Below are positions 1 through 44,590 of a stretch of DNA of 44,590 bases, piece by piece. The DNA is from Candidatus Parcubacteria bacterium (GTDB lineage Bacteria > Patescibacteriota > Minisyncoccia > Phycocordibacterales > UBA918), in assembly GCA_041173745.1 (NCBI GenBank), contig JBEDID010000002.1, forward strand, positions 1 to 44,590, given 5' to 3'. The first letter of the stretch is position 1. Each line of letters starts with the position of its first letter. The translations under genes and the position numbers were made by a program. Below the pieces are notes generated by a model. It was given only the letters and a program-made list of their open reading frames with translations. It was not told the origin of the DNA and ran no database searches.

Positions 1-54
1 CAGAAATAAAAACTGAGGTTAATAGTGTCTAGCTCACTTAATGTACTGTGATAT

Positions 55-85
55 TTGACAATATTTTTCAGCGCGTTACGATAAT
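55..85 (+). promoter_or_regulatory. Candidate sigma70-type promoter of the thrS leader
   Basis: Perfect -35 TTGACA at 55-60. -10-like TACGAT (77-82, 16-nt spacer) or GATAAT (80-85, 19-nt spacer). Lies immediately upstream of the T-box-like leader. Confidence 0.4.
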
Positions 86-87
86 GG

Positions 88-266
88 AAATAGAGATTGT
101 GGTGTCTACCAAACACTGGGGCTTTGGCCCGAAACTTTTGTTTCCTAATCTGTGATAATTAAGCGCTGATTGGCATACCAATCAGAAACTCGGTGGAACC
201 GCGATTTAAATCGTCTGAGTGAGTTTACGAAATATTCGTATATTCACTTAGGCGATTTTCTCTTTA
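88..266 (+). promoter_or_regulatory. T-box riboswitch leader (Thr-specific, transcription attenuation type) upstream of thrS
   Basis: T-box core GGUGGAACCGCG at 192-203. The antiterminator folds by hand: A1 CUCGG(189-193)/CUGAG(215-219), 7-nt bulge UGGAACC(194-200), A2 GCGAU(201-205)/AUCGU(210-214) with a UUAA loop. Competing terminator CGUCUGAGUGA(212-222)/UCACUUAGGCG(244-254) with inner TACGAA/TTCGTA pairing, followed by UUUUCUCUUU (256-265). Stem III-like hairpin CTGATTGG(166-173)/CCAATCAG(178-185). Thr codon ACC(108-110) followed by A sits in the 7-nt loop CUACCAA of a short hairpin (101-117). Confidence 0.75.
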
Positions 267-290
267 TCAACTTATGTAATCTTATCCCGA

Positions 291-364
291 GTGAAGCTGA
301 CATGATTCTGAACGACCCTGCAGGCTTTAGCCGAGGACTTAGTGAAGAATTATGTCAGCTTCAT
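291..364 (+). promoter_or_regulatory. Long imperfect hairpin between the T-box terminator and the thrS SD (function unknown)
   Basis: Residues 292-309 (TGAAGCTGACATGATTCT) pair with 346-363 (AGAATTATGTCAGCTTCA): 18 bp including one G-U, enclosing a 36-nt apical region. The 3' arm ends 1-2 nt before the SD GAGGA (365-369). ATG at 379. Confidence 0.5.
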
Positions 365-378
365 GAGGAAACGCTCTT

Positions 379-2130
379 ATGGAAAAATCACTAGAACAAA
401 AACGACACACCCTCGCCCATTTACTGGCAGCGGCTGTTATAGAAAAATACCCAGACGCCAAACTCACTCTCGGCCCAGCCATTGATACTGGTTTCTATTA
501 TGATATTGACTTCAGTGCTGGCGACACTCCCGGTGACGCCGACCTCAAAGATATCCAAAAGTCGATGAAGAAACTGCTCAACAAGTGGACTGAGTTTACG
601 CATGAAGTTGTCACTGCTGAACAAGCGCGCAAAGTTTTCGCGGGCAATGAATTCAAAACTGAACTCATCAACGAAATCGAAGCCAAAGGTGAAACTATAA
701 CTCTCTACACTTGCGGTGGTTTTACTGATTTATGTCGTGGTGGCCACTGTGATAATCCTCAAGCAGAAATTTCTGCTGATGCTTTTAAGCTCGACAAAAT
801 AGCTGGTGCCTATTGGCGTGGTAATGAAAAAAATCCGATGCTCACTCGCATCTACGGACTAGCTTTTGAGACCAAAGAAGAACTCGAGGCTTATCAAAAA
901 CATTTGGAGGAAGCCAAAGCGCGTGATCACCGCAAGCTGGGTAAAGAATTGGATTTATTTACTTTCTCAGACCTAGTTGGACCCGGACTTCCCCTCTTTA
1001 CTCCCAACGGTACTTTAATGCGGGATTTGATAGTCGAGAAGATAATGAAAATTCAAGCCAAGTATGGTTATAAAAAAGTTACCATTCCGCACATCACTAA
1101 AAGTGATTTGTACAAAACCTCTGGTCACTGGGAAAAGTTTGGCGATGAATTATTTAAAGTGAAAGGACAATCTGATGTTGAGTTTGTCATGAAGCCGATG
1201 AACTGTCCGCACCATACACAAATTTTTGCCGCTCAGCCCCGTTCATACAAAGAGCTGCCAATTCGTTATGCCGAAACCACTATGGTTTATCGTGACGAGC
1301 AAGCTGGTGAACTCATTGGTCTTAGTCGTGTGCGCAGTATTACCCAAGATGATGGACACGTATTTTGCACCGTCGACCAAATTGATCAGGAAGTGGAAAA
1401 CATTGTAAAAGTAATTAAAGAATTTTACCAAGCGCTGGGCATGTATGAAGAAGGAAAATTCTGGGTTTCGCTTTCGGTTAGTGACCCTGCCAAACCAGAG
1501 GAATCTCTTGGTGACCGCAGCACTTGGGACAAGGCTGAGACCATGCTTGAAGATGTTGCTAAGCGTTTAGAATTACCTTACAAACGGGTTGAAGGTGAAG
1601 CAGCGTTTTATGGACCGAAGCTAGACTTTATGTTTGAAGACGCCCTGGGTCGCGAACGTCAGCTCGCGACCGCCCAGCTGGACTTTGTCATGCCGCAACG
1701 CTTCGGTTTAGAATACACCGACAACGAAGGCAAAAAACAAACTCCAGTAATGATTCACCGCGCCGTTGCCGGTTCGCTAGAACGCTTCATGGCCATCATG
1801 ATTGAACACTTCGCTGGTAACTTCCCACTGTGGCTATGTCCAACTCAATTGGCAATTATTACAGTAGCGGATGCTCATATTGAATATGCCACCTCCGTTG
1901 CGGAAGTTTTGCTGCAGCAAAACTTCCGGGTCGAACTCGACACTAGCAACGAATCAATGGGCAAGAAAATTCGTAACGCTAAAAAAATGCGACTACCCTA
2001 CTTTATTGTGATTGGTGACAAAGAAGTCGAAAGTAAAACTGTTACTCTTGAGTCACGCGACACCGGTGAATCAATTTCAATTTCTCTAGCAGAACTGTTA
2101 GTGAAATTGGCGGCTGAGGCAAACGTATAA
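379..2130 (+). CDS. thrS: Threonyl-tRNA synthetase lacking the N-terminal TGS (N1) domain
   Basis: 583 aa. Starts at the editing-domain motif RHTLAHLL. Contains CGGFTDLCRGGH, class II core (FVMKPMNCPHH, RVRSITQDDGH) and a C-terminal anticodon-binding domain. SD GAGGA 10 nt upstream. Confidence 0.95.
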   Translation: MEKSLEQKRHTLAHLLAAAVIEKYPDAKLTLGPAIDTGFYYDIDFSAGDTPGDADLKDIQKSMKKLLNKWTEFTHEVVTAEQARKVFAGNEFKTELINEIEAKGETITLYTCGGFTDLCRGGHCDNPQAEISADAFKLDKIAGAYWRGNEKNPMLTRIYGLAFETKEELEAYQKHLEEAKARDHRKLGKELDLFTFSDLVGPGLPLFTPNGTLMRDLIVEKIMKIQAKYGYKKVTIPHITKSDLYKTSGHWEKFGDELFKVKGQSDVEFVMKPMNCPHHTQIFAAQPRSYKELPIRYAETTMVYRDEQAGELIGLSRVRSITQDDGHVFCTVDQIDQEVENIVKVIKEFYQALGMYEEGKFWVSLSVSDPAKPEESLGDRSTWDKAETMLEDVAKRLELPYKRVEGEAAFYGPKLDFMFEDALGRERQLATAQLDFVMPQRFGLEYTDNEGKKQTPVMIHRAVAGSLERFMAIMIEHFAGNFPLWLCPTQLAIITVADAHIEYATSVAEVLLQQNFRVELDTSNESMGKKIRNAKKMRLPYFIVIGDKEVESKTVTLESRDTGESISISLAELLVKLAAEANV

Positions 2131-2161
2131 AACAATGGACAGTACGAAGAGTTAGTACAAG

Positions 2162-2196
2162 AAAAGGCCGGCCCTATGGGGCCGGCCTTTTCTTTT
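2162..2196. terminator. Bidirectional rho-independent terminator (thrS / giant surface protein converge)
   Basis: 13-bp stem AAAAGGCCGGCCC(2162-2174)/GGGCCGGCCTTTT(2179-2191), A-run before and T-run after. Confidence 0.8.
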
Positions 2197-2213
2197 AATT
2201 GCTTAACTAAAAC

Positions 2214-5200
2214 TTAAGCCACCTCCTTCACCGCTTTCATAATCGCCATTTTCACAGCTGAAGCTTCATCATTATAAGTACCATCAATCGCACCAGTAAG
2301 CGCAGTAATCATGTTCTTGATTTTTTCATCAGACAACTTTTCAGTTTCAGATAAAAGTAAATCAGAAATTATCTGCTTCTCACCCTTACGATGACGAACC
2401 ACAGAATCAAGGTCAGACGCAGCATCAGCAAGCGCAAACATTGGTCGATTACCTATCATTTCGTAAGCCGCTACGATATTACCAGTCACAATCGCTTCGG
2501 CGAGAGAGCCTGAACCTTCAGGAATAGTAGCTGGAATGAAAGCAGTTTTACTTTCCGCCACAGCTTCAATTTGACACTCCACACATAAATTACGCATGCG
2601 AGTTTCGTTAATCACAATCCAACCATCCTCTAGTGGATAATGCTTTTTAGCATCAGCAATTACAACATCGAGTTTTTGATTACGTTCAGCTGTTGTACTA
2701 GTGGTAGCGATAAAGTAACGCACTGCATCACTTGAAAGCAGAGCCTTTTGTTCGTGCGCTCGATTCTCTAGGTTAGTTACCACCTCGTCGGTAGCTTGAT
2801 GTGGATTCACAATCGCTTCTTCCTCAACATGGTTTTCATATCCTATAACAGGAGTTCCAACTGGTAAGTTAGAGGGTGCTAATGTACTCACAACTGATGG
2901 TGTTACTACTTTTGACACAAACACGTCTGGTCGAATAAATTCTGCCTGTTTCATCGCACCCATATTGGTAGGACTGAATTGAGGACCTTTGGCACTCACA
3001 TCACCGTTCGCAATTACTTGTTTGCGAATCACCATTACATAAGCAATGTAAGCCGCCCATGCTACTAATAGTAGGTAGAACATTAGTGTCATAATCGGAC
3101 CAGCTTCAAATCCGGTATACGGAACCTGGCTAAGTGAGATGCCTGCGACTAGTGGTTGCTGATCACGAGTTTGTAAAACTACAGTATTGTTTTTAATAAC
3201 AACTGAAACTTTACACTCCACATCACGTGATCCACGCTCCGCTAGCAAAGTATATTTTGTATCGCGGGTTGGCTTTAGCTTAATAGAGCCATCGTAATAA
3301 TCTTTTTTATCTTTAGACAGATGGTCGGCCGTGGTAAATATTTCCTTACCCTTATCATCTGTCAAAGTAACTTCTGTAGCATTAGAGGTATCCCATTTAA
3401 GAGTAATCTGTTCACCAGAATTAATACTATTATCAGAAATTGTTAACTCACAACGGGGAGAGATACTACCTCCACCGCCTCCACCTCCACCAGTTGTAAC
3501 ACTAATTGGCAGTGGGCAGGAAATTGACTTTGAACCTTGGGTAGCAGTTAGGACGTAAGTAATGTTACTAATTGGTGACACCGACTGACTACCGGCTAAT
3601 GCGGTCGCATTGGTACTACTAATCGCTACTGTATCAACATTTTTTGTACTCCAACTAATGACACTAGAGTCACCTCGTCGAATTGAAGCGGATGAAGCTG
3701 AGAAAGTTACACTGTTAGCACAGCTGAAAACTGGCTCTGGGTTAGGTACAGTTACCGGAGCTACACAACTTACCGTTGCGCCAGAACTATCTGTTGCAGT
3801 CAGGTTAAAGTTGGTTGAACTTGTAACATTTACAGATTTATTACCAATCAAACTTACAACTCCAACTAGCGGTGAAATATTCACACTACTAGCATTGGTT
3901 ACTTTCCAGTTTAGCGCCACTGTGCCACCTCCGACCGGCAAAGTGTTTGGCGTTGCAGTAAATGATTCACATAATGGAAGTGGTTTTGCCGAAACTACCA
4001 CAGGGACTTCACAAGTATGAGTCTTATTATCTGTTCCAATCGCCGTTAGTTTATACGTAACATTTACAAGTGGGGAAACGTTGATTGAGCCGTCTGCGGC
4101 TACAGTACCAACACCGTTATCAATTACCACTTGAGTAGCGTTGGTAGTTTCCCAAGTCAAAAGTGTACTTGAACCAACTCGAATTGCTCCTGGATTAGCC
4201 GTGAATAAATCACAACTTGGAACCGGAGTGCCAACTGACACGTCAGCCACACAACTTACTTGTCCGCCAGCGCCTGTCGCCACGAGAGTATAGACACCAT
4301 TAGTTGTTACTGCTCCGGTTGTTTTAGTTCCGTTTAAATCAACATTACCAAAACTAGTTAAAGTTACAGCATTCGCATTTTTGGTTGTCCAATTAAGCGT
4401 TGCTGTTCCTCCGTAAGCAACTGCTTGCGTAGCTGGAGTAAGGGTACATTCTGGAACTTTTGGCACGTCACATTTATAACTAATAGTCGTTTTAACAATT
4501 TGACTGTATGCCCAAGTTTGGAAGTTACTTAACTCAAGGGCGGTTGCCTTGGCTTGGTTTTTTACTTCAAAGTCGCCACATTGCGCCGGTTTATTTACCT
4601 TTCCAACCCAGACAATAGTACCGGATTCATTAGGTGTAAGTTCAAAACCATTAAAGTGTAGAGTTCGATCGGAACTTGTATATACAGGTTTATCTAAATA
4701 TCCTGCTCCCAAGTTGCTGGTATAAGTATTTCGTAAGTAACTAACGTTAGGATCGATAACATCTTCAATCATGACGCCACTGCCAGTACAACTAGCATCG
4801 CCGATGTTTTTTACCGTTATGGTGTAGGTGAGTTCTTGCTCTGGTATTGCAGTAGCCGTATTAACCGTTTTTTCAACTACTAGCTCACAGGGTTTAGGAG
4901 TCGAACAATCATTATTAATTGCTGTTTTTACAGTCTGACTGTACACCCAAGTTTGGAAGTTATTTAACTCAAGGGCGGTTGCCTTGGCTTGGTTTTTTAC
5001 TTCAAAGTCGCCACACTGGGTAGGATTATTTACTTTTCCAACCCAAGTTATAGTACCCGATTCATTAGGATTAAGGGTATTACCATTAAAATGTAGAGTC
5101 CGGTCACTAGCTGTATAAACTACTGTTCCTGCATATCCAGCTGTTAAATTACCAGAAACTGTATATCTAACATAAGTAATATTTGGATCCAGGACATCAT

Positions 5201-5783
5201 CAATCTTTACTCCACCGCCAGTACAATCAGCGTCGCCGATGTTTTTAACAGTTATTGTATAAGTTAATTCATCACCCGGTACAGCCGTTGATTTATTAAC
5301 TGTTTTTTCAACAATGAGCTTACACTGTGTCACTACTGGTGGTTGAATACAAGTAACTTTAACTTCGGCAGTACAAGTTGAACCAGAATCAGAAACACCA
5401 TAAAGAGTATAGGTGGTATTCACTAGAACATTATTGAAAGTTTTAGAACCAGAATTACCAGAAAGAGCTTCTCCGTTAATAGTCAGGCTTGAAAAACCAC
5501 TAGTATCCCAATTTAAAGTAACACTTTCTCCAGCATTAATTGTCTTTCGGGTAGCATCAATAACACATTTTGTGTAAGTGTTATTTGAAGCGGAAGAGCT
5601 TACAGCTCCAGCTCCTAGGGTAATTCCATCTAATAAACCACCGTCACCGAAACCAAATCCAGTGAAAGCAGAAGTCGTTTCTGTTGACGCCACTAATGCC
5701 GACAACAGTAACGCACCAAGAACCATGACACTGGCCACAGTTTTAAAATATTTTTTCATATTTAATAAAGGATTGTTATTCAT
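2214..5783 (-). CDS. Giant multi-repeat surface protein: signal peptide, Ig-like Cys-bracketed repeats, two DUF11-like repeats, Gly8 linker, internal VPYTG+TM, 267-aa C-terminal tail
   Basis: 1189 aa. N-terminal hydrophobic signal (alternative start MKKYF at 5759). Two ~144-aa repeats carry the motif TYTITVKNIGDA(D/S)CTG (DUF11-like). Six ~75-aa repeats are each bracketed by Cys and carry L(N/T/K)W(D/T/E/K)T. GGGGGGGG encoded at 3468-3491. SQVPYTG (VPYTG encoded at 3111-3125) is followed by the TM segment FEAGPIMTLMFYLLLVAWAAYIAYVMVI and RK. Confidence 0.8.
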   Translation of the reverse strand: MNNNPLLNMKKYFKTVASVMVLGALLLSALVASTETTSAFTGFGFGDGGLLDGITLGAGAVSSSASNNTYTKCVIDATRKTINAGESVTLNWDTSGFSSLTINGEALSGNSGSKTFNNVLVNTTYTLYGVSDSGSTCTAEVKVTCIQPPVVTQCKLIVEKTVNKSTAVPGDELTYTITVKNIGDADCTGGGVKIDDVLDPNITYVRYTVSGNLTAGYAGTVVYTASDRTLHFNGNTLNPNESGTITWVGKVNNPTQCGDFEVKNQAKATALELNNFQTWVYSQTVKTAINNDCSTPKPCELVVEKTVNTATAIPEQELTYTITVKNIGDASCTGSGVMIEDVIDPNVSYLRNTYTSNLGAGYLDKPVYTSSDRTLHFNGFELTPNESGTIVWVGKVNKPAQCGDFEVKNQAKATALELSNFQTWAYSQIVKTTISYKCDVPKVPECTLTPATQAVAYGGTATLNWTTKNANAVTLTSFGNVDLNGTKTTGAVTTNGVYTLVATGAGGQVSCVADVSVGTPVPSCDLFTANPGAIRVGSSTLLTWETTNATQVVIDNGVGTVAADGSINVSPLVNVTYKLTAIGTDNKTHTCEVPVVVSAKPLPLCESFTATPNTLPVGGGTVALNWKVTNASSVNISPLVGVVSLIGNKSVNVTSSTNFNLTATDSSGATVSCVAPVTVPNPEPVFSCANSVTFSASSASIRRGDSSVISWSTKNVDTVAISSTNATALAGSQSVSPISNITYVLTATQGSKSISCPLPISVTTGGGGGGGGSISPRCELTISDNSINSGEQITLKWDTSNATEVTLTDDKGKEIFTTADHLSKDKKDYYDGSIKLKPTRDTKYTLLAERGSRDVECKVSVVIKNNTVVLQTRDQQPLVAGISLSQVPYTGFEAGPIMTLMFYLLLVAWAAYIAYVMVIRKQVIANGDVSAKGPQFSPTNMGAMKQAEFIRPDVFVSKVVTPSVVSTLAPSNLPVGTPVIGYENHVEEEAIVNPHQATDEVVTNLENRAHEQKALLSSDAVRYFIATTSTTAERNQKLDVVIADAKKHYPLEDGWIVINETRMRNLCVECQIEAVAESKTAFIPATIPEGSGSLAEAIVTGNIVAAYEMIGNRPMFALADAASDLDSVVRHRKGEKQIISDLLLSETEKLSDEKIKNMITALTGAIDGTYNDEASAVKMAIMKAVKEVA
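4501..5013 (-). repeat. Near-identical ~80-bp DNA repeat inside the two DUF11-like modules
   Basis: 4501-4580 and 4935-5013 share ...ccaagtttggaagtta(c/t)ttaactcaagggcggttgccttggcttggttttttacttcaaagtcgccaca, about 434 bp apart (one protein repeat unit). Flanking parts of the modules are much more diverged. Confidence 0.85.
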
Positions 5784-5942
5784 AAAATTTATACTCTCAC
5801 CTACACCATATACGCAAGAGTAACGAAGTTTACCAAGTAACTACAATCAAAATTTAGAAAAGAACTAAGGTGAACAAGTGTTCAAGAAGTACGATGTGTT
5901 ATTGCAAGAATGTCCCTCTGCAGGGATTTTGTCAATATATTG

Positions 5943-6629
5943 TTACAATTTTCGTACTTCAATTTGCTCTGCTTCCACGATATATCGATCATCCGTACTA
6001 CCAAAACTATTGCAGGTTGCAAGGGTTAGGCGTTTTTCCGCTCCCGCAATTGGCACCGTCAAATCTTGAGCTTTAGCTCGATAGACTTTATCGACTCGAT
6101 ATTCATATACAGATTCATCTGAATAAACTTCAACAACGTCGCCCCACTCTAAACTTTGAATACCATTAAAAGCTTGAAAATTCTTATTAAAGACGGTTGG
6201 TAAATAACTAGAATGTCCAAGAATAAATACATTACCAGCCTGACCCAACTCGGCCGAATCAGGATGTCGAACTACACCATTCAACAAAGCTGCATCGAGA
6301 TCAGCAATTGCACGTGAAGTTGGATTGGCCACAGAGACTTTTTTGTTGAGTTTTACAATATTAATAGTCAAAGGCAACTCATACTGATTCTCAGTAGTAG
6401 AAGCTTCTACTTTAGTAATTACTGGTGAAACTATAGTAAGTGGAAATTCTGTTTTAGTTTCAGATGATACCAAAGCGGTTGAAGTAGCTTCTTCAGATTC
6501 ATTAGTCGCTGGTGGCTCAGGCACAAAATCGATGGCCACTAAAGCAACGTACGATAAAGTGAACACAATAAAAAACGTGCCTAAAAACACAAACTTTCGT
6601 TCCCAAATTTGTTGCAAGATGTAATCCAT
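5943..6629 (-). CDS. Sortase-family transpeptidase (membrane-anchored)
   Basis: 228 aa. N-terminal TM (FVFLGTFFIVFTLSYVALVAI). Catalytic His context FILGHSSY, Cys motif TLATC, downstream Arg (DDRYIVEAE). Confidence 0.85.
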   Translation of the reverse strand: MDYILQQIWERKFVFLGTFFIVFTLSYVALVAIDFVPEPPATNESEEATSTALVSSETKTEFPLTIVSPVITKVEASTTENQYELPLTINIVKLNKKVSVANPTSRAIADLDAALLNGVVRHPDSAELGQAGNVFILGHSSYLPTVFNKNFQAFNGIQSLEWGDVVEVYSDESVYEYRVDKVYRAKAQDLTVPIAGAEKRLTLATCNSFGSTDDRYIVEAEQIEVRKL

Positions 6630-6711
6630 ACCACACTAACTTAAATTTAATTATAGCACTTATATATACAAAGTCAAGACAGCTGACATCAGTTGGTGTT
6701 TTGAATTAGAT

Positions 6712-6740
6712 TTGACAAGACTCTATCATTGTGGTATTTT
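6712..6740 (+). promoter_or_regulatory. Candidate extended -10 promoter giving a leaderless or near-leaderless transcript
   Basis: TTGACA (6712-6717), 17-nt spacer, TG (6732-6733) n TATTTT (6735-6740). The first ATG of the downstream CDS is at 6750 and has no convincing SD. Confidence 0.4.
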
Positions 6741-6749
6741 CTTGGGACT

Positions 6750-7781
6750 ATGAATGACGTACCAAAAACAAAAAAGACTGCCCTGCTAAAGATACTCGCT
6801 ATCTTCGTTTTTATTGGATTAATCACTTGGACATCAATTAAATTGGTGGCCGTTGCGCCGCAAGCATTCTCTTCTCTCGCCTCTTTGGCTGAAGGCCTGA
6901 ATCAATATCGAAACACTCTTACAAATGATTCTAACGAAGCCACTACTACTCCAGCTTCGATTACCGTAACAAGCAACAAAACGCTCGTCCCGGCAGGAGA
7001 CAATTTTGAGCTAGCATGGAGCATTGCAGAAAACCAAGGCACTTATACCTTCTCTTACGATTGTACTGAGGGTGTAGCTTTAGATATTTTAAATATTGAT
7101 GGTATCCGTAGCATTAACTGCAACACTACCTATAATGTAGGAAATGTTTCTACATTAAGCCTTAAGGCTGATTCCGAAAAAAATCGGTTTAGTGAAGTAA
7201 ATTATCAAATTGCTTTTTTAGCGACGAACGATACCACGCCCCGAGCTACCGGCTCAGCTTCTATAACCATCGTTAATGACAAATTATCTGATCTTGCAAT
7301 GAAACCAGATACTGAACCAGCGCCAACTGAAGAAATAGTGGTTACTGAAACAAAAACCACTTCAGTTACTACTAAACCAGCTCCGACTTACCAACAGGAA
7401 TATGTTTACACCATACCAGTCTCTGACCCAAATGGTAAAACTGACATGGCAGTGTCTTTTATAAACACTGGTAGAATTGTAGTTGACACTTTTTTCACTG
7501 GCGCAATTAAACAAAATGAATCTGGAGCTATCCAGTTTGCCGTAAAAAATCAAGGCACTAAAACTTCGAGTGACTGGACTTTCTCTGTCACTCAACCAAA
7601 CGGTGAGACTTACACTTCAGCTAAACAAAAACCTTTAAAACCTAACGAGCGAGCTGTACTAACAGTTGGTTTCAATACAATTGATAAAAGCTCTCACAAC
7701 TTCTTAGTATCAGTAAGTGAAAATACTGATAAAAACAACTTGAATAATAATTTTACAAAGACTGTGACTTTCTTGAAGTAA
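6750..7781 (+). CDS. Membrane-anchored secreted hypothetical protein with Ig-like/CARDB-like beta domains
   Basis: The ORF track begins at TTG 6729; the first ATG is at 6750 (MNDVPKTKKT). One N-terminal TM (LLKILAIFVFIGLITWTSIKLV). Repeat-like segment FELAWSIAEN resembles the LxW repeats of the neighbouring giant protein. C-terminal half is beta-rich (GAIQFAVKNQGTKTS, CARDB-like). Confidence 0.65.
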   Translation: MNDVPKTKKTALLKILAIFVFIGLITWTSIKLVAVAPQAFSSLASLAEGLNQYRNTLTNDSNEATTTPASITVTSNKTLVPAGDNFELAWSIAENQGTYTFSYDCTEGVALDILNIDGIRSINCNTTYNVGNVSTLSLKADSEKNRFSEVNYQIAFLATNDTTPRATGSASITIVNDKLSDLAMKPDTEPAPTEEIVVTETKTTSVTTKPAPTYQQEYVYTIPVSDPNGKTDMAVSFINTGRIVVDTFFTGAIKQNESGAIQFAVKNQGTKTSSDWTFSVTQPNGETYTSAKQKPLKPNERAVLTVGFNTIDKSSHNFLVSVSENTDKNNLNNNFTKTVTFLK

Positions 7782-7801
7782 GAATTGTTGGTAATAAAAA
7801 A

Positions 7802-7836
7802 AACGGGTGAAGCCAAAGGCTTCACCCGTTTTTTTA
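7802..7836. terminator. Bidirectional rho-independent terminator
   Basis: Stem AACGGGTGAAGCC(7802-7814)/GGCTTCACCCGTT(7818-7830), A-run upstream and T-run downstream, between convergent genes. Confidence 0.8.
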
Positions 7837-7843
7837 TCTATCT

Positions 7844-9919
7844 CTAAATATCGATAGTCGCCATCTTGGCGTTACTTTGAATAAATGACTTACGACTTGG
7901 TACGTCGGTTCCCATCAAAATGTCGAAAATCCTATCCGCTGCTTCAGCATCATCAATGGCTACTTGTTTGAGAATTCGGTTGGCTGCATTCATAGTAGTC
8001 TCGCCCAATTCTTCAGCATTCATTTCTCCCAAACCTTTGTAACGCTGAATTCGTGCGCGGCCAGTTTTTTTAGCAGACACTTCAGCTCCTTCTACTTCTT
8101 CACCTTCTACTTCCATATCTATTTCTTCATCTACTTCTTCGCCCATATCTTTTAGGATGGCAAATTTTTCAGCATCATCAAAAGCATAACGGACGTCTTT
8201 ACCTTTCTGGATTTTATACAGTGGTGGTTGTGCAATGTAGATAAATCCACCCTCAATTAACGGCCTAAAATAACGAAAAAATAGTGTTAGTAACAAAGTA
8301 CGAATGTGTGCTCCGTCGACGTCCGCGTCAGTTGCAATGATTACTTTATGGTAGCGCAGTTTTGAGATATCAAACACATCACCGATGGCTGTACCAAGCG
8401 CAATTACAAGATTTTTAATCTGCTCCGAGGCCAACATCTTATCAATGCGAGCTCGTTCCACGTTAAGAATTTTTCCACGTAGCGGCAAGATGGCTTGTGT
8501 CTTTCGGTCCCGGCCCATCTTAGCCGAACCACCCGCTGAGTCTCCCTCCACAATAAATAATTCTGAATCTTCCGCCCGCTTGCTTTGACAGTCGGCCAAT
8601 TTTCCCGGCAATGACATCCCTTCCAACAAACCTTTTCGCAAGACACTATCTTTAGCTGCCTTAGCTGCCTTACGTGCCTTGACGGCAATTACTACTTTAT
8701 TAATAATCGCCTTAGCATCATCGGGGTTCTCTTCCAGGAACATGTTGAAAGCCTCACTGAAAACTGACTCGGTCGCGCCACGAGCTTCGACAGATCCGAG
8801 CTTAGCCTTAGTCTGACCTTCAAACTGAATCTCTGGCATCTTAACCGAAATCACAGCAGTGATACCTTCCAGCACGTCATCTCCAGTAAAGCCGGCATCT
8901 TTATCTTTGACCGAGAAAAAGTTTCCTTTCTTGGCGTAGTTATTCAAGGTACGAGTTAAAGCCGTCTTAAACCCAGTAATATGAGTACCGTGTTCTGGGT
9001 TATAGATGTTATTAGCGAAGGCAGTAATGCGCGGAGAAATATCATCAACGTACTGCAACGCAACCTCGACTGATAATACTTCAGGAGTTACATTATTTTT
9101 CTCGACGTAGAAAATATTCTTATGTACTGGTTTTTGATGCTTGTTATTGAAAGCCACTAATGACTTTAATCCCCCTTCAAAATAAAAGTTTTGGTGTGGA
9201 ACCGGTAAGTGCTCATCCGATAGATAAGTCTTGCCTTTAACATCAAGTTTAGCTTGTTGCTCCTCATCTAAATCACGAGCATCAATCACCGTAATTTTCA
9301 TGTCTTTCACTAGATACGCTTGTTGTCGTAAGTGAGTAACGATTCGTTTGTAATCGTATTTAATTTCTTTAAAGATAGTTACATCAGACTGGAAAGTGAT
9401 GATGGTGCCTTTTTCTTTTGAAGGACCAACTTTCTTTACTTTGTATTTTGGTATACCAATACCGTATTCCTGAATGTAATGACCTCCGTCTTTATGTACT
9501 TCAGCAATCAGATGAGTCGAGAGTGCATTCACTACTGAGATACCAACGCCGTGAAGTCCACCCGAAACTTTGTAACCAGATTCCTCACCACCGAATTTAC
9601 CGCCGGCATGAAGGACAGTTAAAATAGTTTCAAGCGCTGATACTCCAGTCTGCTTGTGCATATCGACAGGAATACCACGACCATTGTCTACGACGCGAAT
9701 ATAGTCGTTAGGTAAAAGAGTTACTTCTACTCGGTCAGCAAAACCACCCATCGCTTCATCGCGTGAGTTATCAAACACCTCCCAAATCAAATGGTGCAGC
9801 CCATCAGGACCAGTCGTACCAATGTACATTCCGGGACGCTTTCGCACCGGCTCCAGTCCTTCTAGAACTGAAATTGAAGAGGCGTCGTAACTTTTATCTT
9901 TAGGTTTTTTCTCAGACAT
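7844..9919 (-). CDS. gyrB: DNA gyrase subunit B
   Basis: 691 aa. YDASSISVLEGLEPVRKRPGMYIG, GHKL ATPase motifs (DNGRGIPV, GGLHGVG), Toprim (ELFIVEGDSAGGSAK, IIATDADVDGAHI), RYKGLGEM. An acidic ~20-aa insert precedes RYKGLGEM. Confidence 0.93.
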   Translation of the reverse strand: MSEKKPKDKSYDASSISVLEGLEPVRKRPGMYIGTTGPDGLHHLIWEVFDNSRDEAMGGFADRVEVTLLPNDYIRVVDNGRGIPVDMHKQTGVSALETILTVLHAGGKFGGEESGYKVSGGLHGVGISVVNALSTHLIAEVHKDGGHYIQEYGIGIPKYKVKKVGPSKEKGTIITFQSDVTIFKEIKYDYKRIVTHLRQQAYLVKDMKITVIDARDLDEEQQAKLDVKGKTYLSDEHLPVPHQNFYFEGGLKSLVAFNNKHQKPVHKNIFYVEKNNVTPEVLSVEVALQYVDDISPRITAFANNIYNPEHGTHITGFKTALTRTLNNYAKKGNFFSVKDKDAGFTGDDVLEGITAVISVKMPEIQFEGQTKAKLGSVEARGATESVFSEAFNMFLEENPDDAKAIINKVVIAVKARKAAKAAKDSVLRKGLLEGMSLPGKLADCQSKRAEDSELFIVEGDSAGGSAKMGRDRKTQAILPLRGKILNVERARIDKMLASEQIKNLVIALGTAIGDVFDISKLRYHKVIIATDADVDGAHIRTLLLTLFFRYFRPLIEGGFIYIAQPPLYKIQKGKDVRYAFDDAEKFAILKDMGEEVDEEIDMEVEGEEVEGAEVSAKKTGRARIQRYKGLGEMNAEELGETTMNAANRILKQVAIDDAEAADRIFDILMGTDVPSRKSFIQSNAKMATIDI

Positions 9920-10063
9920 GACAACAGTAAATAATCAATAAATATAGCGCTATTATAGCAGAAAACAGATTTTTTTGCTTGTGGAAATCGTTCAGTTTTA
10001 CTAGTCATAACAACATTCCAAATAAAATTCAAGCTGGTGTAAAGGACTATTACATTTGCTGGA

Positions 10064-12001
10064 TTACCGCCCCTCCCAACCTTTGGCTGTGACCGCTTGA
10101 TAAACTGTTTCCATGATTGGGTTTATTTCAATATCGGTCAGAGTTCGTTCTGTGGACTGGAAAATTAAACGAAAAGCATAAGAGGTGCGAGCGTCTTTAG
10201 TGAAGGTATCGAAGAGAGTGTGCCGAACAAGCAGCGGGCCGGCAGCAGCTACTAGCGTCTCAGCTACAACCTCAGCTACAACACCGTCATCCACCCACAG
10301 TGCGATATCACGCGCAATGGCTGGATACAACGAGAAGGCTTTATAACTTACTTGAGAAAGAGCCGGCAAAGCGTCGTAAGCATCAGGCACTGGCAGAGTT
10401 TTTAACACAACATCAAGATTACCTTCCGCCACGCCTTTTTCAGTCTGCCAAACAACCTCAGCTCCGAGTATTTTCTCTACAGCCGTACAACCATTTTTTA
10501 TGATGACATCATCTTTAGGACTGTAACCATTTCCTTTCGTACGAACACCAAGAGAAATCGCTATGTATTCAGAAACAGAAGTTTCAGTTTTTATAAATAC
10601 CGTTCCAATTTCAAACACTCTTATATCAGGAATACCAAGCAAATCAGTATGTATGAAATTTGCATCAAGTACTGCGGTAATATTTTTTCGTAGCGATTCA
10701 CGCACATAACTCTTGTCGCTAGCTAGCGCATTTTGCAGCTGAATTGTGCCCTTTTTCTGAAAGGATGAGGTCATCACTTCAGAAAAACCTTGCTCAAGTA
10801 GCACCCGACGGATTCTTTCTGTGTAGTATTGCTTAACATTAATCTCAGCAAGAGACTGTGCTTCAGGCATCACTGAAACAATATTATGAAGACCATAAAT
10901 TCGACCCACTTCTTCAATGTAGTCTTCTTCAATCACAAGGTCAGATCTTTCCCAAGGTGAACGGACAGTTATTGAATCGGAATCTTCTTCAATCACCTCA
11001 GCTCCCGTTCGTAAAATAATTTTCTTCACTTCAGCTAGTGACAAATTTAGTCCGAGTAAACGATTAACATTGATCCGCGACACATTAGTTATGTTTTCTT
11101 TTTGTTTAACTAAATACTCGTCAACCAAACCAACACATTCGCCTCCAGCAATTTCGGTAATCAATTTTATAATGTCCCGCTGCGCATATGGTGGCAATTC
11201 GCGTGACGGTTCGTTTTCAAAGCGCTTAGATGCATCAGTTAAAATACCGAGACGGCGGGCGGTTTTTCTAATTACTTGAGGATCAAAGTGAGCAGCCTCA
11301 ATGATAATATTTTTAGTACCCGAATGAAGCTCGGCGAAGCGACCGCCTTTAACACCAGCTAACCCAACAGGGCTATCCGTTGAACCTTCAACTATCAGCA
11401 ATTCTGTACCCGTCAGTTCAATTATACGGTCTTCAGTTTTTCCTCCTTCAGCCAACAAGCTGACAGTCTCACCCACCACAGCAAATCGAATACCAATCTG
11501 CCACTGACCATTCATCTGCGGAAACAAATCTGCATCGTAAGCATGCATTGGTTGACCCAAGGAATACATGACGTAATTGGTAGCGTCTACAATATTATTA
11601 ATTGGACGTTGCCCCATAGCGCGCAAACGTTTTTGCAACCACTCCGGAGATTCTTTTATTGTAACTCCTGTGATAACGGAGGCAGTAAAGCGCGGGCAAG
11701 CTGCGCTATCGGCAATTTGAATTGAAACTTTATCTGTCGGAGACAAGGAAACTAATTCGGCTAAAGGGTCGCGGGCTAATGCTGTATCGGTAATCGTAGC
11801 TAACTCACGGGCAATCCCGCGCATTGAAAGACAGTCACTCGAACGATTCGGCAAGACGTCTACATCAATCACCGACTCCCCTGCCACCTCTTCTATTCCA
11901 TCCACTTCAAAAGCATGAAAGGTTAACAATTCTTCTACCTTGTTAACATCAGGTAATGATTCACCTAAATAATCTTTTAACCAACTGTGTATTACTTTCA
12001 T
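10064..12001 (-). CDS. pheT: Phenylalanyl-tRNA synthetase beta subunit (lacks the OB-fold tRNA-binding B2 domain)
   Basis: 645 aa. N-terminus MKVIHSWLKDYL...FEVDGIEEV runs directly into IDVDVLPNRSDCLSMRGIAREL. B3/4, B5 and C-terminal FDX-ACB-like domains present. Follows pheS with a 3-nt gap. Confidence 0.93.
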   Translation of the reverse strand: MKVIHSWLKDYLGESLPDVNKVEELLTFHAFEVDGIEEVAGESVIDVDVLPNRSSDCLSMRGIARELATITDTALARDPLAELVSLSPTDKVSIQIADSAACPRFTASVITGVTIKESPEWLQKRLRAMGQRPINNIVDATNYVMYSLGQPMHAYDADLFPQMNGQWQIGIRFAVVGETVSLLAEGGKTEDRIIELTGTELLIVEGSTDSPVGLAGVKGGRFAELHSGTKNIIIEAAHFDPQVIRKTARRLGILTDASKRFENEPSRELPPYAQRDIIKLITEIAGGECVGLVDEYLVKQKENITNVSRINVNRLLGLNLSLAEVKKIILRTGAEVIEEDSDSITVRSPWERSDLVIEEDYIEEVGRIYGLHNIVSVMPEAQSLAEINVKQYYTERIRRVLLEQGFSEVMTSSFQKKGTIQLQNALASDKSYVRESLRKNITAVLDANFIHTDLLGIPDIRVFEIGTVFIKTETSVSEYIAISLGVRTKGNGYSPKDDVIIKNGCTAVEKILGAEVVWQTEKGVAEGNLDVVLKTLPVPDAYDALPALSQVSYKAFSLYPAIARDIALWVDDGVVAEVVAETLVAAAGPLLVRHTLFDTFTKDARTSYAFRLIFQSTERTLTDIEINPIMETVYQAVTAKGWEGR

Positions 12002-12004
12002 ATT

Positions 12005-12727
12005 TTAAAATTGATTAACAAATCTTAAATCACCAGTATAAGAATCACGCACGTCTTCTATTCCATATTTCATCACTCCTAAGCGATCAATTCCAATACC
12101 AAAAGCGAAACCAGAATAAATTGCTGGGTCGATATTACAACCCTTAAGTACATTCGGATGCACCATACCAGCCCCCATCACCTCAATCCACTTTCCAGCC
12201 AACTTACTATCGCTTTCCAATAACTTCATATCAATTTCCACACCCGGTTCCACAAATGGGAAAAAGCTGGGACGAAAACGGACTTCCGTTTTACCGCTAA
12301 AAAATTTAGAAAAGAAATATTCCAATGTTCCCTTTAGGTGTCCAAGATGAATTCCTTTATCAATACACAAACCTTCAAGTTGGTAGAACTGAGCTTCATG
12401 TGTCGCGTCAGTTGATTCATTCCGAAAAACTTTTCCGGGGATAATAATTTTAATCGGCGGTTCGTGTTTTTCCATGTAGCGCACTTGCACGGGGCTAGTT
12501 TGGGTTCGTAACACCATTGGTTCGGACACATCTTTATCTTTGAACCAAAACGTATCCTGCATATCACGAGATGGATGATCTTTCGGCACGTTAAGCATAT
12601 TGAAGTTATAATGCTCAGTTTCCGCTTCCGGTCCTTCAGCAAATACAAAACCTATTTCAGCAAAAATAGCATTGATTTCAGAAATCATACTGGTAAGTGG
12701 GTGCTGATGTCCTTGTGGTGTTTGCAT
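12005..12727 (-). CDS. pheS: Phenylalanyl-tRNA synthetase alpha subunit, catalytic core only
   Basis: 240 aa. HPLTSMISEINAIFAEIGF, KDHPSRDMQDTFW, class II motifs 2/3 (FRNESTDATHEAQFYQLEG; GFAFGIGIDRL). Only 22 nt separate it from the upstream gene, so no N-terminal coiled coil is encoded here. Confidence 0.93.
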   Translation of the reverse strand: MQTPQGHQHPLTSMISEINAIFAEIGFVFAEGPEAETEHYNFNMLNVPKDHPSRDMQDTFWFKDKDVSEPMVLRTQTSPVQVRYMEKHEPPIKIIIPGKVFRNESTDATHEAQFYQLEGLCIDKGIHLGHLKGTLEYFFSKFFSGKTEVRFRPSFFPFVEPGVEIDMKLLESDSKLAGKWIEVMGAGMVHPNVLKGCNIDPAIYSGFAFGIGIDRLGVMKYGIEDVRDSYTGDLRFVNQF

Positions 12728-12749
12728 AGTATTTTAGTTTTGTACGTGA

Positions 12750-13898
12750 TTAAATTGGTTGAATTTCAGTAACAAGTTCGAAGTATTTATCTCCATCCAT
12801 TATATAAATAACTCCGTTTTCGACTACCGTTCGGAAGTCAGTTCCGGGGTAAACTTGTTGTGTGTTTTGCCATGAACGATCGTCAATTTCTGTGACATAT
12901 AATCCGTCTTGTAATTGTAATAGAACTAAGTCTGAACTATTAGGAAAAAAGTCGTACAAGTAAACATCTTGACGCAATCGATCTAGCTTTATTTCTGGAC
13001 GACAAATACGATTACTGTCAATTAACATAGGGGTAGTAGTAGACAGTAACAACTTACTTACTTGAAGAGCAACATGATTACCGTACCGTAAAGCAGTAGA
13101 GCTAGGTGTGTCGTTTGTAATGCAAAAATAGTACGGTATATTTTGCACTGTACCATTCCAGACTGCATACAATTCGCCTGTTTTTTCTACCAAACTCATA
13201 TTGCCACGCTCGACTAACACTTCCGTAGTAGTTGCCTCAATCAACACTTCAGTACTGGTTGAAAATCTAAACCGATCAACTTCATCCATAATTTTCTTAA
13301 ACACTGATTTAGTACTAGTTGCAGTAGAACTAGCAAACAGACTTTTAACAAAAGTGTATTCATCATTCAATTTGTAATTACCAGTCCGGGTAGATAAGGT
13401 AATTAATACTGGCAATGTCGTTGTTACACCAGAAAATAATTGCGTTGTGCTCGCCACTCCTAAATACACGGGTGTACCAGTCGCTGTTACATATTTCGTA
13501 ATGGGACGAACATGAGGCACTATTGGCATATTAAATGCCGAAGCTTCGGTTACTATATACGCATCAATTGGTAGTTCTTTAACCCAAGTTAAAAGATCTG
13601 GCCGCTGCACCACAACTCTGTGTTGTCCAGCTGCGATATTTTGAATGTAGTACGCTGAGCGGAACAATCGTGGACGATCCACTTGTTCTTCGTCTAAATA
13701 AACATCAACTTCTAAATTATCAGTAGTGATATACATACCGCCAGTTGTCACAATGGCAGTTTCTTGATTTTCGAAATTAAGCCGATAGCCTGTTGTGTAA
13801 AAAATCAACGCCGGTAAAGCTAGCACGAATATAACTACCAATGATAAGAAAAAACGTTGACGACTTTTTAGCGATAAACTTTCAATTTGTGGTTCCAT
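12750..13898 (-). CDS. Membrane-anchored hypothetical protein with PEGA-like domain
   Basis: 382 aa. N-terminal TM (FFLSLVVIFVLALPALIFY). The segment LEVDVYLDEEQV...AAGQHRVVVQRPDLLTWVKEL resembles a PEGA domain. Located 9 nt downstream of the GT2 gene. Confidence 0.55.
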   Translation of the reverse strand: MEPQIESLSLKSRQRFFLSLVVIFVLALPALIFYTTGYRLNFENQETAIVTTGGMYITTDNLEVDVYLDEEQVDRPRLFRSAYYIQNIAAGQHRVVVQRPDLLTWVKELPIDAYIVTEASAFNMPIVPHVRPITKYVTATGTPVYLGVASTTQLFSGVTTTLPVLITLSTRTGNYKLNDEYTFVKSLFASSTATSTKSVFKKIMDEVDRFRFSTSTEVLIEATTTEVLVERGNMSLVEKTGELYAVWNGTVQNIPYYFCITNDTPSSTALRYGNHVALQVSKLLLSTTTPMLIDSNRICRPEIKLDRLRQDVYLYDFFPNSSDLVLLQLQDGLYVTEIDDRSWQNTQQVYPGTDFRTVVENGVIYIMDGDKYFELVTEIQPI

Positions 13899-13907
13899 AA
13901 GAATAAA

Positions 13908-15521
13908 TTATTTTTCACGTTTTGGGGTCACCCAGAAGCCCATGTATTTACCAAACATTAATCGGGTCTGTGCATCTAATCCTGGAATTGCACTAAAGAC
14001 AATCATTGTTAGAGGCACCATAATCCACTGTAAAACCATTACTACATAACGAAAGCGACTATGGTGATCTGGTCGTGGCGGAGTAAGCGAAAGTGAAATG
14101 ATTGAAGACACTACCAGACCTACCATGGATACAATCAACAAGTTACGGACCATAATCGGCAGCTCGTATGAAAGGACCGTCGCATGGAACTCTCGAGTTC
14201 CAAGGAAGATTGGTGCCCAGCCCAGAATGAAAAGCATAATCGGATTGGTCACTAGTGACCAATACCCTTCTCCTTGCATCAGAGCTATCGCCCATCGTTT
14301 CTTTAGCGGTATCGCTTTATTTTTACTAAAATGATAAATAATGTAACACCAGTTTTCTACTCCGTAAGTCCAACGGCGATGTTGTTTATAAATATTTTTC
14401 ATAGTTCCCCACCAAGTCGGAGCAATTGTTGCATCCATCGCAATCGGGTACGACAGTGACACAACTTCAAAATTACCGTTATTGGCAATCAGTAAATTCC
14501 AGAAGATACGTGAGTCTTCACTGACTACGTTAGCCTGACCATAACCAATTTCATACAAAGCCTGGAAACTAACTGAGTGCGAAGAAAACGTCGCAGCCTT
14601 ATCAGGTCGCTCTTGCATAATCATTTGCCAAAACGTACTAGACATCGCCATTACTCGCGATAGCGCTGGAGCATCCCAAAGGTTGTTAGTAAAAAGTGGT
14701 ACTGGTTGAAATGCACTCTTGTATGGATTTTCGGTGGTAAGAAAATGCCACATCAAACAATTAAAATAATCTGGATAAATAACTGTATCGATATCAAAAA
14801 TAGAAGTGAGTATATTTTTGTAAGGAATAGCATTTGTATCAATAATTTTTCTCCGCACTTCTTGTAATGCAAAGTGTGTATTTGAACCTTTGCCAGCTAA
14901 CTCACCAGCAATATCAGCAGGATGAATCGTAACAAGAAAATGACCAAACTGAGCAGCGTACTCTGTCTCTATTTCGCGAGCCATTTGTCCAGCCTCTTCG
15001 CCAGCTCGAGCTTCTGCCGCCAGCACAACGATTAATTTCTTTGGATCATACTTAGCTGCTAACAAACCCTTAATAGCGCCATCAAGTACTTCTTTTGGTT
15101 CTTGATAATAAGGTAATATTATCAATTGATAATATTGACCGTAAGAAAACTTCTGCATTAATAGCTGCCAATCAAGTTCCATGTGGTGCCGCAAACGCTT
15201 CCAGTTGTAACGAACATGATACGAAAGGAAGATAGTCTTCAGCACCCAATAGATTGCAAATGCAATAATAAAATACGCAGCATAAAAAGGCGCATACATT
15301 GACGCTAAGATAATTCCAATCAAAGTTAACCAGGCGGCTAGTCCAGGTACGATTTCTAGAAAACGATAAAATCGGTAATCTTTACCAGTAAGCTCGGTTG
15401 CCCGAGAGACCCTAAAGTCTGCCCGCCGAGCATACGGCAATAAGTGTGATTGTTCATCCATGAATACCAGTGAGTATAGCGCTGTTTGCAAGTAAAATAA
15501 AGGGTTTTTAGGGTGTAACAT
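13908..15521 (-). CDS. Polytopic family-2 glycosyltransferase, processive (cellulose/chitin-synthase-like) type
   Basis: 537 aa. Multiple TM segments at both ends. Central GT-A region (LIVVLAAEARAGEE, FDIDT) and a Q-x-x-R-W motif (QHRRW). Confidence 0.75.
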   Translation of the reverse strand: MLHPKNPLFYLQTALYSLVFMDEQSHLLPYARRADFRVSRATELTGKDYRFYRFLEIVPGLAAWLTLIGIILASMYAPFYAAYFIIAFAIYWVLKTIFLSYHVRYNWKRLRHHMELDWQLLMQKFSYGQYYQLIILPYYQEPKEVLDGAIKGLLAAKYDPKKLIVVLAAEARAGEEAGQMAREIETEYAAQFGHFLVTIHPADIAGELAGKGSNTHFALQEVRRKIIDTNAIPYKNILTSIFDIDTVIYPDYFNCLMWHFLTTENPYKSAFQPVPLFTNNLWDAPALSRVMAMSSTFWQMIMQERPDKAATFSSHSVSFQALYEIGYGQANVVSEDSRIFWNLLIANNGNFEVVSLSYPIAMDATIAPTWWGTMKNIYKQHRRWTYGVENWCYIIYHFSKNKAIPLKKRWAIALMQGEGYWSLVTNPIMLFILGWAPIFLGTREFHATVLSYELPIMVRNLLIVSMVGLVVSSIISLSLTPPRPDHHSRFRYVVMVLQWIMVPLTMIVFSAIPGLDAQTRLMFGKYMGFWVTPKREK

Positions 15522-15640
15522 GGTGTAGTAATAAACTAGTCTCTAAATCAATAAAACGTACGTAATGACGCCTGTATGCAAAGCATACAGTGTGGCCTCG
15601 CTTGGAAGTAGGTACGCCTAGCAGAGGCTAGGCAGAGTCA

Positions 15641-15690
15641 ATAAAAAATAACCCAAAGAAAAGTTTACTTTTCTTTGGGTTATTTTTTAT
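15641..15690. terminator. Rho-independent terminator downstream of tRNA-Thr
   Basis: Stem AATAACCCAAAGAAAAGT/ACTTTTCTTTGGGTTATT flanked by an A-run and a T-run (15641-15690). Confidence 0.75.
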
Positions 15691-15731
15691 GTGTTCCACT
15701 CGCTTCACTCGTCCTACTTCTCTCGCATCGG

Positions 15732-15804
15732 AGCCACCTGTCAGATTCGAACTGACGACCTACGGTTTACAAAACCGTTGCTCTACCAACTGAGCTAAGA
15801 TGGC
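15732..15804 (-). tRNA. tRNA-Thr (anticodon UGU)
   Basis: Minus-strand cloverleaf: GCCATCT-TA-GCTC-AGTTGGTA-GAGC-A-ACGGT-TTTGTAA-ACCGT-AGGTC-GTCAG-TTCGAAT-CTGAC-AGGTGGC-T. All four stems pair (one G-U in the acceptor). Anticodon loop UU-UGU-AA. Discriminator U. The 3' CCA is not fully encoded (CCG follows). Confidence 0.9.
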
Positions 15805-15908
15805 AATATTTAATTTTCTACTTTTGTACCACTAAAGCCTGCTGGCTGTCTGATACGTCCTGCATCTTAGCAGAAAACAAATTGTTTTACCAGTTAATTT
15901 TTTAACAA

Positions 15909-16352
15909 CTAACGCAAGTCTTCTAGTTTTTGATGTCGTAGTTTTTTCTGTTCTCCTGGAGTGAGGGCTGTATCTTTTTTATGTACTGCCATTTTTCGTA
16001 AATGGTTATACTCACTAAGCTGCCTTTTTTCCGCCCTGAGTCGTTTGGTCCTGGTCCGATTACGTTCAAACACTGACTCAAAATAGGTGTACACAGCAAC
16101 AATCATTCGCAGCAATGTTCGCAAGACAGAATGAATACTGTAATACCAATGGAGTTGCAAAATGTATTTTACAAAATGTCCCCAATTGGTAACTATCGAT
16201 CTTTCAATTCCTTCTACCACTTCGTCCAACCAAGCTCGTAGAGCAACCGCAAAAAAACGCCGACCGCGCCGACGTTCTTTTTCAACCATTACTAGCATTA
16301 AAAGCAAAGTAAAAACACTTATTACAAATGCTGTCAGGGCTGAAGTAATCAT
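15909..16352 (-). CDS. Hypothetical small membrane protein with basic C-terminal tail
   Basis: 147 aa. N-terminal TM (ITSALTAFVISVFTLLLMLVMV), Arg/Lys-rich remainder. 5-nt gap to tsf upstream on the same strand. No recognisable family. Confidence 0.5.
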   Translation of the reverse strand: MITSALTAFVISVFTLLLMLVMVEKERRRGRRFFAVALRAWLDEVVEGIERSIVTNWGHFVKYILQLHWYYSIHSVLRTLLRMIVAVYTYFESVFERNRTRTKRLRAEKRQLSEYNHLRKMAVHKKDTALTPGEQKKLRHQKLEDLR

Positions 16353-16357
16353 TAAGG

Positions 16358-16942
16358 CTATTTAACCGACAAACGTGAAATCTTTTGAATAGATACGTTC
16401 TCGCCAAATTTTTGTATTGCTCCAGTCACCATTTCTCCAATCGTGACTTCTGGATTTCGGATGAAATCTTGCTCCATAAGAATTTGGTCTTTGAAGTAAG
16501 CAGAGATTTTACCAGCCATGATTTTTTCTTTCATTTCTGGAGTTTTGTCGCCAATTTCAGTCGCAAAAACTTCTTCGGCTTTTTTTAGTACTTCGGCCGG
16601 GACTTCTTCTTTATTGATATACTTGGGATCAGTAGCTGCAACATGCATAGCAATATCCTTTGCCAATGTTGTAAATTCAGCATTCTTGGACACAAAGTCA
16701 GTTTCGCAAGCGAGGAATACTAAGGCTGCTACTTCATTAGTATTGTGCATGTAAGCACCAATTGAACCAGCACCGAGTTCACGGTCTGACTTTTTCTCAG
16801 CGGCTTCACTGCGCTTCTTTTTAAGAATTATAACGGCTTTATCCATGTCTCCCCCAGCTTCCTCCAGTGCTCTCTTGCACTGCATCACTGAGATACCGGT
16901 TTTGTCTCGTAACTCTTTTATTTGGATTGATGTGATTTCCAT
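16358..16942 (-). CDS. tsf: Translation elongation factor Ts (short form)
   Basis: 194 aa. UBA-like N-terminus IKELRDKTGISVMQCKRALEEAGGDMDKAV. Located downstream of rpsB as in the conserved rpsB-tsf operon. Confidence 0.9.
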   Translation of the reverse strand: MEITSIQIKELRDKTGISVMQCKRALEEAGGDMDKAVIILKKKRSEAAEKKSDRELGAGSIGAYMHNTNEVAALVFLACETDFVSKNAEFTTLAKDIAMHVAATDPKYINKEEVPAEVLKKAEEVFATEIGDKTPEMKEKIMAGKISAYFKDQILMEQDFIRNPEVTIGEMVTGAIQKFGENVSIQKISRLSVK

Positions 16943-16998
16943 ACAAATTTACTAATGAACTAGATAATGAATGTGTTTACGTTACTCCAAGATGGAGA

Positions 16999-17787
16999 TT
17001 ACGCAGGACGACGATTAGTAACCGGCGCTGGACGACGATTAGTAACTGTAGTTGGTCGCCGAACTTCGACTGGTTTGGGAACAAAGGCTGCTTTTCCTTC
17101 TACATAAGCAGCTACCAACTCATCAAGAATTAGTGAGACACTACTTTGAAGTGAATCGTTAGCTACTACTGGGAATTTAATCTGTGAAGCGTCACAGTCA
17201 GAACCCATAATTGCAATTACAGGAATTTTCTTTCCCATTGCCTCTGCTACAGCAATTGTGTCATGACGTGGGTCAACCACCAACATCATGTCAGGTAACT
17301 TTGGCATTTTTGAAATACCGAAAAAATTGAAAGTCAATTTAGCTACTTCACGACCAATCACTACTCTTTCCTTCTTAGTGTACTTTCTCTCCAATTCTCC
17401 AGACTCCTTTTCGTGAGTAAGAGCTTCAAGACGATTAATACGCCGTTTGATTTCGCTGTAGTTAGTAAGCATACCGCCAATCCAACGATTGGTAACGTAT
17501 GGTGATTCAGTTTTTTCAGCGGCAGTCTTCACGATAAGTGAAGCTTCGTCTTTTGTACCGACGAATAATACTGTTTTACCTAGTTGACCAGCGTCTCTAA
17601 GTGCGTCCTTGGCTGCTTCTAGTAAGGCGGTAGTTTTTTCGAGATCGAAGATGTCGTTACCATCCTTTGTTGTGTAAAGGAATGGTACAACAGTTGGGTG
17701 ACGGCGACTTTTCTTGAATCCAAAATGAGACCCAGCTTTGAAAAGACGGTCGATGAATGAAGTTTTATCGGTTGTTGTAGTTGACAT
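16999..17787 (-). CDS. rpsB: 30S ribosomal protein S2 with repeated basic C-terminal extension
   Basis: 262 aa. GSHFGFKKSRRHPTV, FVGTKDEA, YVTNRWIGGMLTN. C-terminus VTNRRPAPVTNRRPA, encoded by an exact 17-nt repeat with 24-nt period (17006-17022 / 17030-17046). Confidence 0.93.
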   Translation of the reverse strand: MSTTTTDKTSFIDRLFKAGSHFGFKKSRRHPTVVPFLYTTKDGNDIFDLEKTTALLEAAKDALRDAGQLGKTVLFVGTKDEASLIVKTAAEKTESPYVTNRWIGGMLTNYSEIKRRINRLEALTHEKESGELERKYTKKERVVIGREVAKLTFNFFGISKMPKLPDMMLVVDPRHDTIAVAEAMGKKIPVIAIMGSDCDASQIKFPVVANDSLQSSVSLILDELVAAYVEGKAAFVPKPVEVRRPTTVTNRRPAPVTNRRPA

Positions 17788-17865
17788 AATAATTTATATA
17801 GGCAAAAAGCGAGTTAACGCTCGAGCTGCGAGATATTACCATAAGCACCAAGCGAGTGCAATAGG

Positions 17866-18861
17866 TTAATCTTCATCTTCTCCAGTAATTAGGCCGTCGC
17901 CAGAAGCAAACGCTTGTAAAGTTTCAATAATCGGAGCCAAGTTTCCGCCGAGTGTAGCCTCGATAGTGTGCCATGATTGCTTAATACGGTGGTCGGTAAT
18001 ACGGTTTTGTGGAAAGTTGTAAGTCCGGATTTTTTCTGACCGGTCACCCGTACCAATCTGGTTCTTCCTCACTTCAGCATGTTTACGTATCTGTTCTTCT
18101 TCATGCAGAGCTTCTAACTTTGCAATTAAAGTGGTCATTGCCTTTTCGCGGTTTTTAAGTTGCGATCGATCGGTCTCACAACGCACGTCGATTCCCGTTG
18201 GTCGGTGAATCAGACGGACCGCGGTTTCTACTTTATTAACATTCTGTCCACCAGCTCCACCGGCTCGAGAGAATTCCATATCAATATCACTAGGATTGAT
18301 TTGAATTGTCGGCTTCTTACGCATCGGCAACATTGCTACTGAGGCAGTCGAGGTATGAATCCTACCCTGCTTCTCAGTGGCTGGGATACGCTGTACGCGG
18401 TGTACTCCGGTTTCGTAACGCAAGTGGTCATAGACGTTCTTCCCGAGTATCTCGAACGAAGCTTCTTTATAACCACCAGCTTCAGTTGCTGACACATGCT
18501 CGCGCGTGGCCGGCCAATGATTAAGTTCGGCGTACGTTAAGTACATACTGGCCAGCTCAGCCGCAAACAGTGAGGCTTCATCCCCACCGGCTCCAGCTCG
18601 CACTTCCAGAATCACTCCATACGGTCTTTCTTCCTCTTCTTTACCAGCTTCTAGAATACGCTCCATTTCAGCGTACTGCGTAGTAAGTTGCGCAGTCAGA
18701 CCATCAATCTCTTCTCGCGCCAGCTCAGCCATGTCTGGATCACTCTCAGCCATTGCTTCTGATTCAGCGCGTTGTTTCAGCAACATATCAAAATGGCTCG
18801 CTAAAAATTGCGTCTTATGATTGTCGCGAAAGGTTTGTAATGTTTCTTCAGAAAATTCCAT
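17866..18861 (-). CDS. prfA: Peptide chain release factor 1
   Basis: 331 aa. GGQ motif ([20 protein letters not shown]). RF1-type tripeptide P-A-T in [16 protein letters not shown] (the RF2 SPF motif is absent). Confidence 0.88.
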
Positions 18862-18950
18862 AAAGCAATAGTACCGAATCTTTCTTTAATAGCAAGCAGG
18901 CAAATCATTTTGTTCAGTTTATAAGAAGAGAATTTGTCTGCCTTAGTCAA

Positions 18951-19051
18951 ACTAAAACCCAAAACCTTAAAAAGACACGAATCAAGTTCTCCGCTCAAAA
19001 CTGCTAGACGCAGTGTTTCCGCGAGGTCTTTTTAAGGTTGTGGTTTTTAGT
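18951..19051. repeat. ~100-bp imperfect palindromic element (26-bp arms, 49-nt core)
   Basis: 18951-18976 (ACTAAAACCCAAAACCTTAAAAAGAC) pairs with 19026-19051 (GTCTTTTTAAGGTTGTGGTTTTTAGT) with 24/26 complementary positions. Lies between the rpmE terminator and the prfA start. Confidence 0.6.
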
Positions 19052-19060
19052 TTTATATAA

Positions 19061-19097
19061 AAAATAAAAAACTGCCGAAATATTAATTCCGGCAGTT
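19061..19097 (-). terminator. rpmE rho-independent terminator
   Basis: Stem ACTGCCG(19071-19077)/CGGCAGT(19090-19096). The + strand A-run at 19061-19070 gives a T-run after the stem on the minus strand. Confidence 0.7.
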
Positions 19098-19107
19098 TCT
19101 ATTTTCA

Positions 19108-19377
19108 CTATACCTTCTTCTTGCGAGCAACAACTTTGCCAACTCGATTCTTGAAGCGCTCTACTCGTCCAGCCATGTCCATTACCTTCTCTTGTCCAGT
19201 ATAAAATGGATGAGAGGCACTAGACACATCAACGCGAGTCAATGGATACTCAACACCATCAGTCCATTTGTCAGTCGCTGTTGTTTCGATAGTTGAACCA
19301 ATCAACATTCTTTCGTCTGATGAGTTATCGTGGAAAATTACCATACGGTAGTTTTTTGGGTGAATGTCTTTTTTCAT
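19108..19377 (-). CDS. rpmE: 50S ribosomal protein L31, type B (Cys-less)
   Basis: 89 aa. MKKDIHPKNY...HPFYTG signature. No Cys residues at all, so no zinc-ribbon CxxC motifs. Confidence 0.88.
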   Translation of the reverse strand: MKKDIHPKNYRMVIFHDNSSDERMLIGSTIETTATDKWTDGVEYPLTRVDVSSASHPFYTGQEKVMDMAGRVERFKNRVGKVVARKKKV

Positions 19378-19497
19378 ATATTTATTACTTCGGCGTGCCC
19401 ATTGAAATTAATTACTTAATTTCTGGAATATAATAAGCGGACACACCTAATTTCTTGTGTCGAATACTATAACAGATGTTGCAATTTTGGCAACTGA

Positions 19498-20910
19498 CTA
19501 CTGACCTAAGATTTGAATTTCTTGGGCGAGACGGGATTTTCGATTCATTACTTGATCACCATAGAAACCATTAGCGGGATTATTAGCACCACCCCAACCG
19601 GCATAGTAACGCAAAGCCGCTGTACGGTCACCACTATACGAACCGTTCGCTCCGTTATCACGCATCAATAGTGCAGTTGCAATGAAGGCATCTTGGTTCA
19701 CGAATGGATTGGATGGGCCGCTGCCGCCATTGATACTTCGAATCGCGTCAGCCGACTGGCTATATTCCCAACCATTACCATTGTTAACAATACCGCCATA
19801 AATCGCCCACGTCGAAGGAATGAACTGCGATGGACCCATTGCTCCTCCCCAACCAACTCGGCTACCGTTTTGAATAATTGGACACGACACAGTACGAGTA
19901 AGCGGATCAAAACCAACCGCTCTAGCAATCGCTAAGAATACTGGTTCATCCCGATCAGGATGCATAACCGGTCGACTACTGTGACTATCGGTAAAGAGAC
20001 AGTTACCGAGATTGGAACCAATGTTTGTTTCTTGCTCCAAAATACCTAAAATAAGTGCAGCATCAACTCCTGTTACTTTAGACGCATATTTCGCCAAACG
20101 CACCGCTTCAGGAAAAGCAATTCCTCCACCGCCACCAAGCAAACCGAAGAGTGCGTTGCGGAGTTGTGAAGCTGTCTTCTGTTGCGAACTAAGCAGTGTC
20201 TGATATTCTTTCTCCTCGCCTTTTGTCACTGTCAGAATTTTAGATTTGTTAGCTTCCTTTATTTGAATCTCTTTTTTCTGTAGTTCTTGGATTCGTTTCA
20301 TTTCTGCCTCTGTCTCTTGCTTACCTTCCAATTGACTTTTCTGATCAATGGTGTCGCGGTGAATACCGTGTAAAACTCCGAGCGATTCATTGAGTGATTG
20401 TTTAATTGATTTAAAAGTAGCGATATCAGTAAAAAATTCCGAGAAATTTTGTTTACTGAGCATAACTTCCACCAGTGAGAATTCTTCAATTTGTGCCGAC
20501 TTACGAACCAAATCTGCTAATGAGGCCTGCTGCTTAATCGACTTTTCTGCCAAAATATCTAGCACAACTTCTTTTTCACCAATCTGGTCATAAAGCTGTT
20601 CGATAGCTAATGACCTAGCCTGAATGCCCAGTTGAGTTTTTTTAATGTCGCTTTCGATGATCGACATATCACGTTCCAAGGACTGTCGTTCACTCTGTTT
20701 ATCTTCCACCAGTCTTTGCTGAGTAAGAATTTGTCGCTCCACATTTTGTAAATCTGTCTCTAGTCGTTTTTTTCGCTCAGCGTCAGATTCAGCGTGCGTT
20801 GAAAATGGCAACAGTAAAAAAGTGGTTAATAAAATACCGGACATGTACCTTTGTATCATGTCCGGTATTATACCAGAGACTTCTGCCGATTTAGACTCGA
20901 CAAAATCCAC
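19498..20910 (-). CDS. Secreted coiled-coil protein with C-terminal MltB/SLT_2-like lytic transglycosylase domain
   Basis: 470 aa. Signal/TM (ILLTTFLLLPFSTHA; alternative start MIQRY at 20859). ~200-aa heptad-rich region. C-terminal LGILEQETN (candidate catalytic Glu) and GAMGPSQFIPSTW motif. Confidence 0.7.
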   Translation of the reverse strand: MDFVESKSAEVSGIIPDMIQRYMSGILLTTFLLLPFSTHAESDAERKKRLETDLQNVERQILTQQRLVEDKQSERQSLERDMSIIESDIKKTQLGIQARSLAIEQLYDQIGEKEVVLDILAEKSIKQQASLADLVRKSAQIEEFSLVEVMLSKQNFSEFFTDIATFKSIKQSLNESLGVLHGIHRDTIDQKSQLEGKQETEAEMKRIQELQKKEIQIKEANKSKILTVTKGEEKEYQTLLSSQQKTASQLRNALFGLLGGGGGIAFPEAVRLAKYASKVTGVDAALILGILEQETNIGSNLGNCLFTDSHSSRPVMHPDRDEPVFLAIARAVGFDPLTRTVSCPIIQNGSRVGWGGAMGPSQFIPSTWAIYGGIVNNGNGWEYSQSADAIRSINGGSGPSNPFVNQDAFIATALLMRDNGANGSYSGDRTAALRYYAGWGGANNPANGFYGDQVMNRKSRLAQEIQILGQ

Positions 20911-20918
20911 ATTTATCT

Positions 20919-21548
20919 TTATTCTGTCTCCTTCTTACCTTTTTTCTCGGCTGTAATCGCATCCATATCCACAACGACTGACTCAGCGTCCTCTTCTGCT
21001 TCTTTATTCGCAGCTACAATTACAACTACTTCATCAGCTTCGGCAGAAATTTTTACTCCAGTACCAACCTTTAAATCACCGATAGTGATTCGGTCTTCAA
21101 CTGTAACCAAGACACTTAGGTCAACATCAATGTTTGATGGCAAGTTAGCGGGTAGACAAACTACTTCTACTTCATGAATAATTTTTGACACTGAACCATT
21201 CTTTGCCTGCTCAACCGGAGCTTCACCAATAAAGTGCAGAGCAACATTAGCTGTCATTTCTTTACCTCGTTCGATGGCATAAAAATCTACATGCATCACT
21301 CGTTGTTTCACTGGATTAAAATCAATATCCTTAACTAGTACTTCAATTGATTTTTCTAAACCAGTCAATTCTACAATGGTTGATTCACCGGCGACTTTAC
21401 GAATTTTATCAAACTCTTGTTCATCAAGAGTGATATTAAGGGGAACTTGTTTTGGACCGTAGATTACTGCTGGTATTAGGCTACTAGTTCGTAAAACTTC
21501 TGTCTTTATCGATTCGTCACGCTTCGTGACGGCTAATGTGATTGTCAT
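20919..21548 (-). CDS. rplY: 50S ribosomal protein L25 / general stress protein Ctc
   Basis: 209 aa. LRTSSLIPAVIYG, two-domain Ctc length, acidic C-terminal tail. Confidence 0.85.
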   Translation of the reverse strand: MTITLAVTKRDESIKTEVLRTSSLIPAVIYGPKQVPLNITLDEQEFDKIRKVAGESTIVELTGLEKSIEVLVKDIDFNPVKQRVMHVDFYAIERGKEMTANVALHFIGEAPVEQAKNGSVSKIIHEVEVVCLPANLPSNIDVDLSVLVTVEDRITIGDLKVGTGVKISAEADEVVVIVAANKEAEEDAESVVVDMDAITAEKKGKKETE

Positions 21549-21647
21549 AATCTCTACAGCGTACCACAGTTTTATACTTCGTCACTAAACAGCAATACTC
21601 CCCACCACTGTAAATTGCTCCGCCGGTCGATGTTATACTCACTGGGT

Positions 21648-22652
21648 ATGTCACAACAATACGATTTTGTCGCCATCGGCGATATACTCATTGACGCTTT
21701 TATTGAATTAAACAAAGACGAAGCCGACGTATCCATCGACCTCGACTCAGGTCGAAAAACTCTACACATGCCGTTTGGAGGAAAACTACCCTACAATGAC
21801 ATAACTGTCATTAATGCGGTGGGAAACTCCCCTAACGCCGCTGTAGCCGCCCACCGCCTCGGTTTAGAAACTGCCCTAGTAACCAACCTTGGTAACGACC
21901 GTAATGGTAAAGATTGTTTAGAAGCGTTGCGGCACGAAGGGGTTCATACCGATTTCGTAAAATTGCATGAAGGCAAAGTTACCAACTATCACTATGTGTT
22001 GCGGTACGGACCAGAGCGCACTATTCTAATCAAACACGAACATTACCCTTACTCATTACCAGACTTCCCTGTTGCACCACGTTACTTTTACTTCTCCTCA
22101 GTGGGAGACCACGGTATTCCTTATCATCATGAAATCGCTGATTACGTAAAAAATAATGAGACCAAATTAGTCTTCCAACCAGGCACCTTCCAGATTAAAG
22201 TTGGAGTTGACGCAATCCGCGACATCTATGAAAATACTGAAATCTTCTTCTGCAATAAAGAAGAAGCTCAAGAAATTCTCAAGAATGAAGAGCAACATAT
22301 TCCAACTCTTATCCGTGGCTTGCGCGAACTCGGACCAAAGATTCCAGTTGTAACTGACGGACCAAACGGAGCCTTTACTATCGATACTGATGATCAAGCT
22401 TGGTTCATGCCAATGTATCCAGATCCAGCTCCACCAGTTGATCGTACCGGTGCCGGAGATTCATTCTCTTCCACTTTTACCGCCGCTATAATCTTAGGAA
22501 AAGACCCAGCTGAAGCGCTATCATGGGGACCAATCAACTCCATGAACGTCGTTCAATATGTCGGCGCGCAAGCAGGTTTACTTACTAAAGAAGAACTAAT
22601 CAAGCACCTTGATAACCGACCAGAAGAATACCAAGCTACAAAAATAAACTAA
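21648..22652 (+). CDS. PfkB-family carbohydrate/nucleoside kinase
   Basis: The ORF track starts at TTG 21615. ATG 21648 gives MSQQYDFVAIGDILID, the typical PfkB N-terminus. C-terminal signature DRTGAGDSFSSTF. Confidence 0.8.
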   Translation: MSQQYDFVAIGDILIDAFIELNKDEADVSIDLDSGRKTLHMPFGGKLPYNDITVINAVGNSPNAAVAAHRLGLETALVTNLGNDRNGKDCLEALRHEGVHTDFVKLHEGKVTNYHYVLRYGPERTILIKHEHYPYSLPDFPVAPRYFYFSSVGDHGIPYHHEIADYVKNNETKLVFQPGTFQIKVGVDAIRDIYENTEIFFCNKEEAQEILKNEEQHIPTLIRGLRELGPKIPVVTDGPNGAFTIDTDDQAWFMPMYPDPAPPVDRTGAGDSFSSTFTAAIILGKDPAEALSWGPINSMNVVQYVGAQAGLLTKEELIKHLDNRPEEYQATKIN

Positions 22653-22666
22653 AATTAGTTTAACGT

Positions 22667-22702
22667 AAAACAGGCAGATCAGATTGGTCTGCCTGTTTTT
22701 TA
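22667..22702 (+). terminator. Rho-independent terminator of the kinase gene
   Basis: AAACAGGCAGA(22668-22678)/TCTGCCTGTTT(22688-22698) followed by a T-run. Confidence 0.8.
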
Positions 22703-22730
22703 TTATCAAATTATTGTTCGGTTACAAAAT

Positions 22731-22764
22731 TATAAATCGGTCGGCCCAAAGGGCCGACCGATTC
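22731..22764 (-). terminator. Rho-independent terminator of the gap-rpiB-rpe-tkt operon
   Basis: AATCGGTCGGCCC(22735-22747)/GGGCCGACCGATT(22751-22763). T-rich tract follows on the minus strand. Confidence 0.75.
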
Positions 22765-22787
22765 ACTTCTTACTTCAGCTAAAATAA

Positions 22788-23774
22788 CTAACCTAGCAAC
22801 TTTCGAGCCGCGGCTACAATTGAAGGAGTATCCATTCCATAATGCACAATCAATTCATCTGGCTCGCCTGACTGACCAAACATATCACGAACACCAATTC
22901 GAATCATTTTGGTAGGAATCGTTTCCGACAGATGTTCTGCCACTGCACTACCGAGTGCGCCAATTATTTGATGTTCTTCAACCGTCACGATTGCTCCATG
23001 CTCAGACGCGAAGGCTTCTAGAGCCGCTCCGTCTAGCGGTTTAATAGTTGGCATATGAAGCACCGAAGCGCCCACACCTGAACGATTAAGTTCTTCAGCG
23101 GCCATCAAAGCATTAAAGAGTAGGGCGCCGGTTACGACAATTCCTACCTTTTGTTCATGAGCCTCGTCGCGTGAATACATGCGCTGTGCCTTACCAATTT
23201 CAAATGGTGATTCTGGAGTTGTTACTACCGGTGTATTACTGCGACCAAGTCGGAAGTAAATTGGACCATCATGTTTAGCCGCCGCCAAAGTAACTTTTCT
23301 AGCTTCATGAACATCGGCTGGAGCAATCACTATCATGTTAGGAATAGCGCGCATGATAGCCATGTCTTCAATCGCCTGATGAGTCGCGCCGTCTGGCCCA
23401 ACTGATATCCCCGCATGAGCACCAACAATCTTCACATTACTATTGTTATACGCAATCGTAGTGCGAATTTGTTCCCAGTTGCGACCAGGTGAAAACATCG
23501 CGTAGGATGCAATAAACGGAATCTTTCCCATTGCTGCCATACCAGAAGCGACAGAAGCCATACTTTGTTCAGCAATTCCAACTTGAATAAAGCGCTCTGG
23601 AAAAGCTTCGGCAAAATCATTAGTGCGAGTTGATTCAGTCAAATCGCAACACAATGCTACTACTTGAGCATCACGCTTTCCAGCCTCGAGTAGTCCTTCG
23701 CCATAACCATTACGAGTCGGTATTCTTTCGACAGTATCAGGGGCGAGATTTGGTTGTAAGTGTTGTGCAAACAT
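22788..23774 (-). CDS. tkt: Transketolase, C-terminal (pyrimidine-binding) subunit of a split enzyme
   Basis: 328 aa. PTRNGYGEGL, GIAEQSMASVASGMA, GATHQAIEDMAIMRAIPN. 2-nt gap to the N-terminal subunit gene. Confidence 0.9.
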   Translation of the reverse strand: MFAQHLQPNLAPDTVERIPTRNGYGEGLLEAGKRDAQVVALCCDLTESTRTNDFAEAFPERFIQVGIAEQSMASVASGMAAMGKIPFIASYAMFSPGRNWEQIRTTIAYNNSNVKIVGAHAGISVGPDGATHQAIEDMAIMRAIPNMIVIAPADVHEARKVTLAAAKHDGPIYFRLGRSNTPVVTTPESPFEIGKAQRMYSRDEAHEQKVGIVVTGALLFNALMAAEELNRSGVGASVLHMPTIKPLDGAALEAFASEHGAIVTVEEHQIIGALGSAVAEHLSETIPTKMIRIGVRDMFGQSGEPDELIVHYGMDTPSIVAAARKLLG

Positions 23775-23776
23775 AA

Positions 23777-24673
23777 TTATGAAATATCTTGAGCTGCAAT
23801 AGTACCGGCTAAAGTGCGGAGTTTTCTCAGAGCGACGGCTGCTTGCTCACCCTTAGGAATCCGATCTTCTGGACCTTTACCGGGAGGATTACCATGCCAG
23901 CGAAAATCACGCTCAAATACATCTACTCCCTTAGAAGCAATTGTGTGAGCGATAATTACTGAAGGTTGACTGTAGACAGCTTGAGCTTTTCCAATTGCGT
24001 CATTCATAGCTCGAATGTTATGACCATCAACTTCTTGGACATCAAAGTTAAAAGCTTCAAATTTTTCAGAGAGTGGCTCTAAGGGCATCACATCTTTGGT
24101 ATAGCCATCAATCTGAATTCCATTACGATCAACAATCATAATTAGATTGCTGAGTTGTTCTTTACCAGCCAGCATGAGAGCTTCCCAAATCTGTCCTTCA
24201 TTTAACTCACCATCACCAGTTAGACAGTAGAAGAATTTTGAAGAGTAAGGGTTATCCATCCGCTCAGCCAAAGCCATTCCTAAAGCTTGCGACAAACCAG
24301 AACCGAGTGGACCCGAACTTGTCTCAATACCAGGTAAAGTGCCACGATGAGGATGACCTTGTAAACGACTACCAAACTTTCGTAATGTTAAAAGTTCTTC
24401 TATAGGAAAATATCCAGCATGCGCCAATGTTGCATATAGGATTGGACAAATATGTCCATTTGAAAGAACCAATCGATCACGGTCGGCCCAATCTGGATTT
24501 TCTGGATCGTGTTTTAAGATGCCAAAATATAATAAAGTAAAAATATCTGCCATCCCTAATGGACCAGCAGTATGACCGCTGCCCGCCTCGGTAAGCATTT
24601 CAATCACGCTTTGGCGAATTATATTCGCCTTTCGTTCAAGCGCACGAACTTCGTCTGATGTAAGGTACTGCAT
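23777..24673 (-). CDS. tkt: Transketolase, N-terminal (TPP-binding) subunit of a split enzyme
   Basis: 298 aa. GSGHTAGPLGMADI, DRLVLSNGH, TGDGELNEGQIWEA (TPP-binding GDG-x-N motif). Confidence 0.9.
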   Translation of the reverse strand: MQYLTSDEVRALERKANIIRQSVIEMLTEAGSGHTAGPLGMADIFTLLYFGILKHDPENPDWADRDRLVLSNGHICPILYATLAHAGYFPIEELLTLRKFGSRLQGHPHRGTLPGIETSSGPLGSGLSQALGMALAERMDNPYSSKFFYCLTGDGELNEGQIWEALMLAGKEQLSNLIMIVDRNGIQIDGYTKDVMPLEPLSEKFEAFNFDVQEVDGHNIRAMNDAIGKAQAVYSQPSVIIAHTIASKGVDVFERDFRWHGNPPGKGPEDRIPKGEQAAVALRKLRTLAGTIAAQDIS

Positions 24674-24716
24674 ATTATTTTACTATTATAGCAACCAGCT
24701 ACTCAATGGGAAAATG

Positions 24717-25373
24717 TTAATCGTTAATAAGTGCCATTAAAGCTTCGTGCGCTGCTTCGGGATTGATCTGTTTAACAATCTCCGAACCACAAATGAACCG
24801 ATCGGCTCCGGCTTTTTTTAAGCGCTTGATAGTAGAAGCATTCACACTTCCATCAATCGTAATCGACAGGGCCGGGAATTTATTTTTCACTGTAGCGATT
24901 TTTTCAAACACCGCTTCGTCAAACGGTTGCCCTTGATAACCAATTTGGTGAATACCCATCAGTTGAACATAATCAGCATATTGAGCGTATTCCAACAAAG
25001 TTTCGATTGGGGTTTCACCACTACAGCTAACTCCGATTGAAGCAACAGTTTGCTCGACAAAAGTCTTAAATACTTCTAACGAAATTGTTTCGACATGGAA
25101 AACTAGCATATCAGCCCCCGCTGCGACCCATCTCGTTGCCGCTGCAATCGGCTCTGCGACCATTAAATCGACTTCTAATGTATAGGCATCAAGTACCGGC
25201 TTCACAGCCATCGGTTCGCCTAATGGCTCATATGGCCACGAGCTAGTTGGGACAAAAATGCCATCTACTATATCTAGATGAAATTCCCTTGAGAAATGAA
25301 GCGCTGTTGCCATCTCGAACACTTCAGCCTGACTTTTAGGAATCACGGCTGGGACAATCTGTGAATATTTCAT
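24717..25373 (-). CDS. rpe: Ribulose-phosphate 3-epimerase family protein (divergent)
   Basis: 218 aa. HLDIVDGIFVP, VDLMVAEP, MLVFHVE, ITIDGSVN, GADRFICGSEI align with the Rpe TIM-barrel signature. Start overlaps the rpiB stop (ATGA, 25370-25373). Confidence 0.72.
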   Translation of the reverse strand: MKYSQIVPAVIPKSQAEVFEMATALHFSREFHLDIVDGIFVPTSSWPYEPLGEPMAVKPVLDAYTLEVDLMVAEPIAAATRWVAAGADMLVFHVETISLEVFKTFVEQTVASIGVSCSGETPIETLLEYAQYADYVQLMGIHQIGYQGQPFDEAVFEKIATVKNKFPALSITIDGSVNASTIKRLKKAGADRFICGSEIVKQINPEAAHEALMALIND

Positions 25374-25834
25374 AAGTGAATTGATCGGGTTATCGTTTCT
25401 ATTTTTTTATTTCGACGGCGATATTTTTCGTCAGTTAAAGCGTCAGTGTGTAGCCAGTCCCAAATCACCTTTTTGGTCACATCAAGCGTGACGAAACGGG
25501 CACCAATCGACAAAATATTTGAATCGTTATGTTGCCTAGATAGGACCGGAATAGATTCTTCCCCACCGTAGAACACAGCGGCACGGACGTTAGGAAAGCG
25601 ATTTGCTACCATGGCCTCACCCTGTCCTGAACCACCGAAAATAATTGCTCTAGCACTACCATCTTCATTACTCACCGCCTGTGCTGCTTCTGAAATAAAA
25701 TCTGGAAAGTCGTCTTCGTCGTACAACACTGTCGCACCATGATCTACCACTTTGTAACCCTCACTCCTGAGCCATTTAGCAACCTCTACCTTATGGGCAA
25801 AGCCAGCATGGTCAGTTGCTAAATGAATAGTCAT
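25370..25834 (-). CDS. rpiB: Ribose-5-phosphate isomerase B
   Basis: 154 aa. IHLATDHAGF...KVVDHG, IIFGGSGQGEAMVANR (RpiB/LacAB family). Ends in TGA. Confidence 0.88.
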   Translation of the reverse strand: MTIHLATDHAGFAHKVEVAKWLRSEGYKVVDHGATVLYDEDDFPDFISEAAQAVSNEDGSARAIIFGGSGQGEAMVANRFPNVRAAVFYGGEESIPVLSRQHNDSNILSIGARFVTLDVTKKVIWDWLHTDALTDEKYRRRNKKIETITRSIHL

Positions 25835-25842
25835 GGTGCTTA

Positions 25843-26874
25843 TTATTTTTTTAGAATTTGCCGCGCAGTTTCTGCAACGTGCTCTACTAAGGTCTGTGTG
25901 TAACTAGTCTCATTGTCGTACCAAGCTAATACTTTCACTAGATTTCCTCCCACCACTTTTGTAAATGATAAATCAGCTAGTGAGCCAACCCGAGAACCAA
26001 TGATATCAGAAGAAACAATTGGTTCTTCAGTCGCAGCAAAGATGCGCTGCCAACGTGGCTCCAAAGCAGCCTTGCGTAAAAGGTCATTAACTTCTTCTAC
26101 TGATGTATCCCGTGAAGCAATAAATGTCACATCAACAATCGAACCTACTGGTACCGGTACGCGCATCGCGATACCGTCAAACTTTCCTACTAATTCTGGA
26201 TGTACCAAAGTAGTAGCGATAGCTGCACCGGTAGTCGATGGAATTATATTTAATGCTGCTGCTCGACCCTCTCGCAAATCTTTTTTGGATGGACTGTCTA
26301 CTAATGACTGGCTAGCGGTGTAAGCGTGCACAGTATTAAGAACAGCTTTCTCGATACCGATTGACTCTTTAAGAATCGCTATCAGTGGACTGGTAGCATT
26401 AGTGGTACAAGAAGCGTTTGACGAAATGTCGCAAGTAGCGAGCTGTTCTTGATTGACTCCCATTAAAACGGTTACTCCATTTACACCAGCTGCTGCTGCG
26501 TCACCTTTAACGGGAGCAGAAATTACTACTCGTTTAGCGCCAGCGGTGAGGTGTTTTTTTGAACCTTCGTACGTAGTAAAGAAACCAGTTGATTCGATTA
26601 CAATATCAATGTTCATCGCTGCCCACGGCAACTTCTCTGGTTCACGTTCTTGTACAAAAGCAATTTCTTTTCCTCCGACCATCAACTTACCGTCTACCAC
26701 TTCAACCGTAAATGGGCTCTGTCCGTAGACTGAATCGTACTTAAGTAAATAAGCTAAACTTTCAATACTACCAAGATCATTGATAGCTACAATCTCAAAA
26801 TCAGCGTGCCCAAAAGCAGAACGCATGAACGTCCGTCCAATTCTTCCAAATCCATTTATTGCTACACGTACCAT
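25843..26874 (-). CDS. gap: Glyceraldehyde-3-phosphate dehydrogenase
   Basis: 343 aa. VRVAINGFGRIGR, active-site SNASCTTN, WYDNE. Confidence 0.95.
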   Translation of the reverse strand: MVRVAINGFGRIGRTFMRSAFGHADFEIVAINDLGSIESLAYLLKYDSVYGQSPFTVEVVDGKLMVGGKEIAFVQEREPEKLPWAAMNIDIVIESTGFFTTYEGSKKHLTAGAKRVVISAPVKGDAAAAGVNGVTVLMGVNQEQLATCDISSNASCTTNATSPLIAILKESIGIEKAVLNTVHAYTASQSLVDSPSKKDLREGRAAALNIIPSTTGAAIATTLVHPELVGKFDGIAMRVPVPVGSIVDVTFIASRDTSVEEVNDLLRKAALEPRWQRIFAATEEPIVSSDIIGSRVGSLADLSFTKVVGGNLVKVLAWYDNETSYTQTLVEHVAETARQILKK

Positions 26875-26938
26875 AAAAACATCTTATTATTAAAATAATT
26901 AACTATCTTTAACTATACAGTAAATCAACCGCACTACG

Positions 26939-28594
26939 TTATGTCTTATCCTCAGTCCGTCTGCGAACAAGAAAGTAAAAAAGTGTCATTAAGGACAATA
27001 TGACTAGAGCAATTAAACCGGCCTGCGAATATTTATAAATTTGATCCGGAAAAACCACGGCTTCTGTAGGATTTACCACTGGGGCAACAAACTGCAAAGG
27101 AGCCTGATAAGTCGCTACAACAAATGCTTCATAATCATAAATAGCAACTTTAATCTGCGAACTACCAATTACCATCAGTGGAGCAATAGTCGCTTCATAG
27201 GCTGTCTGATCTTTATTCACACGCAACAAAAATGAGTACACTTGACGATTGTCGGTTGGATCTAAGACGGTCGCAATGATAGATTTTAGATTACCGGCTA
27301 TTGAGTGGTACGGGATAGAAATCACAAATGACTGGTCACTATTGAGCGATATATTTGTTTTCGATAAATCAAAAACCTCTCCCGTCTGATTTATTTTTAT
27401 TTCAGCTGCCTGCGGCATTTTCATGTCGACAGTTACACGATTAGTAGAAACGCTAGAGGTCGCTTCAGCTGTGATAATTGGTGCTTGTATACCAGATTGA
27501 GGTAGATTATCTCCAGTTTTATCTTCGTCTTTTTGATTAGAGTTTGGTAAAACCAAATTATTCTCAGCGTAAGCCATTGCTACTGCCCCAGATGAAACAT
27601 TACCAAAAATGTCATAGACAAAGGCTGTGTAGTAGGCCGGAGAATACTGCGCTAATATGCCAACATCTACAACCCCGGTCTCGGTACCTTGGTACACAAC
27701 CGCACCAGCTTGAGGATAATCAGGAAATCCTATGTAACTACGAACAATACGTACGTAAGCAAATTTATCATCGGTCGGTAATTGCCATGACAATTTCACA
27801 TCCTCACCTTGGGCTGTTGCTTGAAAACGATTAACATTGACGGGAGAAAACACTTGTTCATTATCTAGAGTCTGAAACCAACCGGACTTTAATACCGAGT
27901 GCTGCCCGTATGGAGTGTAACCTATGACTTCATAATTATATTTAGTACCTGGCTCTAATTCTGTCAGTAAAATAGAGTGGTCTTTAGAGTATATTTCTCT
28001 AACAACATATCCTAGTTCATACGAAGCAGTCTTTCCCCAACGTACTTCAATCCGCGCTGGTAATGCTGTGGTCAGTTGCAGACTAGTGGTTGAAACTCCT
28101 GTTGTAATCGAAAAATCTCGCAGCACCACTCTAGCGATTGTACTTTCAGTAGATGTTACATCTGGGGTCGAAGTCGAAGACGGGGGCAATGGAGGCACTG
28201 GTGGAACAACTCCAGAAGTGGTAGTAGCTAAACTGTTTGAACTCGATGAGTAATTTAAAGCAGGATCAAAAGCTCTAATCACATATGAATAAGTTGTACT
28301 CGCAGCTAATCCTGCATCAGAATAATTATGTAAAGTGGTGGTAGCAATAGGCAAACCATCACGCACCACAACATAACCCGCCAACATAAAATTGTCGGTT
28401 GAAACTGACCATGTGAGATCAATTTGAGTAGCAGCAATAGGAGCCGCTGTAAGTAAAACTGGGGTAGATGGTGCAATGCTATCTGCGCCACTTAATGCTA
28501 CACGAACATTAAAGGCATTTGAATCGACAGCTTGTACCGACCCTATCTGTACCACAAAGAAAAAGGCACAACCTAAAATAAAAAGTTTCTTCAT
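26939..28594 (-). CDS. Secreted protein with about three fibronectin-III-like domains and a C-terminal TM anchor
   Basis: The ORF track starts at 28645. ATG 28594 gives MKKLFILGCAFFFVVQIGSVQA (signal peptide) and removes the overlap with the upstream gene. FN3-like segments include PSTPVLLTAAPIAATQIDLTWS...YSYVIRAFD. C-terminal TM AGLIALVILSLMTLFYFLV is followed by RRRTEDKT. Confidence 0.7.
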   Translation of the reverse strand: MKKLFILGCAFFFVVQIGSVQAVDSNAFNVRVALSGADSIAPSTPVLLTAAPIAATQIDLTWSVSTDNFMLAGYVVVRDGLPIATTTLHNYSDAGLAASTTYSYVIRAFDPALNYSSSSNSLATTTSGVVPPVPPLPPSSTSTPDVTSTESTIARVVLRDFSITTGVSTTSLQLTTALPARIEVRWGKTASYELGYVVREIYSKDHSILLTELEPGTKYNYEVIGYTPYGQHSVLKSGWFQTLDNEQVFSPVNVNRFQATAQGEDVKLSWQLPTDDKFAYVRIVRSYIGFPDYPQAGAVVYQGTETGVVDVGILAQYSPAYYTAFVYDIFGNVSSGAVAMAYAENNLVLPNSNQKDEDKTGDNLPQSGIQAPIITAEATSSVSTNRVTVDMKMPQAAEIKINQTGEVFDLSKTNISLNSDQSFVISIPYHSIAGNLKSIIATVLDPTDNRQVYSFLLRVNKDQTAYEATIAPLMVIGSSQIKVAIYDYEAFVVATYQAPLQFVAPVVNPTEAVVFPDQIYKYSQAGLIALVILSLMTLFYFLVRRRTEDKT

Positions 28595-28601
28595 CTGTCT
28601 A

Positions 28602-29372
28602 TTATAACGGTAAAGCGGTGACAGTAGAGGTCGCGGTATACACACCCGACTCCACTCCAGCCGAACTTCCTATGCCAATTCTAAAATAAACAGTCGTAGT
28701 TGCGCCACTAGGATGATTGGCTGCTAGTCCTGTAGCAATCGTCGTCGGAGTTACATTCAAACCATCCCAACAAGCCAAGGCTGTTTGTCCTGATCCAAGA
28801 TTACAACTTCCTCCATCATCAAGAAATGCTTGCACTATATCGACCCCTTTGGGTGAATACCCGAGATGAGCATCAGTACCACCAATAAGAAAGGAGAAAT
28901 CTGGTTCAGGACCCGCATTATAATCAGCTATTGCTCCCCCTCCTCCATCACGTTGCATAGCTGGATTATTTTGAGCTTGGATTGTAAGTTGATAACCAGC
29001 TGGACTGTCAGTAGTAACCGTAAAAGTCGTAGAGCCATTTGAAGTTCCTCCGGTTAACCCCGGTAAGTCTGGAGACATGTTTACATCACCACTACTAGCA
29101 AGGCTGATAAAAACCTCCTGCATTTGTTGGTAACCAGCTCGCAAAGAATATGTCGTACTGTCCAATGGACCTGTCGCAATCTCACCTACAGTACTTTCTT
29201 GTCGATATGAAGTAGAGCTTGAATATCCACCGCCAATATTAACACTGTCGCTTTGCAGTTGATAATTATTACTAGTACGCACCTGTGCAATGGACACCTG
29301 AAAAAAGCTCAAAACTAAAGTTGTAGCTACTACTGATTGCCCTAATGAATTTAGTAAACTCCTAATTTTCAT
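28602..29372 (-). CDS. Secreted protein, paralog 2 of a WxL-like(?) family, with N-terminal SxNY repeat region
   Basis: 256 aa. Signal peptide. SNNYQL/STSYRQ/STTYSL repeats. Shares GLTGG, AGYQLTI, FLDDGGSCNLGSGQTALACW and C-terminal YTATSTVTALPL with the 30461-31180 product. Confidence 0.6.
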   Translation of the reverse strand: MKIRSLLNSLGQSVVATTLVLSFFQVSIAQVRTSNNYQLQSDSVNIGGGYSSSTSYRQESTVGEIATGPLDSTTYSLRAGYQQMQEVFISLASSGDVNMSPDLPGLTGGTSNGSTTFTVTTDSPAGYQLTIQAQNNPAMQRDGGGGAIADYNAGPEPDFSFLIGGTDAHLGYSPKGVDIVQAFLDDGGSCNLGSGQTALACWDGLNVTPTTIATGLAANHPSGATTTVYFRIGIGSSAGVESGVYTATSTVTALPL

Positions 29373-29374
29373 AT

Positions 29375-30445
29375 TTAATCACCTTTCCGCTTAAATTCAA
29401 ACCTTCGGAAAAATGCTTTCATGATGAAAATAATAAAGAACAAAATAAGGAATATTCCACCAACAATCTTCCAAGGCAAGACCCAGAATGACACTGAAAC
29501 TTCATCAATAACATCTTCGTAACCACGATTTACTTTTGCCGTAACGGTGTATCGACCAAGTAAAAATTCACGATCCCAAGTTACGTCTCTAATTCGAAGT
29601 GAGCCAGGCAAAACAAACCAAGGTTCTAGTTCGACAAAACCAACTTCTTCACCGAACATATTTTTAATAGACAATTCTCCATAAGGATTAACGTGAACTG
29701 AACCTGTGTTTTCATACAAAACTCCTAATTCAATTGGACCCTTTTCATACCACCATTTATTATCAATAGTAGTCAGAGACAACGTCTTACCTTCGGTTTT
29801 TGCCTCCCCTTTAACCCGCAAGAAAAAGAGAGAACCAACTCGAGCAATAATCGGTGACCGCGGTGCAGTAGCCGTATTAGCTTCACTGTTCTGAACTGTT
29901 GAAACAAGAACACTACCATAATAACCACCTGGCTCAGCATCTGGTGGTACGGTAATTTTTACTGGAATTCGAGCTCTTTCACCTAATTCAAGAACGAGTT
30001 CATCCTTAGGAAAAGAAATATAATCCCGAATACTGTACGGCCCTCGACTAGCACCCGTCAAACTAACAGCGCTACTTCCATCAGTACTACCTGCAATATC
30101 TTCCACTTCTAATCTAAAGGTTCTAGTCGCACTGATACGATTAGTAACAGTCACCTCTTGGATGACCGTTTCACCTGGACTCACTTCTATCTCTGTCCGA
30201 CCGGGACCAACTACAAAGTCTCCAACTTCAGGATTACCAGAGATGTGCTCAGATTTATACCAAAGATCGTCGTTAATGTTTGCATCAACAGGTAGAACTA
30301 ATTCGGTAGTGGTCGCAACAGCATCGACTGCTGAAACAGAAAGGTCTGCTTCTTGCGCAAAAACCTCTCCGGAGAGAGGTGTTGCAAGGAGTACCATTAG
30401 GCAAAAAATAAATAAATTTCTCAGAAGTGTAGTCATAATTTTCAT
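29375..30445 (-). CDS. Signal-peptide protein with two beta-rich domains and C-terminal TM plus basic tail (DUF916/DUF3324-like architecture)
   Basis: 356 aa. Signal peptide ending AQEA. VVGPGRTEIEVSPGETVIQEVTVTNR (Ig-like strand pattern). Second domain PIELGVLYENTGSVHVNPYGELSIKN...GRYTVTAKV. C-terminus WKIVGGIFLILFFIIFIMKAFFRRFEFKRKGD. Confidence 0.6.
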   Translation of the reverse strand: MKIMTTLLRNLFIFCLMVLLATPLSGEVFAQEADLSVSAVDAVATTTELVLPVDANINDDLWYKSEHISGNPEVGDFVVGPGRTEIEVSPGETVIQEVTVTNRISATRTFRLEVEDIAGSTDGSSAVSLTGASRGPYSIRDYISFPKDELVLELGERARIPVKITVPPDAEPGGYYGSVLVSTVQNSEANTATAPRSPIIARVGSLFFLRVKGEAKTEGKTLSLTTIDNKWWYEKGPIELGVLYENTGSVHVNPYGELSIKNMFGEEVGFVELEPWFVLPGSLRIRDVTWDREFLLGRYTVTAKVNRGYEDVIDEVSVSFWVLPWKIVGGIFLILFFIIFIMKAFFRRFEFKRKGD

Positions 30446-30460
30446 ACGCTACAGTCTACT

Positions 30461-31180
30461 TTAAAGTGCCAGTAGTGACAAGGTAGCTGTGGCTGTATAG
30501 GTCTGAGCTTCTGGAACTGGGACAGGACTGTTCGGAACTGTGATATTGAAGGTTATAGTTGAGGTAGCTCCAGTTGGTGCTGAACTGCCCCGAGTCACAA
30601 TCTGAAAAGGAGCAGTACTAGGAGCTTTCCAACATTTTAGAGGAGTCTGGGCTGCTCCAGCATTACAAGCAGCACCATTGTTTAAGAAGGAAAGATCAGT
30701 ATCAGTGGTAGTGGTAGATGTTACTGTGTATGCGAACTGAGCGGCAGTACTAGCGGTACGACCATACGATGGTTGACCTCCCACGTCTCCACTGTAATCT
30801 CGGATAGCTTCACTACCATCAATATCACCTGCCATTGATTGTGCTCCAGTATTATCAAAGAAGTCAATTGAAACAGTGTACCCAGCAGCATTGTTTGTCA
30901 AAACAACAAACTGAGAAGTGCCTGTAGCCTGACCGCCTGTCAAACCTGAGATAGACCCAGTCATTGAGACATTATTTGGTTGTACCAAGAATGAGTTTTC
31001 AGAAGTGACTGTAGCACGAACATAAAAATCAGTACTGTTTACTGCCTGACCAATTGCCGGCTCAGCCAAGAAGAAGCCCATGAATAATAATGAGAGAATA
31101 GTCCCACTAGCAAGTACCGCGTACGTTGCTGATTGAGTTATGTTGTTTTTATATTGTGTAATCATATTATTTTTTGTCAT
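30461..31180 (-). CDS. Secreted protein, paralog 1 of a WxL-like(?) family
   Basis: 239 aa. N-terminal hydrophobic signal (AVLASGTILSLLFMGFFLAEPAIGQA). GLTGG, AGYTVSI, FLNNGAACNAGAAQTPLKCW, C-terminal YTATATLSLLAL. Confidence 0.6.
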   Translation of the reverse strand: MTKNNMITQYKNNITQSATYAVLASGTILSLLFMGFFLAEPAIGQAVNSTDFYVRATVTSENSFLVQPNNVSMTGSISGLTGGQATGTSQFVVLTNNAAGYTVSIDFFDNTGAQSMAGDIDGSEAIRDYSGDVGGQPSYGRTASTAAQFAYTVTSTTTTDTDLSFLNNGAACNAGAAQTPLKCWKAPSTAPFQIVTRGSSAPTGATSTITFNITVPNSPVPVPEAQTYTATATLSLLAL

Positions 31181-31293
31181 TTATCAAATTATTATAACAA
31201 TAATCATTTACTGACACCCGCGAATCTTTTCTTGTACTGTGTATAACTTTTTAGTTATTTACTATACATATTTGTACCTAGGAAGAACTATTC

Positions 31294-32028
31294 TTATATG
31301 TCTGAAGATACTATAGGTACCACCACAAAAGGAATCTCTGAACCAATAAGATTTCCGACTTTATCAACCCGACCTACTACGTAACTACCATCTTCCTTTT
31401 GCACAGCCACAACCTCGTCAGAGAATAAAGAGTTGACGGATGTGGTCGAACCACTAGCTGGCAATAAAAGCACACCTTGTTTAACATCACCTAATCCTTG
31501 TATATCTTGAGAAACTGAATTATTAATCGGAGCTACAGTAACCTCTGACACAACTGACTCAACCGAATTTTGCATATTTGTTGCCTCAGCCACACTACCA
31601 GTGAAACGTTGTGAGGTGTGACTGTCAACTAATTGGATTGGTTTAGTCAGTATAAATTGATGAACTCCCCAGCCACTAAGTATTCCAAAAGACAAAACCA
31701 CTAGAGCTATCGCGACAGCTCTAGTATGCAGGGACCGAGCTCGTTTATTGTGTACTTTTTTTTGAGCGATAACACTATCTCTAACCTGACATTCTTGTTT
31801 ACGCTCCTCGCTTAATTGACGCTTACGCACCTCTTGTTCAAGAACCATATTTTGAGAATAAGCTTTGAGTGAATCAAGATCAACAAACCATTGTCGACCA
31901 ACTACGGTAGCAAAAATTTTACCTTCACGGGCTAGTCGTGTGACGTAGTCCCTAGAATAAGAAACAGCATTCGCAGCCTCTTTGATTGGCGAAAGTTTTT
32001 TACCATCTATTTCTAAAACGTCTAACAT
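31294..32028 (-). CDS. Membrane-tethered HTH (excisionase/MerR-like HTH_17-type) protein, paralog B
   Basis: The ORF track starts at TTG 32076. ATG 32028 (MLDVLEIDGKKLSPIKEAANAVSYSRDYVTRLAREGKIFATVVGRQWFVDLDSL) aligns with the N-terminus of the upstream paralog. A basic coiled segment follows, then TM AVAIALVVLSFGILSGWGV and a ~120-aa extracytoplasmic tail. Confidence 0.65.
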   Translation of the reverse strand: MLDVLEIDGKKLSPIKEAANAVSYSRDYVTRLAREGKIFATVVGRQWFVDLDSLKAYSQNMVLEQEVRKRQLSEERKQECQVRDSVIAQKKVHNKRARSLHTRAVAIALVVLSFGILSGWGVHQFILTKPIQLVDSHTSQRFTGSVAEATNMQNSVESVVSEVTVAPINNSVSQDIQGLGDVKQGVLLLPASGSTTSVNSLFSDEVVAVQKEDGSYVVGRVDKVGNLIGSEIPFVVVPIVSSDI

Positions 32029-32118
32029 AACAAGCTTGTCTTTAATTATAAAGCCAAAACATGTCATCAACACCAACGGAGTGTGTATAAGTTTTAATAT
32101 CTAAAAAAGACTGCGGTC

Positions 32119-33270
32119 TTAAAGGTGTAGCATCTGCAACAAAGTCTGGAAGTCCAGTGTGACAAACGAACGGTAAGTAACGTCACCAGCGACTACGAAG
32201 TTAGTGGCTGACAGAAGCATTAGTACAGCAAACAAGGCCAGTACAGTAGCAATCAAAGGCGACACGCGGACCAAAAAAGACATTTCAGCAACCACTTCGG
32301 GAATAGCAAGAATCTGTGGAATTATTGGTATTGGCAAATTATCTACCACCGCTGCAACGGCAGTAGTTTTAACAAACGCCTCAGCAGCAGGCTCAGGTAT
32401 TACTGTGACAATATTTTTAAACTCGGGTAACGGTGTGAGAACTTCATTTTTAACCTCTGGGGGAGTAGTAGGTAAAGGATTAGGAACATTAGTTTTGATA
32501 CTTTCAGACATTGGGGGAAATACGATAGCCATCTTTCTAGGGACAATATTTACCATACTGGTCTTACGCTTGAATAATGTAAGGCCTTTTCTTTTTGGTT
32601 TATCATCAACCTTTGGTGCAACAATTTTTGACACAAGCTCCGAGATAACTTTATTAATATGATTATCACTGGTCTCGGTCTCAACTTTTGATTCGGTATT
32701 TGCTTCTGATTCAGATTCTGGTTTGGGCACATCTGGAAAAGTTGTAACTGTAAGCTTGCCAGATAACGCAACGTCTGGAATGGCAGTTGGAGTAAAAGTT
32801 GAAAGATTCTGCTTACCGCCAACATTTATTTTATAAGCATCGGCTTGATCTATTCTGATTGATTTCGCTGGCTGATAATGTTTCTTGATAAGTTTTGGAA
32901 TAAGAAATTCATCGTCAATTTCATAAGAGATTTTTAATTTTCTACTTTTGTCAGATGTAATTTTTATCGGTGAGACAGGAAATGATTTATGTACTCGAGC
33001 TGTTACCTCCGGAAACACGTCAACCCGTTGTGGCTTTATATTACTAGATATTTCGGAAGAAAGATGTTCAACCTGAGTAACAGTAATGAATTTATTATCT
33101 TTGTGTTCTTGAATCGAATCGGGATTAACAAACCATGATCGACCGACCAAACGAGCATCGACTTTCTTTCCCCGACATAGTTGTCCAACATAATCTGAGG
33201 TATATTTAAAACGCTTAGCAATCACTGACGCTTTAACATAAAGAACTCCATCTAGTACCACTGTATCCAT
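32119..33270 (-). CDS. Membrane-tethered HTH (excisionase/MerR-like HTH_17-type) protein, paralog A, tail-anchored
   Basis: 383 aa. N-terminus VVLDGVLYVKASVIAKRFKYTSDYVGQLCRGKKVDARLVGRSWFVNPDSI (HTH followed by the R-x-W-x-V motif). Long Pro/Glu/Lys-rich linker. TM VSPLIATVLALFAVLMLLSA near the C-terminus. SD GGAG 5 nt upstream of the ATG. Confidence 0.65.
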   Translation of the reverse strand: MDTVVLDGVLYVKASVIAKRFKYTSDYVGQLCRGKKVDARLVGRSWFVNPDSIQEHKDNKFITVTQVEHLSSEISSNIKPQRVDVFPEVTARVHKSFPVSPIKITSDKSRKLKISYEIDDEFLIPKLIKKHYQPAKSIRIDQADAYKINVGGKQNLSTFTPTAIPDVALSGKLTVTTFPDVPKPESESEANTESKVETETSDNHINKVISELVSKIVAPKVDDKPKRKGLTLFKRKTSMVNIVPRKMAIVFPPMSESIKTNVPNPLPTTPPEVKNEVLTPLPEFKNIVTVIPEPAAEAFVKTTAVAAVVDNLPIPIIPQILAIPEVVAEMSFLVRVSPLIATVLALFAVLMLLSATNFVVAGDVTYRSFVTLDFQTLLQMLHL

Positions 33271-33289
33271 TACTCCTATTCTAACAGAG

Positions 33290-33323
33290 AAAATAAAAAT
33301 ACACCTCGTAATGAGGTGTATTA
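33290..33323 (-). terminator. gatB rho-independent terminator
   Basis: AATACACCTC(33298-33307)/GAGGTGTATT(33313-33322). T-run follows on the minus strand. Confidence 0.75.
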
Positions 33324-33388
33324 CTATTAACTAGTCTATCCGAGATAAGGTTAATTTGCGTGTTTGTATTAGCTTAAATTGAAATAAT

Positions 33389-34798
33389 TTATTTAATACT
33401 AGCAACTATAAGTGCCTTCAAGGTTGCCGGATTGGCTGTCCCTTTAGTTAGCTTCATTCCTTGTCCAACCAAAAACTGCAGAGCAGCTTCTTTACCAGTT
33501 TTATACTCATCCACCACAGTTGTATGCTCAGCGATTATTGAAGCGATAACAGGCTGAAGAGCACCTTCATCTGACACCTGCAGTAAACCGCGCTCCTTTG
33601 CAGTCTCATAAGGACCACTTTTACTACCAAATAATTCAGGCAACAAATCTTTAGCCACTCTAGAACCAATTTTATTTTCAAAGAGCATTGTCATCAGTTC
33701 AAGAAAATGAGCAGCTGGCAGTTGTGATAAAGATTGGCCTGTAGTGTTCCGAACTGCCACCACATCTGAAGTAAGGTAGTTGGCAGACAATTTTAAAATC
33801 TCGTCTGATACCTTAGAGGCTACCAGCTCGCTGAAATATTTATCGATGTCAGACTGTGAAATTATTGTCTCAACGGCATCACTCGGCAAGCCGAGATTTC
33901 CATACAATTCCCTTTTTTTATTAGGTAGAATTGGCATTTTCTCGGCTAAACGAGCTGCTCCAAATGCCTCATGTGTGCTGGTATCAATCTTGGGAATATC
34001 AGGGTCTGGGAAGTAACGATAATCTTTAGCTGTTTCTTTCGAACGCTGAGAAAAGGTTCGTGAGCGATTCTCATCCCAACCTCTGGTCTCTTGTTTTACC
34101 ACCTCTCCTTTCTCTAATAATTCTATCTGCCGTTCGACCTCATAGGCGATGGCTGACTCGACTGACTTGAAAGAGTTGATGTTTTTAACTTCAACTTTTG
34201 TGCCAAACACGTTTGACACTTTGCTGACTGAAATGTTTGCTTCAACTCTCATTTCGCCTCGCTCCATATTTGCATCGGAAACTCCGAGGGTTCTGAGCAG
34301 TAGCTGCAACTCTCTGGCAAACCGTCCGGCAGTTTCAGCGTCATGAATGACAGGTTCGGTCACCAACTCCATCAGCGGCACCCCTGCCCGATTGAAGTCC
34401 ACCAGACTTTCCTCACCTTTGTCATGCTGACTGCGAGCAGTATCCTCCTCAAGGTGCACTCGGGTCAATTGAATATTCTCAAGCTCACCTCCAGACAAGA
34501 ATGGAAAAGCGTACTGACTAATCTGGTAGGCCTTAGGAATGTCTGGGTAGAAATAATTCTTACGGTCAAACTCTGAGTACGTGGCCACAGTCGCTCCAAC
34601 CGCTTGCCCAAACTTAAGCACCATCTCAATCGCTTGTTCATTTGGTACTGGTAATGTTCCGGGATGAGCTAAGCAGACGGGACAGATATTTGTATTTGCA
34701 TCTGCGTCATGTGGTTCATTTTTACAGCCACAAAACATTTTACTTTTTGTTTTCAATTCGGCGTGTACTTCTAAACCAATTGTTGTGGTATATGACAT
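33389..34798 (-). CDS. gatB: Asp-tRNA(Asn)/Glu-tRNA(Gln) amidotransferase subunit B
   Basis: 469 aa. IGLEVHAELKTKSKMFCGC, CPVCLAHPGTLP, RVEANISV, C-terminal YqeY-like domain. Confidence 0.93.
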   Translation of the reverse strand: MSYTTTIGLEVHAELKTKSKMFCGCKNEPHDADANTNICPVCLAHPGTLPVPNEQAIEMVLKFGQAVGATVATYSEFDRKNYFYPDIPKAYQISQYAFPFLSGGELENIQLTRVHLEEDTARSQHDKGEESLVDFNRAGVPLMELVTEPVIHDAETAGRFARELQLLLRTLGVSDANMERGEMRVEANISVSKVSNVFGTKVEVKNINSFKSVESAIAYEVERQIELLEKGEVVKQETRGWDENRSRTFSQRSKETAKDYRYFPDPDIPKIDTSTHEAFGAARLAEKMPILPNKKRELYGNLGLPSDAVETIISQSDIDKYFSELVASKVSDEILKLSANYLTSDVVAVRNTTGQSLSQLPAAHFLELMTMLFENKIGSRVAKDLLPELFGSKSGPYETAKERGLLQVSDEGALQPVIASIIAEHTTVVDEYKTGKEAALQFLVGQGMKLTKGTANPATLKALIVASIK

Positions 34799-34975
34799 GA
34801 TTTGGAAAATGGTTAACTGACAATAATGCTGTGCATTGTACGTTTTGGATAGCTACCTGACAAGCTCTTCTGTTTGTAATATTAACTTAGCGACAAATAA
34901 TTAGAACTTTTGAAATAGCCGGTTTTGAAAAAAGTTATCGCTCAACTAACAAAAATCATCGAGGTTACTTATTTA

Positions 34976-35006
34976 AGTTTTAAGTAAAAAATTTTTACTT
35001 AAAACT
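34976..35006. repeat. Perfect 15-bp-arm palindrome within a ~230-bp extremely AT-rich spacer
   Basis: AGTTTTAAGTAAAAA(34976-34990) a TTTTTACTTAAAACT(34992-35006). Further A/T palindromes follow (TTTTTAAAAA, AATTTAAATT) up to ~35060. Confidence 0.85.
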
Positions 35007-35149
35007 ATATTTTTAAAAATTAAATTTATTAATTTTAATTTAAATTAAAAAAGTAAATACATATTGTTATTTATAGAAACCTTTTCACATATTCTTACCC
35101 AACTTGAAAATTATTTATGAAAATATCACAAGATTTTAAGTCTCCATAT

Positions 35150-35181
35150 AAAAAATAGTTAGGCAGTATGCCTAACTATTT
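35150..35181 (-). terminator. obg rho-independent terminator
   Basis: AATAGTTAGGCA(35154-35165)/TGCCTAACTATT(35169-35180). T-run follows on the minus strand. Confidence 0.75.
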
Positions 35182-35246
35182 ATCCAACTTCCCTTTTTAA
35201 CTTAATTCTTTGATTTTTATAAGAAAAGTAATCATCATTCCCAAAC

Positions 35247-36218
35247 TTAAGTAAGCTTCTCGAGATGTTTTATCAGCTCGTCCTGGAGGATTTTATAAGA
35301 TTCAGGCTCGTCTTGACTAATAACAAGCACACGTTTCTTAGTTTTGGCAAGTGTTTTGATTATTTCATCAACAAACTCTTGTTTTACAAGGTCTTTTTTA
35401 GTTAAAATAATCCATTCATCCTTTTCAGAAAGAGTACCTTCGTACTGAGACAGCTCCTCACGTATGGTGTAATACTCAGAAACAGGGTCTTCGTGCTCTA
35501 ATGAAACAAGATGAAGTAGCATTTTAGTACGCGAGACATGACGTAAAAACTTATGACCTAGTCCCTTTCCAGCTGCTGCTCCGCTAATTAAACCGGGAAT
35601 GTCAGCAATAATAAAACCATAGAGATCACCAAGGTGAGGTTCTAGAGTAGTAAAAGGATAAGCCCCAATTCTAGAGTGTGCATTGGTTAAATTATTTAGT
35701 AGAGTAGACTTGCCCGCGTTAGGTTGACCGATCAATCCAACATCTACAACCAAAGAAACTTCAATTAAGAAATCTCCACCTTCAGCCTTGTGACCTTTGG
35801 TCGCTTCGTCAGGAGCTCGGTTAACAGACGTCTTAAAATATTCATTACCTAGTCCACCACTTCCACCTTTAAGAATACGTTCCTTTGCTCCAACTGTAGT
35901 AAGTTCAAAAGTTCGTTTGCGTCCGATATCTGTCACTCGAGATCCAACTGGAATATCTATAAATAAATCGTTACCATTTTTACCAGCTTTACTCTGACCA
36001 GCTCCAGCATCACCAGCCTCAGCCGCAAAAGCTTTGTTGCCAGTATATTTAGACAAACGGTTCAAGTCTTTAACTGCTCTAACGTAGACATCTCCTCCGT
36101 TTCCTCCATTACCTCCACATGGTCCACCTAGTGGTTTAAATTTATCATGGCGCCAACGAACAACGCCGTCGCCGCCGTTACCCGCTTTCGCAGAAATAGT
36201 TAATTCATCAACAAACAT
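35247..36218 (-). CDS. obg: GTPase Obg/CgtA
   Basis: The ORF track starts at 36266. ATG 36218 gives the canonical MFVDELTISAKAGNGGDGVV. Gly-rich Obg fold. G1 GQPNAGKST, G3 DIPGLI. Confidence 0.9.
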   Translation of the reverse strand: MFVDELTISAKAGNGGDGVVRWRHDKFKPLGGPCGGNGGNGGDVYVRAVKDLNRLSKYTGNKAFAAEAGDAGAGQSKAGKNGNDLFIDIPVGSRVTDIGRKRTFELTTVGAKERILKGGSGGLGNEYFKTSVNRAPDEATKGHKAEGGDFLIEVSLVVDVGLIGQPNAGKSTLLNNLTNAHSRIGAYPFTTLEPHLGDLYGFIIADIPGLISGAAAGKGLGHKFLRHVSRTKMLLHLVSLEHEDPVSEYYTIREELSQYEGTLSEKDEWIILTKKDLVKQEFVDEIIKTLAKTKKRVLVISQDEPESYKILQDELIKHLEKLT

Positions 36219-36340
36219 AGTGACGGAACAATACCGTACTTTTGTCAAATAAGCAACTTGGACCATGGCTCAGGTGTAACACTACACTGCATACGCAATC
36301 ACCATGAGTAGCAACCTCCGTTTTGCGTGTAGCATCAATT

Positions 36341-36378
36341 AAAAAAGCTTACCTTGCAAATTAAAGGTAAGCTTTTTC
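36341..36378 (-). terminator. Rho-independent terminator of the 116-aa membrane protein gene
   Basis: AAAAAGCTTACCTT(36342-36355)/AAGGTAAGCTTTTT(36364-36377). Confidence 0.7.
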
Positions 36379-36391
36379 TAAAACTACAATT

Positions 36392-36742
36392 TTATTTTGA
36401 GTTACCACTAATCCAGCGATTACCGATGGTACTGATTATACTCATAAAAAATGAACCTAGTAGAGCGTAGCCGAAACCATCGACATCAAAACCATCTATG
36501 AACGAAGCGGCAAACTGAAATAGAAGCGCATTGATAACGAAAGCGAATAGACCTAGAGTAACAACTGTAATCGGAAAAGTGAGAATTAATAGGAGAGGAC
36601 GAATAAAGACATTTAACACACCGAGGATAAAGGCCGCGATTAAAGCTGGGTAAAAGCCTGTTACATGTATGCCTGGAATATAATAAGCGATTACAAAAAG
36701 TCCTATGGCGTTAAAGAATAGTCGGGGTAATAAATTTTTCAT
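36392..36742 (-). CDS. Small 4-TM membrane protein, phage-holin-4_2 / DUF360-like
   Basis: 116 aa. IPGIHVTGFYPALIAAFILGVLNVFIRPLLLILTFPITVVTLGLFAFVINAL...IDGFDVDGFGYALLGS matches the pattern of this family as I recall it. Confidence 0.65.
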   Translation of the reverse strand: MKNLLPRLFFNAIGLFVIAYYIPGIHVTGFYPALIAAFILGVLNVFIRPLLLILTFPITVVTLGLFAFVINALLFQFAASFIDGFDVDGFGYALLGSFFMSIISTIGNRWISGNSK

Positions 36743-36794
36743 AACTATATTGTAAACTCGCTATAGCTTTAATACAATAGCTATAACGAACACC

Positions 36795-36830
36795 TACTAA
36801 AAAACCGTCCCTTGTAAGGACGGTTTTAAA
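36795..36830 (-). terminator. secA rho-independent terminator
   Basis: AAAACCGTCC(36801-36810)/GGACGGTTTT(36818-36827). T-run follows on the minus strand. Confidence 0.75.
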
Positions 36831-36845
36831 ATTTATGAAAGTGAT

Positions 36846-39368
36846 TTATTTGGTTACGATTGTCCAGCCTGAGCTCAATAGAGCTTCAGCTTTTTTGAAT
36901 TTTAATTCTTGAGTGTCTGTACCGTTTGTGATAGTCACAATATCATTTCGACCGTAAGCAGTTTCTTTTGTGACTGGAACTTGTTTTGTTGGTTCATCAA
37001 TATCTCCATCACCGGCCGCTGCTTGAGCAATTTCGGCTTCGTGCTTACGTTCAGCTTCTTCTTTAACCACCTCTTGAGGCTGGATACGAGGCAACACTTC
37101 TGCCAAACGGACGTACAAGACTTCCTGCATCTCTTTAAAGAGTCGATTGCCTTCTTTACGATATTCGACAAGTGGATCGCGCTGACCATAGGCTCGGAGA
37201 GTAACACTAGAACGAGTAAAACTCATTACTTCTAAATGTTCCACCCACAACATATCTATCATCTGTAGCACTACGCGGCGGAAAATATCCATCATTACTT
37301 CTGCTCCGAATTCAGCTTGCTTGGCCTCAAAGACTTCTTGAGTCTCAGGTGAAGCTTCGTACATTTCCATTAAGACACTCTCTACCTCAGCTTCATCGGC
37401 ACCGAGTAATTTTCGACGACGGGAATAAATCGACTTACGCTGTTGATTGAGAACATCGTCGTAAGCCAGTACTTGCTTGCGTGAATCGAAGTGAAAGCCT
37501 TCAATCTTTGTCTGGGCACTTTCTAGAGTTTTAGAAATCATTCCCATTTCGATCGGCTGATCTTCTGGGATTTTAAATGTACCCATTAAAGATTTTACTC
37601 GCTCACCACCAAAGACGCGCATTAGCGAATCATCCATTGAAACATAAAATTGTGTTTCACCTTTATCACCCTGACGACCAGAACGACCACGTAACTGGTT
37701 ATCAATTCGACGGGCTTCGTGTCGTTCGGTACCAAGTACAAAGAGGCCACCGAGCTCCTTTACTGACGTAGCCTGTTCGACAGTAGCATCGGGACCACCG
37801 AGCTTAATATCGACACCACGACCTGCCATGTTTGTAGCTAAGGTGACGGCTCCCTTGTGACCGGCAGCCGCAATAATCTCACCCTCACGTTCGTGATTTT
37901 TAGCGTTAAGCATCTCGTGTGTAATACTTGCCTTCGTTAGCGCAGCGGAGAGACGTTCGTTGGATTCAATTGAAGCGGTACCAATTAAAATTGGTTGTCC
38001 AGTTTCGTGTACGGCTTTTACCTTTTCGATAATTGCTTTAAACTTGCCAGGTTCATTTTGGTAGATTAAATCATTCTGGTCGAGACGTAAGACTGGTCGA
38101 TTAGTTGGCACCGGAATTACTTCCAGTCCGTAAACAGTACGAAACTCTTCTTCTGAGGTTAGTGCCGTACCGGTCATACCAGACAGCTTGTCATACATTC
38201 GGAAGTAATTTTGATAAGTAATCGAAGCGAAGGTTTTAGACTCTTTTTGGATAGTAACCCCCTCTTTTGCTTCAACGGCCTGATGTAGGCCGTCTGACCA
38301 TCGACGACCGGGCTGGAGACGCCCTGTAAACTCATCTACAATCACTACTTCACCATCGCGCACTACGTACTCCTTATCCTTTGTAAACAGCGCCTTGGCC
38401 CTCACAGCGGTTTCTAGGTGGTGCACATAACGAATCCCCTTGTCGGTATAGATGTTTTCAATCCCGAGCATTTTTTCGGCTGCTTCAATTCCTTCATCAG
38501 TCAGAATTGCACTCTTACTCTTTTCATCTAAAGTAAAATGTACTTCTGGATTTAGCTGTGCCGCAATAGCTGCGAAAGTTGGATACAAATTTTCTGTATC
38601 TGGAGCTGGCGCAGAAATAATAAGTGGCGTACGAGCTTCATCAATTAAAATTGAGTCGATTTCGTCGATGATGGCATAAGTGTGATAAGGCTGTCGTAAT
38701 CGACTGACTTCGTATTCAATATTGTCTCGCAAATAATCGAAACCGAATTCGCTGTTAGTACCATAAGTCACATCGGCTGCATAGGTTTCTTGTCGAGAAC
38801 AAGGACGTAAAAATTCATGCACCACCTTAAAGGAACCATGCTCGTCACGCTCAGCATCTAGTTCTTGATGAGCTGGATCATATAAGTACGATGACTCATG
38901 ATTAATAATTCCAACTGTTAATCCGAGCTTAGCAAATACTTGTCCCATCCAAACCGCGTCGCGTCGTGCAAGGTAATCATTAACGGTCACAATGTGTACA
39001 CCTTTACCAGTCAGTGCATTGAGCGTGGCGGGCAAAGTAGCCACCAGAGTTTTTCCTTCACCGGTGCGCATTTCGGTAATTTTCCCACGATGCAAAATAA
39101 TACCGCCGATAAGTTGCACGTCGTAGTGTCTAATATTAAGGGTGCGCTTAGCCGCTTCGCGTACGAGCGCAAAAACTTCCGGCAAAGCTTCATCCAGAGT
39201 AACCCCGGATGCAATACCAGCTTTCACTATCGACACTTTTTCTAACAAAGCCTCGTCTGATAATAAAGCAATATCTGCTTCTAAATTATTAATAGTAGCA
39301 ACCAATGGCTGCATAGCGGCGAGTTCCTTTTCGTAACCAGGGCCGAAAAACCTATCCAAAATTGACAT
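36846..39368 (-). CDS. secA: Preprotein translocase ATPase SecA
   Basis: 840 aa. MRTGEGKTLVATLP (Walker A), DEIDSILIDEARTPLIIS, TNMAGRGVDIKLGG, QLRGRSGRQGD. Confidence 0.96.
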   Translation of the reverse strand: MSILDRFFGPGYEKELAAMQPLVATINNLEADIALLSDEALLEKVSIVKAGIASGVTLDEALPEVFALVREAAKRTLNIRHYDVQLIGGIILHRGKITEMRTGEGKTLVATLPATLNALTGKGVHIVTVNDYLARRDAVWMGQVFAKLGLTVGIINHESSYLYDPAHQELDAERDEHGSFKVVHEFLRPCSRQETYAADVTYGTNSEFGFDYLRDNIEYEVSRLRQPYHTYAIIDEIDSILIDEARTPLIISAPAPDTENLYPTFAAIAAQLNPEVHFTLDEKSKSAILTDEGIEAAEKMLGIENIYTDKGIRYVHHLETAVRAKALFTKDKEYVVRDGEVVIVDEFTGRLQPGRRWSDGLHQAVEAKEGVTIQKESKTFASITYQNYFRMYDKLSGMTGTALTSEEEFRTVYGLEVIPVPTNRPVLRLDQNDLIYQNEPGKFKAIIEKVKAVHETGQPILIGTASIESNERLSAALTKASITHEMLNAKNHEREGEIIAAAGHKGAVTLATNMAGRGVDIKLGGPDATVEQATSVKELGGLFVLGTERHEARRIDNQLRGRSGRQGDKGETQFYVSMDDSLMRVFGGERVKSLMGTFKIPEDQPIEMGMISKTLESAQTKIEGFHFDSRKQVLAYDDVLNQQRKSIYSRRRKLLGADEAEVESVLMEMYEASPETQEVFEAKQAEFGAEVMMDIFRRVVLQMIDMLWVEHLEVMSFTRSSVTLRAYGQRDPLVEYRKEGNRLFKEMQEVLYVRLAEVLPRIQPQEVVKEEAERKHEAEIAQAAAGDGDIDEPTKQVPVTKETAYGRNDIVTITNGTDTQELKFKKAEALLSSGWTIVTK

Positions 39369-39410
39369 AATGGTCGTAGTATATATGTATTTAAGCCTAA
39401 ATACAAAGCA

Positions 39411-39431
39411 AAATCGCCCAAAGGGCGATTA
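39411..39431 (-). terminator. Terminator of the lysine-rich protein gene
   Basis: AATCGCCC(39412-39419) aaa GGGCGATT(39423-39430). TTTTGCTTTG follows on the minus strand. Confidence 0.65.
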
Positions 39432-39475
39432 TGCAATAAGTTTGACGCGGAGATTTCTAGTTACCTCCGCTCTAA

Positions 39476-39664
39476 CTACTTTTTTTTGGCGGCGGTCTTT
39501 TTTACAGTCTTCTTTACCACTTTTTTTATGGTCTTCTTTACTGCTTTCTTTGCTACTTTTTTTACTACCTTCTTAGCTACTTTTTTTGCAACAACTTTCT
39601 TTACTACTTTTTTTGCTACAACTTTCTTAGCTACTTTCTTGGCAGTCTTTTTTGCTACTGGCAT
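39476..39664 (-). CDS. Lysine/alanine/valine-rich histone-H1-like basic protein
   Basis: The ORF track starts at 39724. The ATG at 39664 gives MPVAKKTAKKVAKKVVAKKVVKKVV...KKTAAKKK (62 aa, about 45% Lys, periodic (A/V)KKV repeats). Has its own terminator. The complementary strand carries a mirror Phe-rich ORF, typical of a low-complexity artefact. Confidence 0.6.
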   Translation of the reverse strand: MPVAKKTAKKVAKKVVAKKVVKKVVAKKVAKKVVKKVAKKAVKKTIKKVVKKTVKKTAAKKK

Positions 39665-39786
39665 GATGTATTGAAAGATAAAATGTGAATAAATTTCGAC
39701 CGCAACACCTTCCCAAATTTTCAAAGAACAGAATAGGGAGAAGATTTTTGCTTACTAGTATTATTGCGTGTTATTAAGATAAGTAC

Positions 39787-39806
39787 AATTTTTTTTAAAA
39801 AAAATT
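39787..39806. repeat. AAT8A8TT perfect palindrome within a 160-bp >85% AT spacer
   Basis: AATTTTTTTTAAAAAAAATT at 39787-39806. Followed by further A/T runs (AAAAAAAATTTTTAAAAG, TTTTTTAAAAAATAAAAAAATAAAAAA) up to the murB stop at 39889. Confidence 0.85.
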
Positions 39807-39888
39807 TGGGGATAAACTATTTTATAAAAAAAATTTTTAAAAGTTTTTTTAACTTTTTATTTTTTAAAAAATAAAAAAATAAAAAATA

Positions 39889-40977
39889 TTATTCGATAAA
39901 ATTAACTTCAGTTTCAATTTTTATTTTAAAAGTTTTTTCTACAGCGGCAATTATCAGAATAGAAAAATCTTTTACATCAGTAGCAGTTGCACCTGGTTCA
40001 GTCACTATTGAAAGTGAGTGCAGTGGTGAAAGACCAACTACATCACGCCAGCGTAGTGTGCCATAAGTATGTTTGTTGTACGTGGTACATTCCATCAAAA
40101 ATGCAGTTGAGATTTTGACCGTTCCGTCAGGCAGCAACCAGTGCCAAGGAGCAAACTTAGCGCCAATGGTGGCAAAATTATCAGCCACGATTTTTTCCAC
40201 GTGAGAGAATTCATCCGCTGTGACAATTGTATTTTTGAAAAAAGATCCAGCTGAACGAAAACAACCTGGTACCATACCGATATTTTTTCGAACGTGTAAT
40301 ATCGCTTGTCGTATATCGGTCAATGTTGGCTCGTTAATATTTTGCTCTTGCAAATAACGTTCGATACTTTGTGACGCACTGCGATAATTAAGATTAGTAG
40401 TACGGGTGGGCGCTAAACGAAACGTGACTGAAGTTACAATCAAGTTAGCACCGGCCGCGTGTTTAAACACACTATCTCGATAACCAAACAAACACGCAGC
40501 CGCAGTTAAATTACTGAATTGTTTTGTCTTTGTATTATAGACAACAACTTCTTCAATCGTCTCCGAAGCAGACGTGCCATAAGCGTTGATATTTTGAATC
40601 GGAGCAGCACCAACAGTACCCGGTATGCCCGACAGATTTTCTAATCCAGACAACCCACGTTCAACCACTTGTGCCACTAAGGCATCCCAATTTTCACCGG
40701 CTGCGGCTGTGACATATGTTTCTTCGCTTTCTTTATCTCGAAAGATTATTCCTTTCAGTTCATTTTTTACTACTAACTGTGACAATTTTCCGTCAGCCAC
40801 CAACATGTTAGAGCCGCCACCCAACACAAGGATTGGCAGTTTTTCTACTGCAGCAAAATCTGCTATTGCAGGCAGTTGTTCCAAGTCTGTTAACGGGCAA
40901 AAATAATCAGCAACACCACCTACTTGCAAGGTGGTGTACTGAGCCAGAGAAACATTTTTCTCGATAGGCAGTTTCAT
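39889..40977 (-). CDS. murB: UDP-N-acetylenolpyruvoylglucosamine reductase (long form)
   Basis: 362 aa. LAQYTTLQVGGVADYF, LVLGGGSNMLV, GLENLSGIPGTVGAAPIQNINAYG. Confidence 0.85.
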   Translation of the reverse strand: MKLPIEKNVSLAQYTTLQVGGVADYFCPLTDLEQLPAIADFAAVEKLPILVLGGGSNMLVADGKLSQLVVKNELKGIIFRDKESEETYVTAAAGENWDALVAQVVERGLSGLENLSGIPGTVGAAPIQNINAYGTSASETIEEVVVYNTKTKQFSNLTAAACLFGYRDSVFKHAAGANLIVTSVTFRLAPTRTTNLNYRSASQSIERYLQEQNINEPTLTDIRQAILHVRKNIGMVPGCFRSAGSFFKNTIVTADEFSHVEKIVADNFATIGAKFAPWHWLLPDGTVKISTAFLMECTTYNKHTYGTLRWRDVVGLSPLHSLSIVTEPGATATDVKDFSILIIAAVEKTFKIKIETEVNFIE

Positions 40978-40981
40978 AGAT

Positions 40982-43207
40982 TTAATTACAACCAGTTTGT
41001 GGTTCGCGGTTGTTCTCGATATTCTTCACAAAACATTTTGACGAAGATGCGAATGATGGAATCAAGTCTTGAGCTTCTGTCAAAGTTGAGACGGCTTTAT
41101 CTTTTTCTCCTAGTTGGTAATACAAGAAAGCTAGCGAAGCCCAATTTTGAGCATCGGTACGCCACTTTTGACTAGCGTCTGGTTCGGTATTAATTCGGTA
41201 CGAGAAGAGGTCGGCTACGAAGGCAGTTTGCCCAGCTTGATTTGCAGCCCCAATCAAGAAATCACTTTTTGCAAAACGTAACTTGATAGCTTCATCTGTA
41301 ACAGTTTCAATATCACTATGTGCCAAAGCTAGGGCAGCATCTATTTCTTTAGTGTAGAAAAGTGAAGCAGCGTAATATTCACGAGCTTCAAGATTTCGCT
41401 GATCTAGTTCATAAGCCACTTTGAAAAAATCTCTAGCTTCTTCATTTTTACCTAATGACAAAGCAACGAAACCTTGCTGCACAATGATTGATTGTTTCAA
41501 TGGTGAAAAAGTACGAGCAAGGGCCATATGTTCGGCAGCTTTGTCTAGTTGATTGATAGAACGATAGTAACTACCGATGAAGACTTCGATGCGAGCGTCA
41601 CCAGGCTTTTCTTCTTCCAAACGCATCAACTCAATTTCAGCGGCAGCGGCATAAGCATCACGAATGGCCGGAGTCACCTGTTGATTACGCGCCATACTCA
41701 TGGCTTGTTGAGTAAACTGTTCGGTAATTTCTTGATGCGCAAAAGAATTGCGGTTGATGGCACTACGGAAAGAAACTAGAGCGACGGCAGGATCCTTAGC
41801 TCGAAAAGCTTCAATAACATCACCGGCCGCTTGCATGCCTGGGACATGGAAGAAATATATACCAGCCACTAATACCACTGCGACTACTGGAGTAGCGAAT
41901 TGTGAAATCAGCATTTTATCAACCTTGAAATTCGCCACAGCAGCCGGGATGACACCAACCCGCGAGTTGATGAGTCCAAGAATAATTGCAAAGAAGATAT
42001 AACTAACGATGTTGTCGAACACTACCAAGTTGTGTGTGAAATAACCAGCGAGTAGACCAAGTAATACACCTCGTTCCATAACAGTAAATGATTGGTCGTC
42101 TTCGCGCAGTGGTCTAATGAGTAGGTAGTAAATACACCAACCGAAGATACTGAGGTAAACAGTCAAACCAATGAGACCACCTGTTACTAGCCAGTCCATG
42201 AAAATATCATGGGAGCGATCGAACCATTGTTCTTGTGCGTAGAGTCGTGGGTCGTAATATTTATTGAAGACGTAGTTAAAATTACTTTGACCATAGCCAA
42301 GCATTGGACGCTCTTTTACCCCTTCCCAAGCTGTTCCCCAGATAATCGTACGAATCTTTAAGTCATCGAGAGAGATGTTGGCAATACGCGCCAGGTTCGG
42401 ACTACTTTGAATCAACTGAGAATCTTTTCCAGCTACAAATGCTCCGACAGCGAGCAGCAAGAAGACAAAACCGCCCACGGCGTACTTACGAAACTCTCGG
42501 TACTTAGCACCAAATAAGCCAATATAGGCAGTAGTTACCATGACTCCAACTGCCAAACCAACCGCCGTACCACGAGTACCAGTTTCAATCAAAACAAAGG
42601 AAAACATTGCCCCCAGAGCTCCATACAAAAACTTTTGTAGTGTGCCGCGAGTCTCGACAAACAGCCACAATGCAATAAAAATATGGAAGAGCATGTAGAC
42701 CGCCATGTAGGCAGCGTTACCTAGGCGACTATCGATACGACTACTGGCGCCATCAATCATTCCGCCGTATTGAGCGAGACCATATAAAGCCACCAAGAAA
42801 GCCACGATAAGGGAGGTGTTGAGAAGATATTTCCAATGCTTTTGAGTTTGGATAACACTCCCCAAAACAAGCATGTACATGAACGTATGCACTAGAGACA
42901 CGTATCCATCCATACGTTCGAAGTTGCTCCAGAAACTGGTATTTGGACTGAGTCCTAATAAATTAGCAAAAAACATTACGACTAGTAATATTCCAAAACT
43001 CCAGACAATGCCAGAAATTTTGGGACGATACTTCACTTCGTATAAAGCTAAAATGAACCAAGCTGCAAATACCACATCGACAATTATTCTAAACCAGAAG
43101 TTTTTACCAGTAATGTATGGGAAAAAATAATTATTTTCGACATAGAGGGTGAGAAATGGAACCGCAAACAATCCTGCATAAACCACCGCTTTTAAAATAT
43201 CTTTCAT
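40982..43207 (-). CDS. O-antigen ligase/polymerase (Wzy_C-like) polytopic membrane protein with C-terminal TPR repeats
   Basis: 741 aa. About 12 TM segments including the LIETGTRGTAVGLAVG loop region typical of O-antigen ligase-like proteins. The C-terminal ~270 aa contain TPR-like repeats (AYELDQRNLEAREYYAASLFY; LAFLYYQLGEKDKAVSTL). Confidence 0.72.
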   Translation of the reverse strand: MKDILKAVVYAGLFAVPFLTLYVENNYFFPYITGKNFWFRIIVDVVFAAWFILALYEVKYRPKISGIVWSFGILLVVMFFANLLGLSPNTSFWSNFERMDGYVSLVHTFMYMLVLGSVIQTQKHWKYLLNTSLIVAFLVALYGLAQYGGMIDGASSRIDSRLGNAAYMAVYMLFHIFIALWLFVETRGTLQKFLYGALGAMFSFVLIETGTRGTAVGLAVGVMVTTAYIGLFGAKYREFRKYAVGGFVFLLLAVGAFVAGKDSQLIQSSPNLARIANISLDDLKIRTIIWGTAWEGVKERPMLGYGQSNFNYVFNKYYDPRLYAQEQWFDRSHDIFMDWLVTGGLIGLTVYLSIFGWCIYYLLIRPLREDDQSFTVMERGVLLGLLAGYFTHNLVVFDNIVSYIFFAIILGLINSRVGVIPAAVANFKVDKMLISQFATPVVAVVLVAGIYFFHVPGMQAAGDVIEAFRAKDPAVALVSFRSAINRNSFAHQEITEQFTQQAMSMARNQQVTPAIRDAYAAAAEIELMRLEEEKPGDARIEVFIGSYYRSINQLDKAAEHMALARTFSPLKQSIIVQQGFVALSLGKNEEARDFFKVAYELDQRNLEAREYYAASLFYTKEIDAALALAHSDIETVTDEAIKLRFAKSDFLIGAANQAGQTAFVADLFSYRINTEPDASQKWRTDAQNWASLAFLYYQLGEKDKAVSTLTEAQDLIPSFASSSKCFVKNIENNREPQTGCN

Positions 43208-43321
43208 ATGGGTGCAACTATACCACGACAGCCGGCAGTAAAATCACTAGACGTGGGTAAAAATTAAGGGTGTAGGCTTAAAAAGCCGGTAGGTTCAAAA
43301 GGTTCACCAGCTAATTTTACT

Positions 43322-43579
43322 TCACTCATAAAGCTCGCTATGAGTTCCAATTTCATAAAAAGTAACAGTATTACCCGCAGTTATAAACAAAGCTCGATAA
43401 TCCCCCGTAATATTCATGCTTTGTAGTGGATATTTACTACCTCGTAAAGTATGTATATTAAGCAAAGGATGTTTTATATTATCAGTCAAAATACGCAGCC
43501 TATTTTCAAATTGAGATTTTACTTTGGTAGGCAATTTAATAAATTGCTTTTTAAACAAACGACTGAAAACAATTTCCAT
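43322..43579 (-). CDS. Type II toxin, RelE/YafQ/ParE-superfamily mRNA interferase
   Basis: 85 aa. FKKQFIKLP...HPLLNIHTLRGSKYPLQSMNITGDYRALF...EIGTHSELY pattern. 3-nt gap after the antitoxin gene. Ends in TGA. Confidence 0.8.
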   Translation of the reverse strand: MEIVFSRLFKKQFIKLPTKVKSQFENRLRILTDNIKHPLLNIHTLRGSKYPLQSMNITGDYRALFITAGNTVTFYEIGTHSELYE

Positions 43580-43582
43580 AGC

Positions 43583-43855
43583 TTATTTATTCAACCAAGC
43601 CATGGCATCATCAACATTTGTAAAAGTCGGTGAAGCATTTTTTCCAACTGCAATATCATTTACTGCCTGACTTATTCTGCGTGCCACCTCAGACTTTAAT
43701 TTTGGCTCACTACTTAAAGTAAATTCTCCCGAGCGAATAAATTCCTTTAAATAAGAATTTACAATTATAGAAAGAGGTACGCCTAAATGTTTAGCCAGCA
43801 ACTGCGCTTGTTCTTTTACGTCAACATCAGTTTTTACATTTAAAACAGTTTTCAT
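43583..43855 (-). CDS. Type II antitoxin, RelB/DinJ family
   Basis: 90 aa. N-terminus VLNVKTDVDVKEQAQLLAKHLGVPLSIIVNSYLKEFI (ribbon-helix-helix, DinJ-like). Confidence 0.8.
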   Translation of the reverse strand: MKTVLNVKTDVDVKEQAQLLAKHLGVPLSIIVNSYLKEFIRSGEFTLSSEPKLKSEVARRISQAVNDIAVGKNASPTFTNVDDAMAWLNK

Positions 43856-43860
43856 AATTT

Positions 43861-43882
43861 AACTATTGTATACACAACAGTT
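43861..43882. promoter_or_regulatory. Candidate TA operator (imperfect 22-bp palindrome)
   Basis: AACTATTGTATACACAACAGTT, 9 of 11 positions self-complementary around a central GTATAC. Starts 6 nt upstream of the antitoxin ATG. Confidence 0.4.
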
Positions 43883-43897
43883 ATTTTGTCAAACAAT

Positions 43898-43937
43898 AAA
43901 CATCAGCCGCCGCACAATAGTGCGGCGGCTGATGTTT
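43898..43937 (-). terminator. Terminator of the methyltransferase gene
   Basis: Perfect 18-bp stem AAACATCAGCCGCCGCAC(43898-43915)/GTGCGGCGGCTGATGTTT(43920-43937), loop AATA. Confidence 0.8.
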
Positions 43938-43964
43938 AAACTCTTTAGAATTAGGTTTACTAGG

Positions 43965-44590
43965 TTACCGCTTCTCGCCCCAGACTGCAACGGCTGGAAA
44001 AAGTTTTTCTCTTTCTACTTCGGGGATATTTTTAAATTCAGACTGATACTTCATTTCCCAAGTAAACAAATCGGTCACGGCTGTGGTGTTTGAATGCTTG
44101 AAGAATTTTTCAAAATGTTTATGGCTCGGCATCTGATGATAAGTCACATCGGTCGGAGTAATGTTTGATTGTTCAAAATGAGACTTTACTTCCGGCACTC
44201 CGACATAGCGCACAAATTGTCGTTCAGGCAAAAGATTTGGCACTGTACCACCTAGCCAAACATGCGCTCGCTCCTTGAATGAATGCGGATGCAAAGCATG
44301 ACCAAGGTCGTACCGATGCACCACCAGCCCGCCAACCTTAGTGTATTTGGCACTAAGCGCGATAAACCGGCCAAGTTGCTTGATATGCTCAAGTGCACTA
44401 AGTGAAAAGACCAAATCAAATGTGGCTTCTGCTTCATCCGGCACAGTATCGTAGCCGAGCTGGAAATGAACTTTAGCATTTGGAACATTGGCTAGATTTT
44501 TCTCAGCCGCTGCAAACGAAGTGGGAATTGGCTCAACTCCAACGTATTCAAAGTGCGGAAAATGTTCCATGAGTGACGGCACGTAACTAG
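43965..44590 (-). CDS. Class I SAM-dependent methyltransferase (5' end beyond the window edge)
   Basis: The reading frame is open to the window end; the ORF-track start at 44582 is a GTG. FEYVGVEPIPTSF and FDLVFSLSALEHI resemble the post-I and motif II/III regions of Methyltransf_11/25-type enzymes. Motif I is presumably outside the window. Confidence 0.65.
   Translation of the reverse strand, partial: SYVPSLMEHFPHFEYVGVEPIPTSFAAAEKNLANVPNAKVHFQLGYDTVPDEAEATFDLVFSLSALEHIKQLGRFIALSAKYTKVGGLVVHRYDLGHALHPHSFKERAHVWLGGTVPNLLPERQFVRYVGVPEVKSHFEQSNITPTDVTYHQMPSHKHFEKFFKHSNTTAVTDLFTWEMKYQSEFKNIPEVEREKLFPAVAVWGEKR

Follow-up and report, generated by a model that had tools for sequence, protein, structure and literature searches.

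Gene order and conservation of the cassette

The window (the whole stretch of DNA analysed, 44,590 nucleotides) contains, between positions 26939 and 31180 of its minus strand, a cassette of four genes, here called A, B, C and D. Their features are as follows:

30461..31180, minus strand: gene A, 239 aa, small secreted pilin-like protein, paralog of C (ORF list; paralogy to C)
29375..30445, minus strand: gene B, 356 aa, two Ig-like domains between a signal peptide and a C-terminal TM helix (ORF list, AF2, Foldseek, Pfam, hhalign)
29384..29473, minus strand: C-terminal TM helix and basic tail of B, residues 325-354, WKIVGGIFLILFFIIFIMKAFFRRFEFKRKGD (AF2 helix; sequence)
28602..29372, minus strand: gene C, 256 aa, with a signal peptide, a conserved extension and a pilin-like core predicted as a truncated Ig fold (ORF list, NCBIfam, AF2, Foldseek)
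29118..29285, minus strand: N-terminal extension of C, residues 30-85, proposed donor-strand region (conservation, AF2, alignments)
26939..28594, minus strand: gene D, 551 aa, signal peptide, strand, FN3, beta-rich region, TM and RRR tail (ORF list, Pfam, PDB profile)
28487..28528, minus strand: N-terminal strand of mature D, VDSNAFNVRVALSG, proposed donor strand (conserved across D-position proteins)
26966..27022, minus strand: C-terminal TM helix of D, AGLIALVILSLMTLFYFLV, followed by RRRTEDKT (sequence; kept in D-type orthologs)

The longest ORF for D spans 26939-28645; the start supported by its orthologs is the MKKLF at 28594, which gives 551 aa. In the ORF list the four genes are co-directional and lie where a sequence-only reading of this DNA had placed them, and its description of four tightly packed minus-strand genes for exported proteins, with gaps of 2-15 nt, is borne out: the intergenic gaps are 15 nt (A-B), 2 nt (B-C) and 7 nt (C-D), and all four products carry N-terminal signal peptides. 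Sec is presumably their export route. Both B and D end in a TM helix with a basic tail.

The neighbours of the cassette in the window are GAPDH, RpiB, Rpe, Tkt, GatB and HTH proteins, with genes of glycolysis and the pentose-phosphate pathway surrounding it. The sole sortase in the window is encoded at 5943-6629, beside a DUF11 protein and about 20 kb from the cassette.

The sequence-only reading had suggested looking for the same synteny in related genomes, and it does recur there: the order A-B-C-D is kept in 66 of 80 CPR loci from GTDB species representatives, with identities in B down to about 38%, and because of this recurrence the arrangement is far beyond chance. The flanks vary. In close relatives the block still adjoins GAPDH, RpiB, Rpe and Tkt, while in distant ones the four-gene order persists with every flanking gene replaced. 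About 14 representative clusters among the relatives have B and C fused into a single ORF.

These observations bear on a reading in which A-D are co-transcribed Ig-fold proteins of the surface or cell wall that do not assemble with one another; they might be independent adhesins or structural proteins of the envelope, kept together by operon inertia beside the glycolysis genes. The Ig-like and FN3 folds are indeed generic, the interactions among A-D are all indirectly deduced, and close relatives do keep the block beside the same four metabolic genes. However, the order survives in distant relatives after all flanks have changed, B-C fusions exist, A and D show co-variation of their N-terminal strands, and the homologies to PamT and WxLIP are specific (for the last two points see below); we regard this as the least probable of the readings considered, and a highly improbable one.

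Gene B

The AF2 model of B (mean pLDDT 76.5) has beta domains at residues 64-184 and 200-322 and a helix at 325-354; together with the sequence, it upholds the earlier description of a 356-aa protein with a signal peptide, two Ig-like beta domains, a TM and a basic tail. FWVLPWK and the hydrophobic stretch that goes with it are near-invariant in the family, for which 1358 relatives were found in the database, the best 120 of the 1358 being 63-80% identical to B.

B matches the Pfam family WxLIP_PGBD (PF06030, DUF916) with E=3.7e-4, under the gathering score, and the same model matches 22 of 38 diverse B orthologs, the best at 1.8e-6. The B family profile finds EfmWxLIP1 in the PDB with E=1.5e-7, and in hhalign it aligns with eight plasmid-borne WxLIPs at 96.9% probability (E=1.9e-10). 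The best Foldseek matches of the B model are the E. faecium WxLIP structures 9i1y and 9i25_C, with E of about 4e-12; here 265-268 columns are aligned with WxLIP chains of 251-267 residues, and the unrealigned hhalign alignment spans 293 columns. By sequence, profile and structure, B is a homolog of the Firmicute WxLIP/DUF916 proteins, as had been suspected from its layout. The Pfam DUF3324 (HBD) model matched neither B nor the 38 diverse orthologs.

After WxLIP, the Foldseek list for B continues with RbmA and then with CfaA, CsuC, CupB2, DraB, FaeE, EcpB, Caf1M and FimC, the chaperone-usher chaperones scoring E-values of 1e-8 to 1e-5. This resemblance is structural only, with no match between the cassette and the Pfam families for PapD chaperones and fimbrial subunits. 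B is proposed to be a membrane-tethered chaperone, which should be held in the cytoplasmic membrane via its C-terminal helix, exposing both Ig-like domains.

Genes A and C

A and C are 32% identical over 198 aa (BLASTP, E=4e-22), and their families align at 100% probability in a profile-profile comparison (E=6e-48), which confirms the paralogy claimed from the sequence; the motifs quoted in its support are all found (GLTGG; AGY(T/Q)(V/L)(S/T)I; FL(N/D)xGxxCNxGxxQTxLxCW; YTAT(A/S)T...L(A/P)L). Both are single-domain proteins, and a conserved Cys pair is retained in both, as expected if they are extracellular. In 79 related loci the gene upstream of B encodes an A-type protein; across relatives A is more variable than B and C. 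A is missing the N-terminal extension of C, and gave no PamT, WxL or PDB sequence match in Pfam, NCBIfam and PDB profile searches.

Pam pili were first described in 2026, in Candidatus Mycosynbacter amalyticus (Saccharimonadia); the pam operon encodes the pilins PamA/B/E, PamT, the chaperones PamC/D, and PamR, and no usher (bioRxiv 10.64898/2026.03.03.709456). PamT is a single-domain pilin, PamC/D are PapD-like with a C-terminal TM helix, and PamR combines FnIII (RbmA-like) with an additional strand at its N-terminus and a TM helix at its C-terminus; PamA and PamB alone were observed in filaments, the roles of PamT, PamC/D and PamR being AlphaFold inferences (bioRxiv 10.64898/2026.03.03.709456). 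NCBIfam models for Pam pili include NF058579 (PamT) and NF058581.

C matches the PamT model NF058579 with E=3.7e-11 (42.9 bits; cutoff 240). The model also matches 31 of the 62 A/C-type proteins, all 31 of them C-type and together every C-position ortholog scanned, with E-values from 1e-9 to 2e-13 (best 2.4e-13), and a spot check of distant orthologs gave a match in 5/5 C-type and 0/5 A-type proteins. The C orthologs score 36-48 bits, far under the 240-bit equivalog cutoff, and for most C-type proteins the alignment is confined to the model's N-terminal half; in C, the segment that matches model positions 5-131 is the N-terminal extension, while one relative (P0260) covers positions 7-235 of 241. 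Judged by these profile matches, C is a distant homolog of PamT. At E<=1e-3, 1165 representative clusters were found for C.

The extension itself, about 55 aa long, consists of three strand-like repeats (SxNYQLQSDSxNxGGG, SSSTSYxQESTxGExATG and SxSxxYSLRAGYQQMQ). It is disordered in the monomer AF2 model (pLDDT<50); in 10-residue blocks, residues 81-110 average 59-70 and residues 111-256 average 80-94. It is also the most conserved segment of the C family, with a mean top-residue frequency of 0.67 vs 0.59 for the core. When aligned to Pam-like relatives with two domains (NTD-linker-CTD), it falls on the linker that joins these domains, and such two-domain versions occupy the C position in other genomes. 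The donated linker is the most conserved element of the Pam pilins, and PamT is said to be without a donor strand (bioRxiv 10.64898/2026.03.03.709456).

The best Foldseek matches of the C model are chaperone-usher pilins, namely the PapG pilin domain, CfaB, PapE, FimA and CsuA/B, with probabilities up to 1.0, E-values of 2e-3 or weaker and TM-scores of 0.3-0.58, for a class of fold, the Ig-like, that is common. C is proposed to be a polymerising shaft subunit. The Foldseek list for C also includes the TasA fibre 8aur (E=1.6e-2), which would fit a TasA/camelysin-like or other chaperone-free strand-donation fibre, with A and C self-assembling outside the cell and B and D as unrelated surface proteins; TasA homologs have been reported in Patescibacteria (PMC9245690), and the N-terminal domain of one relative weakly matches the haloarchaeal strand-donation fimbrial protein TafC. 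On the other side, the Pfam family Peptidase_M73 (PF12389) matches 0 of the 62 A/C-type proteins, and the cassette contains no SipW-type peptidase or TapA-like gene by ORF list and Pfam. B is moreover the most conserved member, always adjacent and sometimes fused to C, which argues that it is part of the machinery, and we think a chaperone-free fibre very unlikely.

Gene D

Residues 37-127 of D form a canonical FN3 domain by profile (PDB 1k85, E=4e-8; also 8pn5), and Pfam finds further fn3 matches. Of the architecture first read from the sequence, roughly three FN3 domains with a TM and an RRR anchor, the TM and RRR tail stand, at least two FN3 domains are supported by profile, and three are plausible from the sequence pattern alone. 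D orthologs are found at the same position in 73 loci. In every D-position protein a strand lies directly after the signal peptide, despite differing downstream domains, and its motif co-varies with that of the N-terminal strand of the A-type protein from the same genome: it reads SxxFxVR in close relatives and DxVxVxLxV in distant ones. LPXTG is absent from D, whose C-terminus is the TM helix plus RRRTEDKT; nor is it present in A or C, and the locus has no pilus-specific sortase, so that the marks of a sortase pilus are missing here. D is proposed, from its architecture, to be a fibre terminator and membrane anchor.

Proposed assembly

The two paralogs had first been taken for Trp-less WxL proteins, in a cluster like the WxL/Csc loci of Firmicutes. 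The logic of that cluster holds, in that a pair of small paralogs goes with a TM protein of two domains and with an anchored protein, but the identification of A and C as WxL domains is unsupported. Pfam WxL matches 0 of the 62 A/C-type proteins, even at E<=1; hhalign against 11 small WxL proteins gives less than 2% probability, the sole aligned stretch being the eight residues GYxLxI~GWxLxV; and the WxL chain of 9i25 lies outside the top 50 Foldseek matches of the C model. The positions of the WxL motifs read GYxL and TxTAL in A/C, without Trp, and C matches PamT instead.

A WxL-type complex could nevertheless be envisaged without filaments: B would hold A and C one-to-one on the surface, the role proposed for WxLIP towards the WxL proteins of Firmicutes, D would be a separate anchored adhesin, and no polymer would form. 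The homology of B to WxLIP/DUF916 on all three counts speaks for such a complex, as do the make-up of the commonest WxL cluster, in which one WxLIP goes with two WxL proteins (PMC10599100), the size of the plasmid-borne small WxL proteins (195-287 aa; the cassette paralogs have about 240-260 aa), and the echoes of GWxLxV and YxTTLTWxLxxTP in GYxLxI and the C-terminal YTATxTxTAxPL. Yet A and C have neither detectable WxL homology nor the defining Trp, C matches PamT and is modelled with a fold like that of chaperone-usher pilins, and D is anchored by a TM rather than LPXTG; such a complex also leaves the conserved, unstructured extension of C and the N-terminal strand of D without a role. It is in our judgement unlikely.

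We favour, with moderate confidence, the reading that the cassette encodes a minimal donor-strand fibre of the Pam type, which would be assembled with the help of a chaperone but without an usher; the genes, in their order, would then stand for the tip (A), the chaperone (B), the shaft (C) and the anchor (D). This is supported by the PamT matches of C and of 31 C-position orthologs and by the equivalent parts of the Pam operon; by the likeness of the C core to chaperone-usher pilins and of B to both WxLIP and chaperone-usher chaperones; by the extension, unstructured in the monomer yet most conserved, and collinear with the Pam-like linker; and by the 66/80 synteny, the B-C fusions, the D/A strand co-variation and the conserved Cys pair.

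In the proposed fibre, B would transiently complete the fold of A and C, which is still open just after their export. C would polymerise head-to-tail, each extension being inserted into the groove of the preceding subunit. A, variable and possibly host-binding, would form the distal tip (or cap), because without an extension it could only accept a strand. D would give its N-terminal strand to the last C, ending growth and tying the fibre to the membrane, and its FN3 stalk would span the wall.

More tentatively, and with considerable doubt, the cassette might be a missing link between the Firmicute WxL/WxLIP clusters and the CPR Pam pili, the two being branches of one ancient usher-less chaperone-subunit system of monoderms. 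If so, DUF916-DUF3324-TM proteins would be membrane-tethered donor-strand chaperones in general, and WxL proteins would be assembled or held by strand complementation, not by simple peptidoglycan binding; the four-gene set of acceptor-only tip, chaperone, donor-plus-acceptor shaft and donor-only anchor would be a minimal ancestral design retained across Paceibacteria.

Comparison with known systems

With the WxL/Csc clusters the cassette shares the WxLIP layout of B (signal peptide, two Ig domains, TM) and the combination of two small secreted paralogs of WxL-like size with an anchored protein; WxLIP is, in addition, predicted to insert a strand into WxL, a chaperone-like contact (PMC10599100; PDB 9i1y, 9i25). 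It differs in that A and C are without WxL motifs or detectable WxL homology, in that a DUF3324 half of B is suggested by structure or full-length profile alignment only and not by Pfam, in the TM helix that anchors D where the Firmicute partner uses LPXTG and sortase, and in its host, a CPR bacterium rather than a Firmicute.

The classical, alternative and archaic chaperone-usher systems (Pap, Fim, CFA/I, Csu) resemble it in the Foldseek matches of the C core to their pilins and of the two-domain fold of B to their chaperones, and in the proposed logic of acceptor-only tip, donor-plus-acceptor shaft and terminator. They are, however, systems of diderms, whereas the cassette has no outer membrane or usher to go with it (no usher gene is found among its four genes by ORF list, Pfam or NCBIfam), its chaperone would be tethered to the membrane, and its terminator would double as membrane anchor.

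The Pam pili, restricted like the cassette to CPR bacteria, differ from it in several respects. The cassette in the window has four genes and a single chaperone; it is without the two-domain major pilins (PamA/B/E), A and C both being single-domain; its PamT-like C carries an extension, whereas the PamT of the preprint has no donor strand; and it includes a second, extension-less paralog, A. C scores 43 bits vs the 240-bit PamT equivalog cutoff, and B and D match none of the NCBIfam Pam chaperone or PamR models. Glycolysis and pentose-phosphate genes take the place of an ATP-synthase neighbourhood. The window genome, finally, is of the Paceibacteria type, while the preprint, whose survey took in PamA/B only and placed most of them in Saccharimonadia and Microgenomatia, makes no mention of Paceibacteria (bioRxiv 10.64898/2026.03.03.709456). 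The likenesses are nonetheless extensive: in both systems the parts are Sec-exported, presumably so in the cassette, and the usher is absent; the pilin has a truncated Ig domain, which in the cassette is predicted for C, the protein with the PamT match; conservation within the pilin is highest in the linker or proposed donor region; B, a two-Ig PapD-like chaperone with a TM, can be set beside PamC/D by description; and D has the FnIII, N-terminal strand and TM of PamR, a likeness of architecture only. The sequence-only reading had allowed for an uncharacterised multi-component surface assembly; with the Pam pili a closer system is known, and the cassette thus does not stand for a wholly uncharacterised type of system.

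The four-gene cassette and its surroundings

The locus is a real, strongly conserved four-gene system. The four packed, co-directional minus-strand genes proposed by the sequence-only reading lie at the coordinates it reported, with gaps of 15, 2 and 7 nt between A and B, B and C, and C and D, respectively:

30461-31180, minus strand: gene A (ORF list), small secreted protein of 239 aa
29375-30445, minus strand: gene B (ORF list), two-Ig-domain protein of 356 aa
28602-29372, minus strand: gene C (ORF list), small secreted protein of 256 aa
26939-28594, minus strand: gene D, FN3 protein of 551 aa, counted from an MKKLF start that is backed by orthologs

The longest D reading frame in the ORF list extends to a GTG at 28645. 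GC content is about 0.42, with nothing unusual in composition, and a promoter and terminator scan gave counts at or below shuffle expectation and was uninformative. The neighbouring genes are housekeeping ones (ThrRS, GyrB, PheST, EF-Ts, S2, RF, L25, Tkt, Rpe and RpiB, along with GAPDH, GatB, Obg, SecA and MurB), so the cassette belongs to the core of the chromosome, the genome being a reduced one.

Directly upstream of A are two minus-strand genes (31294-32076 and 32119-33270) whose products both have an N-terminal HTH_17/excisionase-like DNA-binding domain and a hydrophobic segment. About 27 of 80 loci have relatives of these two proteins beside the cassette: in close relatives they lie upstream, while distant ones have short forms on the far side of D. 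HTH-domain genes are also found beside the Firmicute WxL loci L085, L089 and L091; the proteins upstream of A may be a linked regulator. Elsewhere in the window, a 1189-aa DUF11/CARDB repeat surface protein (2214-5783, minus strand) adjoins a sortase gene (5943-6629, minus strand), the pair forming a sortase-dependent surface protein locus that is separate from the cassette.

Conservation and synteny

Database relatives number 1358 for B and 1336 for C; the best 120 in each case show 63-80% and 61-83% identity, respectively, and the named relatives among the matches listed are all CPR, labelled Kaiserbacteria, Nomurabacteria or Pacebacteria. Four long contigs show A-B-C-D with GAPDH-RpiB-Rpe-Tkt behind it. 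Scanning of the GTDB species representatives with two B peptide patterns alone gave 114 genomes, from which 80 loci were kept; this two-peptide scan returned Paceibacteria-type loci only, with B identity as low as about 38%. The sequence-only reading had left it to be seen whether the synteny recurs in relatives; by ORF and BLAST analysis, the full order of A-type, B, C-type and D-type genes (that is, relatives in the corresponding positions) on one strand does recur, in 66 of these 80 loci. As to the other 14, a contig end cuts in beside the cassette in five (L013, L015, L077, L082 and L083), in five more (L067, L071, L078, L079 and L081) the protein at the D position has diverged beyond the reach of BLAST, the A-type gene was not recognised in L056, L064 is without a D gene, and the last two are L075 and L084. 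The flanking genes are retained in closer relatives only, so the four genes are the conserved unit; that they are instead an unrelated set of surface proteins is an unlikely explanation. Identity to the window proteins ranks B > C > A > D, indicating that B and C are constrained and A and D variable.

Protein B

The DUF916 kinship that had been suggested for the 356-aa protein is borne out by several comparisons. Pfam WxLIP_PGBD (PF06030) matches B of the window with E=3.7e-4, under the gathering score, and matches 22 of 38 diverse B orthologs, the best at 1.8e-6. The sole meaningful match among PDB sequences is EfmWxLIP1 (9i25_C, 9i1y), for which E is 3e-3 when B alone is the query and improves to 1.2e-4 and 1.5e-7 with increasingly diverse profiles. 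A comparison set of 8 WxLIP genes (encoding the DUF916-DUF3324-TM protein of Firmicute WxL clusters) and 11 small WxL genes was drawn from plasmids of Enterococcus, Lactococcus, Lactiplantibacillus, Levilactobacillus and Vagococcus; when the B family was compared with the 8 WxLIPs by hhalign, the result was 96.9% probability and E=1.9e-10, the unrealigned alignment spanning 293 columns. AF2 models B with a mean pLDDT of 76.5, as a pair of beta domains plus a C-terminal helix (325-354), and the top Foldseek match of the model in the PDB is the E. faecium WxLIP (E ~4e-12), with RbmA next and then, at E 1e-8 to 1e-5, the chaperone-usher chaperones CfaA, CsuC, CupB2, DraB, FaeE, EcpB, Caf1M and FimC. 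B is thus homologous to WxLIP/DUF916, and its fold is like that of a chaperone. Neither B nor D matched any NCBIfam model for the chaperones or PamR of Pam, the CPR pilus system of Ca. Mycosynbacter amalyticus.

Single ORFs joining a B-type to a C-type protein make up about 14 representative clusters (examples, numbered as in the C-type profile search, are P0254, P0255, P0261, P0264, P0272, P0278, P0280, P0281, P0302, P0311 and P0353; see also loci L093-L095). Whether they are real fusions or frameshift or read-through artefacts that recur on short contigs, they tie B and C together.

Proteins A and C

A and C are paralogs, as had been proposed, with 32% identity over 198 aa (E=4e-22) and, between the families, an hhalign probability of 100% (E=6e-48); every motif quoted in support of their paralogy was found. 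The sole NCBIfam match of C is to NF058579, "CPR-type pilus protein PamT" (E=3.7e-11, residues 15-134), at 42.9 bits against a cutoff of 240. The match is reproducible: 31 of 62 A/C-type proteins match this model, a relative aligns over its full length, and in a spot check of five of each the C-type proteins matched and the A-type did not. In the AF2 model of C, 10-residue blocks over 111-256 average pLDDT 80-94, and in Foldseek the highest-ranking structures are pilins of chaperone-usher systems (PapG pilin domain, CfaB, PapE, FimA/I, CsuA/B), with probabilities up to 1.0 but E-values of 2e-3 or weaker. In front of this pilin-like Ig core lies an N-terminal extension, at about residues 30-85, with three strand-like repeats; it is unstructured in the AF2 model (pLDDT below 50 for residues 29-84) and is the most conserved part of the family, with a mean top-residue frequency of 0.67 versus 0.59 for the core (76 sequences). 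A is missing the first two repeats and has no PamT match. C is probably a pilin of the Pam type, and its paralog A is without the extension.

A whole-library profile search with C-type proteins gave 1165 representative clusters (50% identity) at E<=1e-3. The longer members are of three types: the B-C fusions; proteins with an N-terminal domain, then extension, then core, which is how PamA and PamB are reported to be laid out (NTD-linker-CTD); and proteins with a domain inserted between extension and core (about 345 aa in P0242, P0252 and P0383). The genomic contexts of the two-domain relatives are mostly short contigs, and several "two-domain" matches proved to be B-C fusions and not PamA/B-like pilins. 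In L098 and L096 a two-domain pilin occupies the C position of an otherwise identical cassette, with extra genes in L096. The latter, on a 21-kb JGI 3300029286 contig, has the order HTH, A-type, B, 380-aa protein, two-domain C-type pilin, D-type, with Avd-like genes interleaved, and adjoins a diversity-generating retroelement (reverse transcriptase, bAvd and a 951-aa target of FGE-sulfatase fold). The extension-plus-core module is also found at the C-terminus of giant proteins (P0327, 2187 aa; P0379, 1205 aa). In the two-domain relative P0296, the N-terminal domain (residues 7-153) has a weak match (E=1.2e-6) to NCBIfam TafC, one of the subunits of the Tat-fimbriae that haloarchaea assemble by strand donation.

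The suggestion that A and C may be tryptophan-less WxL domains was not supported: Pfam WxL matches none of the 62 family members, and hhalign against the 11 plasmid small WxL proteins was negative with all four query alignments, the only aligned stretch being an 8-residue GYxLxI/GWxLxV coincidence. The main rival explanation, a non-filamentous WxL-like surface complex, has the WxLIP homology of B on its side and these searches against it, and we consider it unlikely. TasA/camelysin identity was also rejected, with no PF12389 match and no SipW; a chaperone-free TasA-like fibre is less likely than the WxL-like complex. PDB sequence searches with A and C gave only insignificant filamin matches and a weak one to BtpiA (9jdi_C; E=0.007 with the A/C family profile, over the GGxTGG...WxVxTNxxGYxL region), on which no paper was found in the literature.

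In the A-type signal peptides (window 31036-31180; orthologs L005-L081), an (F/L)xxEP or FEP motif is conserved just past the hydrophobic core, a few residues before the likely cleavage site. It is missing from the signal peptides of B-, C- and D-type proteins and could be a mark of special processing or recognition.

Protein D

In D, the signal peptide is followed by a short strand at the mature N-terminus, VDSNAFNVRVALSG, and by a canonical FN3 domain at residues 37-127, behind which are further fn3 matches, a TM helix and RRR. The middle regions of D-position proteins change completely: close relatives have FN3, distant ones have CNNNGxCE modules rich in Cys, and a few have tails of dockerin type. 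Yet the N-terminal strand is present in every one of them, and its motif shifts in parallel with the N-terminal strand of the same genome's A-type protein. D is PamR-like in architecture. Some distant relatives (L067, L078, L079 and L081) have a short protein of about 220 aa at the D position, keeping the signal peptide and N-terminal strand and ending in a dockerin-like motif, NQDVVVNSVDLSLLLKNL, with no TM helix.

Proposed assembly

From export signals, TM anchors, domain folds, homologies, extension conservation, synteny and fusions, all as read from sequence and models, a scheme can be proposed in which B would cap A and C fresh from export, C would polymerise through its own extension, A would serve as an acceptor-only tip, and D would donate its N-terminal strand and anchor the fibre. 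We favour this scheme as a whole with moderate confidence. The results suggest that Paceibacteria-type CPR bacteria conserve a stripped-down, single-domain version of Pam as part of their core genome. To our knowledge, these bacteria have no cultured representatives.

Comparison with Pam pili and other systems

A sortase pilus was rejected, there being no sortase or LPXTG within the cassette, as was a classical chaperone-usher system, the usher being missing and the likeness structural only. One half of the WxL idea held: B is truly related to WxLIP, and the logic of the clusters is parallel, though A and C show no WxL homology by Pfam or profile-profile comparison.

Pam pili were first identified in 2026 in one cultivated Saccharimonadia parasite, Ca. 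Mycosynbacter amalyticus, and traced through two-domain pilins; the PamA and PamB filaments were solved and assemble by donor-strand exchange (bioRxiv 10.64898/2026.03.03.709456). From AlphaFold, its authors inferred that PamT is the pilin at the tip, that PamC and PamD are chaperones like PapD with TM helices at their C-termini, and that PamR is an FnIII protein that anchors in the membrane and has a donor strand at its N-terminus; no usher was found, and the preprint mentions neither WxL, DUF916 nor the Paceibacteria-type lineage (bioRxiv 10.64898/2026.03.03.709456). The cassette has one counterpart for each role (PamT, PamC/D and PamR), which suggests that it works like the Pam system. It would bring a large uncultured clade into this newly discovered class of pili, and its four proteins are a tractable set for testing usher-less donor-strand assembly. 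The presumed chaperone B is tied at the sequence level to DUF916/WxLIP, linking Pam-type pili with Firmicute WxL clusters, and the tie gives a testable mechanistic hypothesis for these poorly understood clusters of enterococci, listeriae and lactobacilli.

It is not a typical member: the cassette is missing the two-domain major pilins, has a single chaperone and no ATP-synthase neighbourhood, and scores far under the equivalog cutoff; here the extension is carried by the PamT-matching protein, whereas the preprint's PamT is without a donor strand (bioRxiv 10.64898/2026.03.03.709456). The description that suits the cassette best is that of a minimal Pam-type pilus operon of CPR bacteria, a single-domain variant whose membrane-tethered chaperone is a WxLIP homolog.
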